Shown here: positions 1 to 41,520 of the stretch, one piece after another | Layout: every line of letters starts with the position of its first letter | Numbering within the stretch: the stretch's first letter is position 1 | Notes under the pieces: generated by a model | What the model saw: the letters and a program-made list of their open reading frames with translations, nothing else | Databases searched by the model: none | Told to the model about the DNA's origin: nothing | Made by a program: the position numbers and the translations under genes | IMG/VR virus record: IMGVR_UViG_3300010052_000075 | Location: 1-41,520 of that record | Reading direction: 5' to 3' (one strand) | DNA from: a virus | Lineage: Duplodnaviria; Caudoviricetes | Length of the DNA: 41,520 nt

Positions 1-464
1 GCCGTCGCGGCCGCCTCGGCATCGCGCGCGGCGGCGGTCTGAAACGCGGCTTGCTGGAGGGCCTCCTCCTGGCTGCGCAGCCGGCCGGCCAGTTCCGTGA
101 GCCCCTGCTGTTCGGCAGCGAGCGCGGCGGCCTCGACCTTCATCGACCGCATTTCGGCGCGGCTACGGCCGAAGGCGGCCGCATCGCGCTCAAGCTGTCG
201 CGACAGCGCCTCGCCAGCCTTTTCGACCCGCGACAGCTCGCGCGCCGCCGTCTGCGCCTCTTTCGTCGCGGCCGAGCCGAAACTGCGCATGTTGGCGGTC
301 GCACCGCCGAGATTGAGCATGTTGCCCGTCGCGCGTTCGATCGATGCCGCCTCGGCAATGATCCGGGCCTCGGCCGAATCCATCGCGGCGACCGCCTGGG
401 CGAGGCCTTCATAGGTCGGCTCGATCGCGAAGCCGACGCCTAGGGTGGGCTGGCCATCATCCAT
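1..464 (-). CDS. Tail tape measure protein, N-terminal part (runs off window)
   Basis: Not in ORF track; read manually: GGGAGG SD then ATG at 464, MDDGQPTLGVGFAIEPTYEGLAQAVAAMDSAEARIIAEAA..., open to the window edge, Ala/Glu/Arg-rich helical; lies directly after the gpG/gpT chaperone pair. Confidence 0.85.
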   Translation of the reverse strand, partial: MDDGQPTLGVGFAIEPTYEGLAQAVAAMDSAEARIIAEAASIERATGNMLNLGGATANMRSFGSAATKEAQTAARELSRVEKAGEALSRQLERDAAAFGRSRAEMRSMKVEAAALAAEQQGLTELAGRLRSQEEALQQAAFQTAAARDAEAAAT

Positions 465-515
465 CGCGAGCCTCCCTTCATGTGAAAGGGCCGCCGCCGG
501 CGGCCCCTCCATCGG

Positions 516-980
516 TCATCCCAGGATCGAGCGGAGGAGCGCGTCCTCTGTTTCGATTTCCCGCTGCGTGACGCCCATCCGAAACGGCGGCGGGCAAGTC
601 TCAGCTTCCGCGCGGCGCCCTTCGGCGATGTAGGCAAGCGAGAGCTTCCGGATGAGGCGAGCCTCCCACGGTTGGAGCCGAACGGCCGTGCTCCGCTGCC
701 AGGCGTCGATTTCGCGCCAGGACAGCGGGGCAGGGCCCATTCCGTTCGTTTCCGTGATGCCGATCTCGATCAGCCGCGCGATCACGTGCGGCATCGGGTT
801 CGGCGGCATCTGAGGCTCGATCTTCCTCCGCGTCAGGTCGTCGAGGCGGCTGATTTGCGGCAGCTTCTCGGCGGCCTGCGCGCGCCGCGACCCTTCCGGC
901 GGCTTCGGCACGGCGTGAAGCCAGGCGAGCTGCCGGACGTACAGCGTCAGGTCGCGGGCAACCCGGGCGTGAACTTTCCC
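516..980 (-). CDS. Tail assembly chaperone gpT-like frame (reached by -1 frameshift from gpG)
   Basis: Frame GKVHARVARDL... opens exactly at the slippery heptamer; contains GMGPAPLSWREIDAW...LQPWEARLIRKL typical of gpT-like chaperones. Confidence 0.8.
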   Translation of the reverse strand, partial: GKVHARVARDLTLYVRQLAWLHAVPKPPEGSRRAQAAEKLPQISRLDDLTRRKIEPQMPPNPMPHVIARLIEIGITETNGMGPAPLSWREIDAWQRSTAVRLQPWEARLIRKLSLAYIAEGRRAEAETCPPPFRMGVTQREIETEDALLRSILG

Positions 981-1387
981 CAATCGCCGACGGCCTGCGT
1001 GACCTGCTTGGCGATGAAACCGAGCTTCTTGTCGCGATACAGCGCGGCGAACAACTCGGCGCCCTGCGCGTTGCCGGCGGGCGGGTAGGCGAGATTGATG
1101 AAGCTGCGGGTCAGCGTCGCCAGGTCCTCGGCGGTCTCGCGGACGCGGTCCTCGTGCGGCGCGACGGTAATCTTGCCGTCATTTTCCTGCATGCGCTTCA
1201 CCGCGCGCGAGGACTGGCGCGATTCGACGATGCCGAATGCGTCGCTGCCCGGGCCCCAGATTTCAATCTGGACGGGCTTGGTCCGCGCCTTGTCGGCATA
1301 GAGCAGCTCGCCGGCAGCGTTCTTGACGTGGATGGTCGTCGTTTCGTCGACGGCTTCCTGGGTGATGTCGTAATTCGTGTCGGACAT
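947..1387 (-). CDS. Tail assembly chaperone gpG-like
   Basis: 146 aa between tail tube and tape measure; AAGG SD; ends just after the slip site. Confidence 0.85.
   Translation of the reverse strand: MSDTNYDITQEAVDETTTIHVKNAAGELLYADKARTKPVQIEIWGPGSDAFGIVESRQSSRAVKRMQENDGKITVAPHEDRVRETAEDLATLTRSFINLAYPPAGNAQGAELFAALYRDKKLGFIAKQVTQAVGDWGKFTPGLPAT
974..980 (-). other. -1 programmed ribosomal frameshift slippery site G GGA AAG
   Basis: gpG codons ...TGG GGA AAG...; heptamer GGGAAAG is the same as the lambda G-T slip site, correctly phased, with -1 frame open to 516. Confidence 0.88.
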
Positions 1388-1399
1388 GAAAAATACCTT

Positions 1400-1459
1400 T
1401 CGCGGTAAGGAATTGCACCGACCCGCCCGAGCAACCGCGACGCGCGGGCGGGCCGATGC
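1400..1459 (-). promoter_or_regulatory. Stem-loop/pseudoknot in gpG 5' leader
   Basis: 15-bp stem (1459-1445 with 1429-1415; two G-U pairs valid only on minus strand); loop UCGCGGU complementary to ACCGCGA (1406-1400) adjacent to SD. Confidence 0.6.
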
Positions 1460-1494
1460 CTTTGATCCGGCTCCCGGCCGGAATGGGGTTGGGA

Positions 1495-1950
1495 TTAGGT
1501 CGCGGCGACCTTGACGATCTTCGTGTCGATCTCGACCGACGGGTTTGCCATCAGGATCGTGTCGGCGCCGTCGACCGTCTCGGGGTAACCGAAAACGCGG
1601 CCCTGGAAGTACCGCTTCGCGCCGTCCGCAAGGGTGATGCGGAAGGTGTAGAGCGTCGACGTCGCGTCGGCGCTCGCGGTCCGAAGAATGGACTGTCCGG
1701 CGTCGGCGTCATCATGCGCCATCGACGGATTGAGCGAGCCATAGTCAGGCGAACCCTTGTGCTTCTGGACAGGGCCCTTCAGCGGCTTGAACTCAATCTT
1801 CGCGAAGCTGGGACCGAAGCCGCCCAACTTTTCGATCTGACCGATTTCGGTATAGGTGAGGGCTGCATAGCCGGCGGCGTCTTCCGTCGCCGGGTGCGCA
1901 ACCGAGATGGCGAGCGTCGTGCCCGCCGCGGTGGACGATCCCATATTCAT
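1495..1950 (-). CDS. Major tail (tube) protein
   Basis: 151 aa, AGGAG SD; PATEDAAGYAALTYTEIG...KHKGSPDYGSL...DAGQ motifs of siphovirus tail tube; synteny. Confidence 0.85.
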   Translation of the reverse strand: MNMGSSTAAGTTLAISVAHPATEDAAGYAALTYTEIGQIEKLGGFGPSFAKIEFKPLKGPVQKHKGSPDYGSLNPSMAHDDADAGQSILRTASADATSTLYTFRITLADGAKRYFQGRVFGYPETVDGADTILMANPSVEIDTKIVKVAAT

Positions 1951-2011
1951 TACTCCTGGTTGGCGAGCCGGACGCGCCGGCGGTTATTCAGCCCGGACGG
2001 GCGGAATGGGG

Positions 2012-2203
2012 TCAGGTGGCCGGCGGGGTTTCCTTGTCGGCCGCCTTCGGGGGCGTTTCGGTGATCAGTCCGGCCGCCAGATAGTTGGCATGGGCGCCGG
2101 TTTCGAACTCGGGCGGCTTGCCGCCGGCGAACTTGGAAAAGCTTTCGCCGGTCCCGGCGTCCGTGAAATCCTTGGTCGGATAGCCCACTTTCTTTGCACT
2201 CAT
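2012..2203 (-). CDS. Small phage structural-region hypothetical protein
   Basis: 63 aa, AGGAG SD, fills gap between tail terminator and tail tube. Confidence 0.65.
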   Translation of the reverse strand: MSAKKVGYPTKDFTDAGTGESFSKFAGGKPPEFETGAHANYLAAGLITETPPKAADKETPPAT

Positions 2204-2219
2204 CGCAATTCTCCTTCTG

Positions 2220-2618
2220 CTAAACCTCGTAAGTCACTCGAAAATCTTGGGTTTGCTCGAAGCTGTCGGCCGGGCCTTCCAGCTCGGGACCTATGCCGGC
2301 ATTGAGGATCGAGACGCGCTGGGCGCCGCCGATGTCGCCGACGCGGCCCGCGCAACACGTGACGACGAGGCCGAGGATCTTTTCGAGGTCGCGGTAGGCA
2401 ACGACGCGCGCGGTCACCGAAACGCGGTCGACCCAGCGCACGACCGAGCCGCGCTTGAGCTGCTGGCGCTCGAATCCGCTGGTGCGGCGGACGAGCAGCG
2501 CCGGGATCGTGATATTGGCGGGCAGGCGCCCGGCCTTCATGCTGTTTGCCGGGACGATGTTCGTCAGGGGGGCGTAAGCCTCGATCAGCCCGCCAATGAT
2601 GGTGACGCCCGTCGTCAT
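2220..2618 (-). CDS. Tail completion/terminator protein
   Basis: Start re-called at ATG 2618 (ATGA overlap with upstream stop); MTTGVTIIGGL...TQDFRVTYEV, size and synteny fit. Confidence 0.7.
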   Translation of the reverse strand: MTTGVTIIGGLIEAYAPLTNIVPANSMKAGRLPANITIPALLVRRTSGFERQQLKRGSVVRWVDRVSVTARVVAYRDLEKILGLVVTCCAGRVGDIGGAQRVSILNAGIGPELEGPADSFEQTQDFRVTYEV

Positions 2619-3139
2619 GCGGCATCCCCTTCGTCGGTCCCGACGATTCCCATCCGGGTTACGCGGGTGTTGATGTAGGACTGCGCCGCAGCGATCGCCT
2701 CGGCCTCGTTGAGATCCAGCGCGGGGCGCAGGAACGGATGCGGCCGCGCGCCGGGGTGCCAAACCGTGCTGCCGACGAAATGGCCCGCGATGACCAGCGA
2801 GCCTTCGCGCGCCTGGCGGTTGATCCTGCTGATGCTCATCCCGCCGCGCACGCTGTCGTCGACGCTGATAAAATGGCCCTCGGTCCCATATTCGAGCCAG
2901 GGCGCGAGATAGGCGCCGCGCCCCTGCGTTTGGATGATCGCGAGCATGCGGCCGGGCTCTTTCTTCGTCCGGACCTTGATCGAGCCGGAGACCTCCGATG
3001 AAATCGACCGGTTCCGTGCGTCGGCTGCCACCACGTCAGCGCCGGCGCGGGCGGCGCCGCGGAGAACCCTCTCTTCGAGTTCGGCGGGGAGGCGGGCGAT
3101 ATATGCCTTGACCTCCGCCTTCCCGGTGACGGTCGGCAT
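2615..3139 (-). CDS. HK97 gp10-like neck protein
   Basis: LRGAARAGA...WLEYGT...HPGARPHPFLRPALD motifs. Confidence 0.85.
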   Translation of the reverse strand: MPTVTGKAEVKAYIARLPAELEERVLRGAARAGADVVAADARNRSISSEVSGSIKVRTKKEPGRMLAIIQTQGRGAYLAPWLEYGTEGHFISVDDSVRGGMSISRINRQAREGSLVIAGHFVGSTVWHPGARPHPFLRPALDLNEAEAIAAAQSYINTRVTRMGIVGTDEGDAA

Positions 3140-3537
3140 CAGGCCGGATTGCCCGCCGTGCTGTAATGCTCCGTCATGAACTCGATCAGCTCGCGCCCGC
3201 GGTCTCGCAGGCGCGCCGGGCGCGTCGTGATCTGCATGATCCGGCCGTCGACGTCGTTGCCGTCCTCGTCGCTCAAGATCTCGACCAGGCGCATCGAGGA
3301 ATCGACGTCGGTGCGATACCGCAGGCGCACGCGCGCGGGGCCGGTCGTGACGTTGATGCCGTCGGCCAGGCGCTCGCCTCGGCTCGGCAGCATGTCCATG
3401 ATCTCCGCCGACACGATATCGGTTTGCAGCGGCTCCCAGGTGCCCGCGCCCGCACCGTCGAAAGCGTCGTCAGTGACTGGCCGTTCGATGCGAACACGGT
3501 CTTTCAGGCGGCTCGCGATCGAGCGCGAATCCTTCAC
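3139..3537 (-). CDS. Head-tail adaptor / head closure protein (SPP1 gp16-like)
   Basis: Start re-called at GTG 3537 (GTGA overlap); RLKDRVRIERP...W...RVRLRYRTDVDSSMRL. Confidence 0.8.
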   Translation of the reverse strand: MKDSRSIASRLKDRVRIERPVTDDAFDGAGAGTWEPLQTDIVSAEIMDMLPSRGERLADGINVTTGPARVRLRYRTDVDSSMRLVEILSDEDGNDVDGRIMQITTRPARLRDRGRELIEFMTEHYSTAGNPA

Positions 3538-4136
3538 AGCGTGCGGACCCGATAGTTTCCGCGATTGCACAGCGCCTTTGCGGCCTTTTCCGAGCTGTCG
3601 AAAAGTTCGCCCCCGTCGCGGTCCTCGTAAAACGCGGTGAGCATGACGAGCAGGGCGCGCTTGAGAATGCCCGGCACGTCGGCCGGATCCGCATATCCAG
3701 CGGTGAAGGTCGCCTCGATGGCGCCGGAGATCGTCGAGCGATTGGGCCAACGTTCCCCGGCGGCCGGATAGATGATGCCAGGCCGGGTCGCGGCGCGCAG
3801 CGTGGCATTCCCGATCGCCTGCGCAGTGCCAGCGCTGTCACGATAGACGATCGTCACCGGCTGATCGCCCGCGATCGGCCAGGCGCGCAATTTGGTTTGG
3901 TCGGTGAAGGCGGCCAGGCGCTCGGTCACGACGCGGCGGGTGAGCACCATGCCGGTATAGCCCTCGACCCATTCGCGCGCGTCGACGATCGCCGCCTCGA
4001 CGGCCGCGTTGTCGGCGTTTGTTTCGACCCGAAGGTGTTTCTTCGCCTCCGCCAGCGTAACGGGTTCGACCTGCGGGCCCGGATCGGGGTTGCCGCCGCT
4101 GCCGAGCAACAGGGTGGAGAGGTAGAATGCGAGCAT
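3534..4136 (-). CDS. Head-tail connector (HK97 gp6 / phiE125 gp8-like)
   Basis: EPVTLAEAKKHLRV...FTAGY...VP..LKRALLVMLTAFYEDR; GGAGG SD before ATG 4136. Confidence 0.88.
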   Translation of the reverse strand: MLAFYLSTLLLGSGGNPDPGPQVEPVTLAEAKKHLRVETNADNAAVEAAIVDAREWVEGYTGMVLTRRVVTERLAAFTDQTKLRAWPIAGDQPVTIVYRDSAGTAQAIGNATLRAATRPGIIYPAAGERWPNRSTISGAIEATFTAGYADPADVPGILKRALLVMLTAFYEDRDGGELFDSSEKAAKALCNRGNYRVRTL

Positions 4137-4137
4137 T

Positions 4138-4203
4138 TCAGCCTCCGAGGATGGAAATTGCAATGACCAAGGCCCAGGCCAATAACGCCGCGCGCCATTG
4201 CAT
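4138..4203 (-). CDS. Putative 21-aa hydrophobic micropeptide
   Basis: MQWRAALLAWALVIAISILGG*; starts in TGATG overlap with upstream gene, stops 1 nt before connector ATG. Confidence 0.45.
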   Translation of the reverse strand: MQWRAALLAWALVIAISILGG

Positions 4204-5030
4204 CACGTCCACGCCCCCGTGTTGACGCCTGCGCGCTGAAAAGCCTTGATCGTGTCGGAAATGCAGCCCTTAACGTACTGCGCCTCGGGCACTGTGAACC
4301 CCGATGCCGTCTGCATGTCATTCGGCATTGTCTTGGGGTCGATACCGAACATACACGATGCGCCGATCACACTGGCGATGTAGGAAATCTTGCCCTGCAC
4401 CATGTGAAAGGTGTCGGTGTAGAGGTCGGTGAACCAGGTCGCCGTCGGCGCGAGGCCCGCCTGCTGGTCCTGAAAGAAGCGCCGGAAGAGCTGGAGACCG
4501 GGGATTTGGCGAACGAGGCGCTTCCCCGCAGGGACGCGCACGTTGCAGTAATCCTGCGCGATATTGTATTCATTCTCAGCGTTGGCGATCCACGCGAGGA
4601 ACGTCGTCGCGTTGGCGTTGTAGACCGGCTGGAGCGTCCAGAGCAGCGTTTCACCTCCCGCGCCGGCATGGCCCTCGGCCCAAAATTTCTGCGCCCACTG
4701 ATGCAGCTTCGACGGGTCGTGGATGCCGTCCAGGTTCGGGTTGTCGCCGATATGGAGAAACTCGTAGCTGGCGAGGTTCTGCCAAGCGTAGACGCCGAAT
4801 GACGGCGGGTTGGTCATGTGCACGGTGATCGGAGCGCCGGGCGTCGTGCATTTGTCGAATAGCGGCGACACGCCAAGCTTCTGCTGGACGAGCCACTGAA
4901 TGCCGCCCTTGTTCCAGATTGGGTCGGAACCGGAGCAGCCGACGCCGATCGACGCGCCACTCGTCGGCGTCGGGACGCGAACGTTCTGGTGCCCGCTCGC
5001 CGCCGTGCTGGTCAGGATCGCGCGGGTCAT
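4203..5030 (-). CDS. SGNH/GDSL-like hydrolase (putative carbohydrate esterase)
   Basis: N-terminal GVGCSGSD (block I-like) and C-terminal LYTDTFH (DxxH) followed by Y...FGIDP; TAATG coupling. Confidence 0.55.
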   Translation of the reverse strand: MTRAILTSTAASGHQNVRVPTPTSGASIGVGCSGSDPIWNKGGIQWLVQQKLGVSPLFDKCTTPGAPITVHMTNPPSFGVYAWQNLASYEFLHIGDNPNLDGIHDPSKLHQWAQKFWAEGHAGAGGETLLWTLQPVYNANATTFLAWIANAENEYNIAQDYCNVRVPAGKRLVRQIPGLQLFRRFFQDQQAGLAPTATWFTDLYTDTFHMVQGKISYIASVIGASCMFGIDPKTMPNDMQTASGFTVPEAQYVKGCISDTIKAFQRAGVNTGAWT

Positions 5031-6307
5031 TAGGCGATCTTGATCCGGATGACGAAACGGCCTCGATAGCCATTGCCACCCAAGAAGGCCGGCGCGTTGC
5101 CGTTGCCGTTGCCCGCGCCACCGCCTGCACCAACGGCAGTCGCGGCAGCCCCGGGCGTATTGCTGCCGCTTGTATTGGTCGCGCCCGCGCCGCCGCCATG
5201 GCTCGCCGTTCCGCCCAATCCGCCGCTGCCGCCACCGCCACCGGCGATTTGCTGCGCGGTCCCGATGATGGTCGAGGATATCCCAATGCCGCCAGTGCCG
5301 GCAGGGTTGCCGCTCGCGGGGCTTGAGCCGTTCCCGCCGACGCCACCGGCACCGCCGCCACCGCCGCCCGAATTTCCTTGGCCGTTGCCGCCCGCGAAGC
5401 CCTGTCCTGACGTACCCGCCGCGCCGGTCGAACTACCACCGCGGGCACCGCCACCGCTACCGCCCGTCAACTGCGGCTTCGTATTGTCGTTGCCCCAGCC
5501 GCCTGCACCGCCACCGACAGCGGTCAGGCCCATCGCGGTACTATTTCCGCCGCTGGTCGACCGCGCGGCGCTGGTGCCGCCAGCGCCGCCAGCACCGACG
5601 ACAACGGCATAGGTGCCGGGAGTGAGTGTTGTGGTCCCGCGCAAGACGCCGCCAGCGCCGCCGCCGCCGCCCCAGACAAAGGATGTGCCGCCGCCACCGC
5701 CACCGCCTCCAGCGACCAGCTCATATTCGAGGCCGCCGCCATGGTTGACCGTGAAGCTGCCGTCGGCCGTGAACTCCCAAGCGCGCCAGGTGCCATCGCC
5801 GTCGGTGTAATTGTAGATCGTCGGCGCGCCCGTCGTGCCGGAGATACCGATCCACGAACTGGTGCTGCCAATCTGGACACGTACGGATGCGACGTTCGTC
5901 CGCTCCGCCCCATTGGCTACGACGGCGTGGAAAAACAGCTCCGTAACCCCGTCGAGGGTCGGCAGCGTCAGCGCGAAAGAGCCAGGAACCGTGCCCACCG
6001 ACCCATGCTCGACAAATCCAGTTCCTGCGATAATCGCGGCGGCACTCGGGGGCGTCAGCGACGCTGTGATGCACCAATAGAAGGTTCCGCCGAAATTGGT
6101 CGTCGCCTGGATGTCGGCCGTCGGGACTGAAGCGTCATAGACGAGCGAAAGGACGTGGCCGGAAACAGTGCCCAGATTTGTCACCGCCGCGCCGATCGGC
6201 TCGACCATCACATCTTGTTCGGCGGTCACGCCGATATTGTAGGGGAGTGCCGCCTCTGTGACCGTCCAAGTCGTGCCGCCGTCGGTGCTATAACGGAACT
6301 TTGGCAT
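5030..6307 (-). CDS. Glycine-rich fibre-like virion protein
   Basis: 425 aa; beta-rich N-half then F(T)ADGSFTV...LVAGGGGG...GGAGG...GGNGYRGRFVIR glycine-rich domain common in phage fibres. Confidence 0.7.
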   Translation of the reverse strand: MPKFRYSTDGGTTWTVTEAALPYNIGVTAEQDVMVEPIGAAVTNLGTVSGHVLSLVYDASVPTADIQATTNFGGTFYWCITASLTPPSAAAIIAGTGFVEHGSVGTVPGSFALTLPTLDGVTELFFHAVVANGAERTNVASVRVQIGSTSSWIGISGTTGAPTIYNYTDGDGTWRAWEFTADGSFTVNHGGGLEYELVAGGGGGGGGTSFVWGGGGGAGGVLRGTTTLTPGTYAVVVGAGGAGGTSAARSTSGGNSTAMGLTAVGGGAGGWGNDNTKPQLTGGSGGGARGGSSTGAAGTSGQGFAGGNGQGNSGGGGGGAGGVGGNGSSPASGNPAGTGGIGISSTIIGTAQQIAGGGGGSGGLGGTASHGGGAGATNTSGSNTPGAAATAVGAGGGAGNGNGNAPAFLGGNGYRGRFVIRIKIA

Positions 6308-6765
6308 TATGCGGCCTCCTGGAGTGTGACGGTGCCGTTGCTCTCTCGGGTCAAGGCTGGATGCCAGGGCGTGGCGAGGCTTTCGACGGTGACCGTGCCG
6401 TTCGCTTCGCGGGCGAGGACCGTGTATTCGGCGATGGCCACGACGAAGAGGGGGAAGGACTGCTCAGCCGATCCAAGGGCGTTCGTGGCGCGCACCACGA
6501 CGTTGCCACTCGTCTCGACGACCGTCTGTGCGACAACCTGACCACTGACCTGGTCCACCGTAAGGCTAGCCCCGACCGGCGCTGATACGAGAGAAAAGCT
6601 CATTCCTGCGCCGACGAACCCACCCGCTACGCCAAACGACTGCGGTCCCGAGCCGACAGTGAAATAGCGATGATCAAGCTCGCCAACCGGGATCGGCGGG
6701 CGCGCGGTGACCGTCGCCCTGCGTTTCCCGCGCCGCAGAAGAGCCTCGCCGGACCGGGCGAACAT
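6307..6765 (-). CDS. Ig/cadherin-like (He_PIG-like) domain protein
   Basis: FSLVSAPVGASLTVDQVSGQV...VVVRATNALGSAEQSF pattern; C-terminal duplicated RExNGTVT. Confidence 0.55.
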   Translation of the reverse strand: MFARSGEALLRRGKRRATVTARPPIPVGELDHRYFTVGSGPQSFGVAGGFVGAGMSFSLVSAPVGASLTVDQVSGQVVAQTVVETSGNVVVRATNALGSAEQSFPLFVVAIAEYTVLAREANGTVTVESLATPWHPALTRESNGTVTLQEAA

Positions 6766-6766
6766 T

Positions 6767-7489
6767 TTACCAGCTTACAACCGTGAGGTCGCCCGCGACG
6801 GCGCCTACCGCTCGCAAGCCGAGGGTCGGCCGATAAGGCGCCTCCCACTGTCCAGGAACGCCGCCGGCGGCTGCGGGAATATAGTCGGATTCCGCGCCGC
6901 TCGGCGGAGTGCCCGCTGTGCCCTGTGTGATGTAGATCGGCGACGACGTGTAATTGAGAATCCGGCACCCGGCCCGATTGGCGTCGGCGGCGAGCACCGT
7001 TTTTGGAGTGTCAGCCGTGATGGTCTCTTTGACCTGCGCCGGCGCGGCTTGCGTTGTGCTGACTTGGACAGAGGCAGCCCGCAACTCGGCGTTCGTGAGC
7101 GGTCCGGCAACCGTGATGTTTTCGAGGGATGCCAGCGTGGCGGCGCCCAGCTCGGTCGTTTCCAGCGCCGCAAGCGAAGCGCCGTCGAGCGCGACGGTGC
7201 CGCTCACCGGCTGGGTCGGCGGAAAATAGGTCGTGTTGCCGATCGCGGTAATGACGGCCGCGAGGCCGTCGACGACGGTCGACAGCGCGGCAAGAATGGC
7301 ATCCTGCTTTGCCGCGCTCGACGCCCCATTGGGCAGAGCAGCGACGACAGGGAGAGGGGCACCCGCCGATACGTCGATCACGGCGCCGTCGACGCCGAAC
7401 GAAATCTTCGTGCGGGGATAGTGGACGCCGCCGATTTCGTCGGTGGCAAGGACGGCGCCGGCGGCAGGCGCGGTGATGTTGTCGGCCAT
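6767..7489 (-). CDS. Putative head decoration/fibre protein
   Basis: 240 aa; N-terminal ATDEIGGVHYPRTKISFG, repeated QPVSGTV/NITVAGPL spacers, C-terminal VLAADANRAGCRILN...IYI small beta-sandwich. Confidence 0.5.
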   Translation of the reverse strand: MADNITAPAAGAVLATDEIGGVHYPRTKISFGVDGAVIDVSAGAPLPVVAALPNGASSAAKQDAILAALSTVVDGLAAVITAIGNTTYFPPTQPVSGTVALDGASLAALETTELGAATLASLENITVAGPLTNAELRAASVQVSTTQAAPAQVKETITADTPKTVLAADANRAGCRILNYTSSPIYITQGTAGTPPSGAESDYIPAAAGGVPGQWEAPYRPTLGLRAVGAVAGDLTVVSW

Positions 7490-7553
7490 CGGGTCGATCC
7501 TTCAGAAAGGGTGGGGGAGGCCGGCCCCGCCGTGCAGCGGGGCCGAGGCCGGA

Positions 7554-7880
7554 TTATTCGCCCTGCTGGGCGGCGAGGTTCTGCGCGACCAGATTTTGAA
7601 CAACCTGTTCGGTCGGCGACAGCTCCGGATGATTGAAATCGATGCGGTTCTGATCATCCGTCGCGTCAGCGCGCGGGTCGACGTCGGCCGCCGGGGGCGT
7701 TGCGGCGCCGGGATCGCCGAGGGTGGCCAGGGCCGCGTCGATCGCGTCGAGCACCGGCTTGCGCGTCTTGCCATCGGCTTCAGCCGAACGGAGTGCGGCA
7801 AGATCTTCGCGCGATTTGCCTGCGAGGCCGGATTTCACATCGGGGATGCTGCCGTCGAGCAGCGTGAGGAGATCGCTCAT
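7554..7880 (-). CDS. Post-capsid small protein (HeH/Rho-N-like helical motif)
   Basis: DLAALRSAEADGKTRKPVLDAIDAAL motif often found in the gene after the major capsid; AGGAA SD. Confidence 0.6.
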   Translation of the reverse strand: MSDLLTLLDGSIPDVKSGLAGKSREDLAALRSAEADGKTRKPVLDAIDAALATLGDPGAATPPAADVDPRADATDDQNRIDFNHPELSPTEQVVQNLVAQNLAAQQGE

Positions 7881-7939
7881 AGCAAAAGTTCCTTCGATTG
7901 TGGGAGGGTGGGGCCGGAGAATGCCCGGCCCCAGGTCGA

Positions 7940-9193
7940 TTATGCCTGCTTGATAAAGCGCATGAACTCGGGGTTCTGGACGCCACCGCCGACGCGCTTC
8001 GTGGTGTAGAAGTGCACGAACGGCTTGTTGGTGAACGGATCGCGCAGCACGCGAATGCCGATGCGATCGATCACCAGGTAGGTCGCCTCCATGTCGCCGA
8101 ACAGGATCGAGACGAGGCCGGTCGTCATGTTCGGCATGCCCGGGACTTCAACGACCGGATAGCCAACCAGGGTCGACGGCTGGCCGGCGACATAGGTGGG
8201 CTGCCAGATGTAATTGCCCTGTCCATCCTTGAGTTTGCGCAGCTTGCCGAGGCTCGTCCGGTTGAGGAAGAACTTGGCATTCGCGTTCCGCTCGCTGGGG
8301 ATCGAGTAGACAAGGTCGATCACTTCATCGGTCGTCACCGCCGCAGCGCCGGCGACCGTGTTGCCCAGGATCGCGCCGAAGGGATGCTTTGCCGCGTTCG
8401 CGCCGCCCGTCACATAGGTCAGGATGCCGTCGGGCTTGTTCGTGCCGTTGCCACTCAGGAAGGCGACATTTTCCTGAATCGCGAACTCGCCTTCGACCTG
8501 ATCGGCAAGCCACTGCTCAAGATTGATCGCGACATCGTCGAGAGCGGTCTGCGTGATGGCCGGGTTGGCATAGATTTCGCCCGTATTGAACGCGAGCGAG
8601 GTAAGGCCCGGCGTGGCGGTTGCAGGCCGCGCCGCAGTTTCCCCGACCCAGCCCGACCCGATCACGCCGTCGTTGTAGACCCGGCTGAAGCCGTTGCCGC
8701 TGATCGTGATCACCTGGGCATTTTCGCGGATCGGCGAACGCTGCTTCAGCTTGTTCGTGATAGTGCGGTCCCACTCGACCGGCGCCAAATAGCCGCCGTC
8801 CGGAGCGGAGCCGACCGACATCGCCGCCGAAACATCGCCGCGGCGCATGTGCGCCTTGAACGCGGTGACATATTCCGGGTTCGTCGGCTCCATATCTCCA
8901 GGCGTGTTACCGCCCAGGCGTGCGGCCGCGATGAGCTTCGCCTGATCGTCGAGGGCGGCTTCGAGGCTCGACATGGTCTCGTTGAGCGTGGTCAACTTCT
9001 CGTTGAAGAGGACGTCGTCGACCTTCGCGGCGACCTGCTTTTCGTGCGTCGCCTTAAACTCTTCGAACGCGGTGTTGAGCTGCGCAATCAGCGCCCTAGG
9101 GTCGGTCGCGTCGGCGCGAACAATACCGATTACGCCGCGCGGACGCGCGAGGGCGGTTGCCGCGGCGAGCGCGGCAGGCTTGGTCATTTTCAT
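7940..9193 (-). CDS. HK97-fold major capsid protein
   Basis: Start re-called at ATG 9193 (AAGGA SD); coiled-coil delta domain, DGGYLAP, AFLSGNGTNKPDGIL, KLKDGQGNYIWQP, RVGGGV. Confidence 0.97.
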   Translation of the reverse strand: MKMTKPAALAAATALARPRGVIGIVRADATDPRALIAQLNTAFEEFKATHEKQVAAKVDDVLFNEKLTTLNETMSSLEAALDDQAKLIAAARLGGNTPGDMEPTNPEYVTAFKAHMRRGDVSAAMSVGSAPDGGYLAPVEWDRTITNKLKQRSPIRENAQVITISGNGFSRVYNDGVIGSGWVGETAARPATATPGLTSLAFNTGEIYANPAITQTALDDVAINLEQWLADQVEGEFAIQENVAFLSGNGTNKPDGILTYVTGGANAAKHPFGAILGNTVAGAAAVTTDEVIDLVYSIPSERNANAKFFLNRTSLGKLRKLKDGQGNYIWQPTYVAGQPSTLVGYPVVEVPGMPNMTTGLVSILFGDMEATYLVIDRIGIRVLRDPFTNKPFVHFYTTKRVGGGVQNPEFMRFIKQA

Positions 9194-9203
9194 GGGATTT
9201 TCC

Positions 9204-10088
9204 TTAGGCTTTGATGGTCGAGAGGAGGCCGGCCATGAGGCCCGCCAGTTCATGGTCGCCGCCTGCATCGCGCTCGGAGGCTGGGTCCGAGGCCGCATCT
9301 CGCTTGCCCCGGATGTTCTCTACGCAAGCGCGGGCCTGCTCGCGGGCCATTCCGCCCGCGATGAGGCCGCGCTCGGCTGCGCGGAGGTCGTTCAATTTCC
9401 GATCATTGGCCTTTGCATCCTCGTCGACCGTGATCTGATCGGCCGCGAGAAGGGCATCCGCGAAGCCGCGATCGACGGCCACGCTGCCCGACATATAGGT
9501 TTCCGCGTCCATCCAGCGGGCAACCGCCTTCGAATCCTGCCCGGTGCGGGCGGCGTAAACGTCGACCATGGCGGTATCGAAAGGCTCAAGCCACGCGGCG
9601 GTTTCCGCCATGTCATGGCGATTGCCGATCGTCACGACCCAGCAATTGTGGATCATGATGAAGGATGCTGTTCCGATCTCGATCGTGTCGCCTGCCATCG
9701 CAATAATCGATGCTGCCGATGCCGCCATGCCCATGATCTTGATCGTCACGTTCTGCGGATGCTCGCGCAGGATGTTATAGATCGCGATGCCTTCGAACAT
9801 GTCGCCGCCAGGCGAATTGAGATGCACCTCGACATCGCGATCGCCGATAGCGCGCAGCTGCGCCGCGACCTTCTTCGCCGTGATGCCGCCGCCCGACCAG
9901 AAATCCTCGCCGATGATGTCGAACATCGTGATCACATTGTCGCCGCCGCCAAGCGCGCGAACGCCGGCTGCCTCGTCGCCCCAGCGATCGAGGACATCGC
10001 TCTTCGTGAAGGCGGAGACGCGGCTTTCTGCCGGAAGAGGCATCGCGCCGGGGCGCGCCATCGCGTTGATACGAGGCTTAATCTTCAT
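9204..10088 (-). CDS. ClpP-type (S14) prohead protease
   Basis: LNSPGGDMFEGIAIYN, GMAASAASIIAMAGD, IMIHN, ETYM motifs; start re-called at 10088. Confidence 0.93.
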   Translation of the reverse strand: MKIKPRINAMARPGAMPLPAESRVSAFTKSDVLDRWGDEAAGVRALGGGDNVITMFDIIGEDFWSGGGITAKKVAAQLRAIGDRDVEVHLNSPGGDMFEGIAIYNILREHPQNVTIKIMGMAASAASIIAMAGDTIEIGTASFIMIHNCWVVTIGNRHDMAETAAWLEPFDTAMVDVYAARTGQDSKAVARWMDAETYMSGSVAVDRGFADALLAADQITVDEDAKANDRKLNDLRAAERGLIAGGMAREQARACVENIRGKRDAASDPASERDAGGDHELAGLMAGLLSTIKA

Positions 10089-11418
10089 CGACCTTGTCCT
10101 TTTTGGGCTTCGGCGGGGCCGGCGGCTTCTCGTCGGCAGAATCCTCTGCGATGCTCGCGGCAGTGGTCCCCGGGCGCGGAAGATAGTCGCCCTCCTCATC
10201 GGGATTCTGATCAAAGGCTTCGCGGACTTCGTTGGGCTTCATCCATGCGGCACCGCCGCCACTGCCGAGCGCCCTGGCGAAAAACTCACCCTGTTCCTTC
10301 ACTGATCCGCGGAGGAGGGCGCGTTCATTGAATTTTGCGTAGAGCATCGAGCCATCGGGCGCTTCCTGCTCGCTTTCGTCGAGCATTCGCCAGATTGCCT
10401 CCTCCCAGATGATGAACCAAACCATCAGGCAGTAAGTGACGAAATAGAGGCCGAGCTGCTCGATCCCGCTACCCCAGCTCGTCTCGTCGAACATCAGGAG
10501 AGGGCGCGGCACGCCGCTGAATCGAGACATTTCCTCCGCCTGAAGACGACGAAGTTCGGTAAGCTGCGAGTCTTTGGCCGAGGCGTTGAACGGCTTGGCC
10601 TTCAGCCCCTCTTCGAGCACCATCCAGCTGCCCGCACCGTCGGCGCCGGCATTATTCTCGGCCATGCTGGCCTTCAGTGTTTCGATCGCTTCGGCGCCCA
10701 GCGTTTCGTCAGTTTCCAGCGCCCCGCCGGCCATCATGCCCTTGGTCATGAGGTTTTCTGCGGCGCGCCGGGCATGATTTGCCAAGCCGATGGTGTCGGC
10801 AGCCACATCCTTCAGCGACAGGCCTTTGATGCCGTCGAGGGAAATGGGCGACCGGAAATGGAAGACTTCGCGCGATTGGAGCGTGACAGTCCCGCCTGAC
10901 GGCCGCGTATATTCGAAGACGAGCCGCGAATTGTCGTCGAGCTTCGGCTGTACCGAGCCGCGCTTCAGCGGCACGAGAGAGAGGATCTTTCCCCGCGCAC
11001 CGCGGACGATCAAGGCGTAAGCGCCGTGATCGAGCAGCGCCATCGTCTGCATCCAGCTCTTGAATTCGACCGGCGTCTGATACTCGTTAGGCTTGCGGTG
11101 CAGAACCTTGTAAAGCGGGTGCTTTCTTGCCTTTTCTGTCTTACCGGAAGCGTCTCGACGCATCAGGTGCAGCGGCAGCATGCCGATCGACCCCGAAATC
11201 AAATACAGAGAGCGATAGAAGACGCTGTTACGGACAGCGATGCGATCGGCAACGGTGCCTGCTCCGCCGCCGAGCTCGGCCCGCATGAACTCGAGGAGCA
11301 TCGGATCCGAAAGCTCATAGGTGGTATAGGCCGCGACCGGAATAGTCGGTGGGCCGCTGGGCTTAGGCGCTTCGGCCGCCGCCGCAGAACGACCCAGAAG
11401 GCGGTCAAAAATGCTCAT
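10078..11418 (-). CDS. HK97 family portal protein
   Basis: HPLYKVLHRKPNEYQT, VFHFR...DGIKGLS, FSGVP, WMKPNEVR. Confidence 0.95.
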   Translation of the reverse strand: MSIFDRLLGRSAAAAEAPKPSGPPTIPVAAYTTYELSDPMLLEFMRAELGGGAGTVADRIAVRNSVFYRSLYLISGSIGMLPLHLMRRDASGKTEKARKHPLYKVLHRKPNEYQTPVEFKSWMQTMALLDHGAYALIVRGARGKILSLVPLKRGSVQPKLDDNSRLVFEYTRPSGGTVTLQSREVFHFRSPISLDGIKGLSLKDVAADTIGLANHARRAAENLMTKGMMAGGALETDETLGAEAIETLKASMAENNAGADGAGSWMVLEEGLKAKPFNASAKDSQLTELRRLQAEEMSRFSGVPRPLLMFDETSWGSGIEQLGLYFVTYCLMVWFIIWEEAIWRMLDESEQEAPDGSMLYAKFNERALLRGSVKEQGEFFARALGSGGGAAWMKPNEVREAFDQNPDEEGDYLPRPGTTAASIAEDSADEKPPAPPKPKKDKVDED

Positions 11419-11428
11419 CCGCCCTCCT

Positions 11429-13237
11429 TCAAACTCTGAGCACGCCTCTCGAGGCGTAAACCGATTTCTTCTTCGGCTTTTCGTTCGCGGTGGCGCCGCC
11501 GACGCTCATCGTCACCGTGACCATGCCGTCGATGCGGCCGCGCGAGCGCTTCTTGTTGAACATGCGGTTCCCGAGGCCATCGGCCTCGACGACTGCATTC
11601 GCTGCGCAACTGTAGGTCACGGGCGAGGAATCGATCAGGATCTTGCCTTCGAGGATCCGATCCTCGGTGCGCGTGATCGAGTGCGGCATGCAAAGTTGCC
11701 GATCCTCGAAGACGATGCGCTGCCCCTGCGCGTGCTTGATGATCTTCAGGCCGCGGCCCTCTGGCTTCCCGGGTCCGTCGTAAATCCAATATTCGAGCCC
11801 GACTTCGTCGCAAGCGTCAGTGAACGCGGTCAGGAAGGCGGCGTCGACGAGCAGCGCCTCGACGTCATGCTCGGCGCAGAATTCGAGAAGCCACTGCGCA
11901 ACATAGGTGTAATCGATCGTCGGGCCCGGCGTCGCCGTGAGATAGCCGTCCTCAACCCAATCCAGATACGGTGCCTTGTCGGCATCGGCCCGATCTTCGA
12001 GCCCCTCGCGCGCCGTCCAGTACCAGCTCTTGACCGCGAGAAGATCGTCCAGCTCCCAAGCGGCCGACGCCGCGGTGAGGTCGTTCTTCTGCGCAAGGTC
12101 GAGCGAAACCCAGCATTTCCGGCCTTTCATAGCGCGGCTGTCGACCGCGCCCTGGACTGCCGACCATTTTTCCTCGCTTACCCAGAAGTCAGCGGAGGCC
12201 GTATCGATCCCGAAATAGAGCCGCTTCACGCTCGATTTTGTGGACGGGCGAAGCTTGGCCGAGTTCACCGTCTCGCGGATATTCTCGATCGGGAAGGTTT
12301 CGCCGAGCGCGGGGAGCGACTTCTGCCAGCACTTTTCGTTCTCGAAGACCGTCTCGCGATCAGCCTTATCGATCCGGGCGATGAAAGCGAACGCGGTGTC
12401 GTCGCGGACGTCGCCTTTGACGATCGCCTGATTCATGTCGGAATAGGACGTACCGACATGCTGCGTCGTCGCCGGCGTGTTGGTGCCGAGCAGCATCAGC
12501 GCATTGCCGGCGACCTTGTCGATCGCCGCCTTCCACGTGAGCAACGACGATTCCGTCTTGAACTCGTGGATCTCGTCGCCCGCGACATAGGAAGGGCGAG
12601 GGCCGGACTGAGATTCGCCGCTGGCGATCGGCATGAAGAAAGAGCCGCTATCGGGGTGCTCGATCTTCCACGCGTTTTCATGTTCGCCGCGGATGAGTAC
12701 CTCGCCGAGGCCTTCGAGGCTCTCGCCCTCCTCCATGCCCGGGACGTCGGCGCGGCACATAGCTGCAGCATCGCGAAACAGGACGTTGGCCGTCGCCTTG
12801 TCTTCGCCGATCGCGTAGCACTGCGCGCGGGCGATATCGCACCATCCCATGATATAGATGCCGATGGCACCCATGAGCGGCGATTTTGCTTGGCCTTTCC
12901 CGGTTTCGAGCCAGCCGGTGCGGAAGCGCCAGCGGTTCGTTGCCGTGCGCCAGCCGAAGAGCGAGCCTCCGACGAAAGTATGCCACTCCAGCGGATAGAA
13001 GGGCTCACCGGCCGCGGGGCCGTCCGTGACCTGAAACACCGACGGCAGAAAATTCAGGAAGTGCGCCGCTTCGTCGGGCCGCCAATAGATCCCGCGAGCC
13101 TCGCCGTCGCGGATATCGCGAAGATGGCGCTCGGCGGCGTGCCGTACCAGCTCGCCGGCCGTGAACAGCTTCCCCTCGACGCAGGCTTTCGCCCAGGCGG
13201 TCGTCGGATCGGGATCCGACAGGAACCTATTTGCCAC
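11429..13237 (-). CDS. Terminase large subunit
   Basis: Walker A ETGKGQAKS, Walker B GDEIHE, nuclease LDLAQKNDLTA and RIDGMV. Confidence 0.95.
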   Translation of the reverse strand: MANRFLSDPDPTTAWAKACVEGKLFTAGELVRHAAERHLRDIRDGEARGIYWRPDEAAHFLNFLPSVFQVTDGPAAGEPFYPLEWHTFVGGSLFGWRTATNRWRFRTGWLETGKGQAKSPLMGAIGIYIMGWCDIARAQCYAIGEDKATANVLFRDAAAMCRADVPGMEEGESLEGLGEVLIRGEHENAWKIEHPDSGSFFMPIASGESQSGPRPSYVAGDEIHEFKTESSLLTWKAAIDKVAGNALMLLGTNTPATTQHVGTSYSDMNQAIVKGDVRDDTAFAFIARIDKADRETVFENEKCWQKSLPALGETFPIENIRETVNSAKLRPSTKSSVKRLYFGIDTASADFWVSEEKWSAVQGAVDSRAMKGRKCWVSLDLAQKNDLTAASAAWELDDLLAVKSWYWTAREGLEDRADADKAPYLDWVEDGYLTATPGPTIDYTYVAQWLLEFCAEHDVEALLVDAAFLTAFTDACDEVGLEYWIYDGPGKPEGRGLKIIKHAQGQRIVFEDRQLCMPHSITRTEDRILEGKILIDSSPVTYSCAANAVVEADGLGNRMFNKKRSRGRIDGMVTVTMSVGGATANEKPKKKSVYASRGVLRV

Positions 13238-13658
13238 GCTTCAGATACCCGCCGCCGGCCGTTGACCGCGTCGCCTTCCGTTCGACTTTCGCGCCGGCAC
13301 CGCGTTCGCGCGGCGTGATGCAAAGTTGCTTTTCCAGCGCCTCGGCCTGGCTGCTGGCGTTGCTCATCGTGGTCCACCAAGGGTTGTACGTCGGCACCCC
13401 GGTTTTCTTCGCCTTGATGACGGGCCCCAACTTCAACACCTCGCGGGCGCTCATGTCATAGGTGACATATGCGACGACGAGCCTGGTGATGGCGTGGGCA
13501 TTCGCGACGGCAAGCTTTTCGGCTGCGCGCATCTCACTGATGATGTTGCGCCAATAAGCGGCGGCAGCCGCGCGGTCGGCTGCTCGCCCGAAGATGTTTC
13601 GCCAATTGGGTTCGGGCGGAACTCCTTCGCCGCCTTGGATTTCAACCAAGTCGGCCAT
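13227..13658 (-). CDS. Terminase small subunit (P27 family)
   Basis: NPWW...LEKQLCITPRER motif; directly upstream of terL. Confidence 0.88.
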   Translation of the reverse strand: MADLVEIQGGEGVPPEPNWRNIFGRAADRAAAAAYWRNIISEMRAAEKLAVANAHAITRLVVAYVTYDMSAREVLKLGPVIKAKKTGVPTYNPWWTTMSNASSQAEALEKQLCITPRERGAGAKVERKATRSTAGGGYLKRGK

Positions 13659-13679
13659 CGGGGGTCTCCAGCGGGGGCG

Positions 13680-13795
13680 GGCGGAAACCCTCCCCCCTCA
13701 AAAATTGCTCTCAGCGCGTACGCAGGGGCCGTTAGGTGTCCGTCAGGCGCGGCTCTCAGACTTTTGACCCGGGGGGTGGGCCCTCGCGCCGCCGG
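13680..13795 (-). other. Probable cos packaging site region
   Basis: Between HNH region and terS; CCCCCCGGGTCAAAAGTCT ... GGACACCTAACGGCCCC ... AATTTTTGAGGGGGG layout resembles 3'-cos regions of HK97-like phages; exact cut site not determinable. Confidence 0.55.
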
Positions 13796-13944
13796 CGGTC
13801 GCGCTCGATCGCGCGCATGACGGTGATGATCGTAGCCCCAACGATGAAGGTCGAGCCTTGCTGGGCGGCGCCGTGCCACAACAGCACGGCACCTCCGACG
13901 AACAGCATCAATTCCATCGACCAGCCAACCACCCATTGCGACAT
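13756..13944 (-). CDS. Small membrane protein (two hydrophobic segments, basic tail)
   Basis: 62 aa, AGGAG SD; LMLFVGGAVLLW and FIVGATIITVM then RDRRRR. Confidence 0.55.
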   Translation of the reverse strand: MSQWVVGWSMELMLFVGGAVLLWHGAAQQGSTFIVGATIITVMRAIERDRRRREGPPPGSKV

Positions 13945-13947
13945 AGC

Positions 13948-14250
13948 TCAGCTCCTATTCCAAGGATGGTCCGGACTGGTCGGCCTGCCATCACGCCCGA
14001 CGCCGCGACCTTGGACCGGCGCGGCGTGATCGAACTGCACTGCGGTCACCTCGGCGTGGCATGGGACGCACAGGTTGCGCGTGTTGTCGTCGACATCCTC
14101 GCCGCCCAGGGCGAGCGGCTTGATATGGTCGACGCGAGTAGCGAGCCGAGTGATGCCGCGATCGAGGCAATGCTCGCATAGGCCATCGGTGCGGGCGAGG
14201 CGTCGGGCCCGGAGCTTCTGCCCCGCGCGCCCGCGTATGCGCTCGCCCAT
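13948..14250 (-). CDS. HNH endonuclease (HK97 gp74-like terminase cofactor)
   Basis: CEHC...VDHIKPL..GG.D...N.RNLCVPCH next to cos/terS. Confidence 0.92.
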   Translation of the reverse strand: MGERIRGRAGQKLRARRLARTDGLCEHCLDRGITRLATRVDHIKPLALGGEDVDDNTRNLCVPCHAEVTAVQFDHAAPVQGRGVGRDGRPTSPDHPWNRS

Positions 14251-14253
14251 CGA

Positions 14254-14496
14254 TCAGCGCGGCGTGTGCGAGAAGCGGATCCGCTCCAGCATAGCAGCCG
14301 TATAAGCGACATCGGCATCGGCAGGGTTGAGCGTCTGAGCCTTGCGCAGTGCAGAAAGCACAGCCTCAAGCTCGGGCATGGTAACGAGGTCGATCAGTGC
14401 AGCGCGCGCAGCTTCGGCGTCCGATGCCGCAGCCCGGGCCAGAAGGGCTCGGGCTGCATTGATCTCATCAGCGGTGGGCTGAGCAGCGTCGGTCAT
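14254..14496 (-). CDS. Hypothetical protein (first late gene)
   Basis: 80 aa, AGGGG SD. Confidence 0.55.
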   Translation of the reverse strand: MTDAAQPTADEINAARALLARAAASDAEAARAALIDLVTMPELEAVLSALRKAQTLNPADADVAYTAAMLERIRFSHTPR

Positions 14497-14682
14497 GACG
14501 TTCCCCTATCGATATATGGAATTGCGTTGCACACCGACGGAAGCGGGACTTCCTGCGTTTGGTGCGAGGGCGCCGAAGCGTATCCTACTTAGCTCGCGTG
14601 GCTGCTAGGGCAGCGGTCCAGACACTACATATGGTGTCTTTAACCCTCCCCCTATGACATGACCGATTCGCGTGCGCAATAG
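14497..14682 (-). promoter_or_regulatory. Putative late promoter and structured leader
   Basis: TTGCGC-17 nt-CATAGG followed by short hairpins AGACAC/GTGTCT, GCTGC/GCAGC, CGC-TTCG-GCG, GGAAG/CTTCC. Confidence 0.45.
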
Positions 14683-15225
14683 TCATGCTGCGGCCCGGAG
14701 CAATTGGGCCTGCACCTCTTCGAGCAGAAGCATGCTGGCGAACCGGATCGGCTGCGAAAAGCCTGGGATGTCAACCCAGGTATATCGTCCGCGCCCCGCC
14801 TTCACGACGCCGGTCAGTCCTGCCCATGCGCCGTCGGCAACGCGCACCGCCGCGCCCTCCTTATAGTGTCGGCCCGCTTTGGGCGGGATGGCCCGTCGCT
14901 CGGCAACGCGCAGGGCGTCAAGGCTGCGGTCGGATATAGTCGGCACCTTGCCTGCCCAACGCGCAATCTGGAATTTCGGATGGTCGGTCGCCGGGTTGCT
15001 CGCTTCGGCGAAGAGCGCGAGAATCTGGCTGGCGCGAGCGAACACATAAGACGGCATGATCGGCACGGTAATCTCGCGGCGGTCTTTCGACCTCGGCAGG
15101 CGCTTGGTCACCGTTTTCACAGGGGTCCACACCTCGAACCCCGCCTTACGAAGGCTGGCTGCAAGGGCGATTGTGCGCTGACTTCCGACGCGCAGGATGC
15201 ACCAATGATCAATCAAGTTCGTCAC
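14683..15225 (-). CDS. NusG-family (RfaH/LoaP/UpxY-like) transcription antiterminator
   Basis: NGN domain WCILRV...GFEVWTP...PIMPSYVF and KOW motif GAAVRVADGAWAGLTGVV. Confidence 0.88.
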   Translation of the reverse strand: MTNLIDHWCILRVGSQRTIALAASLRKAGFEVWTPVKTVTKRLPRSKDRREITVPIMPSYVFARASQILALFAEASNPATDHPKFQIARWAGKVPTISDRSLDALRVAERRAIPPKAGRHYKEGAAVRVADGAWAGLTGVVKAGRGRYTWVDIPGFSQPIRFASMLLLEEVQAQLLRAAA

Positions 15226-15872
15226 GCTGTCGCCTTTTCCACTGAATCACCTTTTGTTCCACATGAAACATCGGCGCGCACGCGATACGCGCCATCGTCA
15301 TGCCGGCGCAGGAAGCCGCGCTCGGCGCCGATCTCGCGCATGCGCGGCGGCAGCGCATCGATAGCGGCCTGATCCAGCTCCCGCCGCTCCAGCGCGCGCA
15401 TGATGTCGTCAAAGCGCGCCTGGCGCTCGGCGCGCACCATCCGCGTCGCGGACGCCTGCCGCTGCACTGCCCCGTCGTTGCGCTTCCACCCGGCGAGGAT
15501 GTCGAGGCACTGCTTCGGGCTCGGAAACCAGTCGAGGGTCGTGATTGCCCTCTCGACCATGTAGGCGATAGCCTCGCGAGGATAATGACCGATCACGCGG
15601 CGCAGCACTGCCGACCGCAGCTTACCTGTATCGTCATCGTCGACGCGGCTGTTCATGGTCGACAGCGTGCGCATCAGCTTCGCAAACTCTTCGGCATCAC
15701 AGGGGAGCGGCGTCGGGAGCGGCGATTCTGCGATGATCGTCAGTTCTCGGAGACGCTGATCGTCTAGCCTGATGCTCGGCAAGCTCATCGTCGAGGGCTC
15801 GCTGAAAGCCGCTCCGCTTGTCGCGTCCGCCCGAATATCCGGGAGCGCCTTGCCGATTGCTGCCGTGCCCAT
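15222..15872 (-). CDS. Replication protein, helicase loader/inhibitor-like
   Basis: DWFPSPKQCL motif like lambda P/G39P-type proteins; overlaps initiator 3' end; start uncertain. Confidence 0.55.
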   Translation of the reverse strand: MGTAAIGKALPDIRADATSGAAFSEPSTMSLPSIRLDDQRLRELTIIAESPLPTPLPCDAEEFAKLMRTLSTMNSRVDDDDTGKLRSAVLRRVIGHYPREAIAYMVERAITTLDWFPSPKQCLDILAGWKRNDGAVQRQASATRMVRAERQARFDDIMRALERRELDQAAIDALPPRMREIGAERGFLRRHDDGAYRVRADVSCGTKGDSVEKATA

Positions 15873-16395
15873 TGCCGTTTGCCGCCTTCATCTCGTCTGT
15901 TTCGAAAACCGTTACCCAGCCACGCTCGACGGCGTGCGCCACGATCGGCCCCGGTGGCCAACCATCGCGGGCCCAGCCATCCAGCTTCTCGACGATCAGT
16001 AGGTGTGCGCCGGCACTGAGCGCCGCCCGCTTCTTCTTCCGATTGTCGATCAGACCTTGCCAGTGGATCGGCTCAACCCCGTCAGGGCAGGGGAATGGAT
16101 CTTGCTTCCGGCGTCGCGCGCCTTCTGCCGAACCGTTAGGTTCGGTAGAAGCGGGTTGGGGGTTAGAATATATATCATTGGGGGAAGGGGTAACGGGCGG
16201 TAACGCGTTACCGGCGTTATCGGTCGTTACCTTGCGCTTGGCTTTGAACCGGCGCTGCCTCTCGGCGTTATTCGCACGCTTTCCTTCCTTGCGCGCCTCA
16301 ACATCGACCATGTCGGCCTTGACGGCAGCAACAATCATTTCCGCGCTGGCGCCGGCGGCGAGGAGGGCGTCAAGGATGGCAGGCGTCAGGCTCAC
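15697..16395 (-). CDS. Phage replication initiator (O-like)
   Basis: NAERQRRFK helix followed by VT/NA iteron-encoded linker; C-terminal W..LIDNRKKKRAALS...GW.TVF. Confidence 0.72.
   Translation of the reverse strand: MSLTPAILDALLAAGASAEMIVAAVKADMVDVEARKEGKRANNAERQRRFKAKRKVTTDNAGNALPPVTPSPNDIYSNPQPASTEPNGSAEGARRRKQDPFPCPDGVEPIHWQGLIDNRKKKRAALSAGAHLLIVEKLDGWARDGWPPGPIVAHAVERGWVTVFETDEMKAANGNGHGSNRQGAPGYSGGRDKRSGFQRALDDELAEHQARRSASPRTDDHRRIAAPDAAPL
16165..16271. repeat. Putative phage replication origin (GTAACG iterons + AT-rich tract)
   Basis: GGTAACG 16189 and 16199, CGTTACC 16206 and 16225, CGTTAT 16215 and 16266; perfect palindrome GGTAACGCGTTACC 16199-16212; TAGAATATATATCATT beside it. 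Confidence 0.7.
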
Positions 16396-16829
16396 GCACC
16401 CGCCCTCAGTACTGCGATATCAATGGCGGACAGCAGGAACCATTCGCCCACAACTCGCTTGTCGGAGAACAGGGCGTGCAGCCGCTGTTCCTCGCGCTCT
16501 GTGCCGGTTAGGGTCATCTCGATCCGCAACTTTACAGGGTTTCCCGTCTGAAGAGCGCGCAGGCGCTTTCCTACGGGGCCGCGTGTATACCCGATCTTGT
16601 AATGCCCTGCGGCGCCCTCGATTACATAGATGGTCCCGACCGTGTTGCAGCGCTCCGAGCGCGGCCTCTTTCCGCCGCCGCGATACATTTGCACCGTAGC
16701 GGTCGCGGCATCGATGCGGGCGCGATGCACTGCCGTGCGCGGCCCCGACCGGCCGAGGCACGCCACTCCTGACGCCACCCCACAGGCCGGACAGGCCACC
16801 TGCAACGCTTTTGATCTTGCTCCGCTCAT
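16392..16829 (-). CDS. Zinc-finger + GIY-YIG (T5orf172/MUG113-like) nuclease
   Basis: CPAC...C...VHRAR then IYVI...YKIGYT...RLRALQTGNP...EQRLHALF...GEWF. Confidence 0.85.
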   Translation of the reverse strand: MSGARSKALQVACPACGVASGVACLGRSGPRTAVHRARIDAATATVQMYRGGGKRPRSERCNTVGTIYVIEGAAGHYKIGYTRGPVGKRLRALQTGNPVKLRIEMTLTGTEREEQRLHALFSDKRVVGEWFLLSAIDIAVLRAGA

Positions 16830-16856
16830 AGATGCCCCTCCCATGAATTTCGGGTC

Positions 16857-16885
16857 ATCCTAACGTTATTGGGGCTGAGTATCAT
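16857..16885 (-). promoter_or_regulatory. Putative sigma70 promoter of GIY-YIG gene
   Basis: ATGATA-17 nt-TAGGAT in an AT-rich gap. Confidence 0.45.
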
Positions 16886-16887
16886 AA

Positions 16888-17133
16888 TCACCGCAGCGGG
16901 TCCGCCAGCTCCGGCCGGCCGATCTTCTCCGCAAGCGCAATGGTGGTTTCGCGGATCTTGGCGCGCTCGCGATCGTGGCGTACGATATAGCCGCCCCGGC
17001 CGGCCTCGGCGCAGGTGATGGGCGGCGGCGTTACGAGGGCCTCGCCCTGCGCAAGAATAACGATCTCCGCCCCAGCCTCGGGCTCGACGAACTTAACCGC
17101 CGCTGGCCGGCCGAAGAGACGGCTCCAAATCAT
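16888..17133 (-). CDS. Hypothetical protein
   Basis: 81 aa, ATGA coupled. Confidence 0.6.
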   Translation of the reverse strand: MIWSRLFGRPAAVKFVEPEAGAEIVILAQGEALVTPPPITCAEAGRGGYIVRHDRERAKIRETTIALAEKIGRPELADPLR

Positions 17134-17474
17134 GCTTCCATCCTCTCTGTCCGCTCGTGCTGCTGAGGGACGCCGGTCGCCGCATATCGGCGGGCGTCGG
17201 TTTCGATCTGCCGCTCAACGACCGCGCGAGCCTCGGCGGCCGGAAGGCCTTTGCTGTTCGTCAGGTGGCGATAGGCGTCGCGATAGCCGGGCGGGCACCA
17301 AGCGAGCTGATTGGCGCGGGCCCAGGCGCGGAACGATGCCGCGGCCTTCGCGCGCGCTTCTGGCGTCCAGGCGAGGTCGAGGGCGTGGCGCCGGCAAAGG
17401 CCGCTGACGTTCCGGCCGCGCCGGTCGAGCGCGGTGGTGCAGCCGGGGGCGGTGCAGGTGGGGACGCTGATCAT
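17130..17474 (-). CDS. Hypothetical protein with CxxxxC...CxxH zinc motif
   Basis: 114 aa, ATGA coupled on both sides. Confidence 0.65.
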   Translation of the reverse strand: MISVPTCTAPGCTTALDRRGRNVSGLCRRHALDLAWTPEARAKAAASFRAWARANQLAWCPPGYRDAYRHLTNSKGLPAAEARAVVERQIETDARRYAATGVPQQHERTERMEA

Positions 17475-18835
17475 GCCGCCAGCCTTTCAACGGCCCGGCC
17501 GTCTAGATGAGCTTTGACTGTTTCGATCCATTGGATCGCCGTTTCGAGGTCGAGGGCATTGCCGTAACCCCGCAGGAGCCCCACGCGGGCGGGAGCCGCA
17601 TGAGCCAGCGGGAATGTTCCGGGTTCAACTGCCCGCCACTTTCCATCTCGGCAGAAGAGCCAATCAGCATCTCCCCGGCTGCGGTTAGGCGCATGGGCGT
17701 CGCCTCGGCCGTCACCGATTGCAGGTCCCCGCCACCCGAAGCCGTCCGCCCAAGTTCCTGCTTGCGGGCCGCGCTCTCCGCGCCGCCGGTGATCGTTCGC
17801 GGGGTCAGATAGCCCGCCAGCTCCACGCAATTCGGAAGCTCGCTGTTCTTGTGCTCCGCTGCTCCCGCCCGGCCCCGCGAATCCGCTGCCATCGGGGTGG
17901 GCCACCCCGAGAGGAGGGCGACCGTTTTGCGGCTGCTGTCGTTGTTCCCGGCGGCGTTGTTGCCATTCTGCGCTGGCGTCCCGGCCATTGCCGTCGGCCA
18001 ACCCGTGAGCGGTGCCGTCTCCGATAGACCCATCATCCCTGGTCGGGGCGAAATCTCCCCGCGCTTGCCCCCATCGGCCGTCAATGTCGTCGGCCACCCG
18101 GCTAAGTGCGTCGCTACCGCGGTCAGGGTGTCCGCCTTGCCACGCCCCCAGCGCATCCCCGAGCTCTCCGAGTCCTCCGAGCGCGACGTCGGCCAGCCCG
18201 ACAAAATAGGCGCGCTGCCGGATGTGATGGCCGCCATGCTCGCCGCCAAGGTTGCGGCCAGCGAAGTCGGCAAAATCACGAAGAGCCCCGGCCACCACGG
18301 GATCGGGGCAAAGGTGTATGGCCCGAGATAGGCGCTCGCTCCAGACGCTTTCGCCGAAGGCTTCCAGCCCTGCGCCCGCAGCGCACAGATCGGCCGCCCC
18401 GAAGGCGTAGCCCGCTCTTTCCAGGTCAGACGATACAAGATCGATCCAGACCAAGGCATCTTTGCTCGCAACCTGCTCGCCAAGGATGACTGGAGGGCGA
18501 CGCTCGCCGATGAGCCAATGCCAGTCGGGCCAGAGGTGCCGCTCGTCGTCAAACCCATCGCCTTTGCCTGCCGCGCTGAAAGGCTGGCACGGGCAGGAGC
18601 CGGTCCAGACGGGGCGATCGTCGGCCCATCCGGCCGCGCGGAGGGCGAGGGGCCAGACGCCGATTCCGGCGAAGAAGTGGCACTGAGTAAATCCAGCAAG
18701 CTCGTCTGGTGCGATGTCACTGATTGACCTTTCGTCGACGACGCCGGGCGCGATATGGCCTTGCGCGATCAGCTCGAGCAGCCACGCCGCCGCTTTGGGG
18801 TCGTGCTCGTTGTAGAAGGCGAGGGGCGCGCTCAT
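17471..18835 (-). CDS. DNA (cytosine-5) methyltransferase, catalytic (alpha-like) frame
   Basis: FFAGIG (I), GSCPCQPFS (IV), GEQV (VI), HIRQR (VIII), LRGYGNA (X); YNE.DP motif II placed before motif I; low-complexity middle where the second frame carries the information. Confidence 0.9.
17503..18720 (-). CDS. Overprinted MTase partner polypeptide (beta-like; TRD-like GWPT repeats + motif IX-like LNP..RWLM.LP)
   Basis: 405 codons on the same strand in another frame; AAGG SD upstream; five L[SAT]G[WY][PL]T repeats and [18 protein letters not shown]. Confidence 0.75.
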
Positions 18836-18996
18836 TTCCGCCCCTCCGCATTGCAGATGACGCAGAAGCCCGGCCCCGCGCAGCCGATGATTGAGCCGTC
18901 AGGAGCGCGAAACAGGTGATGCAGGCGAACGCTCAGTTCGCGGCGCACGTAATCGCGCCGCATCTCGGTGCCGATCAAGGGCAGGCGGAACGTCAT
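18832..18996 (-). CDS. Small hypothetical protein (54 aa, C-terminal CxxC)
   Basis: Read manually MTFRLPLIGTEMRR...[17 protein letters not shown]; ATGA overlaps at both ends. Confidence 0.6.
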   Translation of the reverse strand: MTFRLPLIGTEMRRDYVRRELSVRLHHLFRAPDGSIIGCAGPGFCVICNAEGRK

Positions 18997-19586
18997 GCCG
19001 CCGCCTCGAATTTCGTCGTCTCGTTGCCCCAGACATCCCAGCCAGGTCGCGACTGGCGCGCGAAGAGTTCTACCAAGCGCGTGGCGCGTGGCATGATCCG
19101 TTCGCAGATTTCGTATTGCTCGTCGGGCTTGCGGCTATGCTCGCGCCGAACCGCGTCAATGGCATCGAGATCCTCGGTTTCGATGACGTTGCGAATGTTG
19201 TTCGCCGTCGCCGGGCTCCCCAATGTGCCGATAAGGTAAGGTTCGGTCGCGCTGCGAAGGACATAGCCGCATCCAAAGGCGGACTTCCCTCGCGGTGTGC
19301 GCTTATGCCAGGCGCCGCCGGTGACATAGCGAAAGCCCCAAGCACGAAGGAGATCAAGCGATTGCTCGAGCGAAGGCCAGCACGCCCACATCATCAACAC
19401 GCAGTCCCCCCGGCCGAGCTGCGACACGGGCATCGCGGCGAGTTCCTCCCACGTCATGGTAGGATAATGAGCATCGGGGCCCTTTCCGGCGCCCGCGGCC
19501 GAATAGGTTTCGAACCGCGTCGCCGGGTCCGCGAGGATCACGTCGTACGACAAAGGCGGTAGGGGGTCGAAAGGCCAAACGGTCAT
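18993..19586 (-). CDS. MT-A70 family N6-adenine methyltransferase
   Basis: YDVILADP, HYPTM, WGFRY, EPYLIG, REHSRKPD, LVELFARQSRPGWDVWGNE; catalytic motif reads DPAT. Confidence 0.9.
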   Translation of the reverse strand: MTVWPFDPLPPLSYDVILADPATRFETYSAAGAGKGPDAHYPTMTWEELAAMPVSQLGRGDCVLMMWACWPSLEQSLDLLRAWGFRYVTGGAWHKRTPRGKSAFGCGYVLRSATEPYLIGTLGSPATANNIRNVIETEDLDAIDAVRREHSRKPDEQYEICERIMPRATRLVELFARQSRPGWDVWGNETTKFEAAA

Positions 19587-20533
19587 CCCGCGCGCTCCGG
19601 CGGCCAAGGCAGCGCGGCGAGATTTTTCATCACCGTGCGGGGCTCGGACCAAAGCTTCGGCTCAGCCATGTCTTCCGACGGCGCCGAAGAGACGCTGAAG
19701 CGCGCCATGATCGAGGGAAGATCGGTCGGCAACTTCATGCGCGGGCCGAGCACGAGCGAGCGCTTGATTGCCTCGCAGCCCTCGCGGATCATCGCGGGCG
19801 ATGCCTGTTCGAACGCATCGGCAATGCCGGCGATCGCCTCGTCGGATGCGACATAGGGCGCGAGATACATGCTGACGATGGCGAAGCGCTCGGCAGCGCC
19901 GGGAAGGTCTATTTCGATCTGGAGCTGAAAGCGCCGCCAGATTGCGGGATCGATGCCCTTGGCGACGTTGGTCGCCGCGAAGAGGAGGCCGTCGTGCTGA
20001 TCGAACTCCTGGAGGAGCGCGATCGTGATGTTGGCAACCTCGTTATCGCACGCCTGATCGCCGAGCTTCTCGCGCGAGCGCGCCATCGCGTCGAACTCGT
20101 CGAAAAAGAGCGCGACGTCGTGGCCACCCCGGCGGGCCGCGCGGAAGAGCTTGCGGATATTGCTGCCCGTCCCGCCAAGCGAGCCGCTGATCATGGCGCT
20201 GGACTGGATGACGACCATCGGCACGCCCAGGCGCGCGGTGATATGGTGCGCCAACGTCGTCTTGCCGCAGCCGGGCGGGCCGGAGAGCAGGCATCGGCTG
20301 CGCGACTTCAGGCCAACGGCCTTCAGCTCGTCTTCGGCGTTCATTTCGAACAGCCATTGGTGCAGCGCGCCGCGGACGGGCGGCGTCAGGATCGGGGCCT
20401 CGGCGTCGCCCGGCATGACGATCACGCCATAGGCACCGAATTCCTTCTCGAGGTCGCCGCGAGAGGAGCCGGGGTCGCCCCTCAGCTCCTCCAGCGTCGT
20501 CGGCTCAATCCGTTCGGTTCGGCGGCGGCTCAT
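19583..20533 (-). CDS. AAA+ ATPase (classic clade, IetA-like)
   Basis: GPPGCGKT, FFDEFD, AATN, IDPAIWRRF. Confidence 0.9.
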   Translation of the reverse strand: MSRRRTERIEPTTLEELRGDPGSSRGDLEKEFGAYGVIVMPGDAEAPILTPPVRGALHQWLFEMNAEDELKAVGLKSRSRCLLSGPPGCGKTTLAHHITARLGVPMVVIQSSAMISGSLGGTGSNIRKLFRAARRGGHDVALFFDEFDAMARSREKLGDQACDNEVANITIALLQEFDQHDGLLFAATNVAKGIDPAIWRRFQLQIEIDLPGAAERFAIVSMYLAPYVASDEAIAGIADAFEQASPAMIREGCEAIKRSLVLGPRMKLPTDLPSIMARFSVSSAPSEDMAEPKLWSEPRTVMKNLAALPWPPERAG

Positions 20534-21297
20534 TCAGCGCCGCCGTCATCGCTGGCGCCATCGGCTGCCTTGCCCTTCTTCGGCTTCGGCTTGGGCTTCA
20601 GCGCGTCGGGAATCTCCATCCCGTCGCTGCCGAGCGCGGCGCACCACGCTTCGTCCCATGCCGCGCGACGCGGGTCGCGGGCGGGGAAGGGGTTCGACGT
20701 AACCGGCGCGCCGGCCGCGGCAGCATCGGCGCCCATGTGGCGGGCATCGTCGACCGTGGGCTCGGGCGCCGGCGGCTCGACCGGGGCCTCGCTGCCGTCG
20801 GGCTGGCGGAGCACCGTGCGGCGTCCGGCGCTGTCGGGGGCCGAGACGATGCCGACGGCCTCCATCTGCTCGATCAGGCGGGCAGCAGGGTTGTATGCGA
20901 TCTTGAAGTGGCGCTGAAGCGCGGACACCGATGCATTCTGCGAGGAAACGACATAGGCGATCGCGTCGTCGAGGTCGATTTCGGGGCTGGCAATTTCGGC
21001 GTCGGCCTCATCTTTGTCGAGCCGCTCCAGCGCCCACCGGCCGAGCGGCGTGCCGTCCAGCATGCCGAGCGCGGCCTTGTACGTGTCGAGCAGCGCCTCG
21101 CGCTCGCGGCGCTCGTGCGGATCCATCGCGCGGAGCTTGATGATTTCCTTGATCGTCTTCGTGTCGAAGCCCTGCGACTTCGCTTCGAGGAAAACGTCGC
21201 GGATATCGTCCGCGATGTTCTTCTTCTCCTCGGTGAGTCGCTCTACCCGCTCGACGAACAGGCGCAGTTGTTCGGACGCAATGGCACCTTCTGCCAT
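20530..21297 (-). CDS. GapR/DUF2312 - FtsK gamma - Rmf-like fusion protein
   Basis: aa1-80 EQLRLFVERVERLTEEKK...AKSQGFD..LLDTYKAALGM; middle ASVSALQRHFKIAYNPAARLIEQMEAVGIVS; C-term NPFPARDPRRAAWDEAW; AAGGAG SD. Confidence 0.85.
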   Translation of the reverse strand: MAEGAIASEQLRLFVERVERLTEEKKNIADDIRDVFLEAKSQGFDTKTIKEIIKLRAMDPHERREREALLDTYKAALGMLDGTPLGRWALERLDKDEADAEIASPEIDLDDAIAYVVSSQNASVSALQRHFKIAYNPAARLIEQMEAVGIVSAPDSAGRRTVLRQPDGSEAPVEPPAPEPTVDDARHMGADAAAAGAPVTSNPFPARDPRRAAWDEAWCAALGSDGMEIPDALKPKPKPKKGKAADGASDDGGAE

Positions 21298-21356
21298 AGT
21301 CGTTGCTCCTTCAGGCGCGCCCGACGGGCGCTATGGTGGTTTTGGGAGGATCGCCG

Positions 21357-21827
21357 TCAGTGCGGCGCTGAACCGCCCCCCGCGATGGAATTGATGGCCG
21401 GCAGCTCCTCCGCTGCGACTTTGGCGATGACGAGCAGATCGCCATGATCGATGTGGCCATCTTCGTTCGCGTCGGCGATCGCGCTGGCGATGCGGGCCGC
21501 AGCGCGACCCGCGCGGCGCACCGTCGCGGCCTCGTCGACCTCCATCGGCGCCGTGCTGAAACCCATGCGGCTCGCGACGCGCTGGAAGGCGGCGGGCGGC
21601 AGGGCAGCGAAGATGCGCATGAAGACGTCGGCAGGCATCATCGGCGCGTTGGCGTCGGTGTAGCTGCGCAGGCGGCGCTCCCACGTCCTCAGGTCGCCTT
21701 CACCGTCGAAGGTGGCCTCGGCCAGCTCGGCGAAGGAGAAGCGCTTGGCGTGCCCGACATACAGCCGGAGCGTGTCGCCCAGCAGCATTTTTACAGCCGG
21801 AGTGGAAAATTGACCAATTAATTCCAT
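21357..21827 (-). CDS. Phage regulatory protein (CII-like)
   Basis: Position after cro; HTH-like N-part and C-terminal ADANEDGHIDH motif typical of CII/YmfL-like proteins. Confidence 0.55.
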   Translation of the reverse strand: MELIGQFSTPAVKMLLGDTLRLYVGHAKRFSFAELAEATFDGEGDLRTWERRLRSYTDANAPMMPADVFMRIFAALPPAAFQRVASRMGFSTAPMEVDEAATVRRAGRAAARIASAIADANEDGHIDHGDLLVIAKVAAEELPAINSIAGGGSAPH

Positions 21828-21883
21828 TGGTTAGCCCCCGTAGTTGGTGCATCTGTTCCGCATGGAACAGGGAAAAATTCAGA

Positions 21884-21966
21884 CGCGCGGCGGGGAAACC
21901 CAGGAGAGGGGTGAGCCTCCCCGCCGCACGCTCCCGGGGCACGGGGGGGGATTGCACCCCGGAAGC
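21884..21966 (-). terminator. Twin GC hairpins with C-rich loops downstream of cro (tR1-like or sRNA)
   Basis: 13-bp and 19-bp stems with G-U pairs on minus strand, followed by AATTTTT. Confidence 0.5.
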
Positions 21967-21981
21967 TCGGAGAAACTTGCA

Positions 21982-22242
21982 TCAGGCCGCCACCTTCGGG
22001 CGCAGGCCGCAGTCGGCGCGGATGCACGAGGTGCAGGCCGGGTCGTCGGCGCGCAGCTCGCAGGCGCCGCACGTGGCGACGTGGGCCGCGATGATGGCTT
22101 GGAGGGCAAGCTCGGTTCGCTTGTCGATCGCGAGCGCGCCCGTCTCGAATTTGGAGATGGTGGACTGATCGAGGCCGAGGCGTTCGCCCAACTCGATCTG
22201 CGTAAGGCCCAGCTGGCGCCGAATGTCTCGGAGGTTGTCCAT
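21982..22242 (-). CDS. Cro-like HTH protein with C-terminal Cys cluster
   Basis: LRDIRRQLGLTQIELGERLGLDQSTISKFETG; divergent from cI; apparently leaderless. Confidence 0.85.
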   Translation of the reverse strand: MDNLRDIRRQLGLTQIELGERLGLDQSTISKFETGALAIDKRTELALQAIIAAHVATCGACELRADDPACTSCIRADCGLRPKVAA

Positions 22243-22250
22243 GAGCACCG

Positions 22251-22339
22251 CTGATATTCTCACAGGAATAAATATGCAAGCAAGAATATTCCCGCAGGCA
22301 TTAGAATTGTCGGAGAAGGTGAATTATGCCTCAGGCATG
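22251..22339. promoter_or_regulatory. Right operator/promoter region (OR, PR)
   Basis: Operators TATTCTCACAGGAATA 22255-22270, TATTCCCGCAGGCATT 22287-22302, variant TATGCCTCAGGCATG 22325-22339; minus-strand TTGCAT-17-TATCAG 8 nt before cro ATG. Confidence 0.7.
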
Positions 22340-23023
22340 TCGCAAACCGTGCTCGCGCAGAACATCGTCGCCCTTCGACAGCACCTTGGCTTGAAGCAGG
22401 GGCCGTTCGCGGAGCTCGTCGGCACCCAGCAATCGAATATCTCGAAATGGGAAGGTGGCACCGTCCCCGAGGGGCGCAATTACGCGATGCTCGCCTACAT
22501 CGCCGGCGCGCATCCCGACGAGTTCTACGATCAGCCGTGGACGCCGCCGAAGGAACCCGGCCGATCGAAGCCAGGCGCGATGACGACCGACGATCTTGCG
22601 GAGGAGCTCGGACTAGCGCTGATCGACGAAGTGGATCTCGCGCTCGGGATGGGCGCGACCTATCTGGACGCCACGCCAGAGGTGAAGGGCCGCGCGCCGT
22701 TTCGGCTGGAGTGGCTGCGGGGCCTGTATGACGGCCCGGTCGAGGCGCTCAAGGTCGTGCAGGGGCGCGGCGACAGCATGGAGCCGACAATTCGCGATGG
22801 CGATATCGTACTGATCGACACCTCGTCGCGGCGCCTCGATGATCAGGATCTGATCTGGGCGGTCAGTTATGGCGACCTTGGCATGATCCGGCGCCTCCGC
22901 CGCCTGCCTTCAGGCGCGCTGCTCATGTCGCCCGACAATCCCGTTGTCCGGCCGACCGAGGCGCATGATGGCGAATGCCATATCATGGGGCGGGTGATTT
23001 TCATCGGCCGCCGGATGGGATAG
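22337..23023 (+). CDS. CI-like repressor (XRE HTH + S24 peptidase domain)
   Basis: LRQHLGLKQGPFAELVGTQQSNISKWEGG; GDSMEPTIRDGDIVLID; SPDNP; IMGRVI; start re-called at 22337. Confidence 0.92.
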   Translation: MSQTVLAQNIVALRQHLGLKQGPFAELVGTQQSNISKWEGGTVPEGRNYAMLAYIAGAHPDEFYDQPWTPPKEPGRSKPGAMTTDDLAEELGLALIDEVDLALGMGATYLDATPEVKGRAPFRLEWLRGLYDGPVEALKVVQGRGDSMEPTIRDGDIVLIDTSSRRLDDQDLIWAVSYGDLGMIRRLRRLPSGALLMSPDNPVVRPTEAHDGECHIMGRVIFIGRRMG

Positions 23024-23036
23024 AGCTTGGCCGGCT

Positions 23037-23420
23037 ATGCTGGCGCAGATCACGCTCCCGATCGTTGGTATCGACTTCCCGAACAAGAGCGGTCCCGCGC
23101 GTCGGTTCGGCATCGAGCTGCTCCAGCCGGGCGATCGGGTAAAACTGCGGGCCGAGCCGAAAAATCCCTATGACGAGAATGCGGTCGCGGTCTTCACGAC
23201 GACCGATATCCAGCTCGGCTATCTGCCTGCCAATCGTGCGCCCTATGTCGGTCAGCAGATCCGGCGCGGCGAGGTGAAGGCTATCTTTCAGGGCGCGGGT
23301 GGCCGCGGCTATTTCGTGAGGATTGCATTCGGTGGCGAGGATCCGGTGTTGCCGCCGGCGCCCGATGCGTCGGACGAGCCCGCGGATTGGTACCCCGACG
23401 AGATATTCCCCGACGACTAG
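23037..23420 (+). CDS. HIRAN domain protein
   Basis: IVGIDF...L.PGD.V.LRAEPKNPYDENAVAV...QLGYLP. Confidence 0.88.
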   Translation: MLAQITLPIVGIDFPNKSGPARRFGIELLQPGDRVKLRAEPKNPYDENAVAVFTTTDIQLGYLPANRAPYVGQQIRRGEVKAIFQGAGGRGYFVRIAFGGEDPVLPPAPDASDEPADWYPDEIFPDD

Positions 23421-23728
23421 GCCGCGGCGGGCAGGGCGTCGCCGCCACCGTGCGCCATCATCTCCACCATCAGGCTTTGACGCATCTCGGCGCGCTTCTC
23501 TCGGAGCATGCCGGGGATGAGGAAGGCGTCGATGATGACCCAGATGAAGCCGACGATCAGGAAATAGGAGATGATCTGCAGAATCGCGCTGGCCGGGCGG
23601 CCGAGGTAAAAGCGGTGCCCGCTAACGAACCACAGAAAGAACCACAGCACATAGGCGATCGCCGTGCTGGGGCCGTCGTTCGTGACCCGCTGCTCGACCA
23701 GCATCATCTGATTCGTGGAAAGCGCCAT
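23417..23728 (-). CDS. TM2 domain membrane protein
   Basis: STAIAYVLWFFL...GHRFYLG...IW.IIDAFLIP; start re-called at 23728. Confidence 0.85.
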   Translation of the reverse strand: MALSTNQMMLVEQRVTNDGPSTAIAYVLWFFLWFVSGHRFYLGRPASAILQIISYFLIVGFIWVIIDAFLIPGMLREKRAEMRQSLMVEMMAHGGGDALPAAA

Positions 23729-23819
23729 CTTCGATCCCCTGTCCCTTTGCGGTGACAATAGACGGCTCGCGATAGCAATCCAAGGATTTGCGGTTGCGCG
23801 GGGTCGGTTGGAGCAGGAA

Positions 23820-23871
23820 TATTCCTAGAAGCATTTTTATGCTTGATAATATTCCTATGGGCATATAGTGA
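23820..23871 (+). promoter_or_regulatory. Left operator/promoter (OL, PL)
   Basis: TATTCCTAGAAGCATT 23820-23835 and TATTCCTATGGGCATA 23850-23865 match OR consensus; TTGATA-17-TAGTGA. Confidence 0.7.
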
Positions 23872-23898
23872 GGCTGCGTCACCACGACGGAGCCTTCG

Positions 23899-24036
23899 AT
23901 GAAAACCGCCCGCGAACATCCCGACACCGCTGAGGTCGCATTTCCGCTCGTGCTGGCGCGCATCGCCTGCGCGTTTGCGGTGGCGACCATCCTCGTTCCC
24001 GCGCTGGCGGCGGCGGTGCGGGCGGTGCTCCTGTGA
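23899..24036 (+). CDS. Small hydrophobic early protein (45 aa)
   Basis: Read manually MKTAREHPDTAEVAFPLVLARIACAFAVATILVPALAAAVRAVLL; GGAG SD; GTGA overlap. Confidence 0.55.
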   Translation: MKTAREHPDTAEVAFPLVLARIACAFAVATILVPALAAAVRAVLL

Positions 24037-24659
24037 GCGGCCTATCATTCCCCATTTCGGCGGCGTTGGCCGCCAAGGCGCACCGGCTCGCGAAATCTGG
24101 CATCCGGGGCAAGGCGGCGGCCGAGAAGCTGGGCCGTGGCATCGCGACCGATGAAGCGATCTTGCTGGCCAACGTTGGCTATCTCAACGAACGGGACCGC
24201 GACGCACGCCTGACGGTGAACGAAATCAAGGTGCTGACCGGGCTGCTGCGCATGGAGCGCCAGCGCCGCGCGATGGGCATGACGGGCTCGATCAAGGCAT
24301 GGATGCTTTCGCGCCCCACCGGATTGACGGCAAGCCAGATTCGGCGCGCGACCAAGCGCCTGGACATCGGCGAAATTCGTTCGCGGGGCTGGGGCCTGCT
24401 TGAGCACAGCCGTAACGGGCATATCTGGTTGAACGAAAGCGGCATCGCCGTGGCCAACATGCTCCTCCTGCTCGACACGCCAACGCGGACACTCGACGCT
24501 GCTGGCGACATGCTTGCGGCGCTGGCCGGCCTTATGCCGACCAATCTCGGCGCTCTGCCCGCAAGTCTGGCCGATGCCGATATAGTCCCGCTCGATGTCA
24601 CCGTCGGCGAGTTGCGGCGCGCGTTCGCTGCCATCGCAAAGGCGGGAGGCGCGGCATGA
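24033..24659 (+). CDS. Hypothetical early protein (possible winged HTH)
   Basis: 208 aa coupled ORF; TGLTASQIRRATKRL...GLL. Confidence 0.6.
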   Translation: MSGLSFPISAALAAKAHRLAKSGIRGKAAAEKLGRGIATDEAILLANVGYLNERDRDARLTVNEIKVLTGLLRMERQRRAMGMTGSIKAWMLSRPTGLTASQIRRATKRLDIGEIRSRGWGLLEHSRNGHIWLNESGIAVANMLLLLDTPTRTLDAAGDMLAALAGLMPTNLGALPASLADADIVPLDVTVGELRRAFAAIAKAGGAA

Positions 24660-24775
24660 GCGACCCCAGCCGCCACATGCCCCGCCTGGGCTGGCCCTTC
24701 ATCGTGGCGCTAACGCTGATCGCGTGGCTCGTGCTTAACCTCCCGGCGATCACGCTGACGCTGGTGCTGCGATGA
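24656..24775 (+). CDS. Small membrane peptide (39 aa)
   Basis: Read manually MSDPSRHMPRLGWPFIVALTLIAWLVLNLPAITLTLVLR; GGAGG SD; ATGA overlaps. Confidence 0.55.
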   Translation: MSDPSRHMPRLGWPFIVALTLIAWLVLNLPAITLTLVLR

Positions 24776-24984
24776 TGGCGCCGTTCTACATCGTGTGGAA
24801 CCCCGAGGGGCCGCACGCGCCGAAGTTTCGGCACGAGAGCTTCGAGGCGGCGCGCGCCGAGGCCGAGCGCCTGGCGCTGGCCCATCCCGGCGATGAATTC
24901 TTCGTCATGGAATCGCACTCGCGCAGCACGACGACGAGGCCGGTCGAAACCGTGTATTACGACACCGACGGGATTCCCTTCTGA
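24772..24984 (+). CDS. Conserved phage hypothetical protein
   Basis: FYIVWNP.G...P...H.S...A..EAERLA..HPG.EFFV pattern; DGIPF tail. Confidence 0.7.
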   Translation: MMAPFYIVWNPEGPHAPKFRHESFEAARAEAERLALAHPGDEFFVMESHSRSTTTRPVETVYYDTDGIPF

Positions 24985-25262
24985 TGACCCCCGCCGAACT
25001 CTGCGCCCTCGACTTCATCCGCGGCCGCATCGGCGCGACGGGCTGTGCGCCCACGCTCGACGAGATTGCGGGCGAGCTGGGCTGGCACGCCAAGAGCAAC
25101 GCACACCGGGTGGTTGATTCCCTCGTCCGTCAGGGCGCGCTCGATCGCGACCCGCATAAGGCGCGGGGCCTGACGCTGCCGCGCACGCCTGTCCTGTCGT
25201 CGATCCCGACGGCCGAGCTTCACGCGGAGATCGCGCGCAGGGGAGGGGCGTCGTCATGCTGA
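24984..25262 (+). CDS. LexA-type DNA-binding domain-only protein
   Basis: MTP....LDFI......G.APTLDEIAGELG..AKSNAHRVVDSLVRQG.L.R.PHKAR.L; no peptidase domain. Confidence 0.82.
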   Translation: MTPAELCALDFIRGRIGATGCAPTLDEIAGELGWHAKSNAHRVVDSLVRQGALDRDPHKARGLTLPRTPVLSSIPTAELHAEIARRGGASSC

Positions 25263-25474
25263 GCGCCGCCCGCACCCACGCCGCCTGCCTCGCGTCGGCA
25301 GAGCAGCTTATCAACGAACCCCGGATGCGCGTGGCTGAGCTGGCCTTTGAACAGGTTCGCGCCGTCGACCCGCATCCGCTGGGCTTTGTGCTGTGCTTCG
25401 GCTCGGGCGCAAAGCTGTTCGTACCGTCCGGCGTCGCCCTCGATCGTGCCGGCCTGCCGGTGATCGAGCCGTGA
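25256..25474 (+). CDS. Hypothetical protein
   Basis: 72 aa with SD, in-operon. Confidence 0.5.
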   Translation: MLSAARTHAACLASAEQLINEPRMRVAELAFEQVRAVDPHPLGFVLCFGSGAKLFVPSGVALDRAGLPVIEP

Positions 25475-25698
25475 TCGCCGACGTTCCCCGCAAGCGGACG
25501 TTCGTCGCGCTGATCCTGCTCGGCGCTGCCGCCGGCGGCGTGGCTGGTCACGTCGACCAGGCGCGGGGCGTTCGCCCGGCCGCCGACCGCATCTTTTCTG
25601 ATTTCCCGGCTGACTCGCCCCCCGCAGCACCGGGACAACCTGCCGCCGCCCCTATGGTGTCCACTGGAGGGGCGGCGGCCCTTTCTGGAGAGCTTTGA
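25471..25698 (+). CDS. Hypothetical protein (GTG start), 3' part overlaps hairpins
   Basis: GTGA overlap; N-terminal hydrophobic stretch. Confidence 0.35.
   Translation: MIADVPRKRTFVALILLGAAAGGVAGHVDQARGVRPAADRIFSDFPADSPPAAPGQPAAAPMVSTGGAAALSGEL
25604..25686 (+). terminator. Twin hairpins in left early operon
   Basis: TCCCGG.CTG/CAG..CCGGGA with C-rich loop, then GCCGCCGCCCCT/AGGGGCGGCGGC 12-bp stem and CTTTCT. Confidence 0.45.
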
Positions 25699-26024
25699 TG
25701 CTGACCAACGAAACCGCTCGGAAGATCGCATACGCCTATGCCGAGATTGAGGCCGGCGAGAAGCTTCTCGCGGATGTGCGTGCTGCGATGGAGAAGGTCG
25801 CCCCGGTCGACATTCGGGACGTCTTTGGTCGCCCGGTAAGGCGGATAGAGATAGGCATTCCGTCCGGGGACAATAGTCGGCGCCTCCTGCACGTTGAGTA
25901 TGAACTCGCGGTGCCTGTGATCGAGGCCCATATCGCGCAAAAACACGCTCAACTGAAGCTGCTCAACGAACTCGCGCGCGCAGAAGTCAGCGGCGGCAGG
26001 GTTGAGGAGGGCGACGCGCAGTGA
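25695..26024 (+). CDS. Hypothetical protein
   Basis: 109 aa, GGAGAG SD. Confidence 0.6.
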   Translation: MMLTNETARKIAYAYAEIEAGEKLLADVRAAMEKVAPVDIRDVFGRPVRRIEIGIPSGDNSRRLLHVEYELAVPVIEAHIAQKHAQLKLLNELARAEVSGGRVEEGDAQ

Positions 26025-26599
26025 CACAGCAATTCCCCCTGCAATGGCCCGACGGCATGCCGCGAACCGCGCGCCATCAACCGTCCCCGTTTCGCTCGAC
26101 GCTCGCCAGCGCGCTCAAAAATGTGCGCGGGTCGATCGTCGCGTTCGGAAAAGACAGCGGGCGCCAGGTTACGGACGTGATCATTTCGTCGAACGTCACG
26201 CTTGGCGTTGACCGGCCAAGCGATCCGGGCGTGTCACTATGGTTCACCTGGGACGAGGGGCAGAGGTGCATCGCGGTTGATCGCTATCCGAAGCCCGAGG
26301 ACAACCTCCAGGCGATCCATCACATTCTTGAGGCCCGACGCACCGAAATGCGGCACGGCGGGCTTCATATCGTGCGGCAGACCTTCAAGGGCTTCCTCGC
26401 GCTTCCTTCGCCCGACGCGGTCGACTGGCGGAAGCTGTTCGGTTTCAAGCCGGGCGAGTTGGTCACCCCGGCCGCGATCGACGTGGCATTCCGCGAGAGG
26501 GCGAAGGCGGCGCACCCCGACAGACAGGGCGGCAACGAGCAGGCGATGGCCGAACTCAACCTTGCGCGTGACGCGGCGACGCGGGCGGTGATGGGATGA
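26021..26599 (+). CDS. Phage protein with C-terminal J (DnaJ) domain
   Basis: FPLQWPDGMPRT...DPGVSLWF...DNL.AI; W..LFG...AFRERAKAAHPDRQGG...MAELNLARDAA (HPD motif). Confidence 0.88.
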   Translation: MTQQFPLQWPDGMPRTARHQPSPFRSTLASALKNVRGSIVAFGKDSGRQVTDVIISSNVTLGVDRPSDPGVSLWFTWDEGQRCIAVDRYPKPEDNLQAIHHILEARRTEMRHGGLHIVRQTFKGFLALPSPDAVDWRKLFGFKPGELVTPAAIDVAFRERAKAAHPDRQGGNEQAMAELNLARDAATRAVMG

Positions 26600-26823
26600 C
26601 CGAACGTATTCTTCGCGACAGCTTCCCGGGCAACATCAGCGTCATGCGCCAGGTGGGGCCGCACGAGGTCGAGCCGGTCGCGGTCCCCTGCCTGATCGGC
26701 GTCACGGTCGACGTCGACAAGCTCATCCGCAAGCTCGGCGCGCAGGCCCTGAAATCGAAGGGCAGGCGGGCGACCGCCTTTCACGGCGCGCTCGTTGTCC
26801 AGGTGAAGGAAATCACGCCGTGA
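26596..26823 (+). CDS. Hypothetical protein
   Basis: 75 aa, coupled. Confidence 0.6.
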   Translation: MTERILRDSFPGNISVMRQVGPHEVEPVAVPCLIGVTVDVDKLIRKLGAQALKSKGRRATAFHGALVVQVKEITP

Positions 26824-27212
26824 AGAATCTCCGCACCCGCGAAATCGACCGCTACCGTCACACCGCGATGGAAATCCAGTTCGCCGGCCGCCTCGGCGAC
26901 GATATGGCCGGATGCTTCATCGTCCCGTCGCCGATCGACAAGCAGGATCTGCGCGTCATCGCCGCGAGCGGGGAGGGCTGGGAGCATGTCAGCGTCAGCC
27001 GCTCCAGCCGGTGCCCGAACTGGCCGGAGATGGAGCACGTCAAGCGGCTGTTCTTCCGCGACGATGAGGTCTGCATGCAGCTCCACGTCGCGACTGCCGA
27101 GCACATCAGCCACCACCCCTATTGCCTGCACATCTGGCGACCGATCGACGGGCGCGAGATCCCGCTGCCGCCTTCGTGGATGGTCGGACCGTCGAAGGAG
27201 AAGGCGGCGTAA
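26820..27212 (+). CDS. Conserved phage protein (GWEHVSVS/HPYCLHIW family)
   Basis: GWEHVSVS...RCPNWPEM..VKRLFF...QLH...HPYCLHIWRP. Confidence 0.78.
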   Translation: MKNLRTREIDRYRHTAMEIQFAGRLGDDMAGCFIVPSPIDKQDLRVIAASGEGWEHVSVSRSSRCPNWPEMEHVKRLFFRDDEVCMQLHVATAEHISHHPYCLHIWRPIDGREIPLPPSWMVGPSKEKAA

Positions 27213-27576
27213 TGGACAGCAATGCGTTCCGAGCAAAGCTCGTGGATATCATGCCGGGATATAAATGGAGGTGCACAGGGCGCCGAAAAACGCGACGAAG
27301 ATCGTCGCTACGGGCACGCAGACGAGCGGTTTCAACAGGCTCTCCACTCTGGAGGTCACCCATTCGGTTGTCGCCGGCGGTGATTGGTTCACGGCCCGGT
27401 CCGCAGGCTACGGACTGCGGGCGCCGTGGCTGCATGAAAACGGCGATGTCACATTGGCTCGCGCGTTGCGCGGCTTGCAAGAGTTCTATCGTCGAAAGGC
27501 GAACGAATACGGTGGCCACGAGCGCGCCATCGCACTTGGGCGCCAGGCCCGCGACGGGGGTACCGCCAATGGCTGA
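27212..27576 (+). pseudogene. Frameshifted phage hypothetical gene
   Basis: TAATG-coupled start MDSNAFRAKLVDIMPGYKW continues in another frame as VHRAPKNATK...; 1-nt loss at TGG AG GTG (~27270). Confidence 0.55.
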
Positions 27577-27763
27577 CGCCGCCGATTTCGCAACCGAGCT
27601 GGTCGACGAGAAGCTTGAGCAAGGCCTGCGCGCCGCGCGTGCGCCGATCCCGGTCGGCGAGCCTGGCGAGTGCGAGCAGTGCTTTGAGCAGATGCCGCGC
27701 CTCGTCAACGGGCGCTGCGGGTACTGCCGCGACGGCCGCGGGCCGCGGGGGAGGGCGTCGTAA
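27569..27763 (+). CDS. TraR/DksA C4 zinc-finger protein
   Basis: MADAADFA (DxxDxA) and CEQC...CGYC. Confidence 0.78.
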   Translation: MADAADFATELVDEKLEQGLRAARAPIPVGEPGECEQCFEQMPRLVNGRCGYCRDGRGPRGRAS

Positions 27764-28146
27764 TGGGCTGGGCGCGATGTGGAAAAGACAGCAACGGCCG
27801 GCCGATCGGCTATGCCTATGCGGCGACGTGCGATCATCCGGGCTGCGAGACGGAGATCGATCGCGGGCTCTCATATGCTTGCGGCGGGATGCACGGCAAT
27901 TCCTGCCTCGGCGGTGACCGTGAATTTGATTGGGACGCAAATGTCACCGTTTGCGAGCGCTATTTCTGCCAAGCGCACCTGCGCGACCCGATCCTGGAGC
28001 ATGAGGACGGAGCGGAGCTTTATGCGCCGATGATGTGCGACGAATGCGCGTCAGAGCTGGAGCGCGCCTATCGCGAGGATGAGGACTGGCGCGAACATTG
28101 GCCGACGGGCGCGGCGCCGCTCGCCCTGGATCGGGGCATGTCGTGA
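27763..28146 (+). CDS. Cys-rich conserved phage protein
   Basis: MGW..CG.DS.GRPIGY...ATCDHPGC..EIDRGL.YACGG.H. Confidence 0.72.
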   Translation: MGWARCGKDSNGRPIGYAYAATCDHPGCETEIDRGLSYACGGMHGNSCLGGDREFDWDANVTVCERYFCQAHLRDPILEHEDGAELYAPMMCDECASELERAYREDEDWREHWPTGAAPLALDRGMS

Positions 28147-28439
28147 GCGCCATTGTCGAAATCGAAGAGGCGCCCGACGATTTCACCTGCGCCATCTGTG
28201 AGCAGGTCGCGTCGAATCGCTTCCACTGGTCGCCCCGCGACTATGAGCGGCCGCCGATTTGCCGGTCGTGCGAAACGGTGACCGGTTACGCCTGGCACGG
28301 CGCCGCGCGCCACCGGGCCAAGCCGACGGGCGGCACCGCCCGCGACAAGAGCAACGCCCTGCGCATAGGCGCCCTCGCTGACGAACTGGCCCAGCTCGCA
28401 GCGCGCAAACAGATGGAGGCCCAATATGGCCGCGCGTGA
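28143..28439 (+). CDS. Zinc-finger hypothetical protein
   Basis: GTG start in GTGA overlap; CAIC...CRSC. Confidence 0.6.
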   Translation: MSAIVEIEEAPDDFTCAICEQVASNRFHWSPRDYERPPICRSCETVTGYAWHGAARHRAKPTGGTARDKSNALRIGALADELAQLAARKQMEAQYGRA

Positions 28440-28674
28440 TTACACTTCCGCACCGATTTCCGATCAGCTCGGCATCCCGAATATAATCGCGGGCCTGTGC
28501 TCTGACCTGGAGCAGCTCCGTAAGGGCGAGATCAGCGTCAACGACGCAATGGCCCGATCGATGCTGGCGAAGCAAATCTTCAACGGCGTCCGCCTCTACA
28601 TGAACGGCACGAAGCTCCTCTCTGACAAGGCGCAGCCGGCGAAGGCGATCGAGGGAGGGCAGGCCGATGGCTGA
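28426..28674 (+). CDS. Hypothetical protein
   Basis: 82 aa, GGAGG SD. Confidence 0.65.
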   Translation: MAARDYTSAPISDQLGIPNIIAGLCSDLEQLRKGEISVNDAMARSMLAKQIFNGVRLYMNGTKLLSDKAQPAKAIEGGQADG

Positions 28675-28951
28675 GCCGCACGATTTTCCCGGCGCGAACT
28701 ATCACTTCGGGCCGCCTCCCGGCCTTGAGGAAATGATCGGCTGGCTCCACGTTTTCAGCAACGGCCGTTGCACCGTGTCGGCGTGGAAACCGGACGCAGA
28801 GCTTCTCGCGCACCTCAACGCGGGCGGGAGCATCTTCACCTCGCACATGACGGGCAGCGACGAGAACGGGAAGCCCTACGTCTTCCCGACCTATGTCGGC
28901 ACCGAGGAGCAGGTCAAAGCCGCAGTCAGCGATACTGGCGGGGTTTGGTGA
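28667..28951 (+). CDS. Conserved phage hypothetical protein
   Basis: P.DFPGAN..FGPP.G...VSAWKP...L..LNAGG.I; GGAGG SD. Confidence 0.68.
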   Translation: MAEPHDFPGANYHFGPPPGLEEMIGWLHVFSNGRCTVSAWKPDAELLAHLNAGGSIFTSHMTGSDENGKPYVFPTYVGTEEQVKAAVSDTGGVW

Positions 28952-28953
28952 GC

Positions 28954-29202
28954 ATGACGTTCGGGCAGGCCGTGACAGCCGCGTTGTCGATGCGCGCCGA
29001 CGATCGCCCCGGGGTGGCGCGCCTGTTTCAGGAGCTGCTCGCGGCCGCGACAGAGCAACCGATCATCGTGCCGACCGCCGAGCCGGTGAGGCGGATCGTG
29101 GGGCACCGGAGCATCGGCAACCGGGGGAACAAATATGGCCGCCGCGGGAAGGCGAAGGCCCTCGCGCTCCCGGCCGCCCGAAATGATGGAGCGTCGGCAT
29201 GA
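28954..29202 (+). CDS. Hypothetical protein
   Basis: Start ATG 28954 (or GTG 28948); fills operon gap. Confidence 0.5.
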   Translation: MTFGQAVTAALSMRADDRPGVARLFQELLAAATEQPIIVPTAEPVRRIVGHRSIGNRGNKYGRRGKAKALALPAARNDGASA

Positions 29203-29942
29203 CAAAAGCTGTCACCCTTAAGGCCTATTCGGTTTGCGAGAACGACGAGCGCACCGGCGCGATTTACTTCGCGAAGCACGCGATCACGGCGCGGCGATGG
29301 GGTGCGAACGAACACGCCGACGGCGAGATATCCTATGTGACCTGTCACCGGGCCCCCTGGGCGGATCATTGCGCCGATACCGGGATCGTCCCTGCTTGGC
29401 TGATGATCCACAACGGCTGGCATTTCGAGTGCGCGGGCTGCGGCCATCGCATCGATTCCGATTTCCTCGACGAGCGCGATATTCATTATGACGACGTGCA
29501 GGGCCATCAGAATAGCATGGTGTTCTGCACCCCGCTTTGCGAGGCCCGCCACAATCTTCATCGGGCGGAAGCCAAGCACCGCGAAAGGCGCTGGATTCGC
29601 CGGTTTGAGAAGATCATTCTTCGACGCTTCCCCGATGCCGAGATCGAGCGGGCCACCGATTTCAACCGGCCTCACGCCTATGCCCAGCGGCGCGCGGATG
29701 GCGTGTGGCACGTCGATCAGGTGATCGTGTCGTTCAGGTGGCCGGGGATGCAAATCGGTCATGCCTCGCTGCGCGTCGACACAAGAACCGAGTGGCCCCG
29801 TCGGCATGGAGAGAGGCCGGTGACCCGGCGCGGTAAGCCGCATTGGATTTGCTGTAACGGTGATCGGGAGGCTTTCGAGGCCTATGCTGCCGCCTGGGCC
29901 GAGAAGTTAAGCCTTCAGCGTGGAGCTGATCACCATGGGTGA
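29199..29942 (+). CDS. Conserved phage protein with CxxC zinc motif
   Basis: LKAYSV...IYFA...RAPWAD...GWHFECAGCG...FCTPLC. Confidence 0.7.
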   Translation: MTKAVTLKAYSVCENDERTGAIYFAKHAITARRWGANEHADGEISYVTCHRAPWADHCADTGIVPAWLMIHNGWHFECAGCGHRIDSDFLDERDIHYDDVQGHQNSMVFCTPLCEARHNLHRAEAKHRERRWIRRFEKIILRRFPDAEIERATDFNRPHAYAQRRADGVWHVDQVIVSFRWPGMQIGHASLRVDTRTEWPRRHGERPVTRRGKPHWICCNGDREAFEAYAAAWAEKLSLQRGADHHG

Positions 29943-30513
29943 CCAATATCTGATCTGCAAGTACGGCATGTATTATCGCCCGAACGCTCAGGGATATACG
30001 AGCAGCCGCGCGGAGGCTGGGCGATATTCGCTTGCCGACGCAATCCGGCACTCGCACCCGAACGGCCCCGACGGCCCGCGCGATGGCATCACCTATGAGC
30101 TTGCGCCGCCGGCGCTGCCTGCCCCCGAAGCCTCAGACGAACTTGCCGCGCTTAGGGAGCGCGATCGGCGCACGATGACCGATCCCCAGCGCCTGATCTG
30201 GCGAGACGACGTCGAGGGTATATGCCCGACGCCTGACATGTGCTTCGAGTACGGGGAGCATGCCCGCTGTGGCCCCTGCGCGATCAAGCAGGCGACCGCG
30301 TGCGGCGTTGCGTCCGACCTATCGCTCCCCAATCTGCCCGAGGTTTCCTGGCAGCGTCGCGAGATTGCCGCGCTCAATGAGCGGGTGGCTGCCCTGACCG
30401 AAGTTGTCGAGCGGGCAAAGCGCCACGCGGAGAACATCGGCATCACCAGCGGCAGCTATTACGAGACGCTTGTCGCCATCCTCTCCCAGCCTCAACAAGG
30501 ACCCGAACGATGA
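29935..30513 (+). CDS. Phage hypothetical protein
   Basis: YYRPNAQGYT....AGRYS N-terminal motif; Cys cluster; coiled coil. Confidence 0.65.
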   Translation: MGDQYLICKYGMYYRPNAQGYTSSRAEAGRYSLADAIRHSHPNGPDGPRDGITYELAPPALPAPEASDELAALRERDRRTMTDPQRLIWRDDVEGICPTPDMCFEYGEHARCGPCAIKQATACGVASDLSLPNLPEVSWQRREIAALNERVAALTEVVERAKRHAENIGITSGSYYETLVAILSQPQQGPER

Positions 30514-30770
30514 AGTCGAACCGCCGCATTCGCCTCAAAGAGGTGATGGAACTTGTCCCGCTCAGCGCGTCGACGATCTACAAGCGGAAGTCGGAGGGAA
30601 CGTTCCCGCCGTCGCAGGACCTGGGCGGCGGGGTGGTCTGCTGGCGCGAACAGGATATCCTCGACTGGCTCGATGCGCTTCCCGAATCGGAAATCGGTTC
30701 TATTCCGGGAAGAAGAGCAGAAAATAATTTGGGGGTATCGGCGGGGGTATCGGAAAAGAAGGCGGCTTAG
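30510..30770 (+). CDS. AlpA family excisionase/recombination directionality factor
   Basis: IRLKEVMELVPLSASTIYKR...GTFP....LGG..V.WRE.DILDW. Confidence 0.9.
   Translation: MKSNRRIRLKEVMELVPLSASTIYKRKSEGTFPPSQDLGGGVVCWREQDILDWLDALPESEIGSIPGRRAENNLGVSAGVSEKKAA
30731..30753 (+). repeat. Integrase arm-type direct repeat (prophage side)
   Basis: GGGGGTATCGG x2 at 30731 and 30743. Confidence 0.7.
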
Positions 30771-30803
30771 AAACCGGCCGGAAAACGCCATAAATGACGC
30801 ATA

Positions 30804-30827
30804 GTTCAATGGAAGCCCTGTCCACCA
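30804..30827 (+). other. att junction; degenerate tRNA 3'-end fragment (tRNA-Ser-like)
   Basis: GTTCAATGGAAGCCCTGTCCACCA resembles GTTCGAATCCCACCCTGTCCGCCA; lies between two sets of arm repeats. Confidence 0.55.
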
Positions 30828-30939
30828 CCCTCCCGTCCGAGGGTGTCCGCCGAACCCCCTAGAAATCCCGGAAAACCTAGCGTATGATCTGCGCATCGTC
30901 CGCATGCGTCCGGGGCAATTTGCCTGCAGCCGGAGCGTA

Positions 30940-31022
30940 GTGTGGGGGAAGTGTGGGGGAAGATTGTCTTTCCCCCACACTCGGGTTCCCCAGAATGTGG
31001 GGAGAAAGTGTGGGGGAAGATT
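30940..31022. repeat. Integrase arm-type repeats (second element)
   Basis: GTGTGGGGGAA at 30940, 30951, 31008; inverted TTCCCCCACAC at 30970. Confidence 0.75.
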
Positions 31023-31025
31023 CCC

Positions 31026-32252
31026 ATGGGCAAACTCACGGCGGTTGCAGTCAAGGCCGCTCTCGCGAATCCGGGCACCTATCAGGATGGTGACGGCTTG
31101 TTTTTGAAGGTCGACAAGCGGGGAGGGGCGTCGTGGACCCTCCGCCTGCAGCGCGACGGCAAGCGTCAGGATATCGGGCTGGGCAGTGCGAAGTTGTTCA
31201 CTTTGGCGCAGGTCCGCGCGAAGGCCGGCGAGCTACGCAAGGCGGTCAAGGTCGACCGGCGCGACATATTGGCTGAGCGGAAGGACGAGGCGTCTGCCAA
31301 GGTGACGTTTCGCGAGGCGGCGAGGCAATATCGCGCCGAGAACGAGGCGGGATGGAAGAGCGAGATCTACGCCCGCCAATGGCTTTCCAGCCTCGAGAAT
31401 TATGCCTTCCCGAAACTGGGCGACGAGCAGACCGGTGCGATTGTCGCGGCTGACATCATAAACGTGCTCACGCCGATCTGGCAGGAGATACCCGAGACCG
31501 CTCGTCAGGTGCGCAACCGGATCTGCACCGTGCTGGATTATGCGCATGCAAAGGGCTGGCGTTCACGCGAGGCTCCCTCAGGTAATAGCAGCCTGAAAGC
31601 GGGGCGTGGCTTGCCGCGGCAACTCAAGAAGACCGAGAATCGCAAGGCTATGCCATATGCGGCTTTGCCCGGTTTCATCACTGCACTGCAGCGAAAGCCA
31701 TCCTACAGCAGGCTTGCCCTGGAACTACTCATTCTGACTGGTGCGCGCAGCCAGGAGGTGCGTCTGGCGACCTGGGACGAACTCGACATCGAAGCGCGGC
31801 TATGGACTGTGCCCGCCGATCATATGAAGCGTGGCAAGTCGCATATCGTGCCGCTGTCCGATGCCGCGGTGGAAGTGATTGCAAAAGCGCATGCTTTCAG
31901 GCTCCCGGACACAGACGTGATTTTCCCCGGTGCGAGTGGGAAGAATATGTCCGATATGACGCTGCTCAAGGTTCTTCGTGACATGGCTGAGCCTTTTCAT
32001 GTCCACGGCTTCCGGTCGACATTCACCGATTGGGCGGCGAACGAGGGTTTCCCCGATGCCGTCGTGGAAGCGGCGCTTGCGCACAAGACGCCGGATGCAG
32101 TGCAGGCCGCTTACCGTCGGACGACCTACCTCGGGACCGCGGAAAGGCCTGGCGAGCGTGTCAGGCTCATGGGTGCGTGGGGCAGTTATTGCCTCGGCCG
32201 CAAAGTCGTTGCGGACGACGGGGAACAGACAGGAGGCGGAGAGGCGGAGTAG
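31026..32252 (+). CDS. P4-type tyrosine integrase with arm-binding domain
   Basis: DGDGLFLKV...W.LR...GK...IGLG; catalytic TGAR, MKRGK, HGFRS, LAH, AAYRR; start re-called at 31026. Confidence 0.95.
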   Translation: MGKLTAVAVKAALANPGTYQDGDGLFLKVDKRGGASWTLRLQRDGKRQDIGLGSAKLFTLAQVRAKAGELRKAVKVDRRDILAERKDEASAKVTFREAARQYRAENEAGWKSEIYARQWLSSLENYAFPKLGDEQTGAIVAADIINVLTPIWQEIPETARQVRNRICTVLDYAHAKGWRSREAPSGNSSLKAGRGLPRQLKKTENRKAMPYAALPGFITALQRKPSYSRLALELLILTGARSQEVRLATWDELDIEARLWTVPADHMKRGKSHIVPLSDAAVEVIAKAHAFRLPDTDVIFPGASGKNMSDMTLLKVLRDMAEPFHVHGFRSTFTDWAANEGFPDAVVEAALAHKTPDAVQAAYRRTTYLGTAERPGERVRLMGAWGSYCLGRKVVADDGEQTGGGEAE

Positions 32253-32388
32253 ACGAGCTGTTTTCCCTATCAAGCAACGAAACGTAGTTATCATCGCGGG
32301 CCAAAACAGTTCGCATTCCTATTGTGAACGGTAGCTCACTTCCCTGCTTCCCCCCAACCGCGCGGGGGAGAGCAAGAGGGAAGGGGCG

Positions 32389-32440
32389 CTTCGCGACGGT
32401 TCGAAGGCCGAGAGAGAGTCTTTTGGTCGGCCGTCGCGGA
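32389..32440 (+). promoter_or_regulatory. Long hairpin leader upstream of ParB-like gene
   Basis: TTCGCGACGG...CCGTCGCGGA stem enclosing GGCCGAGAGAGAGTC; right arm overlaps GGAG SD. Confidence 0.5.
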
Positions 32441-32448
32441 GATAAGTC

Positions 32449-34575
32449 ATGGCTTCCAAGCAAAAAATCACGCTCGATCAACCGCAGGCCATCCCGCTCG
32501 ACCGGTTGCGGCTTTCGGACGCAAATGTTCGGCGGATCAAGCCCGGCCAGTCAGTTGCCGAACTGGCCGACAGCATCGCACGGCGCGGGTTGCTGCAAAA
32601 CCTGAATGTCCGCCCGATCCTCGACAGCCAAGGCAACCCTACCGGTTACTTTGAGGTGCCGGCCGGCGGGCGACGCTACCGCGCGCTCCAGCTGCTGGTG
32701 AAGCAGAAGCGGCTCGCCAACAATGCGCCGATCCCGTGCAGGGTACGGGCTGCGAACGACGATATCCTGGCCGAAGAGGACAGTCTCGCCGAGAATTCGG
32801 AGCGCGTGAGTCTGCACCCGCTCGACCAGTTTCGTGGCATGCAGGCGCTCGCCGACAAGGGAAATGCCGTCGAAGACATCGCCGCGCACTTCTTCGTCAC
32901 GCCCGCGGTGGTCAGGCAGCGCCTCAAGCTGGCCAGCGTGTCGTCGAAGCTGCTCGACATCTATGGTGACGACGGCATGTCGCTCGAGACCCTGATGGCA
33001 TTCACCGTGACGGACGATGAGGAGCGCCAGATCCAGGTCTGGGAGATGGTCGAGCACGATTTCCAGCCATCGACCTCGTTCATCCGCCAGAAGCTGACGG
33101 AAAACAGTGTCCGCATATCCGACAAGCGCGTCCGTTTCGTCGGCCTGGACGCCTATGTCGAGGAGGGCGGCAGCGTCGTTCGCGACCTGTTCGAAGTCGA
33201 TCACGGCGGCTGGCTCACCGACGTCGGCCTGCTCGACCGGCTCGTCGCCGAGAAGTTCGAAGCCGAAGCGGCGCGGATCGGCGAGGAAGGCTGGAAATGG
33301 ATCGACGCCGCGATCGAGCATGTCTTCAATCCCGGGCGCGGCCTGCGCGCGCTTGCCGGCGACGAGGTCCCAATGAGCGCGGAGGAGGAGAAGCTTGGCG
33401 CTGACCTCGAAGCGGAGGGCGAAGCGCTGAGCAACGAATGGAGCGATGCGGACGAGGTCCCCGACGAGGTCCATGCGCGGCTCGAGGAGATCGACGCCGA
33501 GATCAGCCGCATCAACGACCGCCCGATTGTCTTCGATGCCGCCGACATCGCCATCGCCGGTGCGTTCGTCTCGATCGATATCGACGGAAGGCTGCGCGTC
33601 GAGCGCGGCTATGTGAAGCCGGAGGACGAACCCGAAGCCGAACCGGTGGAGGGCGATGAGGGCACTGACGAGGGCGCGAATGACCCCGGCGGCGGCGATG
33701 GCAGTTCCAAGACCGCGTCTTCGGCTCCCGCCCAATCTGCGGCCGAGCCCGAGGACGATGAAGGCGGCTTGAAGCCGATGTCGGAGCGCCTCGTGTCCGA
33801 CCTTACGGCGTGGCGGACGCTCGCGCTCCAGGATGCCTTTGCGAAGTGCCCGGAGACGGCGTATATCGCCGTGCTCCATGCGTTCGTCCTGTCCTGCTTT
33901 TACGGTTACAGCCACGAAAGCTGCCTGCAGACGTCCATCAACTCGGTCCATTTCTCCAACGCTCCGGTTGGTCTGCGCGACTGCGCTCCGGGCCAAGCGA
34001 TCGCGGCGCGCATCGATGAGTGGCGCTCGCGCTTGCCGAAGAGTGACAAGGAGGTCTGGGACTGGCTGCTCGAAATCGGCGACGAGGACCGGGCGAGCCT
34101 CCTTGCGCATTGCGCCTCGCTCGGCGTCAACGCGCAGGCCGAGATCGTCCGGGGCTATGATGGCCGCGTTTCGGCGCATGGGATCGCCCGGCGGCTTGCG
34201 CACAGCCATATCCTCGCGCGTGCCGTGGGGCTCGATGTCGTCGAGGCGGGCTGGCGCCCGACCGCCGACGGCTATCTGAGCAGCGTTCCCAAGCCGAGGA
34301 TTCTCGCCGACGTCACCGAGGCGCGCGGCGAGAATTTCGCGGGGATGATTGACCATCTCAAGAAAGGCGACATGGCGCGCGAAGCCGAGCGCCTGCTCGA
34401 AGACGCCGGCTGGCTTCCCGAGACTATGCGGACGCCCGAGAATGAGGTTGCAGCGGCTCCGGCGCCCGAGGCGACTGCGCCGGCCAACGACGAGGCGGAT
34501 AGCGAGCTTCCCGCTTTTCTCGCGGAGGAGGGAGGTGAAGCTGAGGGCGATCCCGACGTGATCGCCGCCGAATGA
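32449..34575 (+). CDS. ParB/RepB/Spo0J-family protein (plasmid/ICE type, 708 aa)
   Basis: IPLDRL...NVRR...LADSIARRGLLQNLNVRP...AGGRRYRAL...SLAENSER..LHPLDQF...F.VT..VVRQRLKLA; KKGDMAREAE..L...GWLP. Confidence 0.9.
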   Translation: MASKQKITLDQPQAIPLDRLRLSDANVRRIKPGQSVAELADSIARRGLLQNLNVRPILDSQGNPTGYFEVPAGGRRYRALQLLVKQKRLANNAPIPCRVRAANDDILAEEDSLAENSERVSLHPLDQFRGMQALADKGNAVEDIAAHFFVTPAVVRQRLKLASVSSKLLDIYGDDGMSLETLMAFTVTDDEERQIQVWEMVEHDFQPSTSFIRQKLTENSVRISDKRVRFVGLDAYVEEGGSVVRDLFEVDHGGWLTDVGLLDRLVAEKFEAEAARIGEEGWKWIDAAIEHVFNPGRGLRALAGDEVPMSAEEEKLGADLEAEGEALSNEWSDADEVPDEVHARLEEIDAEISRINDRPIVFDAADIAIAGAFVSIDIDGRLRVERGYVKPEDEPEAEPVEGDEGTDEGANDPGGGDGSSKTASSAPAQSAAEPEDDEGGLKPMSERLVSDLTAWRTLALQDAFAKCPETAYIAVLHAFVLSCFYGYSHESCLQTSINSVHFSNAPVGLRDCAPGQAIAARIDEWRSRLPKSDKEVWDWLLEIGDEDRASLLAHCASLGVNAQAEIVRGYDGRVSAHGIARRLAHSHILARAVGLDVVEAGWRPTADGYLSSVPKPRILADVTEARGENFAGMIDHLKKGDMAREAERLLEDAGWLPETMRTPENEVAAAPAPEATAPANDEADSELPAFLAEEGGEAEGDPDVIAAE

Positions 34576-34613
34576 GCCTCCGCCGCGCATAGCGGCACCT
34601 TGAACTCCCACCT

Positions 34614-34650
34614 CGAAAGCCCGGCCATCGCGCCGGGCTTTCGCTTTTTT
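34614..34650 (+). terminator. Rho-independent terminator-like hairpin
   Basis: CGAAAGCCCGG/CCGGGCTTTCG stem followed by CTTTTTT. Confidence 0.75.
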
Positions 34651-34724
34651 CCGGAGAATGAAAATGCGAAATGAAGTCCAAGCAATTGCGCCGGCGACGT
34701 CGGTCCTCGCTGCGGGAAGTCATC

Positions 34725-34853
34725 ATGGCTGACCGCGTCTCGATATCGTTCAAGCTCGGCGGCACCCTGTCGGCCGACACCTGGCTCGAACTCGCCAGCG
34801 TCATTGCGAGCGAGGGCTTGTCCATCGAATGGTACGGCCCTGCCTTCGAGCCT
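34725..34853 (+). pseudogene. Truncated N-terminus of a mobile-element backbone hypothetical gene
   Basis: MADRVSISFKLGGTL...EGLSIEWYGPAFEP abruptly joined to transposase sequence. Confidence 0.5.
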
Positions 34854-35108
34854 GACGCCGACGCCATCCGCGCCGACCTCGCCGCGCGGAAAATCGAGGC
34901 CGTCATCCCCGGCAGATCAAACCGCCGCGTGAAGATCGAGCATGACCGTACGCTCTATAAACAGCGCAATCGCATCGAGCGGGTGTTCGGTCACCTCAAG
35001 ATCAACTGCGCCATTGCCACCCGATACGATCAACTCGCCAACAGCTTCCTCGGCATGGTCCACATCGCCACCGCCAGATGCTGGCTCAAATTTGTCCACG
35101 CCGCCTAG
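34854..35108 (+). mobile_element. IS5-family transposase 3' remnant with right end
   Basis: DADAIRADL...VIPGRSNR...LYKQRNRIERVFGHLK...IATRYD; ends TTTGTCCACGCCGCCTAG. Confidence 0.85.
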
Positions 35109-35239
35109 CAGCTACGCTGCCCAATCCCCTTCGTAGGCACCACGAAGCACGGCTCCCCAAAGCGGACACAGCCGTCCGATCGAAGCGACTTCCGCATGCT
35201 ATCTGCGAGCAGTTCCAGAGACCCTCTACCGGCTCGCGG

Positions 35240-36118
35240 TCAGTGCCTTAGTGCAGCGATCAGGGCATCGCGAGCCGTAGCAACGCGAGGGTGGCGCAGC
35301 GATGAGCGTGCCCAGACGAGGTAGTAAGCGTTGCGCGGCACCGTGACCGGGGCGGGTATCTCGATCAGCGTGCAGGCAGCGCGTTCGATGTGGGTGAGAT
35401 AGCCTGGCAGTACCGTCCAGCCGAGATCCGCGCACAATCCCGACCGTAGCACCCTCAAATCGGGCGCGGTCAAGGCGGGCTGGCTCGTCAGTTCGATCTG
35501 GTTTGCCTCAAGCCAGGTCCGCAGCAGCGGCCGGTCGAGATCGTAGGCGAGGTGAGCCGTCCGGTCGAGCCCTTCTGCCAACGGCAACGCGGCAATCCGC
35601 TCCGCCACAGCGGGAGAAGCTACGGCGCGCAGGTGTTCCTCGCCCAGCGCATGAAAGGCCAACCGCGCATCTTCGGGTTGCGAGGCGGTGACGGCGAGGT
35701 GCACCTTGTCTTCGAGCAGCAAGGCATAGAGCGCCTCGCGCCCGCCGATATGCAGGCGCAGGTCCAGCCCTGCTTCCAGCAGCGGGGCCAGCCGGGGCGT
35801 GATCATCTCTCCCAGCAGGTCCGACGGCGCGGCGATGTGGACCGTGCCCGAGATGCGCGACGATCGGGCCCGCGCGCTGGCCAGTGCCGATTCCGCGGTG
35901 TCGAGGCTGCTTCCGATCGAAGCCGCGAGATCGTCGGCAATCGCTGTTGGTCGAACACCCCGCGAATGGCGATCGAACAAGGGACGGCCCAATTGCGCCT
36001 CGAGCGATGCGATGTGCTGCGACGCCGCCGGTTGGGTGATGCCGATTGCCCGGGCCGCCTCGCTCAGTGAACGACGGCGGTAGACTTCGACGAAGGTGCG
36101 CAACTGCAAGAGGGACAT
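35240..36118 (-). CDS. LysR family transcriptional regulator
   Basis: LRTFVEVYRRRSLSEAARAIGITQPAASQHIASLEAQLGRPLFDR; start 36118 (36154 alternative). Confidence 0.93.
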   Translation of the reverse strand: MSLLQLRTFVEVYRRRSLSEAARAIGITQPAASQHIASLEAQLGRPLFDRHSRGVRPTAIADDLAASIGSSLDTAESALASARARSSRISGTVHIAAPSDLLGEMITPRLAPLLEAGLDLRLHIGGREALYALLLEDKVHLAVTASQPEDARLAFHALGEEHLRAVASPAVAERIAALPLAEGLDRTAHLAYDLDRPLLRTWLEANQIELTSQPALTAPDLRVLRSGLCADLGWTVLPGYLTHIERAACTLIEIPAPVTVPRNAYYLVWARSSLRHPRVATARDALIAALRH

Positions 36119-36125
36119 TCCGGTT

Positions 36126-36143
36126 CCATAACCGGATTTATGG
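36126..36143. promoter_or_regulatory. Candidate LysR operator
   Basis: CCATAA-N6-TTATGG palindrome (T-N10-A, one short of the canonical T-N11-A). Confidence 0.35.
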
Positions 36144-36214
36144 CCGTCCGCCATTCCCGCTGGATTTCATGATGCCGTTCCCTGCGTATCTAAGCCGCCG
36201 AAAGGAACGATCGA

Positions 36215-37024
36215 ATGCAAAATCGCCGCCAATTGCTGCAAGCCCTCACCGCTGTCCTGGTGGCGGGCGCGGCGCCGGCGGGTGCGTTTGCTCGTGTTCC
36301 CGACATCACTAGAAAAGGACAATTGACGATGACCCGCATTCTCATGGTGGCCACCTCCGCCGACCGCATGACTCCCGGCACCGAACCGACGGGTGTCTGG
36401 CTCGAGGAACTTACCACCCCCTATTACGCCTTCCGTGATGCGGGCGCCGAGGTGATGCTTGCTTCGATCAAGGGCGGCGCCATCCCCGTCGACCAGCGCA
36501 GCGTCAACGCCGACGGCGAGAACGACGCTTCGGTCGAGCGCTATCTGAAGGACGAGGCCCTAAAGGCCGAGGTTGCCAGCACCCCTGTATTCACAAGCAT
36601 CGATCCCGCCGGCTACGACGCGCTGTTCCTGCCCGGCGGCCACGGCACTATGTTCGATTACCCCGTCAGTGACGAACTGGCCCGCCTGGTCGAACGCTTC
36701 GACCGCGAAGGCAAGATCGTCGCCGCCGTCTGCCATGGACCGGCAGGGCTGGTCTCGGCAAAGAAGGCCGATGGCACGCCCCTCGTGGCTGGCCGCCGTG
36801 TCGCGGGCTTCACCGACAGCGAGGAGCGCGCGGTCGGCCTCGATCAGGCGGTGCCGTTCCTGCTCGAAACGCGCCTCAAGGAACTTGGGGGCAAGCACGA
36901 GGGCGGCCCCGATTTTGCCCCCTTCGCCCTACGCGACGGCAATCTGGTGACCGGTCAGAACCCCGCCAGCGCGGCGCGCACCGCGGAACTCGTGATGGAA
37001 GCCCTCAAGGAAAAGGTCGCCTGA
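36215..37024 (+). CDS. DJ-1/PfpI family (glyoxalase III-like) protein, with optional Tat-like leader
   Basis: [34 protein letters not shown]; second start ATG 36329. Confidence 0.92.
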
Positions 37025-37026
37025 TC

Positions 37027-37482
37027 ATGCGCTATCTCCACACCATGCTGCGCGTCGCCGATCCCGAGGCGGCGGTCCGGTTCTTCACGCTGCTGGGTCT
37101 CAGGGAGACCCGGCGCATGGAGAACCAGGCCGGGCGTTACACGCTGATCTACCTTGCCGCCGACGAGGATTTCCGCGGCGACGGCGAGCAGGGCGATGCC
37201 GAGGTCGAGCTGACGTACAACTGGCCGCCCGAGGATGGCAGCGCTTCCGAGAAATACACGGGCGGCCGAAACTTCGGCCACCTCGCCTACGGGGTCGACG
37301 ACATCTACGAGACGTGCGCGCGGCTGCAGGCGGGCGGTGTGACGATCAATCGCCCCCCCCGCGACGGATACATGGCGTTCGTCCGCTCTCCGGACGGGAT
37401 CTCGATCGAACTGCTCCAAAAAGGCGAACACATGGCCCCGGCCGAACCCTGGGCCTCCATGCCCAACACGGGCGCATGGTGA
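37027..37482 (+). CDS. gloA: Lactoylglutathione lyase (glyoxalase I)
   Basis: [50 protein letters not shown]. Confidence 0.9.
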
Positions 37483-38588
37483 TGGCGCGCCTGTTCGAAC
37501 CGCTCGAGGTCGCGGGGCTGCGGCTTGCCAACCGCATCGTTATCGCGCCGATGTGCCAGTATTCTGCCGAGGACGGCGCGATGACCGACTGGCACCAGAT
37601 GCATCTCGGCCAGTTGGCGCTCTCGGGCGCGGGCGCGCTAACGATAGAGGCGACCGCTGTCAGCCCGGAAGGGCGCATCACCTACGGTGACAGCGGCCTG
37701 TACGATGACCGCACCGAAGCGGCGATGCGAAGCGTGCTCGAAAGTGTGCGCCGTTGGTCGGACATGCCGCTGATCATCCAGCTGGCCCATGCCGGCCGCA
37801 AGGCGAGCTGCGCCAAGCCGTGGCACGGCGGAACGCAGATCGCCCCCAATACGGAGAATGGCTGGCAGACCGTGGCACCCAGCGCCATTCCCTTCGCTCC
37901 GGACGACCATCCCCCTGTCGAACTGGACAAGTCAGGGCTTGCCCGCATCCGGGAGGCGTTCGCCGACGCCGCCCGCCGCGCCGGCAGGCTCGGCATCGAT
38001 GCCGTCCAGATCCACGCGGCGCATGGCTATCTGCTTCACGAGTTTCTTTCGCCGATTTCCAACCGGCGCGGCGACGAATACGGCGGCAGCCTCGACAACC
38101 GGGTGCGGTTCCCGCTCGAAGTGTTCGATGCCGTGCGCGAAGCGTTTCCGGCCGACCGCCCGGTGACCGTCCGCGTTTCGGGGACCGACTGGGTTGAAGG
38201 CGGCTGGACGGCGGAGGAAACCGCGCGGTTTGCGCAGGAGCTGGAGCGGCGCGGTTGTTCGGCAATCCACGTCTCCGGCGGCGGGCTCGACCCGCGCCAG
38301 CAGATCCCGGTCGGCCCCGGCTATCAGGTGCCGCTGGCGCGGACGGTCAAGGACGCGGTGGCCATGCCTGTCGTGGCGGTCGGAATGATCACCGATCCTC
38401 AGCAGGCAGAGCGCATCCTCGAAGACGGGCATGCCGACGCCATAGCCATTGCCCGCGCTGCGCTGTGGGATCCGCGCTGGCCCTGGCACGCCGCCGCCGC
38501 GCTCGGCGCATCGGTCAAGGCGCCGCCGCAATACCTCCGGTCCGAGCCCCACGAAGCGGGCCGCATCCTCAAGGAAATGACACCATGA
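37482..38588 (+). CDS. NADH:flavin oxidoreductase (old yellow enzyme, YqjM/NamA-like)
   Basis: NRIVIAPMCQYSA, QLAHAGRKAS, HAAHGYLLHEFLSP.SNRR.DEYGGS; TGATG coupling. Confidence 0.93.
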   Translation: MARLFEPLEVAGLRLANRIVIAPMCQYSAEDGAMTDWHQMHLGQLALSGAGALTIEATAVSPEGRITYGDSGLYDDRTEAAMRSVLESVRRWSDMPLIIQLAHAGRKASCAKPWHGGTQIAPNTENGWQTVAPSAIPFAPDDHPPVELDKSGLARIREAFADAARRAGRLGIDAVQIHAAHGYLLHEFLSPISNRRGDEYGGSLDNRVRFPLEVFDAVREAFPADRPVTVRVSGTDWVEGGWTAEETARFAQELERRGCSAIHVSGGGLDPRQQIPVGPGYQVPLARTVKDAVAMPVVAVGMITDPQQAERILEDGHADAIAIARAALWDPRWPWHAAAALGASVKAPPQYLRSEPHEAGRILKEMTP

Positions 38589-39736
38589 AAACCTCGGTCA
38601 AACTGCTTCTGGCCGCTGGCGCTGCCCTCTCGCTCGCCGCCTGCGCGATGACCCGCGAGGGTGCATCCGCGCCGCAAATCGAACAGGTCGCGACCTTCGA
38701 TGGCGCGATGCCGACTGGCGTGACCGTCGCCCCCAACGGGCGCATCTTCGTCAACTTCCCGCAATGGGGCGACAACGCGCCGTTCACGGTTGCCGAGCTG
38801 GTCGACGGCAAGGCGGTGCCTTATCCCGATGCCGCGACCAACCGGCCCGATCCGGCCGACCCGGCGGGGCATTTCATCTCGGTGCAGAGCGTGGTGGCAG
38901 ACGGCGCCAATCGCCTGTGGGTGCTCGACACGGCGGCGCCCAAATTCTCTCAACCACAGGTCGGCGGTGCAAAGCTGGTGGCAATCGACCTTGCGACCGA
39001 CCGGGTGGTGAAGACGATCGTCCTGCCGCCCAGCGTGGTGCTGCCCACGACCTACCTCAACGACGTGCGCTTCGATCTGCGTCAGGGCGCCGAGGGCGTC
39101 GCCTACATCACCGACAGCAGCAACGAGGGGATCGGCGGCATCATCGTCGTCGATATCGCCAGCGGGCGTGCGATCCGGCGCCTGTCAAACCATGCGACGA
39201 CCAACCCCGAGCCCGGCTTCACCCCGGTCGTCGACGGCGCGGTGCTCATGAACCGTCCCGCCGATGGACCCGCGACGCCGGTAGCAATTGCGAGCGATGC
39301 GATTGCGCTCAGCGCCGACGGCAGCCTGCTGTATTACGGTCCGCTGTCGGGCCGCACGCTGCACGCGGTGCCCACGGCGTTGCTGCGCGATCCCGCGGTG
39401 TCCGAGGAGGAGCTGGGCCGCGCGGTCCGCAGCCTGGGGCGCAAAGGCGCCTCGGACGGGATTGCCGAAGACGACCGGGGCCGCGTGTTCGCCGGCGATT
39501 ACGAGAATAACGCGATCCGCATGCTCGACCAGGGCCTCTGGACGACGGTGGTCAGCGACCCGCGCATCAGCTGGCCCGACACGTTGTCGATCGGCACCGA
39601 CGGATATCTCTACTTCACCGCCAACCAGCTCCACCGCCAGCCCGGCTTCCACGGCGGCCGAGACCTGCGCCGCAAGCCCTACGAGCTGCTCCGCATCAAG
39701 GTGGGCGCCGCTCCCGTCCTGTTGCGCTCGCGGTGA
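38585..39736 (+). CDS. Major royal jelly/yellow-family beta-propeller lipoprotein
   Basis: Lipobox LAAC; PTGVTV...RIFVNFP, FISVQSV..D..NRLWVLDT, YLNDVRFD, AYITDS, WPDT. Confidence 0.85.
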   Translation: MKTSVKLLLAAGAALSLAACAMTREGASAPQIEQVATFDGAMPTGVTVAPNGRIFVNFPQWGDNAPFTVAELVDGKAVPYPDAATNRPDPADPAGHFISVQSVVADGANRLWVLDTAAPKFSQPQVGGAKLVAIDLATDRVVKTIVLPPSVVLPTTYLNDVRFDLRQGAEGVAYITDSSNEGIGGIIVVDIASGRAIRRLSNHATTNPEPGFTPVVDGAVLMNRPADGPATPVAIASDAIALSADGSLLYYGPLSGRTLHAVPTALLRDPAVSEEELGRAVRSLGRKGASDGIAEDDRGRVFAGDYENNAIRMLDQGLWTTVVSDPRISWPDTLSIGTDGYLYFTANQLHRQPGFHGGRDLRRKPYELLRIKVGAAPVLLRSR

Positions 39737-39812
39737 CCCCATCAAGCCGGGCGGGCTCCCGCGGGCCCGCGATCCGGCGAAAAATCAACAACTGACTTGA
39801 AGGAATACAATC

Positions 39813-40553
39813 ATGACAAAGGGTATCGAAGGCAAGATCGTTCTCATTACCGGCGGCAGCACCGGCATCGGCGCGGAAACCGCGCGTCTTCTCGCGGAAC
39901 GCGGCGCCAAGGTGGCCATCGCCGCGCGGCGCAAGGACAGGCTCGACGAGGTCGTCGCGGACATCGCCGCAATTGGCGGCACGGCACGTAGCTACGCGCT
40001 GGACGTGACCGACAAATCGGCGGTCCAGTCCGTCGTCGCCGCAATCATTGCCGACTTCGGCCGCCTCGACGTGCTGATCAACAACGCCGGGCTGATGCCG
40101 ATCCGTCCGATGGCCGAGGTGAACACCGACGAGTGGGACCAGATGATCGACGTCAATCTGAAGGGTACGCTCTACGGCATCGCGGCGGCCCTTCCCGGTT
40201 TTCTCGAGCAGGGCAGCGGTCACATCATCAACTTGAGCTCGGTTGCGGGCATCAAGGTCTTCGCACCGGGCGGCACGGTCTACTCCGGCACCAAGTTCGC
40301 CGTCAGCGCGATCAGCGAGGGCTTGCGCCACGAGGTGGGGGAAAAGGTCCGGGTCACGTCAATCGAGCCAGGAGCTGTCGAAAGCGATTTGAAGTTCACG
40401 ACCTCTGGCACGGCTGCCGAGACGGTGCTGGACTTCTACAAGCAGGCCATTCCGGCGGCATCGGTGGCGCGTGCTATCGCGTTCGCTGTCGAACAACCTG
40501 ATGACGTCGACGTCAACGCGATCGTCATCCGGCCGACCGCACAGGAGTTCTGA
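39813..40553 (+). CDS. SDR family oxidoreductase
   Basis: TGGSTGIG, NNAG, YSGTK, RPTAQ. Confidence 0.95.
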   Translation: MTKGIEGKIVLITGGSTGIGAETARLLAERGAKVAIAARRKDRLDEVVADIAAIGGTARSYALDVTDKSAVQSVVAAIIADFGRLDVLINNAGLMPIRPMAEVNTDEWDQMIDVNLKGTLYGIAAALPGFLEQGSGHIINLSSVAGIKVFAPGGTVYSGTKFAVSAISEGLRHEVGEKVRVTSIEPGAVESDLKFTTSGTAAETVLDFYKQAIPAASVARAIAFAVEQPDDVDVNAIVIRPTAQEF

Positions 40554-40664
40554 TTTCGACGAGGAGGCGGGGCCGCGTGTGCTCCGCCTCATGGGGAACG
40601 TCCCGGTCCGCTCGTCCGTTGCTTTCCCGAATGATATCTGTCCGTTTTACTCGAGGAGTCAATT

Positions 40665-40958
40665 ATGCCCAAACTTGCACTGTATGTACCGCTGAAGGCC
40701 AAGCCCGGAAAAGAGCGCGATGTCGCCGATTTCCTGACCTCGGCATTGCCGCTCGTTCAAGCTGAGGCGGGCACTCTGACCTGGTATGCGATCGAGGAAG
40801 GTCCCGGTGCGTACGCGATCTTCGATACGTTCGACACAGAGGAGGATCGGCAGGCCCATCTTGACGGCAAGGTTGCCGCCGCACTGATGGACAAGGCAGA
40901 GGAACTGTTCTCTGAACCGCCGCAGATTCACAAGTTCACCCTGCTGGCCGCGAAATAG
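40665..40958 (+). CDS. Antibiotic biosynthesis monooxygenase (ABM) family protein
   Basis: LKAKPGKE..V..FL......EAGT..WYA...IFDTF..EE.RQAHL.G; GAGGAG SD. Confidence 0.85.
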   Translation: MPKLALYVPLKAKPGKERDVADFLTSALPLVQAEAGTLTWYAIEEGPGAYAIFDTFDTEEDRQAHLDGKVAAALMDKAEELFSEPPQIHKFTLLAAK

Positions 40959-41069
40959 CGGAGCGATCGGCACCCTAGCGCGTCGCTCTCACCGCCCGGG
41001 TTGGGGGGAATCCCGGGCGCGGCGGCGTGCGTTGAGCGGTTTTCCACGAACTGACCACGGAGACACACC

Positions 41070-41489
41070 ATGCGCACTACCCAAACGCTCGACCTGAACG
41101 ACGCGCGAACGATCATCGATGCGGGGATCGCGGAGGCCGAGCGGATCGGCAACCCGATGAACATCGCGGTAGTGGACGCGGGCGGCTGTCTCCTAGCGTT
41201 TGCGCGGATGGACGATGCGTGGCGCGGCAGCGTTGACATCGCGATCGACAAGGCGTGGACGGCGCGCGCATTCGACGTCGAGACCAAGGCGCTGGCGAAG
41301 CTGGCCCAGCCGGGCGCCGACTTCTACGGCATCCATGCCTCCAACGACGGCAAGGTGATGATCTTTGCCGGGGGCGTGCCGATCAAGGAGGGCGAGAAGG
41401 TGATCGGCGCGGTGGGCGTGTCAGGCGGCACCGGCAAGCAGGACCAGGGCGTGGCCGAGGCGGCGGCGCAGGCGTTAGCGCGCGGCTGA
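41070..41489 (+). CDS. GlcG/HbpS family heme-binding protein
   Basis: NIAVVDAGG.L.AF.RMD.A...S..IA..KA.TA...GGVPI...VIGAVGVSGG...QD. Confidence 0.9.
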   Translation: MRTTQTLDLNDARTIIDAGIAEAERIGNPMNIAVVDAGGCLLAFARMDDAWRGSVDIAIDKAWTARAFDVETKALAKLAQPGADFYGIHASNDGKVMIFAGGVPIKEGEKVIGAVGVSGGTGKQDQGVAEAAAQALARG

Positions 41490-41520
41490 GCCTTGGAGCG
41501 CGGTGCCGGGCGCGGCGGCG

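What the first reader, a model, noticed from the sequence alone, without database searches (positions are those of the whole stretch)
17471..18835. Two-frame C5 methyltransferase whose overprinted partner carries five tandem target-recognition-like repeats
Seen: the 454-aa frame has motifs I, IV, VI, VIII and X but low-complexity sequence where the TRD and motif IX should be. A second frame on the same strand (17503-18720, 405 aa, own SD) has five ~30-33 aa units ([52 protein letters not shown]; ~17700-18205) with divergent cores, then [15 protein letters not shown]. Established: M.EcoHK31I is a heterodimer whose motif IX polypeptide is encoded in an alternative frame inside the gene, and Bacillus phage multispecific MTases (SPR, phi3T) use tandem TRDs. 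Inference: a heterodimeric, modular multispecific anti-restriction MTase whose specificity cassettes can be gained or lost in an overprinted frame.
Basis: partly seen in the sequence, partly recalled or inferred. Interest (0 to 1): 0.85.

Follow-up and report, generated by a model that had tools for sequence, protein, structure and literature searches.

The report
Two-frame phage methylase with swappable cassettes
One phage gene is kept open in two overlapping reading frames in nearly all relatives examined, and the second frame carries a row of short modules that are swapped between phages; they likely are the DNA-recognition parts of a predicted two-chain cytosine methyltransferase, which would let a phage reshuffle the sites it shields from host restriction enzymes.

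Summary
Both frames are under selection. In 148 genes picked by the catalytic frame alone, the +1 frame has 0 stops against 334 expected. The catalytic frame has 1 stop under the modules against 754 expected in 135 genes. Both frames are intact in 145 of 151 genes. The five units are not repeats of each other but five different cassette types from a pool of at least 226. Each is conserved in the +1 frame and is reshuffled between close relatives. Their shared head resembles the Thr-Leu motif of known recognition domains, but profile and fold searches found no link. A co-fold supports pairing (0.85, best control 0.00). Expression, activity and multiple specificity are untested. Two differences from M.EcoHK31I: its recognition domain is reported in alpha, and here the motif order is II-III-I-IV. 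This scan noted the family before on other DNA; my ten literature searches did not find it described.

The parts
17471..18835 (-). alpha ORF, 454 aa: catalytic chain, motif order II-III-I-IV-VI-VII-VIII, about 170 aa low-complexity filler, then motif X
   Evidence: motif names by comparison with fetched enzymes and from recall
17503..18720 (-). beta ORF, 405 aa, +1 frame: S/T-rich arm, dual-coded segment, five cassettes, motif IX-like segment
   Evidence: (PHROG 1008 and 31772)
18728..18733 (-). Shine-Dalgarno-like GAAAGG, 7 nt before the beta GTG, inside alpha codons E35-R36
   Evidence: the rare AGG codon is used at this Arg in 47 of 141 genes against 24 of 1018 other Arg codons
18713..18817 (-). 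alpha N-terminal motif II/III-like segment that precedes motif I
   Evidence: model residue 1 aligns to M.HhaI 37 while alpha 41-69 aligns to M.HhaI 4-32; sequence-profile support weak
18659..18676 (-). alpha motif I (FFAGIG)
18575..18601 (-). alpha motif IV with the catalytic Pro-Cys, invariant in 79 aligned homologues
18373..18447 (-). segment constrained in both frames (beta 92-116 over alpha motif VII); predicted strand pairing between the two chains
   Evidence: differences spread over all codon positions; beta core 40-41 with alpha 142-145 of the aligned chain
18230..18367 (-). insertion of about 45 codons between alpha motifs VII and VIII, open in both frames
   Evidence: this long form in 1 of 231 DNA loci, a like segment in 28 of 120 beta homologues; modelled as helices in alpha and hairpin plus helix in beta
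18203..18226 (-). alpha motif VIII (HIRQRAYF)
18103..18201 (-). cassette 1 (type 5; 28 members, 24 different neighbour pairs)
18007..18102 (-). cassette 2 (type 21; 10 members, one in Rhodobacter phage RcLkye)
17911..18006 (-). cassette 3 (type 0; 158 members in a set biased towards this type by the query; 20 of 118 in the alpha-picked set)
17818..17910 (-). cassette 4 (type 26; 8 members)
17695..17817 (-). cassette 5 (type 22; 10 members, first in the array in the 9 others, last here)
17590..17634 (-). beta motif IX-like segment [15 protein letters not shown]
   Evidence: best profile alignment falls on motif IX of M.SPR but is weak (E 0.31); 20 codons before alpha motif X in 102 of 116 genes; touches motif X in the model
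17552..17572 (-). alpha motif X (RGYGNAL) followed by the terminal helix
   Evidence: E 0.019
18993..19652 (-). context: neighbouring MT-A70 family adenine methyltransferase in the same leftward gene run

Best explanation
The gene is held open and conserved in two frames of one strand and likely makes two chains of one DNA cytosine-C5 methyltransferase: alpha supplies the catalytic domain, and beta is predicted to supply motif IX plus a row of five different, exchangeable recognition cassettes, each of which would add a target site. SHOWN: both frames are selected to stay stop-free; conservation alternates alpha, both, beta, alpha along the gene; the cassettes come from a shared pool and are exchanged in frame at their common head. 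PREDICTED: the chains pair, with motif IX on motif X. INFERRED: beta is started from its own ribosome-binding site (about 0.9); the cassettes are recognition domains (about 0.8); more than one is active in the same enzyme, one at a time on the catalytic core as is recalled for the Bacillus phage enzymes (about 0.75 given the former); exchange is by recombination at the conserved head; the purpose is to pre-methylate phage DNA against host restriction systems.
For: Stops in +1 over alpha codons 35-150: 0 against 334 in 148 genes, while upstream of the beta start they occur normally (212 against 234). Alpha stops under cassettes: 1 against 754 in 135 genes. Both frames intact in 145 of 151 alpha-picked genes. 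Inside cassettes, differences fall on beta third positions (0.44 against 0.17 and 0.13; 27 types), in the catalytic part on alpha third positions (0.42 against 0.13). 1065 units form 226 types; the same type occurs twice in 1 of 282 betas against 47 expected. 29 of 41 gene pairs with at least 95% DNA identity in the catalytic start differ in their array. A contig about 90% like the window keeps cassettes 1, 4 and 5 and has 137 other bases in place of 194, in frame, with both joints at cassette heads. A matrix of cassette heads ranks a Thr-Leu site first among 374-492 windows in each of M.SPR, M.rho11s, SPbeta MtbP, Dcm and the MM1 enzyme. Co-fold score 0.85, best of 3 controls 0.00; the mark was reached by 116 of 157 solved and 2 of 215 mismatched pairs; runs agree in at least 68% of contacts, partner pLDDT at least 49. 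Halves of a split enzyme can pass by likeness to solved monomers. Cassettes lie between motifs VIII and IX, where recognition domains lie (PMC5944983 passages).
Against: No expression, activity or methylome data. Beta profiles match nothing relevant in the PDB nor SPbeta MtbP. The beta model has low confidence in the cassettes (mean pLDDT 60, pTM 0.29) and no fold match. In one search the Thr-Leu sites were chosen by my eye, 6 of the 13 ranked below second (down to 12th), and the best-window shuffle test was not significant for Dcm (p 0.75), MM1 (0.29) or SPR (0.057); it improved when the Pro/Leu position was masked. The head has Thr-Pro where known domains have Thr-Leu. The co-fold places only cassette 1 with confidence. 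Lack of duplicate types can also arise from deletion between identical copies. Some types are position-biased.
Confidence: 0.6

Rival explanations
1. Two-chain methyltransferase, but only one cassette position (first, or next to motif IX) is engaged; the others are a stored reserve moved into place by recombination.
For: Only cassette 1 is placed confidently in the model; some types sit mostly first or always last; one-cassette forms exist.
Against: Types found mostly in the middle are as conserved in beta as the others (types 0, 1, 3); a silent reserve would not need to be translated in frame; the swap seen changes only middle cassettes.
Confidence: 0.15
2. Two-chain enzyme whose cassettes do not read bases one site each: together they give relaxed or broad CC-type methylation, or bind other proteins.
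For: No profile or fold link to known recognition domains; other prophage C5 enzymes are reported to have relaxed specificity (PMC3925955 and PMC5537653 passages; those are about 700 aa proteins, not shown to be this family).
Against: Head motif resembles the Thr-Leu site and the position fits; a pool of over 200 distinct, separately conserved, non-repeated types fits distinct targets better than a generic binder.
Confidence: 0.17
3. One chain made by two programmed frameshifts (alpha I-VIII, then beta cassettes and IX, then alpha X).
For: The motifs are colinear along the DNA and the IX-to-X spacing is fixed at 20 codons in 102 of 116 genes.
Against: It would need neither an open beta arm of 115 codons before motif VIII (0 against 334 stops) nor an open alpha under the cassettes (1 against 754), nor the ribosome-binding-site codon bias.
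Confidence: 0.05
4. Beta is a shadow frame left open by high GC content; no second protein.
For: GC is 65%; the beta arm is low-complexity and follows alpha; window-alone P for the open arm is 0.14.
Against: The third frame has 7 stops over the cassette region in the window and 3-21 in every complete alpha-picked gene; variation follows beta codons.
Confidence: 0.01

Closest known systems
   Same: Second chain encoded inside the first in another frame; alpha has I-VIII and X, beta has motif IX.
   Different: Its predicted recognition domain is reported in alpha and it has one target; it is not reported to have cassettes. Here alpha's middle is unconserved filler and the candidate recognition units are in beta. 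Homology to it could not be tested.
Bacillus phage multispecific methyltransferases M.SPR, M.rho11s, M.H2, SPbeta/phi3T MtbP (sequences fetched; PMC8936443 passage)
   Same: Phage enzymes with several short recognition domains in tandem before motif IX; their Thr-Leu sites score highest with the cassette-head matrix.
   Different: Single chain, one frame, canonical motif order, a few domains; no profile-level similarity to beta.
Streptococcus phage MM1 orf13/orf14, annotated 'C5 methyltransferase alpha subunit / beta subunit' (DQ113772)
   Same: A phage record already annotates a nested +1-frame beta that starts at motif III; its arm weakly matches the same PHROG 1008 (E 5e-4).
   Different: Its alpha keeps the Thr-Leu units and motifs IX and X; its 141-aa beta ends in a different segment that follows motif VIII in monomers (by eye).
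M.AquI (PMC3404938 passage)
   Same: Natural split: distal variable region and motif IX on the small chain.
   Different: Motif X goes with the small chain; the passage does not describe a nested frame or cassettes.
Domain movement (DOMO) of recognition domains in Type I and IIG specificity genes (PMC3077401 abstract)
   Same: Recognition domains move between positions and genes, probably by recombination at flanking repeats.
   Different: Much larger domains (recalled), two or three slots, other enzyme class, one frame.

Membership tests
C5-cytosine DNA methyltransferases | Motif I (FxGxG) and motif IV (Pro-Cys), VI, VIII | tested here: met
   (profile E 1.2e-15 to M.HhaI). Motif VI reads GEQV rather than ENV.
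C5-cytosine DNA methyltransferases | Large-domain fold | tested here: met
   alpha model: M.HhaI Z 12.5, rmsd 4.3, 198 aligned; top Foldseek rows nearly all C5 enzymes
C5-cytosine DNA methyltransferases | Canonical linear order I to X in one chain | tested here: not met
   II-III precede I; IX is in another frame. Exceptions to this order are known (PMC5944983), so this marks a variant, not exclusion.
C5-cytosine DNA methyltransferases | Makes 5mC in DNA | not testable with these tools
   no activity data
M.EcoHK31I-type heterodimers | Beta encoded within alpha in an alternative frame and carrying motif IX | tested here: met
   motif IX assignment by position, eye and model
M.EcoHK31I-type heterodimers | Recognition domain in alpha | tested here: not met
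   alpha's middle is about 50% conserved where beta is about 80% and unstructured in the model
M.EcoHK31I-type heterodimers | Both chains needed for activity | not testable with these tools
   co-fold supports pairing only
M.EcoHK31I-type heterodimers | Sequence homology to M.EcoHK31I | not tested
   its sequence was not found among my hits and was not fetched
Multispecific C5 methyltransferases (Bacillus phage type) | Tandem 30-45 aa units between motifs VIII and IX | tested here: met
   internal units mostly 29-45 aa
Multispecific C5 methyltransferases (Bacillus phage type) | Units homologous to known recognition domains | tested here: inconclusive
   motif ranking positive; profile and fold searches blank
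Multispecific C5 methyltransferases (Bacillus phage type) | Each unit confers its own target | not testable with these tools
   indirect only:
Multispecific C5 methyltransferases (Bacillus phage type) | Single polypeptide | tested here: not met

The most novel reading that the evidence does not exclude
A large, mostly unannotated family of phage methyltransferases keeps its whole specificity module in a hidden second frame and draws on a shared library of hundreds of 30-45 residue recognition cassettes (226 types seen, about 500 by a rough Chao1 estimate) that are plugged in and out at a common head, giving each phage its own set of methylated sites: a natural combinatorial code for C5 methyltransferase specificity, on a catalytic chain with a motif order not among the natural permutations surveyed in PMC5944983.
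Probability: 0.55. Interest if true: 0.85.

Novelty: new variant of a known kind. Interest (0 to 1): 0.72.

Why it matters
If true, thousands of phage genes (about 4400 IMG/VR stretches and about 910 GTDB stretches hold the alpha patterns, estimates) are annotated as one odd or damaged methylase while the part that sets their specificity is missed; the three isolated-phage records I opened with annotation list only alpha. The cassettes would be the largest natural set of short, interchangeable C5 recognition domains I know of, making the sequence-to-target code directly testable by swapping one cassette at a time, and giving a fast route for phages to track host restriction systems. It is also a clear case of a gene about 1.2 kb long held open in two frames while accepting in-frame module exchange.

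Tried and rejected
Profile searches of beta against the PDB (nothing relevant), against SPbeta MtbP, Pfam and NCBIfam and Foldseek of the beta model gave no link. ESM Atlas gave only unnamed viral clusters and a low recognition value. hhalign did not match alpha 1-40 to motifs II-III. Natural single-frame fusions: L070, L091, L140 and L165 look fused but are single frameshifts that leave motif X or IX out of frame; I found no complete fusion, but did not run a search aimed at one. Literature leads that failed: the Paracoccus YGGCCR prophage enzyme is an m4C enzyme; the Serratia BZS1 paper has no heterodimeric C5 enzyme; PMC8788219 does not mention methylases; no Kagunavirus paper held the terms. 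No RNA holder was listed for the stretch. Word depletion in the phage (CTAG, GGCC lowest) cannot be tied to this enzyme. The promoter scan was at chance level. Rows dropped: 48 of 334 betas were not parsed into units, among them short one-cassette forms, so one-cassette genes are undercounted; 7 of 160 alpha-picked loci were cut by contig ends and 2 were duplicates; the alpha-stop test used 135 of the 149 complete pattern-matched loci. The alpha query alignment was built largely from loci first found with beta, though the scan used only alpha motifs. REBASE and the 1980s-90s original papers could not be searched; supplements were not opened.

Full report
Setting. The window is a 41.5-kb virus record. 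It holds a temperate phage: terminase, portal, protease and capsid on the left, repressor at 22.2 kb, integrase at 30.9 kb, then host-like genes. A GapR-like gene and 65% GC suggest an alphaproteobacterial host (inference). The gene lies in a leftward run just downstream of an MT-A70 adenine methyltransferase. No restriction endonuclease family was found among the neighbours scanned; a small T5orf172/MUG113 gene lies about 630 bases downstream and was not studied.

Observation. Confirmed on the minus strand. Alpha is 454 aa; beta is 405 aa in the +1 frame with GAAAGG 7 nt before its GTG. The five heads lie at 18195, 18096, 18000, 17904 and 17811.

Is the second frame real? Beta has at least 3960 relatives among 7993 scored candidates and matches two PHROG families. 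To avoid circularity I collected 160 loci with alpha motifs only (best 80 of 586 viral and best 80 of 495 genomic). Seven were cut and two duplicated. Of 151 distinct genes, 145 have both frames intact and 6 are broken by a frameshift, stop or truncation. Synonymous shuffling of alpha codons 35-150 predicts 334 stops in the +1 frame of 148 genes; none is seen, whereas upstream of the beta start 212 are seen against 234 expected. Shuffling beta codons under the cassettes predicts 754 alpha stops in 135 genes; one is seen. The Arg under the ribosome-binding site uses AGG in 47 of 141 genes against 24 of 1018 elsewhere. So beta is very likely translated from about alpha codon 35-42, and alpha must read through to motif X. 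This excludes a shadow frame and makes double frameshifting unlikely.

Which frame carries what? Base differences fall on alpha third positions over motifs I-IV (0.42 against 0.13), are spread evenly near motif VII, fall on beta third positions in cassettes (0.44 against 0.17 and 0.13, mean of 27 types) and in motif IX, and return to alpha at motif X. The two chains therefore trade roles along the DNA in the order of an ordinary C5 enzyme, each carrying filler where the other works.

The units. In 286 parsed betas (of 334) there are 1065 units of 226 types, 0 to 9 per gene, mostly 3 or 4. The window's five are five different types, each found in other genes with other neighbours. A type is repeated within a gene in 1 of 282 cases against 47 expected; deletion between identical copies could add to this. 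Arrays differ in 29 of 41 pairs whose catalytic start is at least 95% identical. One public contig about 90% like the window keeps cassettes 1, 4 and 5, but has 137 other bases in place of the 194 covering cassettes 2 and 3; the difference is 19 codons and both joints lie at cassette heads. The head DNA is the conserved part of the junctions, so recombination there is the likely route, as proposed for domain movement in Type I systems (PMC3077401, abstract).

Are they recognition domains? They lie between motifs VIII and IX and have the length of the units in Bacillus phage multispecific enzymes, which I fetched. A matrix built only from cassette heads ranks a Thr-Leu site first in each of M.SPR, M.rho11s, SPbeta MtbP, Dcm and the MM1 enzyme, among 374-492 windows; all 13 sites I had picked by eye rank in the top 12. 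Against this, shuffle tests were significant only for some enzymes, and no profile or fold search links beta to a known protein. I put this step at about 0.8 and simultaneous multiple specificity at about 0.6 overall.

Structure. The alpha model matches M.HhaI (Z 12.5, rmsd 4.3, 198 aligned). Its first residue aligns to M.HhaI 37, while alpha 41-69 aligns to M.HhaI 4-32, so the segment that follows motif I in M.HhaI comes before it here: order II-III-I-IV. This is not a circular permutation; the survey in PMC5944983 (passages) found natural permutations only in the variable region, with a search that required X before I. The co-fold of alpha with beta 74-395 scored 0.85 against a best control of 0.00; 116 of 157 solved and 2 of 215 mismatched pairs reach the mark; runs agree in at least 68% of contacts and partner pLDDT is at least 49. 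Motif IX touches motif X, the dual-coded segment pairs across chains, and only cassette 1 is placed. Split halves can pass by likeness to solved monomers, so this supports but does not show binding.

Comparison. It works like M.EcoHK31I in layout and like the Bacillus enzymes in its array, but fails a defining feature of each: the recognition part is not in alpha (PMC2836561 and PMC3404938 passages), and it is not one chain. A pneumococcal phage record already annotates a nested beta subunit, of a different build. My searches found no paper on this family, but the library lacks most older and subscription papers and REBASE. Papers seen as passages: PMC2836561, PMC3404938, PMC5944983, PMC8936443, PMC5537653, PMC6536676, PMC7556043, PMC3925955; abstract only: PMC3077401; term count only: PMC8788219. 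Motif numbering and the one-domain-at-a-time mode of the Bacillus enzymes are recalled. Earlier notes of this scan describe the same family on other DNA; they are not counted as evidence.

Verdict. A real two-frame gene with a shuffled cassette array; most likely a heterodimeric, multispecific phage C5 methyltransferase (0.6). New variant of a known kind; interest 0.72.

Noticed in passing
window 18230-18367 (-): About 45 codons inserted between alpha motifs VII and VIII, open in both frames; the two readings touch each other in the co-fold model. Present in a subgroup (28 of 120 beta homologues); role unexplained.
   Followed up: partly
L255:401-1558 (phage MM1, DQ113772): A second kind of nested +1-frame beta in a C5 methyltransferase gene, also starting at motif III; 102 plasmid records match it, most under genes annotated only as dcm. 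Nested partners may be common across C5 methyltransferases.
   Followed up: partly
window 18993-19652 (-): MT-A70 adenine methyltransferase directly upstream, separated by one 54-aa ORF.
   Followed up: no
window 20530-21297 (-): GapR-like DNA-binding domain fused to an FtsK gamma domain, next to an AAA ATPase.
   Followed up: no
window 16392-16844 (-): Zinc finger plus T5orf172/MUG113 domain protein downstream of the methyltransferase.
   Followed up: no
L087, L090, L098, L132, L189, L212, L216: Minimal one-cassette forms (alpha about 250-290 aa), including lytic E. coli phages; the best material for a first activity test or structure.
   Followed up: partly
L070, L091, L140, L165: Single frameshifts that join alpha and beta in one frame; L070 gives motifs I-VIII, three cassettes and IX in one chain without X. 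Could be assembly errors or decay.
   Followed up: partly
window 17698-17811, run X2: One low-depth contig joins across cassette 5, suggesting a relative that lacks it; what lies between is not known.
   Followed up: no

What the first reader, a model, noticed from the sequence alone, without database searches (positions are those of the whole stretch)
20530..21297. GapR(DUF2312)-FtsK gamma-Rmf-like three-domain phage protein
Seen: N-terminal ~80 aa GapR-like (21297-21058), central FtsK gamma winged helix ASVSALQRHFKIAYNPAARLIEQME..GIVS (~20980-20810), C-terminal G..AA.AG.....NPF....RRAAWDEAW Rmf-like motif. Established: GapR binds overtwisted DNA and stimulates type II topoisomerases in alphaproteobacteria and can hetero-oligomerise with phage homologues; FtsK gamma reads KOPS and activates XerD. 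Inference: a phage factor that joins host GapR oligomers and brings a KOPS/XerD-interacting domain, to block host segregation or to resolve phage DNA topology.
Basis: partly seen in the sequence, partly recalled or inferred. Interest (0 to 1): 0.78.

Follow-up and report, generated by a model that had tools for sequence, protein, structure and literature searches.

The report
Phage GapR clamp docks AAA unfoldase
This prophage gene encodes a copy of the bacterial DNA-clamping protein GapR whose small tail domain is predicted to plug into the protein-unfolding motor encoded by the overlapping next gene; the two genes almost always travel together and would likely let the virus pull host GapR off DNA, while the FtsK piece is real but optional.

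Summary
All three domains are real: GapR (Pfam 6e-33), FtsK-gamma (5e-21) and an Rmf-type fold (below sequence cut-offs; RMF is the best structural match). Gamma is optional: absent in 69 of the 120 closest relatives, central in 38, C-terminal in 13, doubled N-terminally in Rhodobacter phages.

The conserved unit is a two-gene early-operon module, GapR-Rmf-fold protein plus the overlapping p97/IetA-like AAA ATPase (19583-20533). The ATPase follows in 71 of 72 non-redundant loci with the tail, 1 of 6 without, and 50 of 50 in a sister subfamily. A complex prediction docks the tail on the ATPase (0.72, best control 0.00; mark reached by 116 of 157 solved and 2 of 215 mismatched pairs). Five loci fuse the tail to the ATPase.

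Likeliest mechanism (inferred, 0.4): an ATP-driven remover of GapR clamps, host GapR included. It is not IetAS (no protease). I found it in none of my paper searches; this scan noted the pairing before on other DNA (e1-3267549). Cultured Rhodobacter RcC phages make it testable.

The parts
20530..21297 (-). Gene for the 255-aa GapR-gamma-Rmf-fold protein (P0001)
21064..21279 (-). GapR/DUF2312 domain, aa 7-78; K25, R33, K40, K47, K50, K54 match Caulobacter K34, K42, K49, K56, K59, R63; the K66 position is Ala
21019..21063 (-). Conserved extension after GapR helix 3 (MLDGTPLGxWA plus helix), absent from the short host GapR proteins aligned
   Evidence: 10 of its 11 positions invariant in the 120 best hits
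20806..20973 (-). FtsK gamma winged helix, aa 109-164; optional insert
20590..20766 (-). Rmf-fold domain plus GSDGMEIPDAL tail, aa 178-236; predicted docking module for the ATPase
19583..20533 (-). 316-aa single-ring classic AAA ATPase (p97/IetA-like), start overlapping the upstream stop (ATGA); Walker A K91, Walker B D145/E146, R154, sensor N189, R200/R201 invariant in 64 of 64
21357..21827 (-). CII-like gene directly upstream (context: early operon)
   Evidence: phrog_101 E 0.015; homologue L019 E 1.9e-5
21982..22263 (-). Cro-like HTH gene (context)
22223..23023 (+). CI-like repressor, HTH plus S24 (context)
18993..19652 (-). MT-A70 methyltransferase gene downstream of the ATPase (context; not conserved next to the module)
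30942..32252 (+). The prophage's own tyrosine integrase (context: integration need not use host Xer)

Best explanation
The protein is one half of a two-gene early module of alphaproteobacterial phages: its Rmf-fold tail is predicted to dock on the AAA ATPase encoded by the overlapping next gene, and the pair would likely act as an ATP-driven remover of GapR clamps, host GapR included, from DNA. Steps: (1) shown: domains, gene overlap, two-way linkage, intact catalytic motifs. (2) Predicted, about 0.8: the tail binds the ATPase's N-terminal helices, the post-Walker-A loop (aa 97-104) and the small domain (aa 214-235). This partly overlaps where p97 docks its own N-domain, so the protein would serve as a detached adaptor for an ATPase that has no N-domain. 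(3) Inferred, about 0.7: the GapR domain tetramerises around DNA and mixes with host GapR. (4) Inferred, about 0.5 given 2 and 3: the ring threads the protein's unstructured linker or tail and pulls on GapR helix 3, opening mixed clamps, which disturbs host replication or frees type II topoisomerase activity for phage DNA. Gamma is an accessory, repeatedly borrowed DNA/XerD-binding surface; four copies on a tetramer could give KOPS avidity and bias the complex to chromosomal sites.
For: Linkage: ATPase downstream in 96 of 97 tail-bearing loci with at least 1 kb of DNA (window included) vs 1 of 12 without the tail; 113 examined, 4 dropped as too short. After clustering at 80%: 71 of 72 vs 1 of 6, Fisher p 1.7e-6. 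The one tail-less exception, L113, keeps a WDEG..GSDGM remnant. Reverse search: 34 of 35 ATPase loci have GapR plus tail upstream, the 35th being cut; 30 were contigs seen before, and 4 of 4 assessable new ones agree. Sister subfamily: 50 of 50. Eleven cultured Rhodobacter phages match both genes; adjacency read in 3. Complex: score 0.72, best of 3 controls 0.00; mark reached by 116 of 157 solved complexes and 2 of 215 mismatched pairs; runs agree in at least 98% of contacts, partner pLDDT at least 85. R101 and D215, a top predicted contact, occur together in 59 of 59 paired loci; predicted interface columns are more conserved than others (0.69 vs 0.59, p 0.018; 0.78 vs 0.61, p 0.01). R101 occurs in 1, H97 in 2 and G103 in 2 of 11 IetA-type outgroups, while catalytic residues are kept in 11 of 11. 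Where the partner lacks the IPxxW/L tail end, its predicted pocket is lost: position 217 aromatic and 218 Ala/Ser in 64 of 64, vs E33/R7/Q4 and R29/K6/L4/H4 among 49 sister ATPases. Five of 52 sister ATPases carry their own fused Rmf-fold copy. Of 47 genome loci, 40 are labelled alphaproteobacterial, 5 unspecified Proteobacteria, 2 other MAGs. Neighbours are repressor, CII, helicase, SSB, integrase, methylases.
Against: No experiment or expression data. The substrate is not identified, and mixing with host GapR was not modelled. The pore-loop-1 aromatic is Ser in this ATPase (S118; Tyr 30, Ser 8, Trp 6 of 64), so threading may be weak. GapR basic residues are eroded in distant members (only 31 of 122 keep 6-7 of 7). 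Inter-protein covariation is weak and phylogeny-dominated (8 of the top 100 pairs in the interface vs 4.4 expected). The sister ATPases form one clade, so the pocket change is one event, not 49. The complex was run with my own alignments, for which the calibration holds only roughly, and confident contacts may favour conserved columns. L019 has the tail but no ATPase within 5.9 kb. The nearest named ATPase family is the defence protein IetA.
Confidence: 0.4

Rival explanations
1. Tether model: the GapR (plus gamma) part only anchors the ATPase on overtwisted or AT-rich DNA, and the ATPase strips other DNA-bound proteins (stalled RNA polymerase, topoisomerase adducts, repressors, initiation complexes, XerCD/FtsK) to help phage replication; host GapR is not the target.
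For: Same linkage and docking evidence. Neighbours are replication genes. Extra DNA-binding gamma domains were added at three positions, as expected if DNA targeting is what varies.
Against: No substrate-recognition domain or conserved third gene. The near-restriction to alphaproteobacteria fits a GapR-specific role, although GapR itself is restricted to that group (PMC13408042 passage).
Confidence: 0.25
2. IetAS-like toxin-antitoxin or abortive defence: the GapR fusion is a dominant-negative poison of host GapR, kept in check by the ATPase until a superinfecting phage tips the balance.
For: Best named family for the ATPase is IetA (PADLOC E 8.9e-54; NF042959 164 bits vs cut-off 510). Its nearest outgroups sit beside IetS proteases (6 of 6 scanned). 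The two genes overlap, as is typical of such pairs.
Against: No IetS in 219 module loci or the window, positive controls 3 of 3. The module lies in Cro/CII-type early operons, not as a moron. It is present in all 11 RcC-type phage records matched, and RcDormio has no annotated integrase. No match among 72,556 plasmids at E 1e-40.
Confidence: 0.12
3. One reading: a stand-alone factor in which GapR poisons or joins host oligomers and gamma acts on KOPS or XerD to block segregation or resolve phage DNA dimers, like the XafT activator of TLC phage.
For: Of six E. coli XerD-contact residues (PMC5052618 Table 1) four are identical, one conservative (R to K) and one changed (G to A). R1300, E1303 and E1306 equivalents are all kept. 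Q1288, R1289 and N1296 equivalents are kept in 39, 38 and 37 of 39 central gammas. E. coli-type KOPS number 13 vs 6.8 expected in the window (3 of 100 shuffles).
Against: Gamma is absent in 69 of 120. This copy has Pro in the recognition helix and a long branch (0.49 vs 0.01-0.08 for sisters). KOPS are not enriched in RcDormio (8 vs 9.3). No dif-like site, and the prophage has its own integrase. The model ignores the ATPase.
Confidence: 0.1
4. The Rmf-fold domain binds ribosomes like RMF, and the ATPase remodels hibernating or stalled ribosomes near DNA.
For: Fold match to RMF.
Against: Sequence scores are below RMF cut-offs; 19-24% identity to RMF chains. The invariant face is predicted to be occupied by the ATPase.
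Confidence: 0.05

Closest known systems
GapR of Caulobacter/Bosea (PF10073; PDB 6CG8, 6CFY, 6JYK)
   Same: Same domain (E 1e-15 to 1e-19 to solved chains); 6 of 7 DNA-binding basic residues; R26-E47 and E28-R65 salt-bridge residues kept.
   Different: Three times longer, with a conserved extension, acidic/proline linkers and an Rmf-fold tail; both partners of the E31-K66 bridge are changed; below the equivalog cut-off (73.6 vs 140 bits); coupled to an ATPase.
Phage GapR homologues and T4 DsbA (PMC12185513, PMC7824862; passages read)
   Same: GapR-family proteins in phage genomes are already reported.
   Different: The passages read describe single genes, with no Rmf-fold fusion or ATPase partner.
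FtsK gamma, and phage gamma fusions such as the Sam46 small terminase (PMC8190038; passages read)
   Same: Winged helix borrowed from host FtsK and fused to a phage protein; role stated there as unknown.
   Different: Different carrier protein; here optional, in three positions, no translocase motor.
IetAS (IetA AAA ATPase plus IetS S8 protease)
   Same: Nearest named ATPase family; overlapping two-gene layout.
   Different: No protease; partner is upstream and DNA-binding; family-specific surface residues and a C-terminal PxLW..WP extension absent from IetA outgroups.
p97/Cdc48/VAT classic AAA unfoldases with adaptors
   Same: Best PDB matches of the ATPase profile (E to 6e-72). Predicted docking site includes the equivalent of p97 T262 and lies next to that of N387, named N-D1 interface residues in PMC5102582 (my numbering rests on a recalled Walker A K251).
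   Different: Single ring, no N-domain, no ubiquitin; the adaptor is a nucleoid-protein derivative.
RMF and the Rmf/CrpP-fold families (PF04957, NF041886, NF041887)
   Same: Helix-loop-helix fold and G..A...G....NP....R..W..W pattern.
   Different: Below all cut-offs; fused, with a GxDGM tail; predicted to bind an ATPase rather than the ribosome.

Membership tests
GapR family (PF10073) | Profile match above cut-off | tested here: met
   112.7 vs 22.6 bits
GapR family (PF10073) | Channel basic residues K34, K42, K49, K56, K59, R63, K66 | tested here: met
   6 of 7 basic; K66 is Ala
GapR family (PF10073) | Tetramer encircling DNA; stimulation of gyrase/topo IV; mixing with host GapR | not testable with these tools
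   Needs biochemistry; the single complex job went to the ATPase pair
GapR equivalog (NF052541) | Score above cut-off | tested here: not met
   73.6 vs 140 bits
FtsK gamma (PF09397) | Profile match above cut-off | tested here: met
   74.6 vs 30.6 bits
FtsK gamma (PF09397) | XerD-contact and KOPS-reading residues | tested here: inconclusive
   4 of 6 XerD contacts identical, 1 conservative, 1 changed; 3 of 3 KOPS residues; Pro at the R1297 position
FtsK translocase | Alpha/beta motor and membrane domain | tested here: not met
   Only aa 109-166 match NF007615, 49.6 vs 1566 bits
RMF / Rmf-CrpP fold families | Score above curated cut-off | tested here: not met
   13.3 vs 27.9; 18.4 vs 40; 16.4 vs 28 bits
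RMF / Rmf-CrpP fold families | Same fold | tested here: met
   RMF top in Foldseek (E 0.7-2.2) and VIA-align (Z 5.2, rmsd 4.2, 50 aligned); modest scores for a small helical fold
RMF / Rmf-CrpP fold families | Ribosome binding | not testable with these tools
   Needs sedimentation or cryo-EM
Classic AAA unfoldases | Walker A/B, sensor 1, arginine fingers | tested here: met
   K91, D145, E146, N189, R200, R201 in 64 of 64
Classic AAA unfoldases | Aromatic-hydrophobic-Gly pore loop 1 | tested here: inconclusive
   Ser-Leu-Gly in this copy; Tyr 30, Ser 8, Trp 6 of 64; aromatic in 49 of 49 sister ATPases
IetAS | Adjacent IetS S8 protease | tested here: not met
   0 of 219 module loci and the window; controls 3 of 3
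IetAS | IetA equivalog score | tested here: not met
   164 vs 510 bits
Xer-exploiting elements (IMEX, TLC/XafT) | dif-like attP and no own integrase | tested here: not met
   Own integrase; no match above chance to recalled dif-arm patterns, window 69% complete

The most novel reading that the evidence does not exclude
Alphaproteobacterial phages encode their own p97-like chromatin segregase: a GapR decoy that co-assembles into the host's essential supercoiling clamp and, through an Rmf-fold plug standing in for p97's N-domain, hands it to a phage AAA ring that rips it off the chromosome, with FtsK-gamma add-ons steering the machine to KOPS-rich host DNA. This would also give the first function for phage Rmf-fold domains: docking on AAA ATPases.
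Probability: 0.25. Interest if true: 0.9.

Novelty: new variant of a known kind. Interest (0 to 1): 0.72.

Why it matters
GapR is essential in Caulobacter and how its closed clamp is opened is unsettled; a dedicated phage ATPase would be both a new host-takeover strategy and a tool to strip GapR on demand. The roles of phage GapR homologues, of orphan FtsK-gamma domains (called unknown in PMC8190038) and of Rmf-fold phage domains are each open. This module ties all three to one residue-level, testable interface (R101-D215, A218-L233). It occurs in cultured Rhodobacter capsulatus RcC phages, where the genes are annotated only as hypothetical and AAA-ATPase.

Tried and rejected
Literature: 'GapR'+'DUF2312' gave 0 papers. 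'GapR'+'phage' gave 99, 25 listed; 'FtsK'+'gamma domain'+'prophage' gave 8; two of 'GapR', 'AAA ATPase', 'prophage' gave 115, 15 listed; 'IetAS'+'ATPase' gave 20. No listing describes the module. PMC8601537 has 0 'GapR' and 0 'FtsK', and its RcC section does not mention the pair. PMC12924245 was a false hit ('gaprin'). Ricci 2016 was not held.

The Atlas feature search of the tail gave no usable hit; its structure rows were under the naming bar. The BFVD search with the whole model gave mostly unnamed rows. The tail had no tblastn match in annotated phages, although sister tails are there. P0256 alone found no loci. The metagenome scan did not run.

Mutual information was mostly phylogenetic. 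The gamma tree has 62 columns and an unsettled bootstrap: it shows phage and host copies intermixed but cannot count captures; 30 of its 35 host rows were the best-scoring of 59, a biased set. Promoter/terminator scan: nothing above chance. No tRNA. No RNA holder listed. A frameshift or chimeric-assembly artefact is rejected: 37 other proteins share the architecture and GC3 is even across domains.

Full report
Observation. The ORF at 21297-20530 is a 255-aa protein. GapR (aa 7-78) and FtsK gamma (aa 109-164) pass Pfam cut-offs by wide margins and match solved chains. The Rmf-like segment fails sequence cut-offs, but its model matches RMF best in two structure searches, at modest scores. The whole-protein model shows three confident domains joined by low-confidence linkers (pTM 0.37). 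The window is a 69%-complete prophage record with head genes, a CI/Cro/CII switch, excisionase and integrase. The gene is the first after the CII-like gene. Relatives point to a sphingomonad host (inference).

Gamma is optional. Of 658 homologues, the best 120 were listed. Among these, 69 lack gamma, 38 have it centrally and 13 after the tail. Rhodobacter RcC phages have two copies at the N-terminus. This protein's GapR part is closer to gamma-less P0036/P0037 (86%) than to gamma-bearing P0002-P0004 (71-81%), so gamma is gained or lost among close kin. Phage gammas resemble sphingomonad FtsK gamma and intermix with host copies in a poorly resolved tree. Keller 2016 (PMC5052618; part 2 of 6 and Table 1 read) lists Q1288, R1289, R1292, I1293, G1294 and N1296 as XerD contacts, a subset of the DNA contacts; here they are Q, R, K, I, A, N. 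The KOPS residues R1300, E1303, E1306 (PMC2680272, passages) are kept. R1300 varies in hosts too (8 of 35) and so is uninformative. PMC3384302 (passages) states that three gammas read one KOPS; a GapR tetramer would display four (inference). Repeated capture suggests a benefit, but this copy is drifting, and dif-like sites were not found.

The conserved unit is a gene pair. The next gene (20533-19583, ATGA overlap) encodes a classic AAA ATPase. Among 113 loci, those with the tail and at least 1 kb downstream have it in 96 of 97, those without in 1 of 12; 4 were too short. After clustering: 71 of 72 vs 1 of 6. Searching from the ATPase side gave 34 of 35, with 30 contigs repeated and 4 of 4 new assessable ones positive. 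In a broader scan of 64 AAA loci, only the 3 at 39% or more full-length identity had the partner. In 301 genomes of the order of G001 the tail matched in 2 and the ATPase C-terminus strongly in the same 2 places, plus one weak match at 5e-5; G001 was chosen because it has the module. Of the 150 best tail matches among 1.84 billion representatives, 123 also have a GapR domain and 27 do not, many of them apparent fragments. A sister subfamily with an extra middle domain and a shorter tail (hhalign 99.6%) has the ATPase in 50 of 50. All five distinct gamma-central loci (window, L001/L018, L002, L017, L064) keep it. No third gene is conserved; neighbours are early and replication genes.

The ATPase. 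Catalytic residues are invariant in 64 sequences; pore loop 1 is usually aromatic but Ser here. Best structures are p97/Cdc48/VAT. The nearest named family is IetA, whose relatives sit beside IetS, but IetS is absent from 219 module loci and the window, with 3 of 3 controls found. That IetA acts as an antitoxin is recalled, not read.

Docking. The complex prediction scored 0.72 against 0.00 for the best control; the mark was reached by 116 of 157 solved and 2 of 215 mismatched pairs, runs agreed in at least 98% of contacts, and partner pLDDT was at least 85. It supports binding and does not show it, and my own alignments were used. Tail residues N202, A206, R211, D215, M227 and L233 contact ATPase 97-104, 57-61 and 215-222. 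Three sequence observations agree. (i) R101 and D215 co-occur in 59 of 59 pairs, and R101 is present in 1 of 11 IetA outgroups. (ii) The F217/A218 pocket for L233 is fixed in 64 of 64 long-tail systems and decays in the sister clade, which lacks that tail end, while contacts to the shared core stay; this is one evolutionary event. (iii) Five sister ATPases carry a fused Rmf-fold copy. Column covariation adds little. By the alignment, L102 corresponds to p97 T262 and P226 to N387, named N-D1 interface residues in PMC5102582 (passages); A232 maps outside the predicted site, so the overlap is partial.

Mechanism. The GapR domain keeps 6 of the 7 basic residues shown to matter for DNA binding (PMC8510090, passages) and is 62-66% identical to four full-length short GapR proteins of sphingomonad genomes, taken to be the host copies, so DNA binding and mixing with host GapR are likely but untested. 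With the tail on the ring's outer N-face, the acidic, proline-rich linkers and the tail end are the nearest threadable chain, and they lead to helix 3, which closes the tetramer (PMC7373187 legend). I therefore favour ATP-driven opening of GapR clamps (0.4) over a pure DNA tether (0.25), toxin-antitoxin defence (0.12), a stand-alone Xer/KOPS factor (0.1) or ribosome binding (0.05).

Novelty. The parts are known. GapR in phages (PMC12185513, PMC7824862) and gamma fusions (PMC8190038) are in print (passages). The pair was not found in my searches, which cover open-access papers only. The few lines of it shown do not mention the docking prediction, the pocket change or the fusions. Verdict: real, a new variant of the AAA-plus-adaptor kind, interest 0.72.

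Noticed in passing
MW677520.1 (L325:3646-5981), MW677517.1, MW677510.1: Cultured Rhodobacter RcC phages carry gamma-gamma-GapR-middle-Rmf-fold (annotated hypothetical) overlapping the ATPase; RcDormio has no annotated integrase, and the cluster gives turbid plaques.
   Followed up: partly
L274:4645-5736, L275, L279, L292, L293: ATPase with its own C-terminal Rmf-fold copy, in addition to the upstream partner; possibly autoinhibitory.
   Followed up: partly
L275:4645-6771; L066/L090:6612-8567: ATPase genes with large in-frame inserts (708 and 651 aa); the L275 insert interrupts Walker A and looks like an intein by eye.
   Followed up: no
P0265, P0266, P0263; L255-L302: Sister subfamily has an unassigned domain of about 60 aa between GapR and the Rmf fold, with no Pfam match.
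   Followed up: partly
window 17471-18835 and 17503-18720 (-): C5 DNA methylase region has two long overlapping ORFs in different frames (454 and 405 aa); only the first matched Pfam, so possibly a frameshifted or split gene.
   Followed up: no
window 21982-23023: Cro-like and CI-like genes diverge with almost no gap as called from the longest starts; CI has HTH plus S24.
   Followed up: no
window 23037-23758: HIRAN-domain gene and a convergent TM2-domain membrane gene beside the repressor; possible lysogen-expressed accessories.
   Followed up: no
window 26021-26599 (+): Phage protein with a weak C-terminal DnaJ (HPD) match; homologues lie near the module in 3 loci.
   Followed up: no
window 32449-34575 (+): ParB-like plasmid/ICE-type gene right after the integrase, then host-like genes: the prophage may sit in another mobile element.
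   Followed up: no
window, whole: E. coli-type KOPS 13 vs 6.8 expected, 10 on the + strand; fits replichore skew of an integrated prophage.
   Followed up: partly
L335 (G002): GapR fused to a different C-terminal region of about 80 aa, winged-helix-like by eye.
   Followed up: no
P0252: 288-aa protein with tandem Rmf-fold repeats and no GapR.
   Followed up: no
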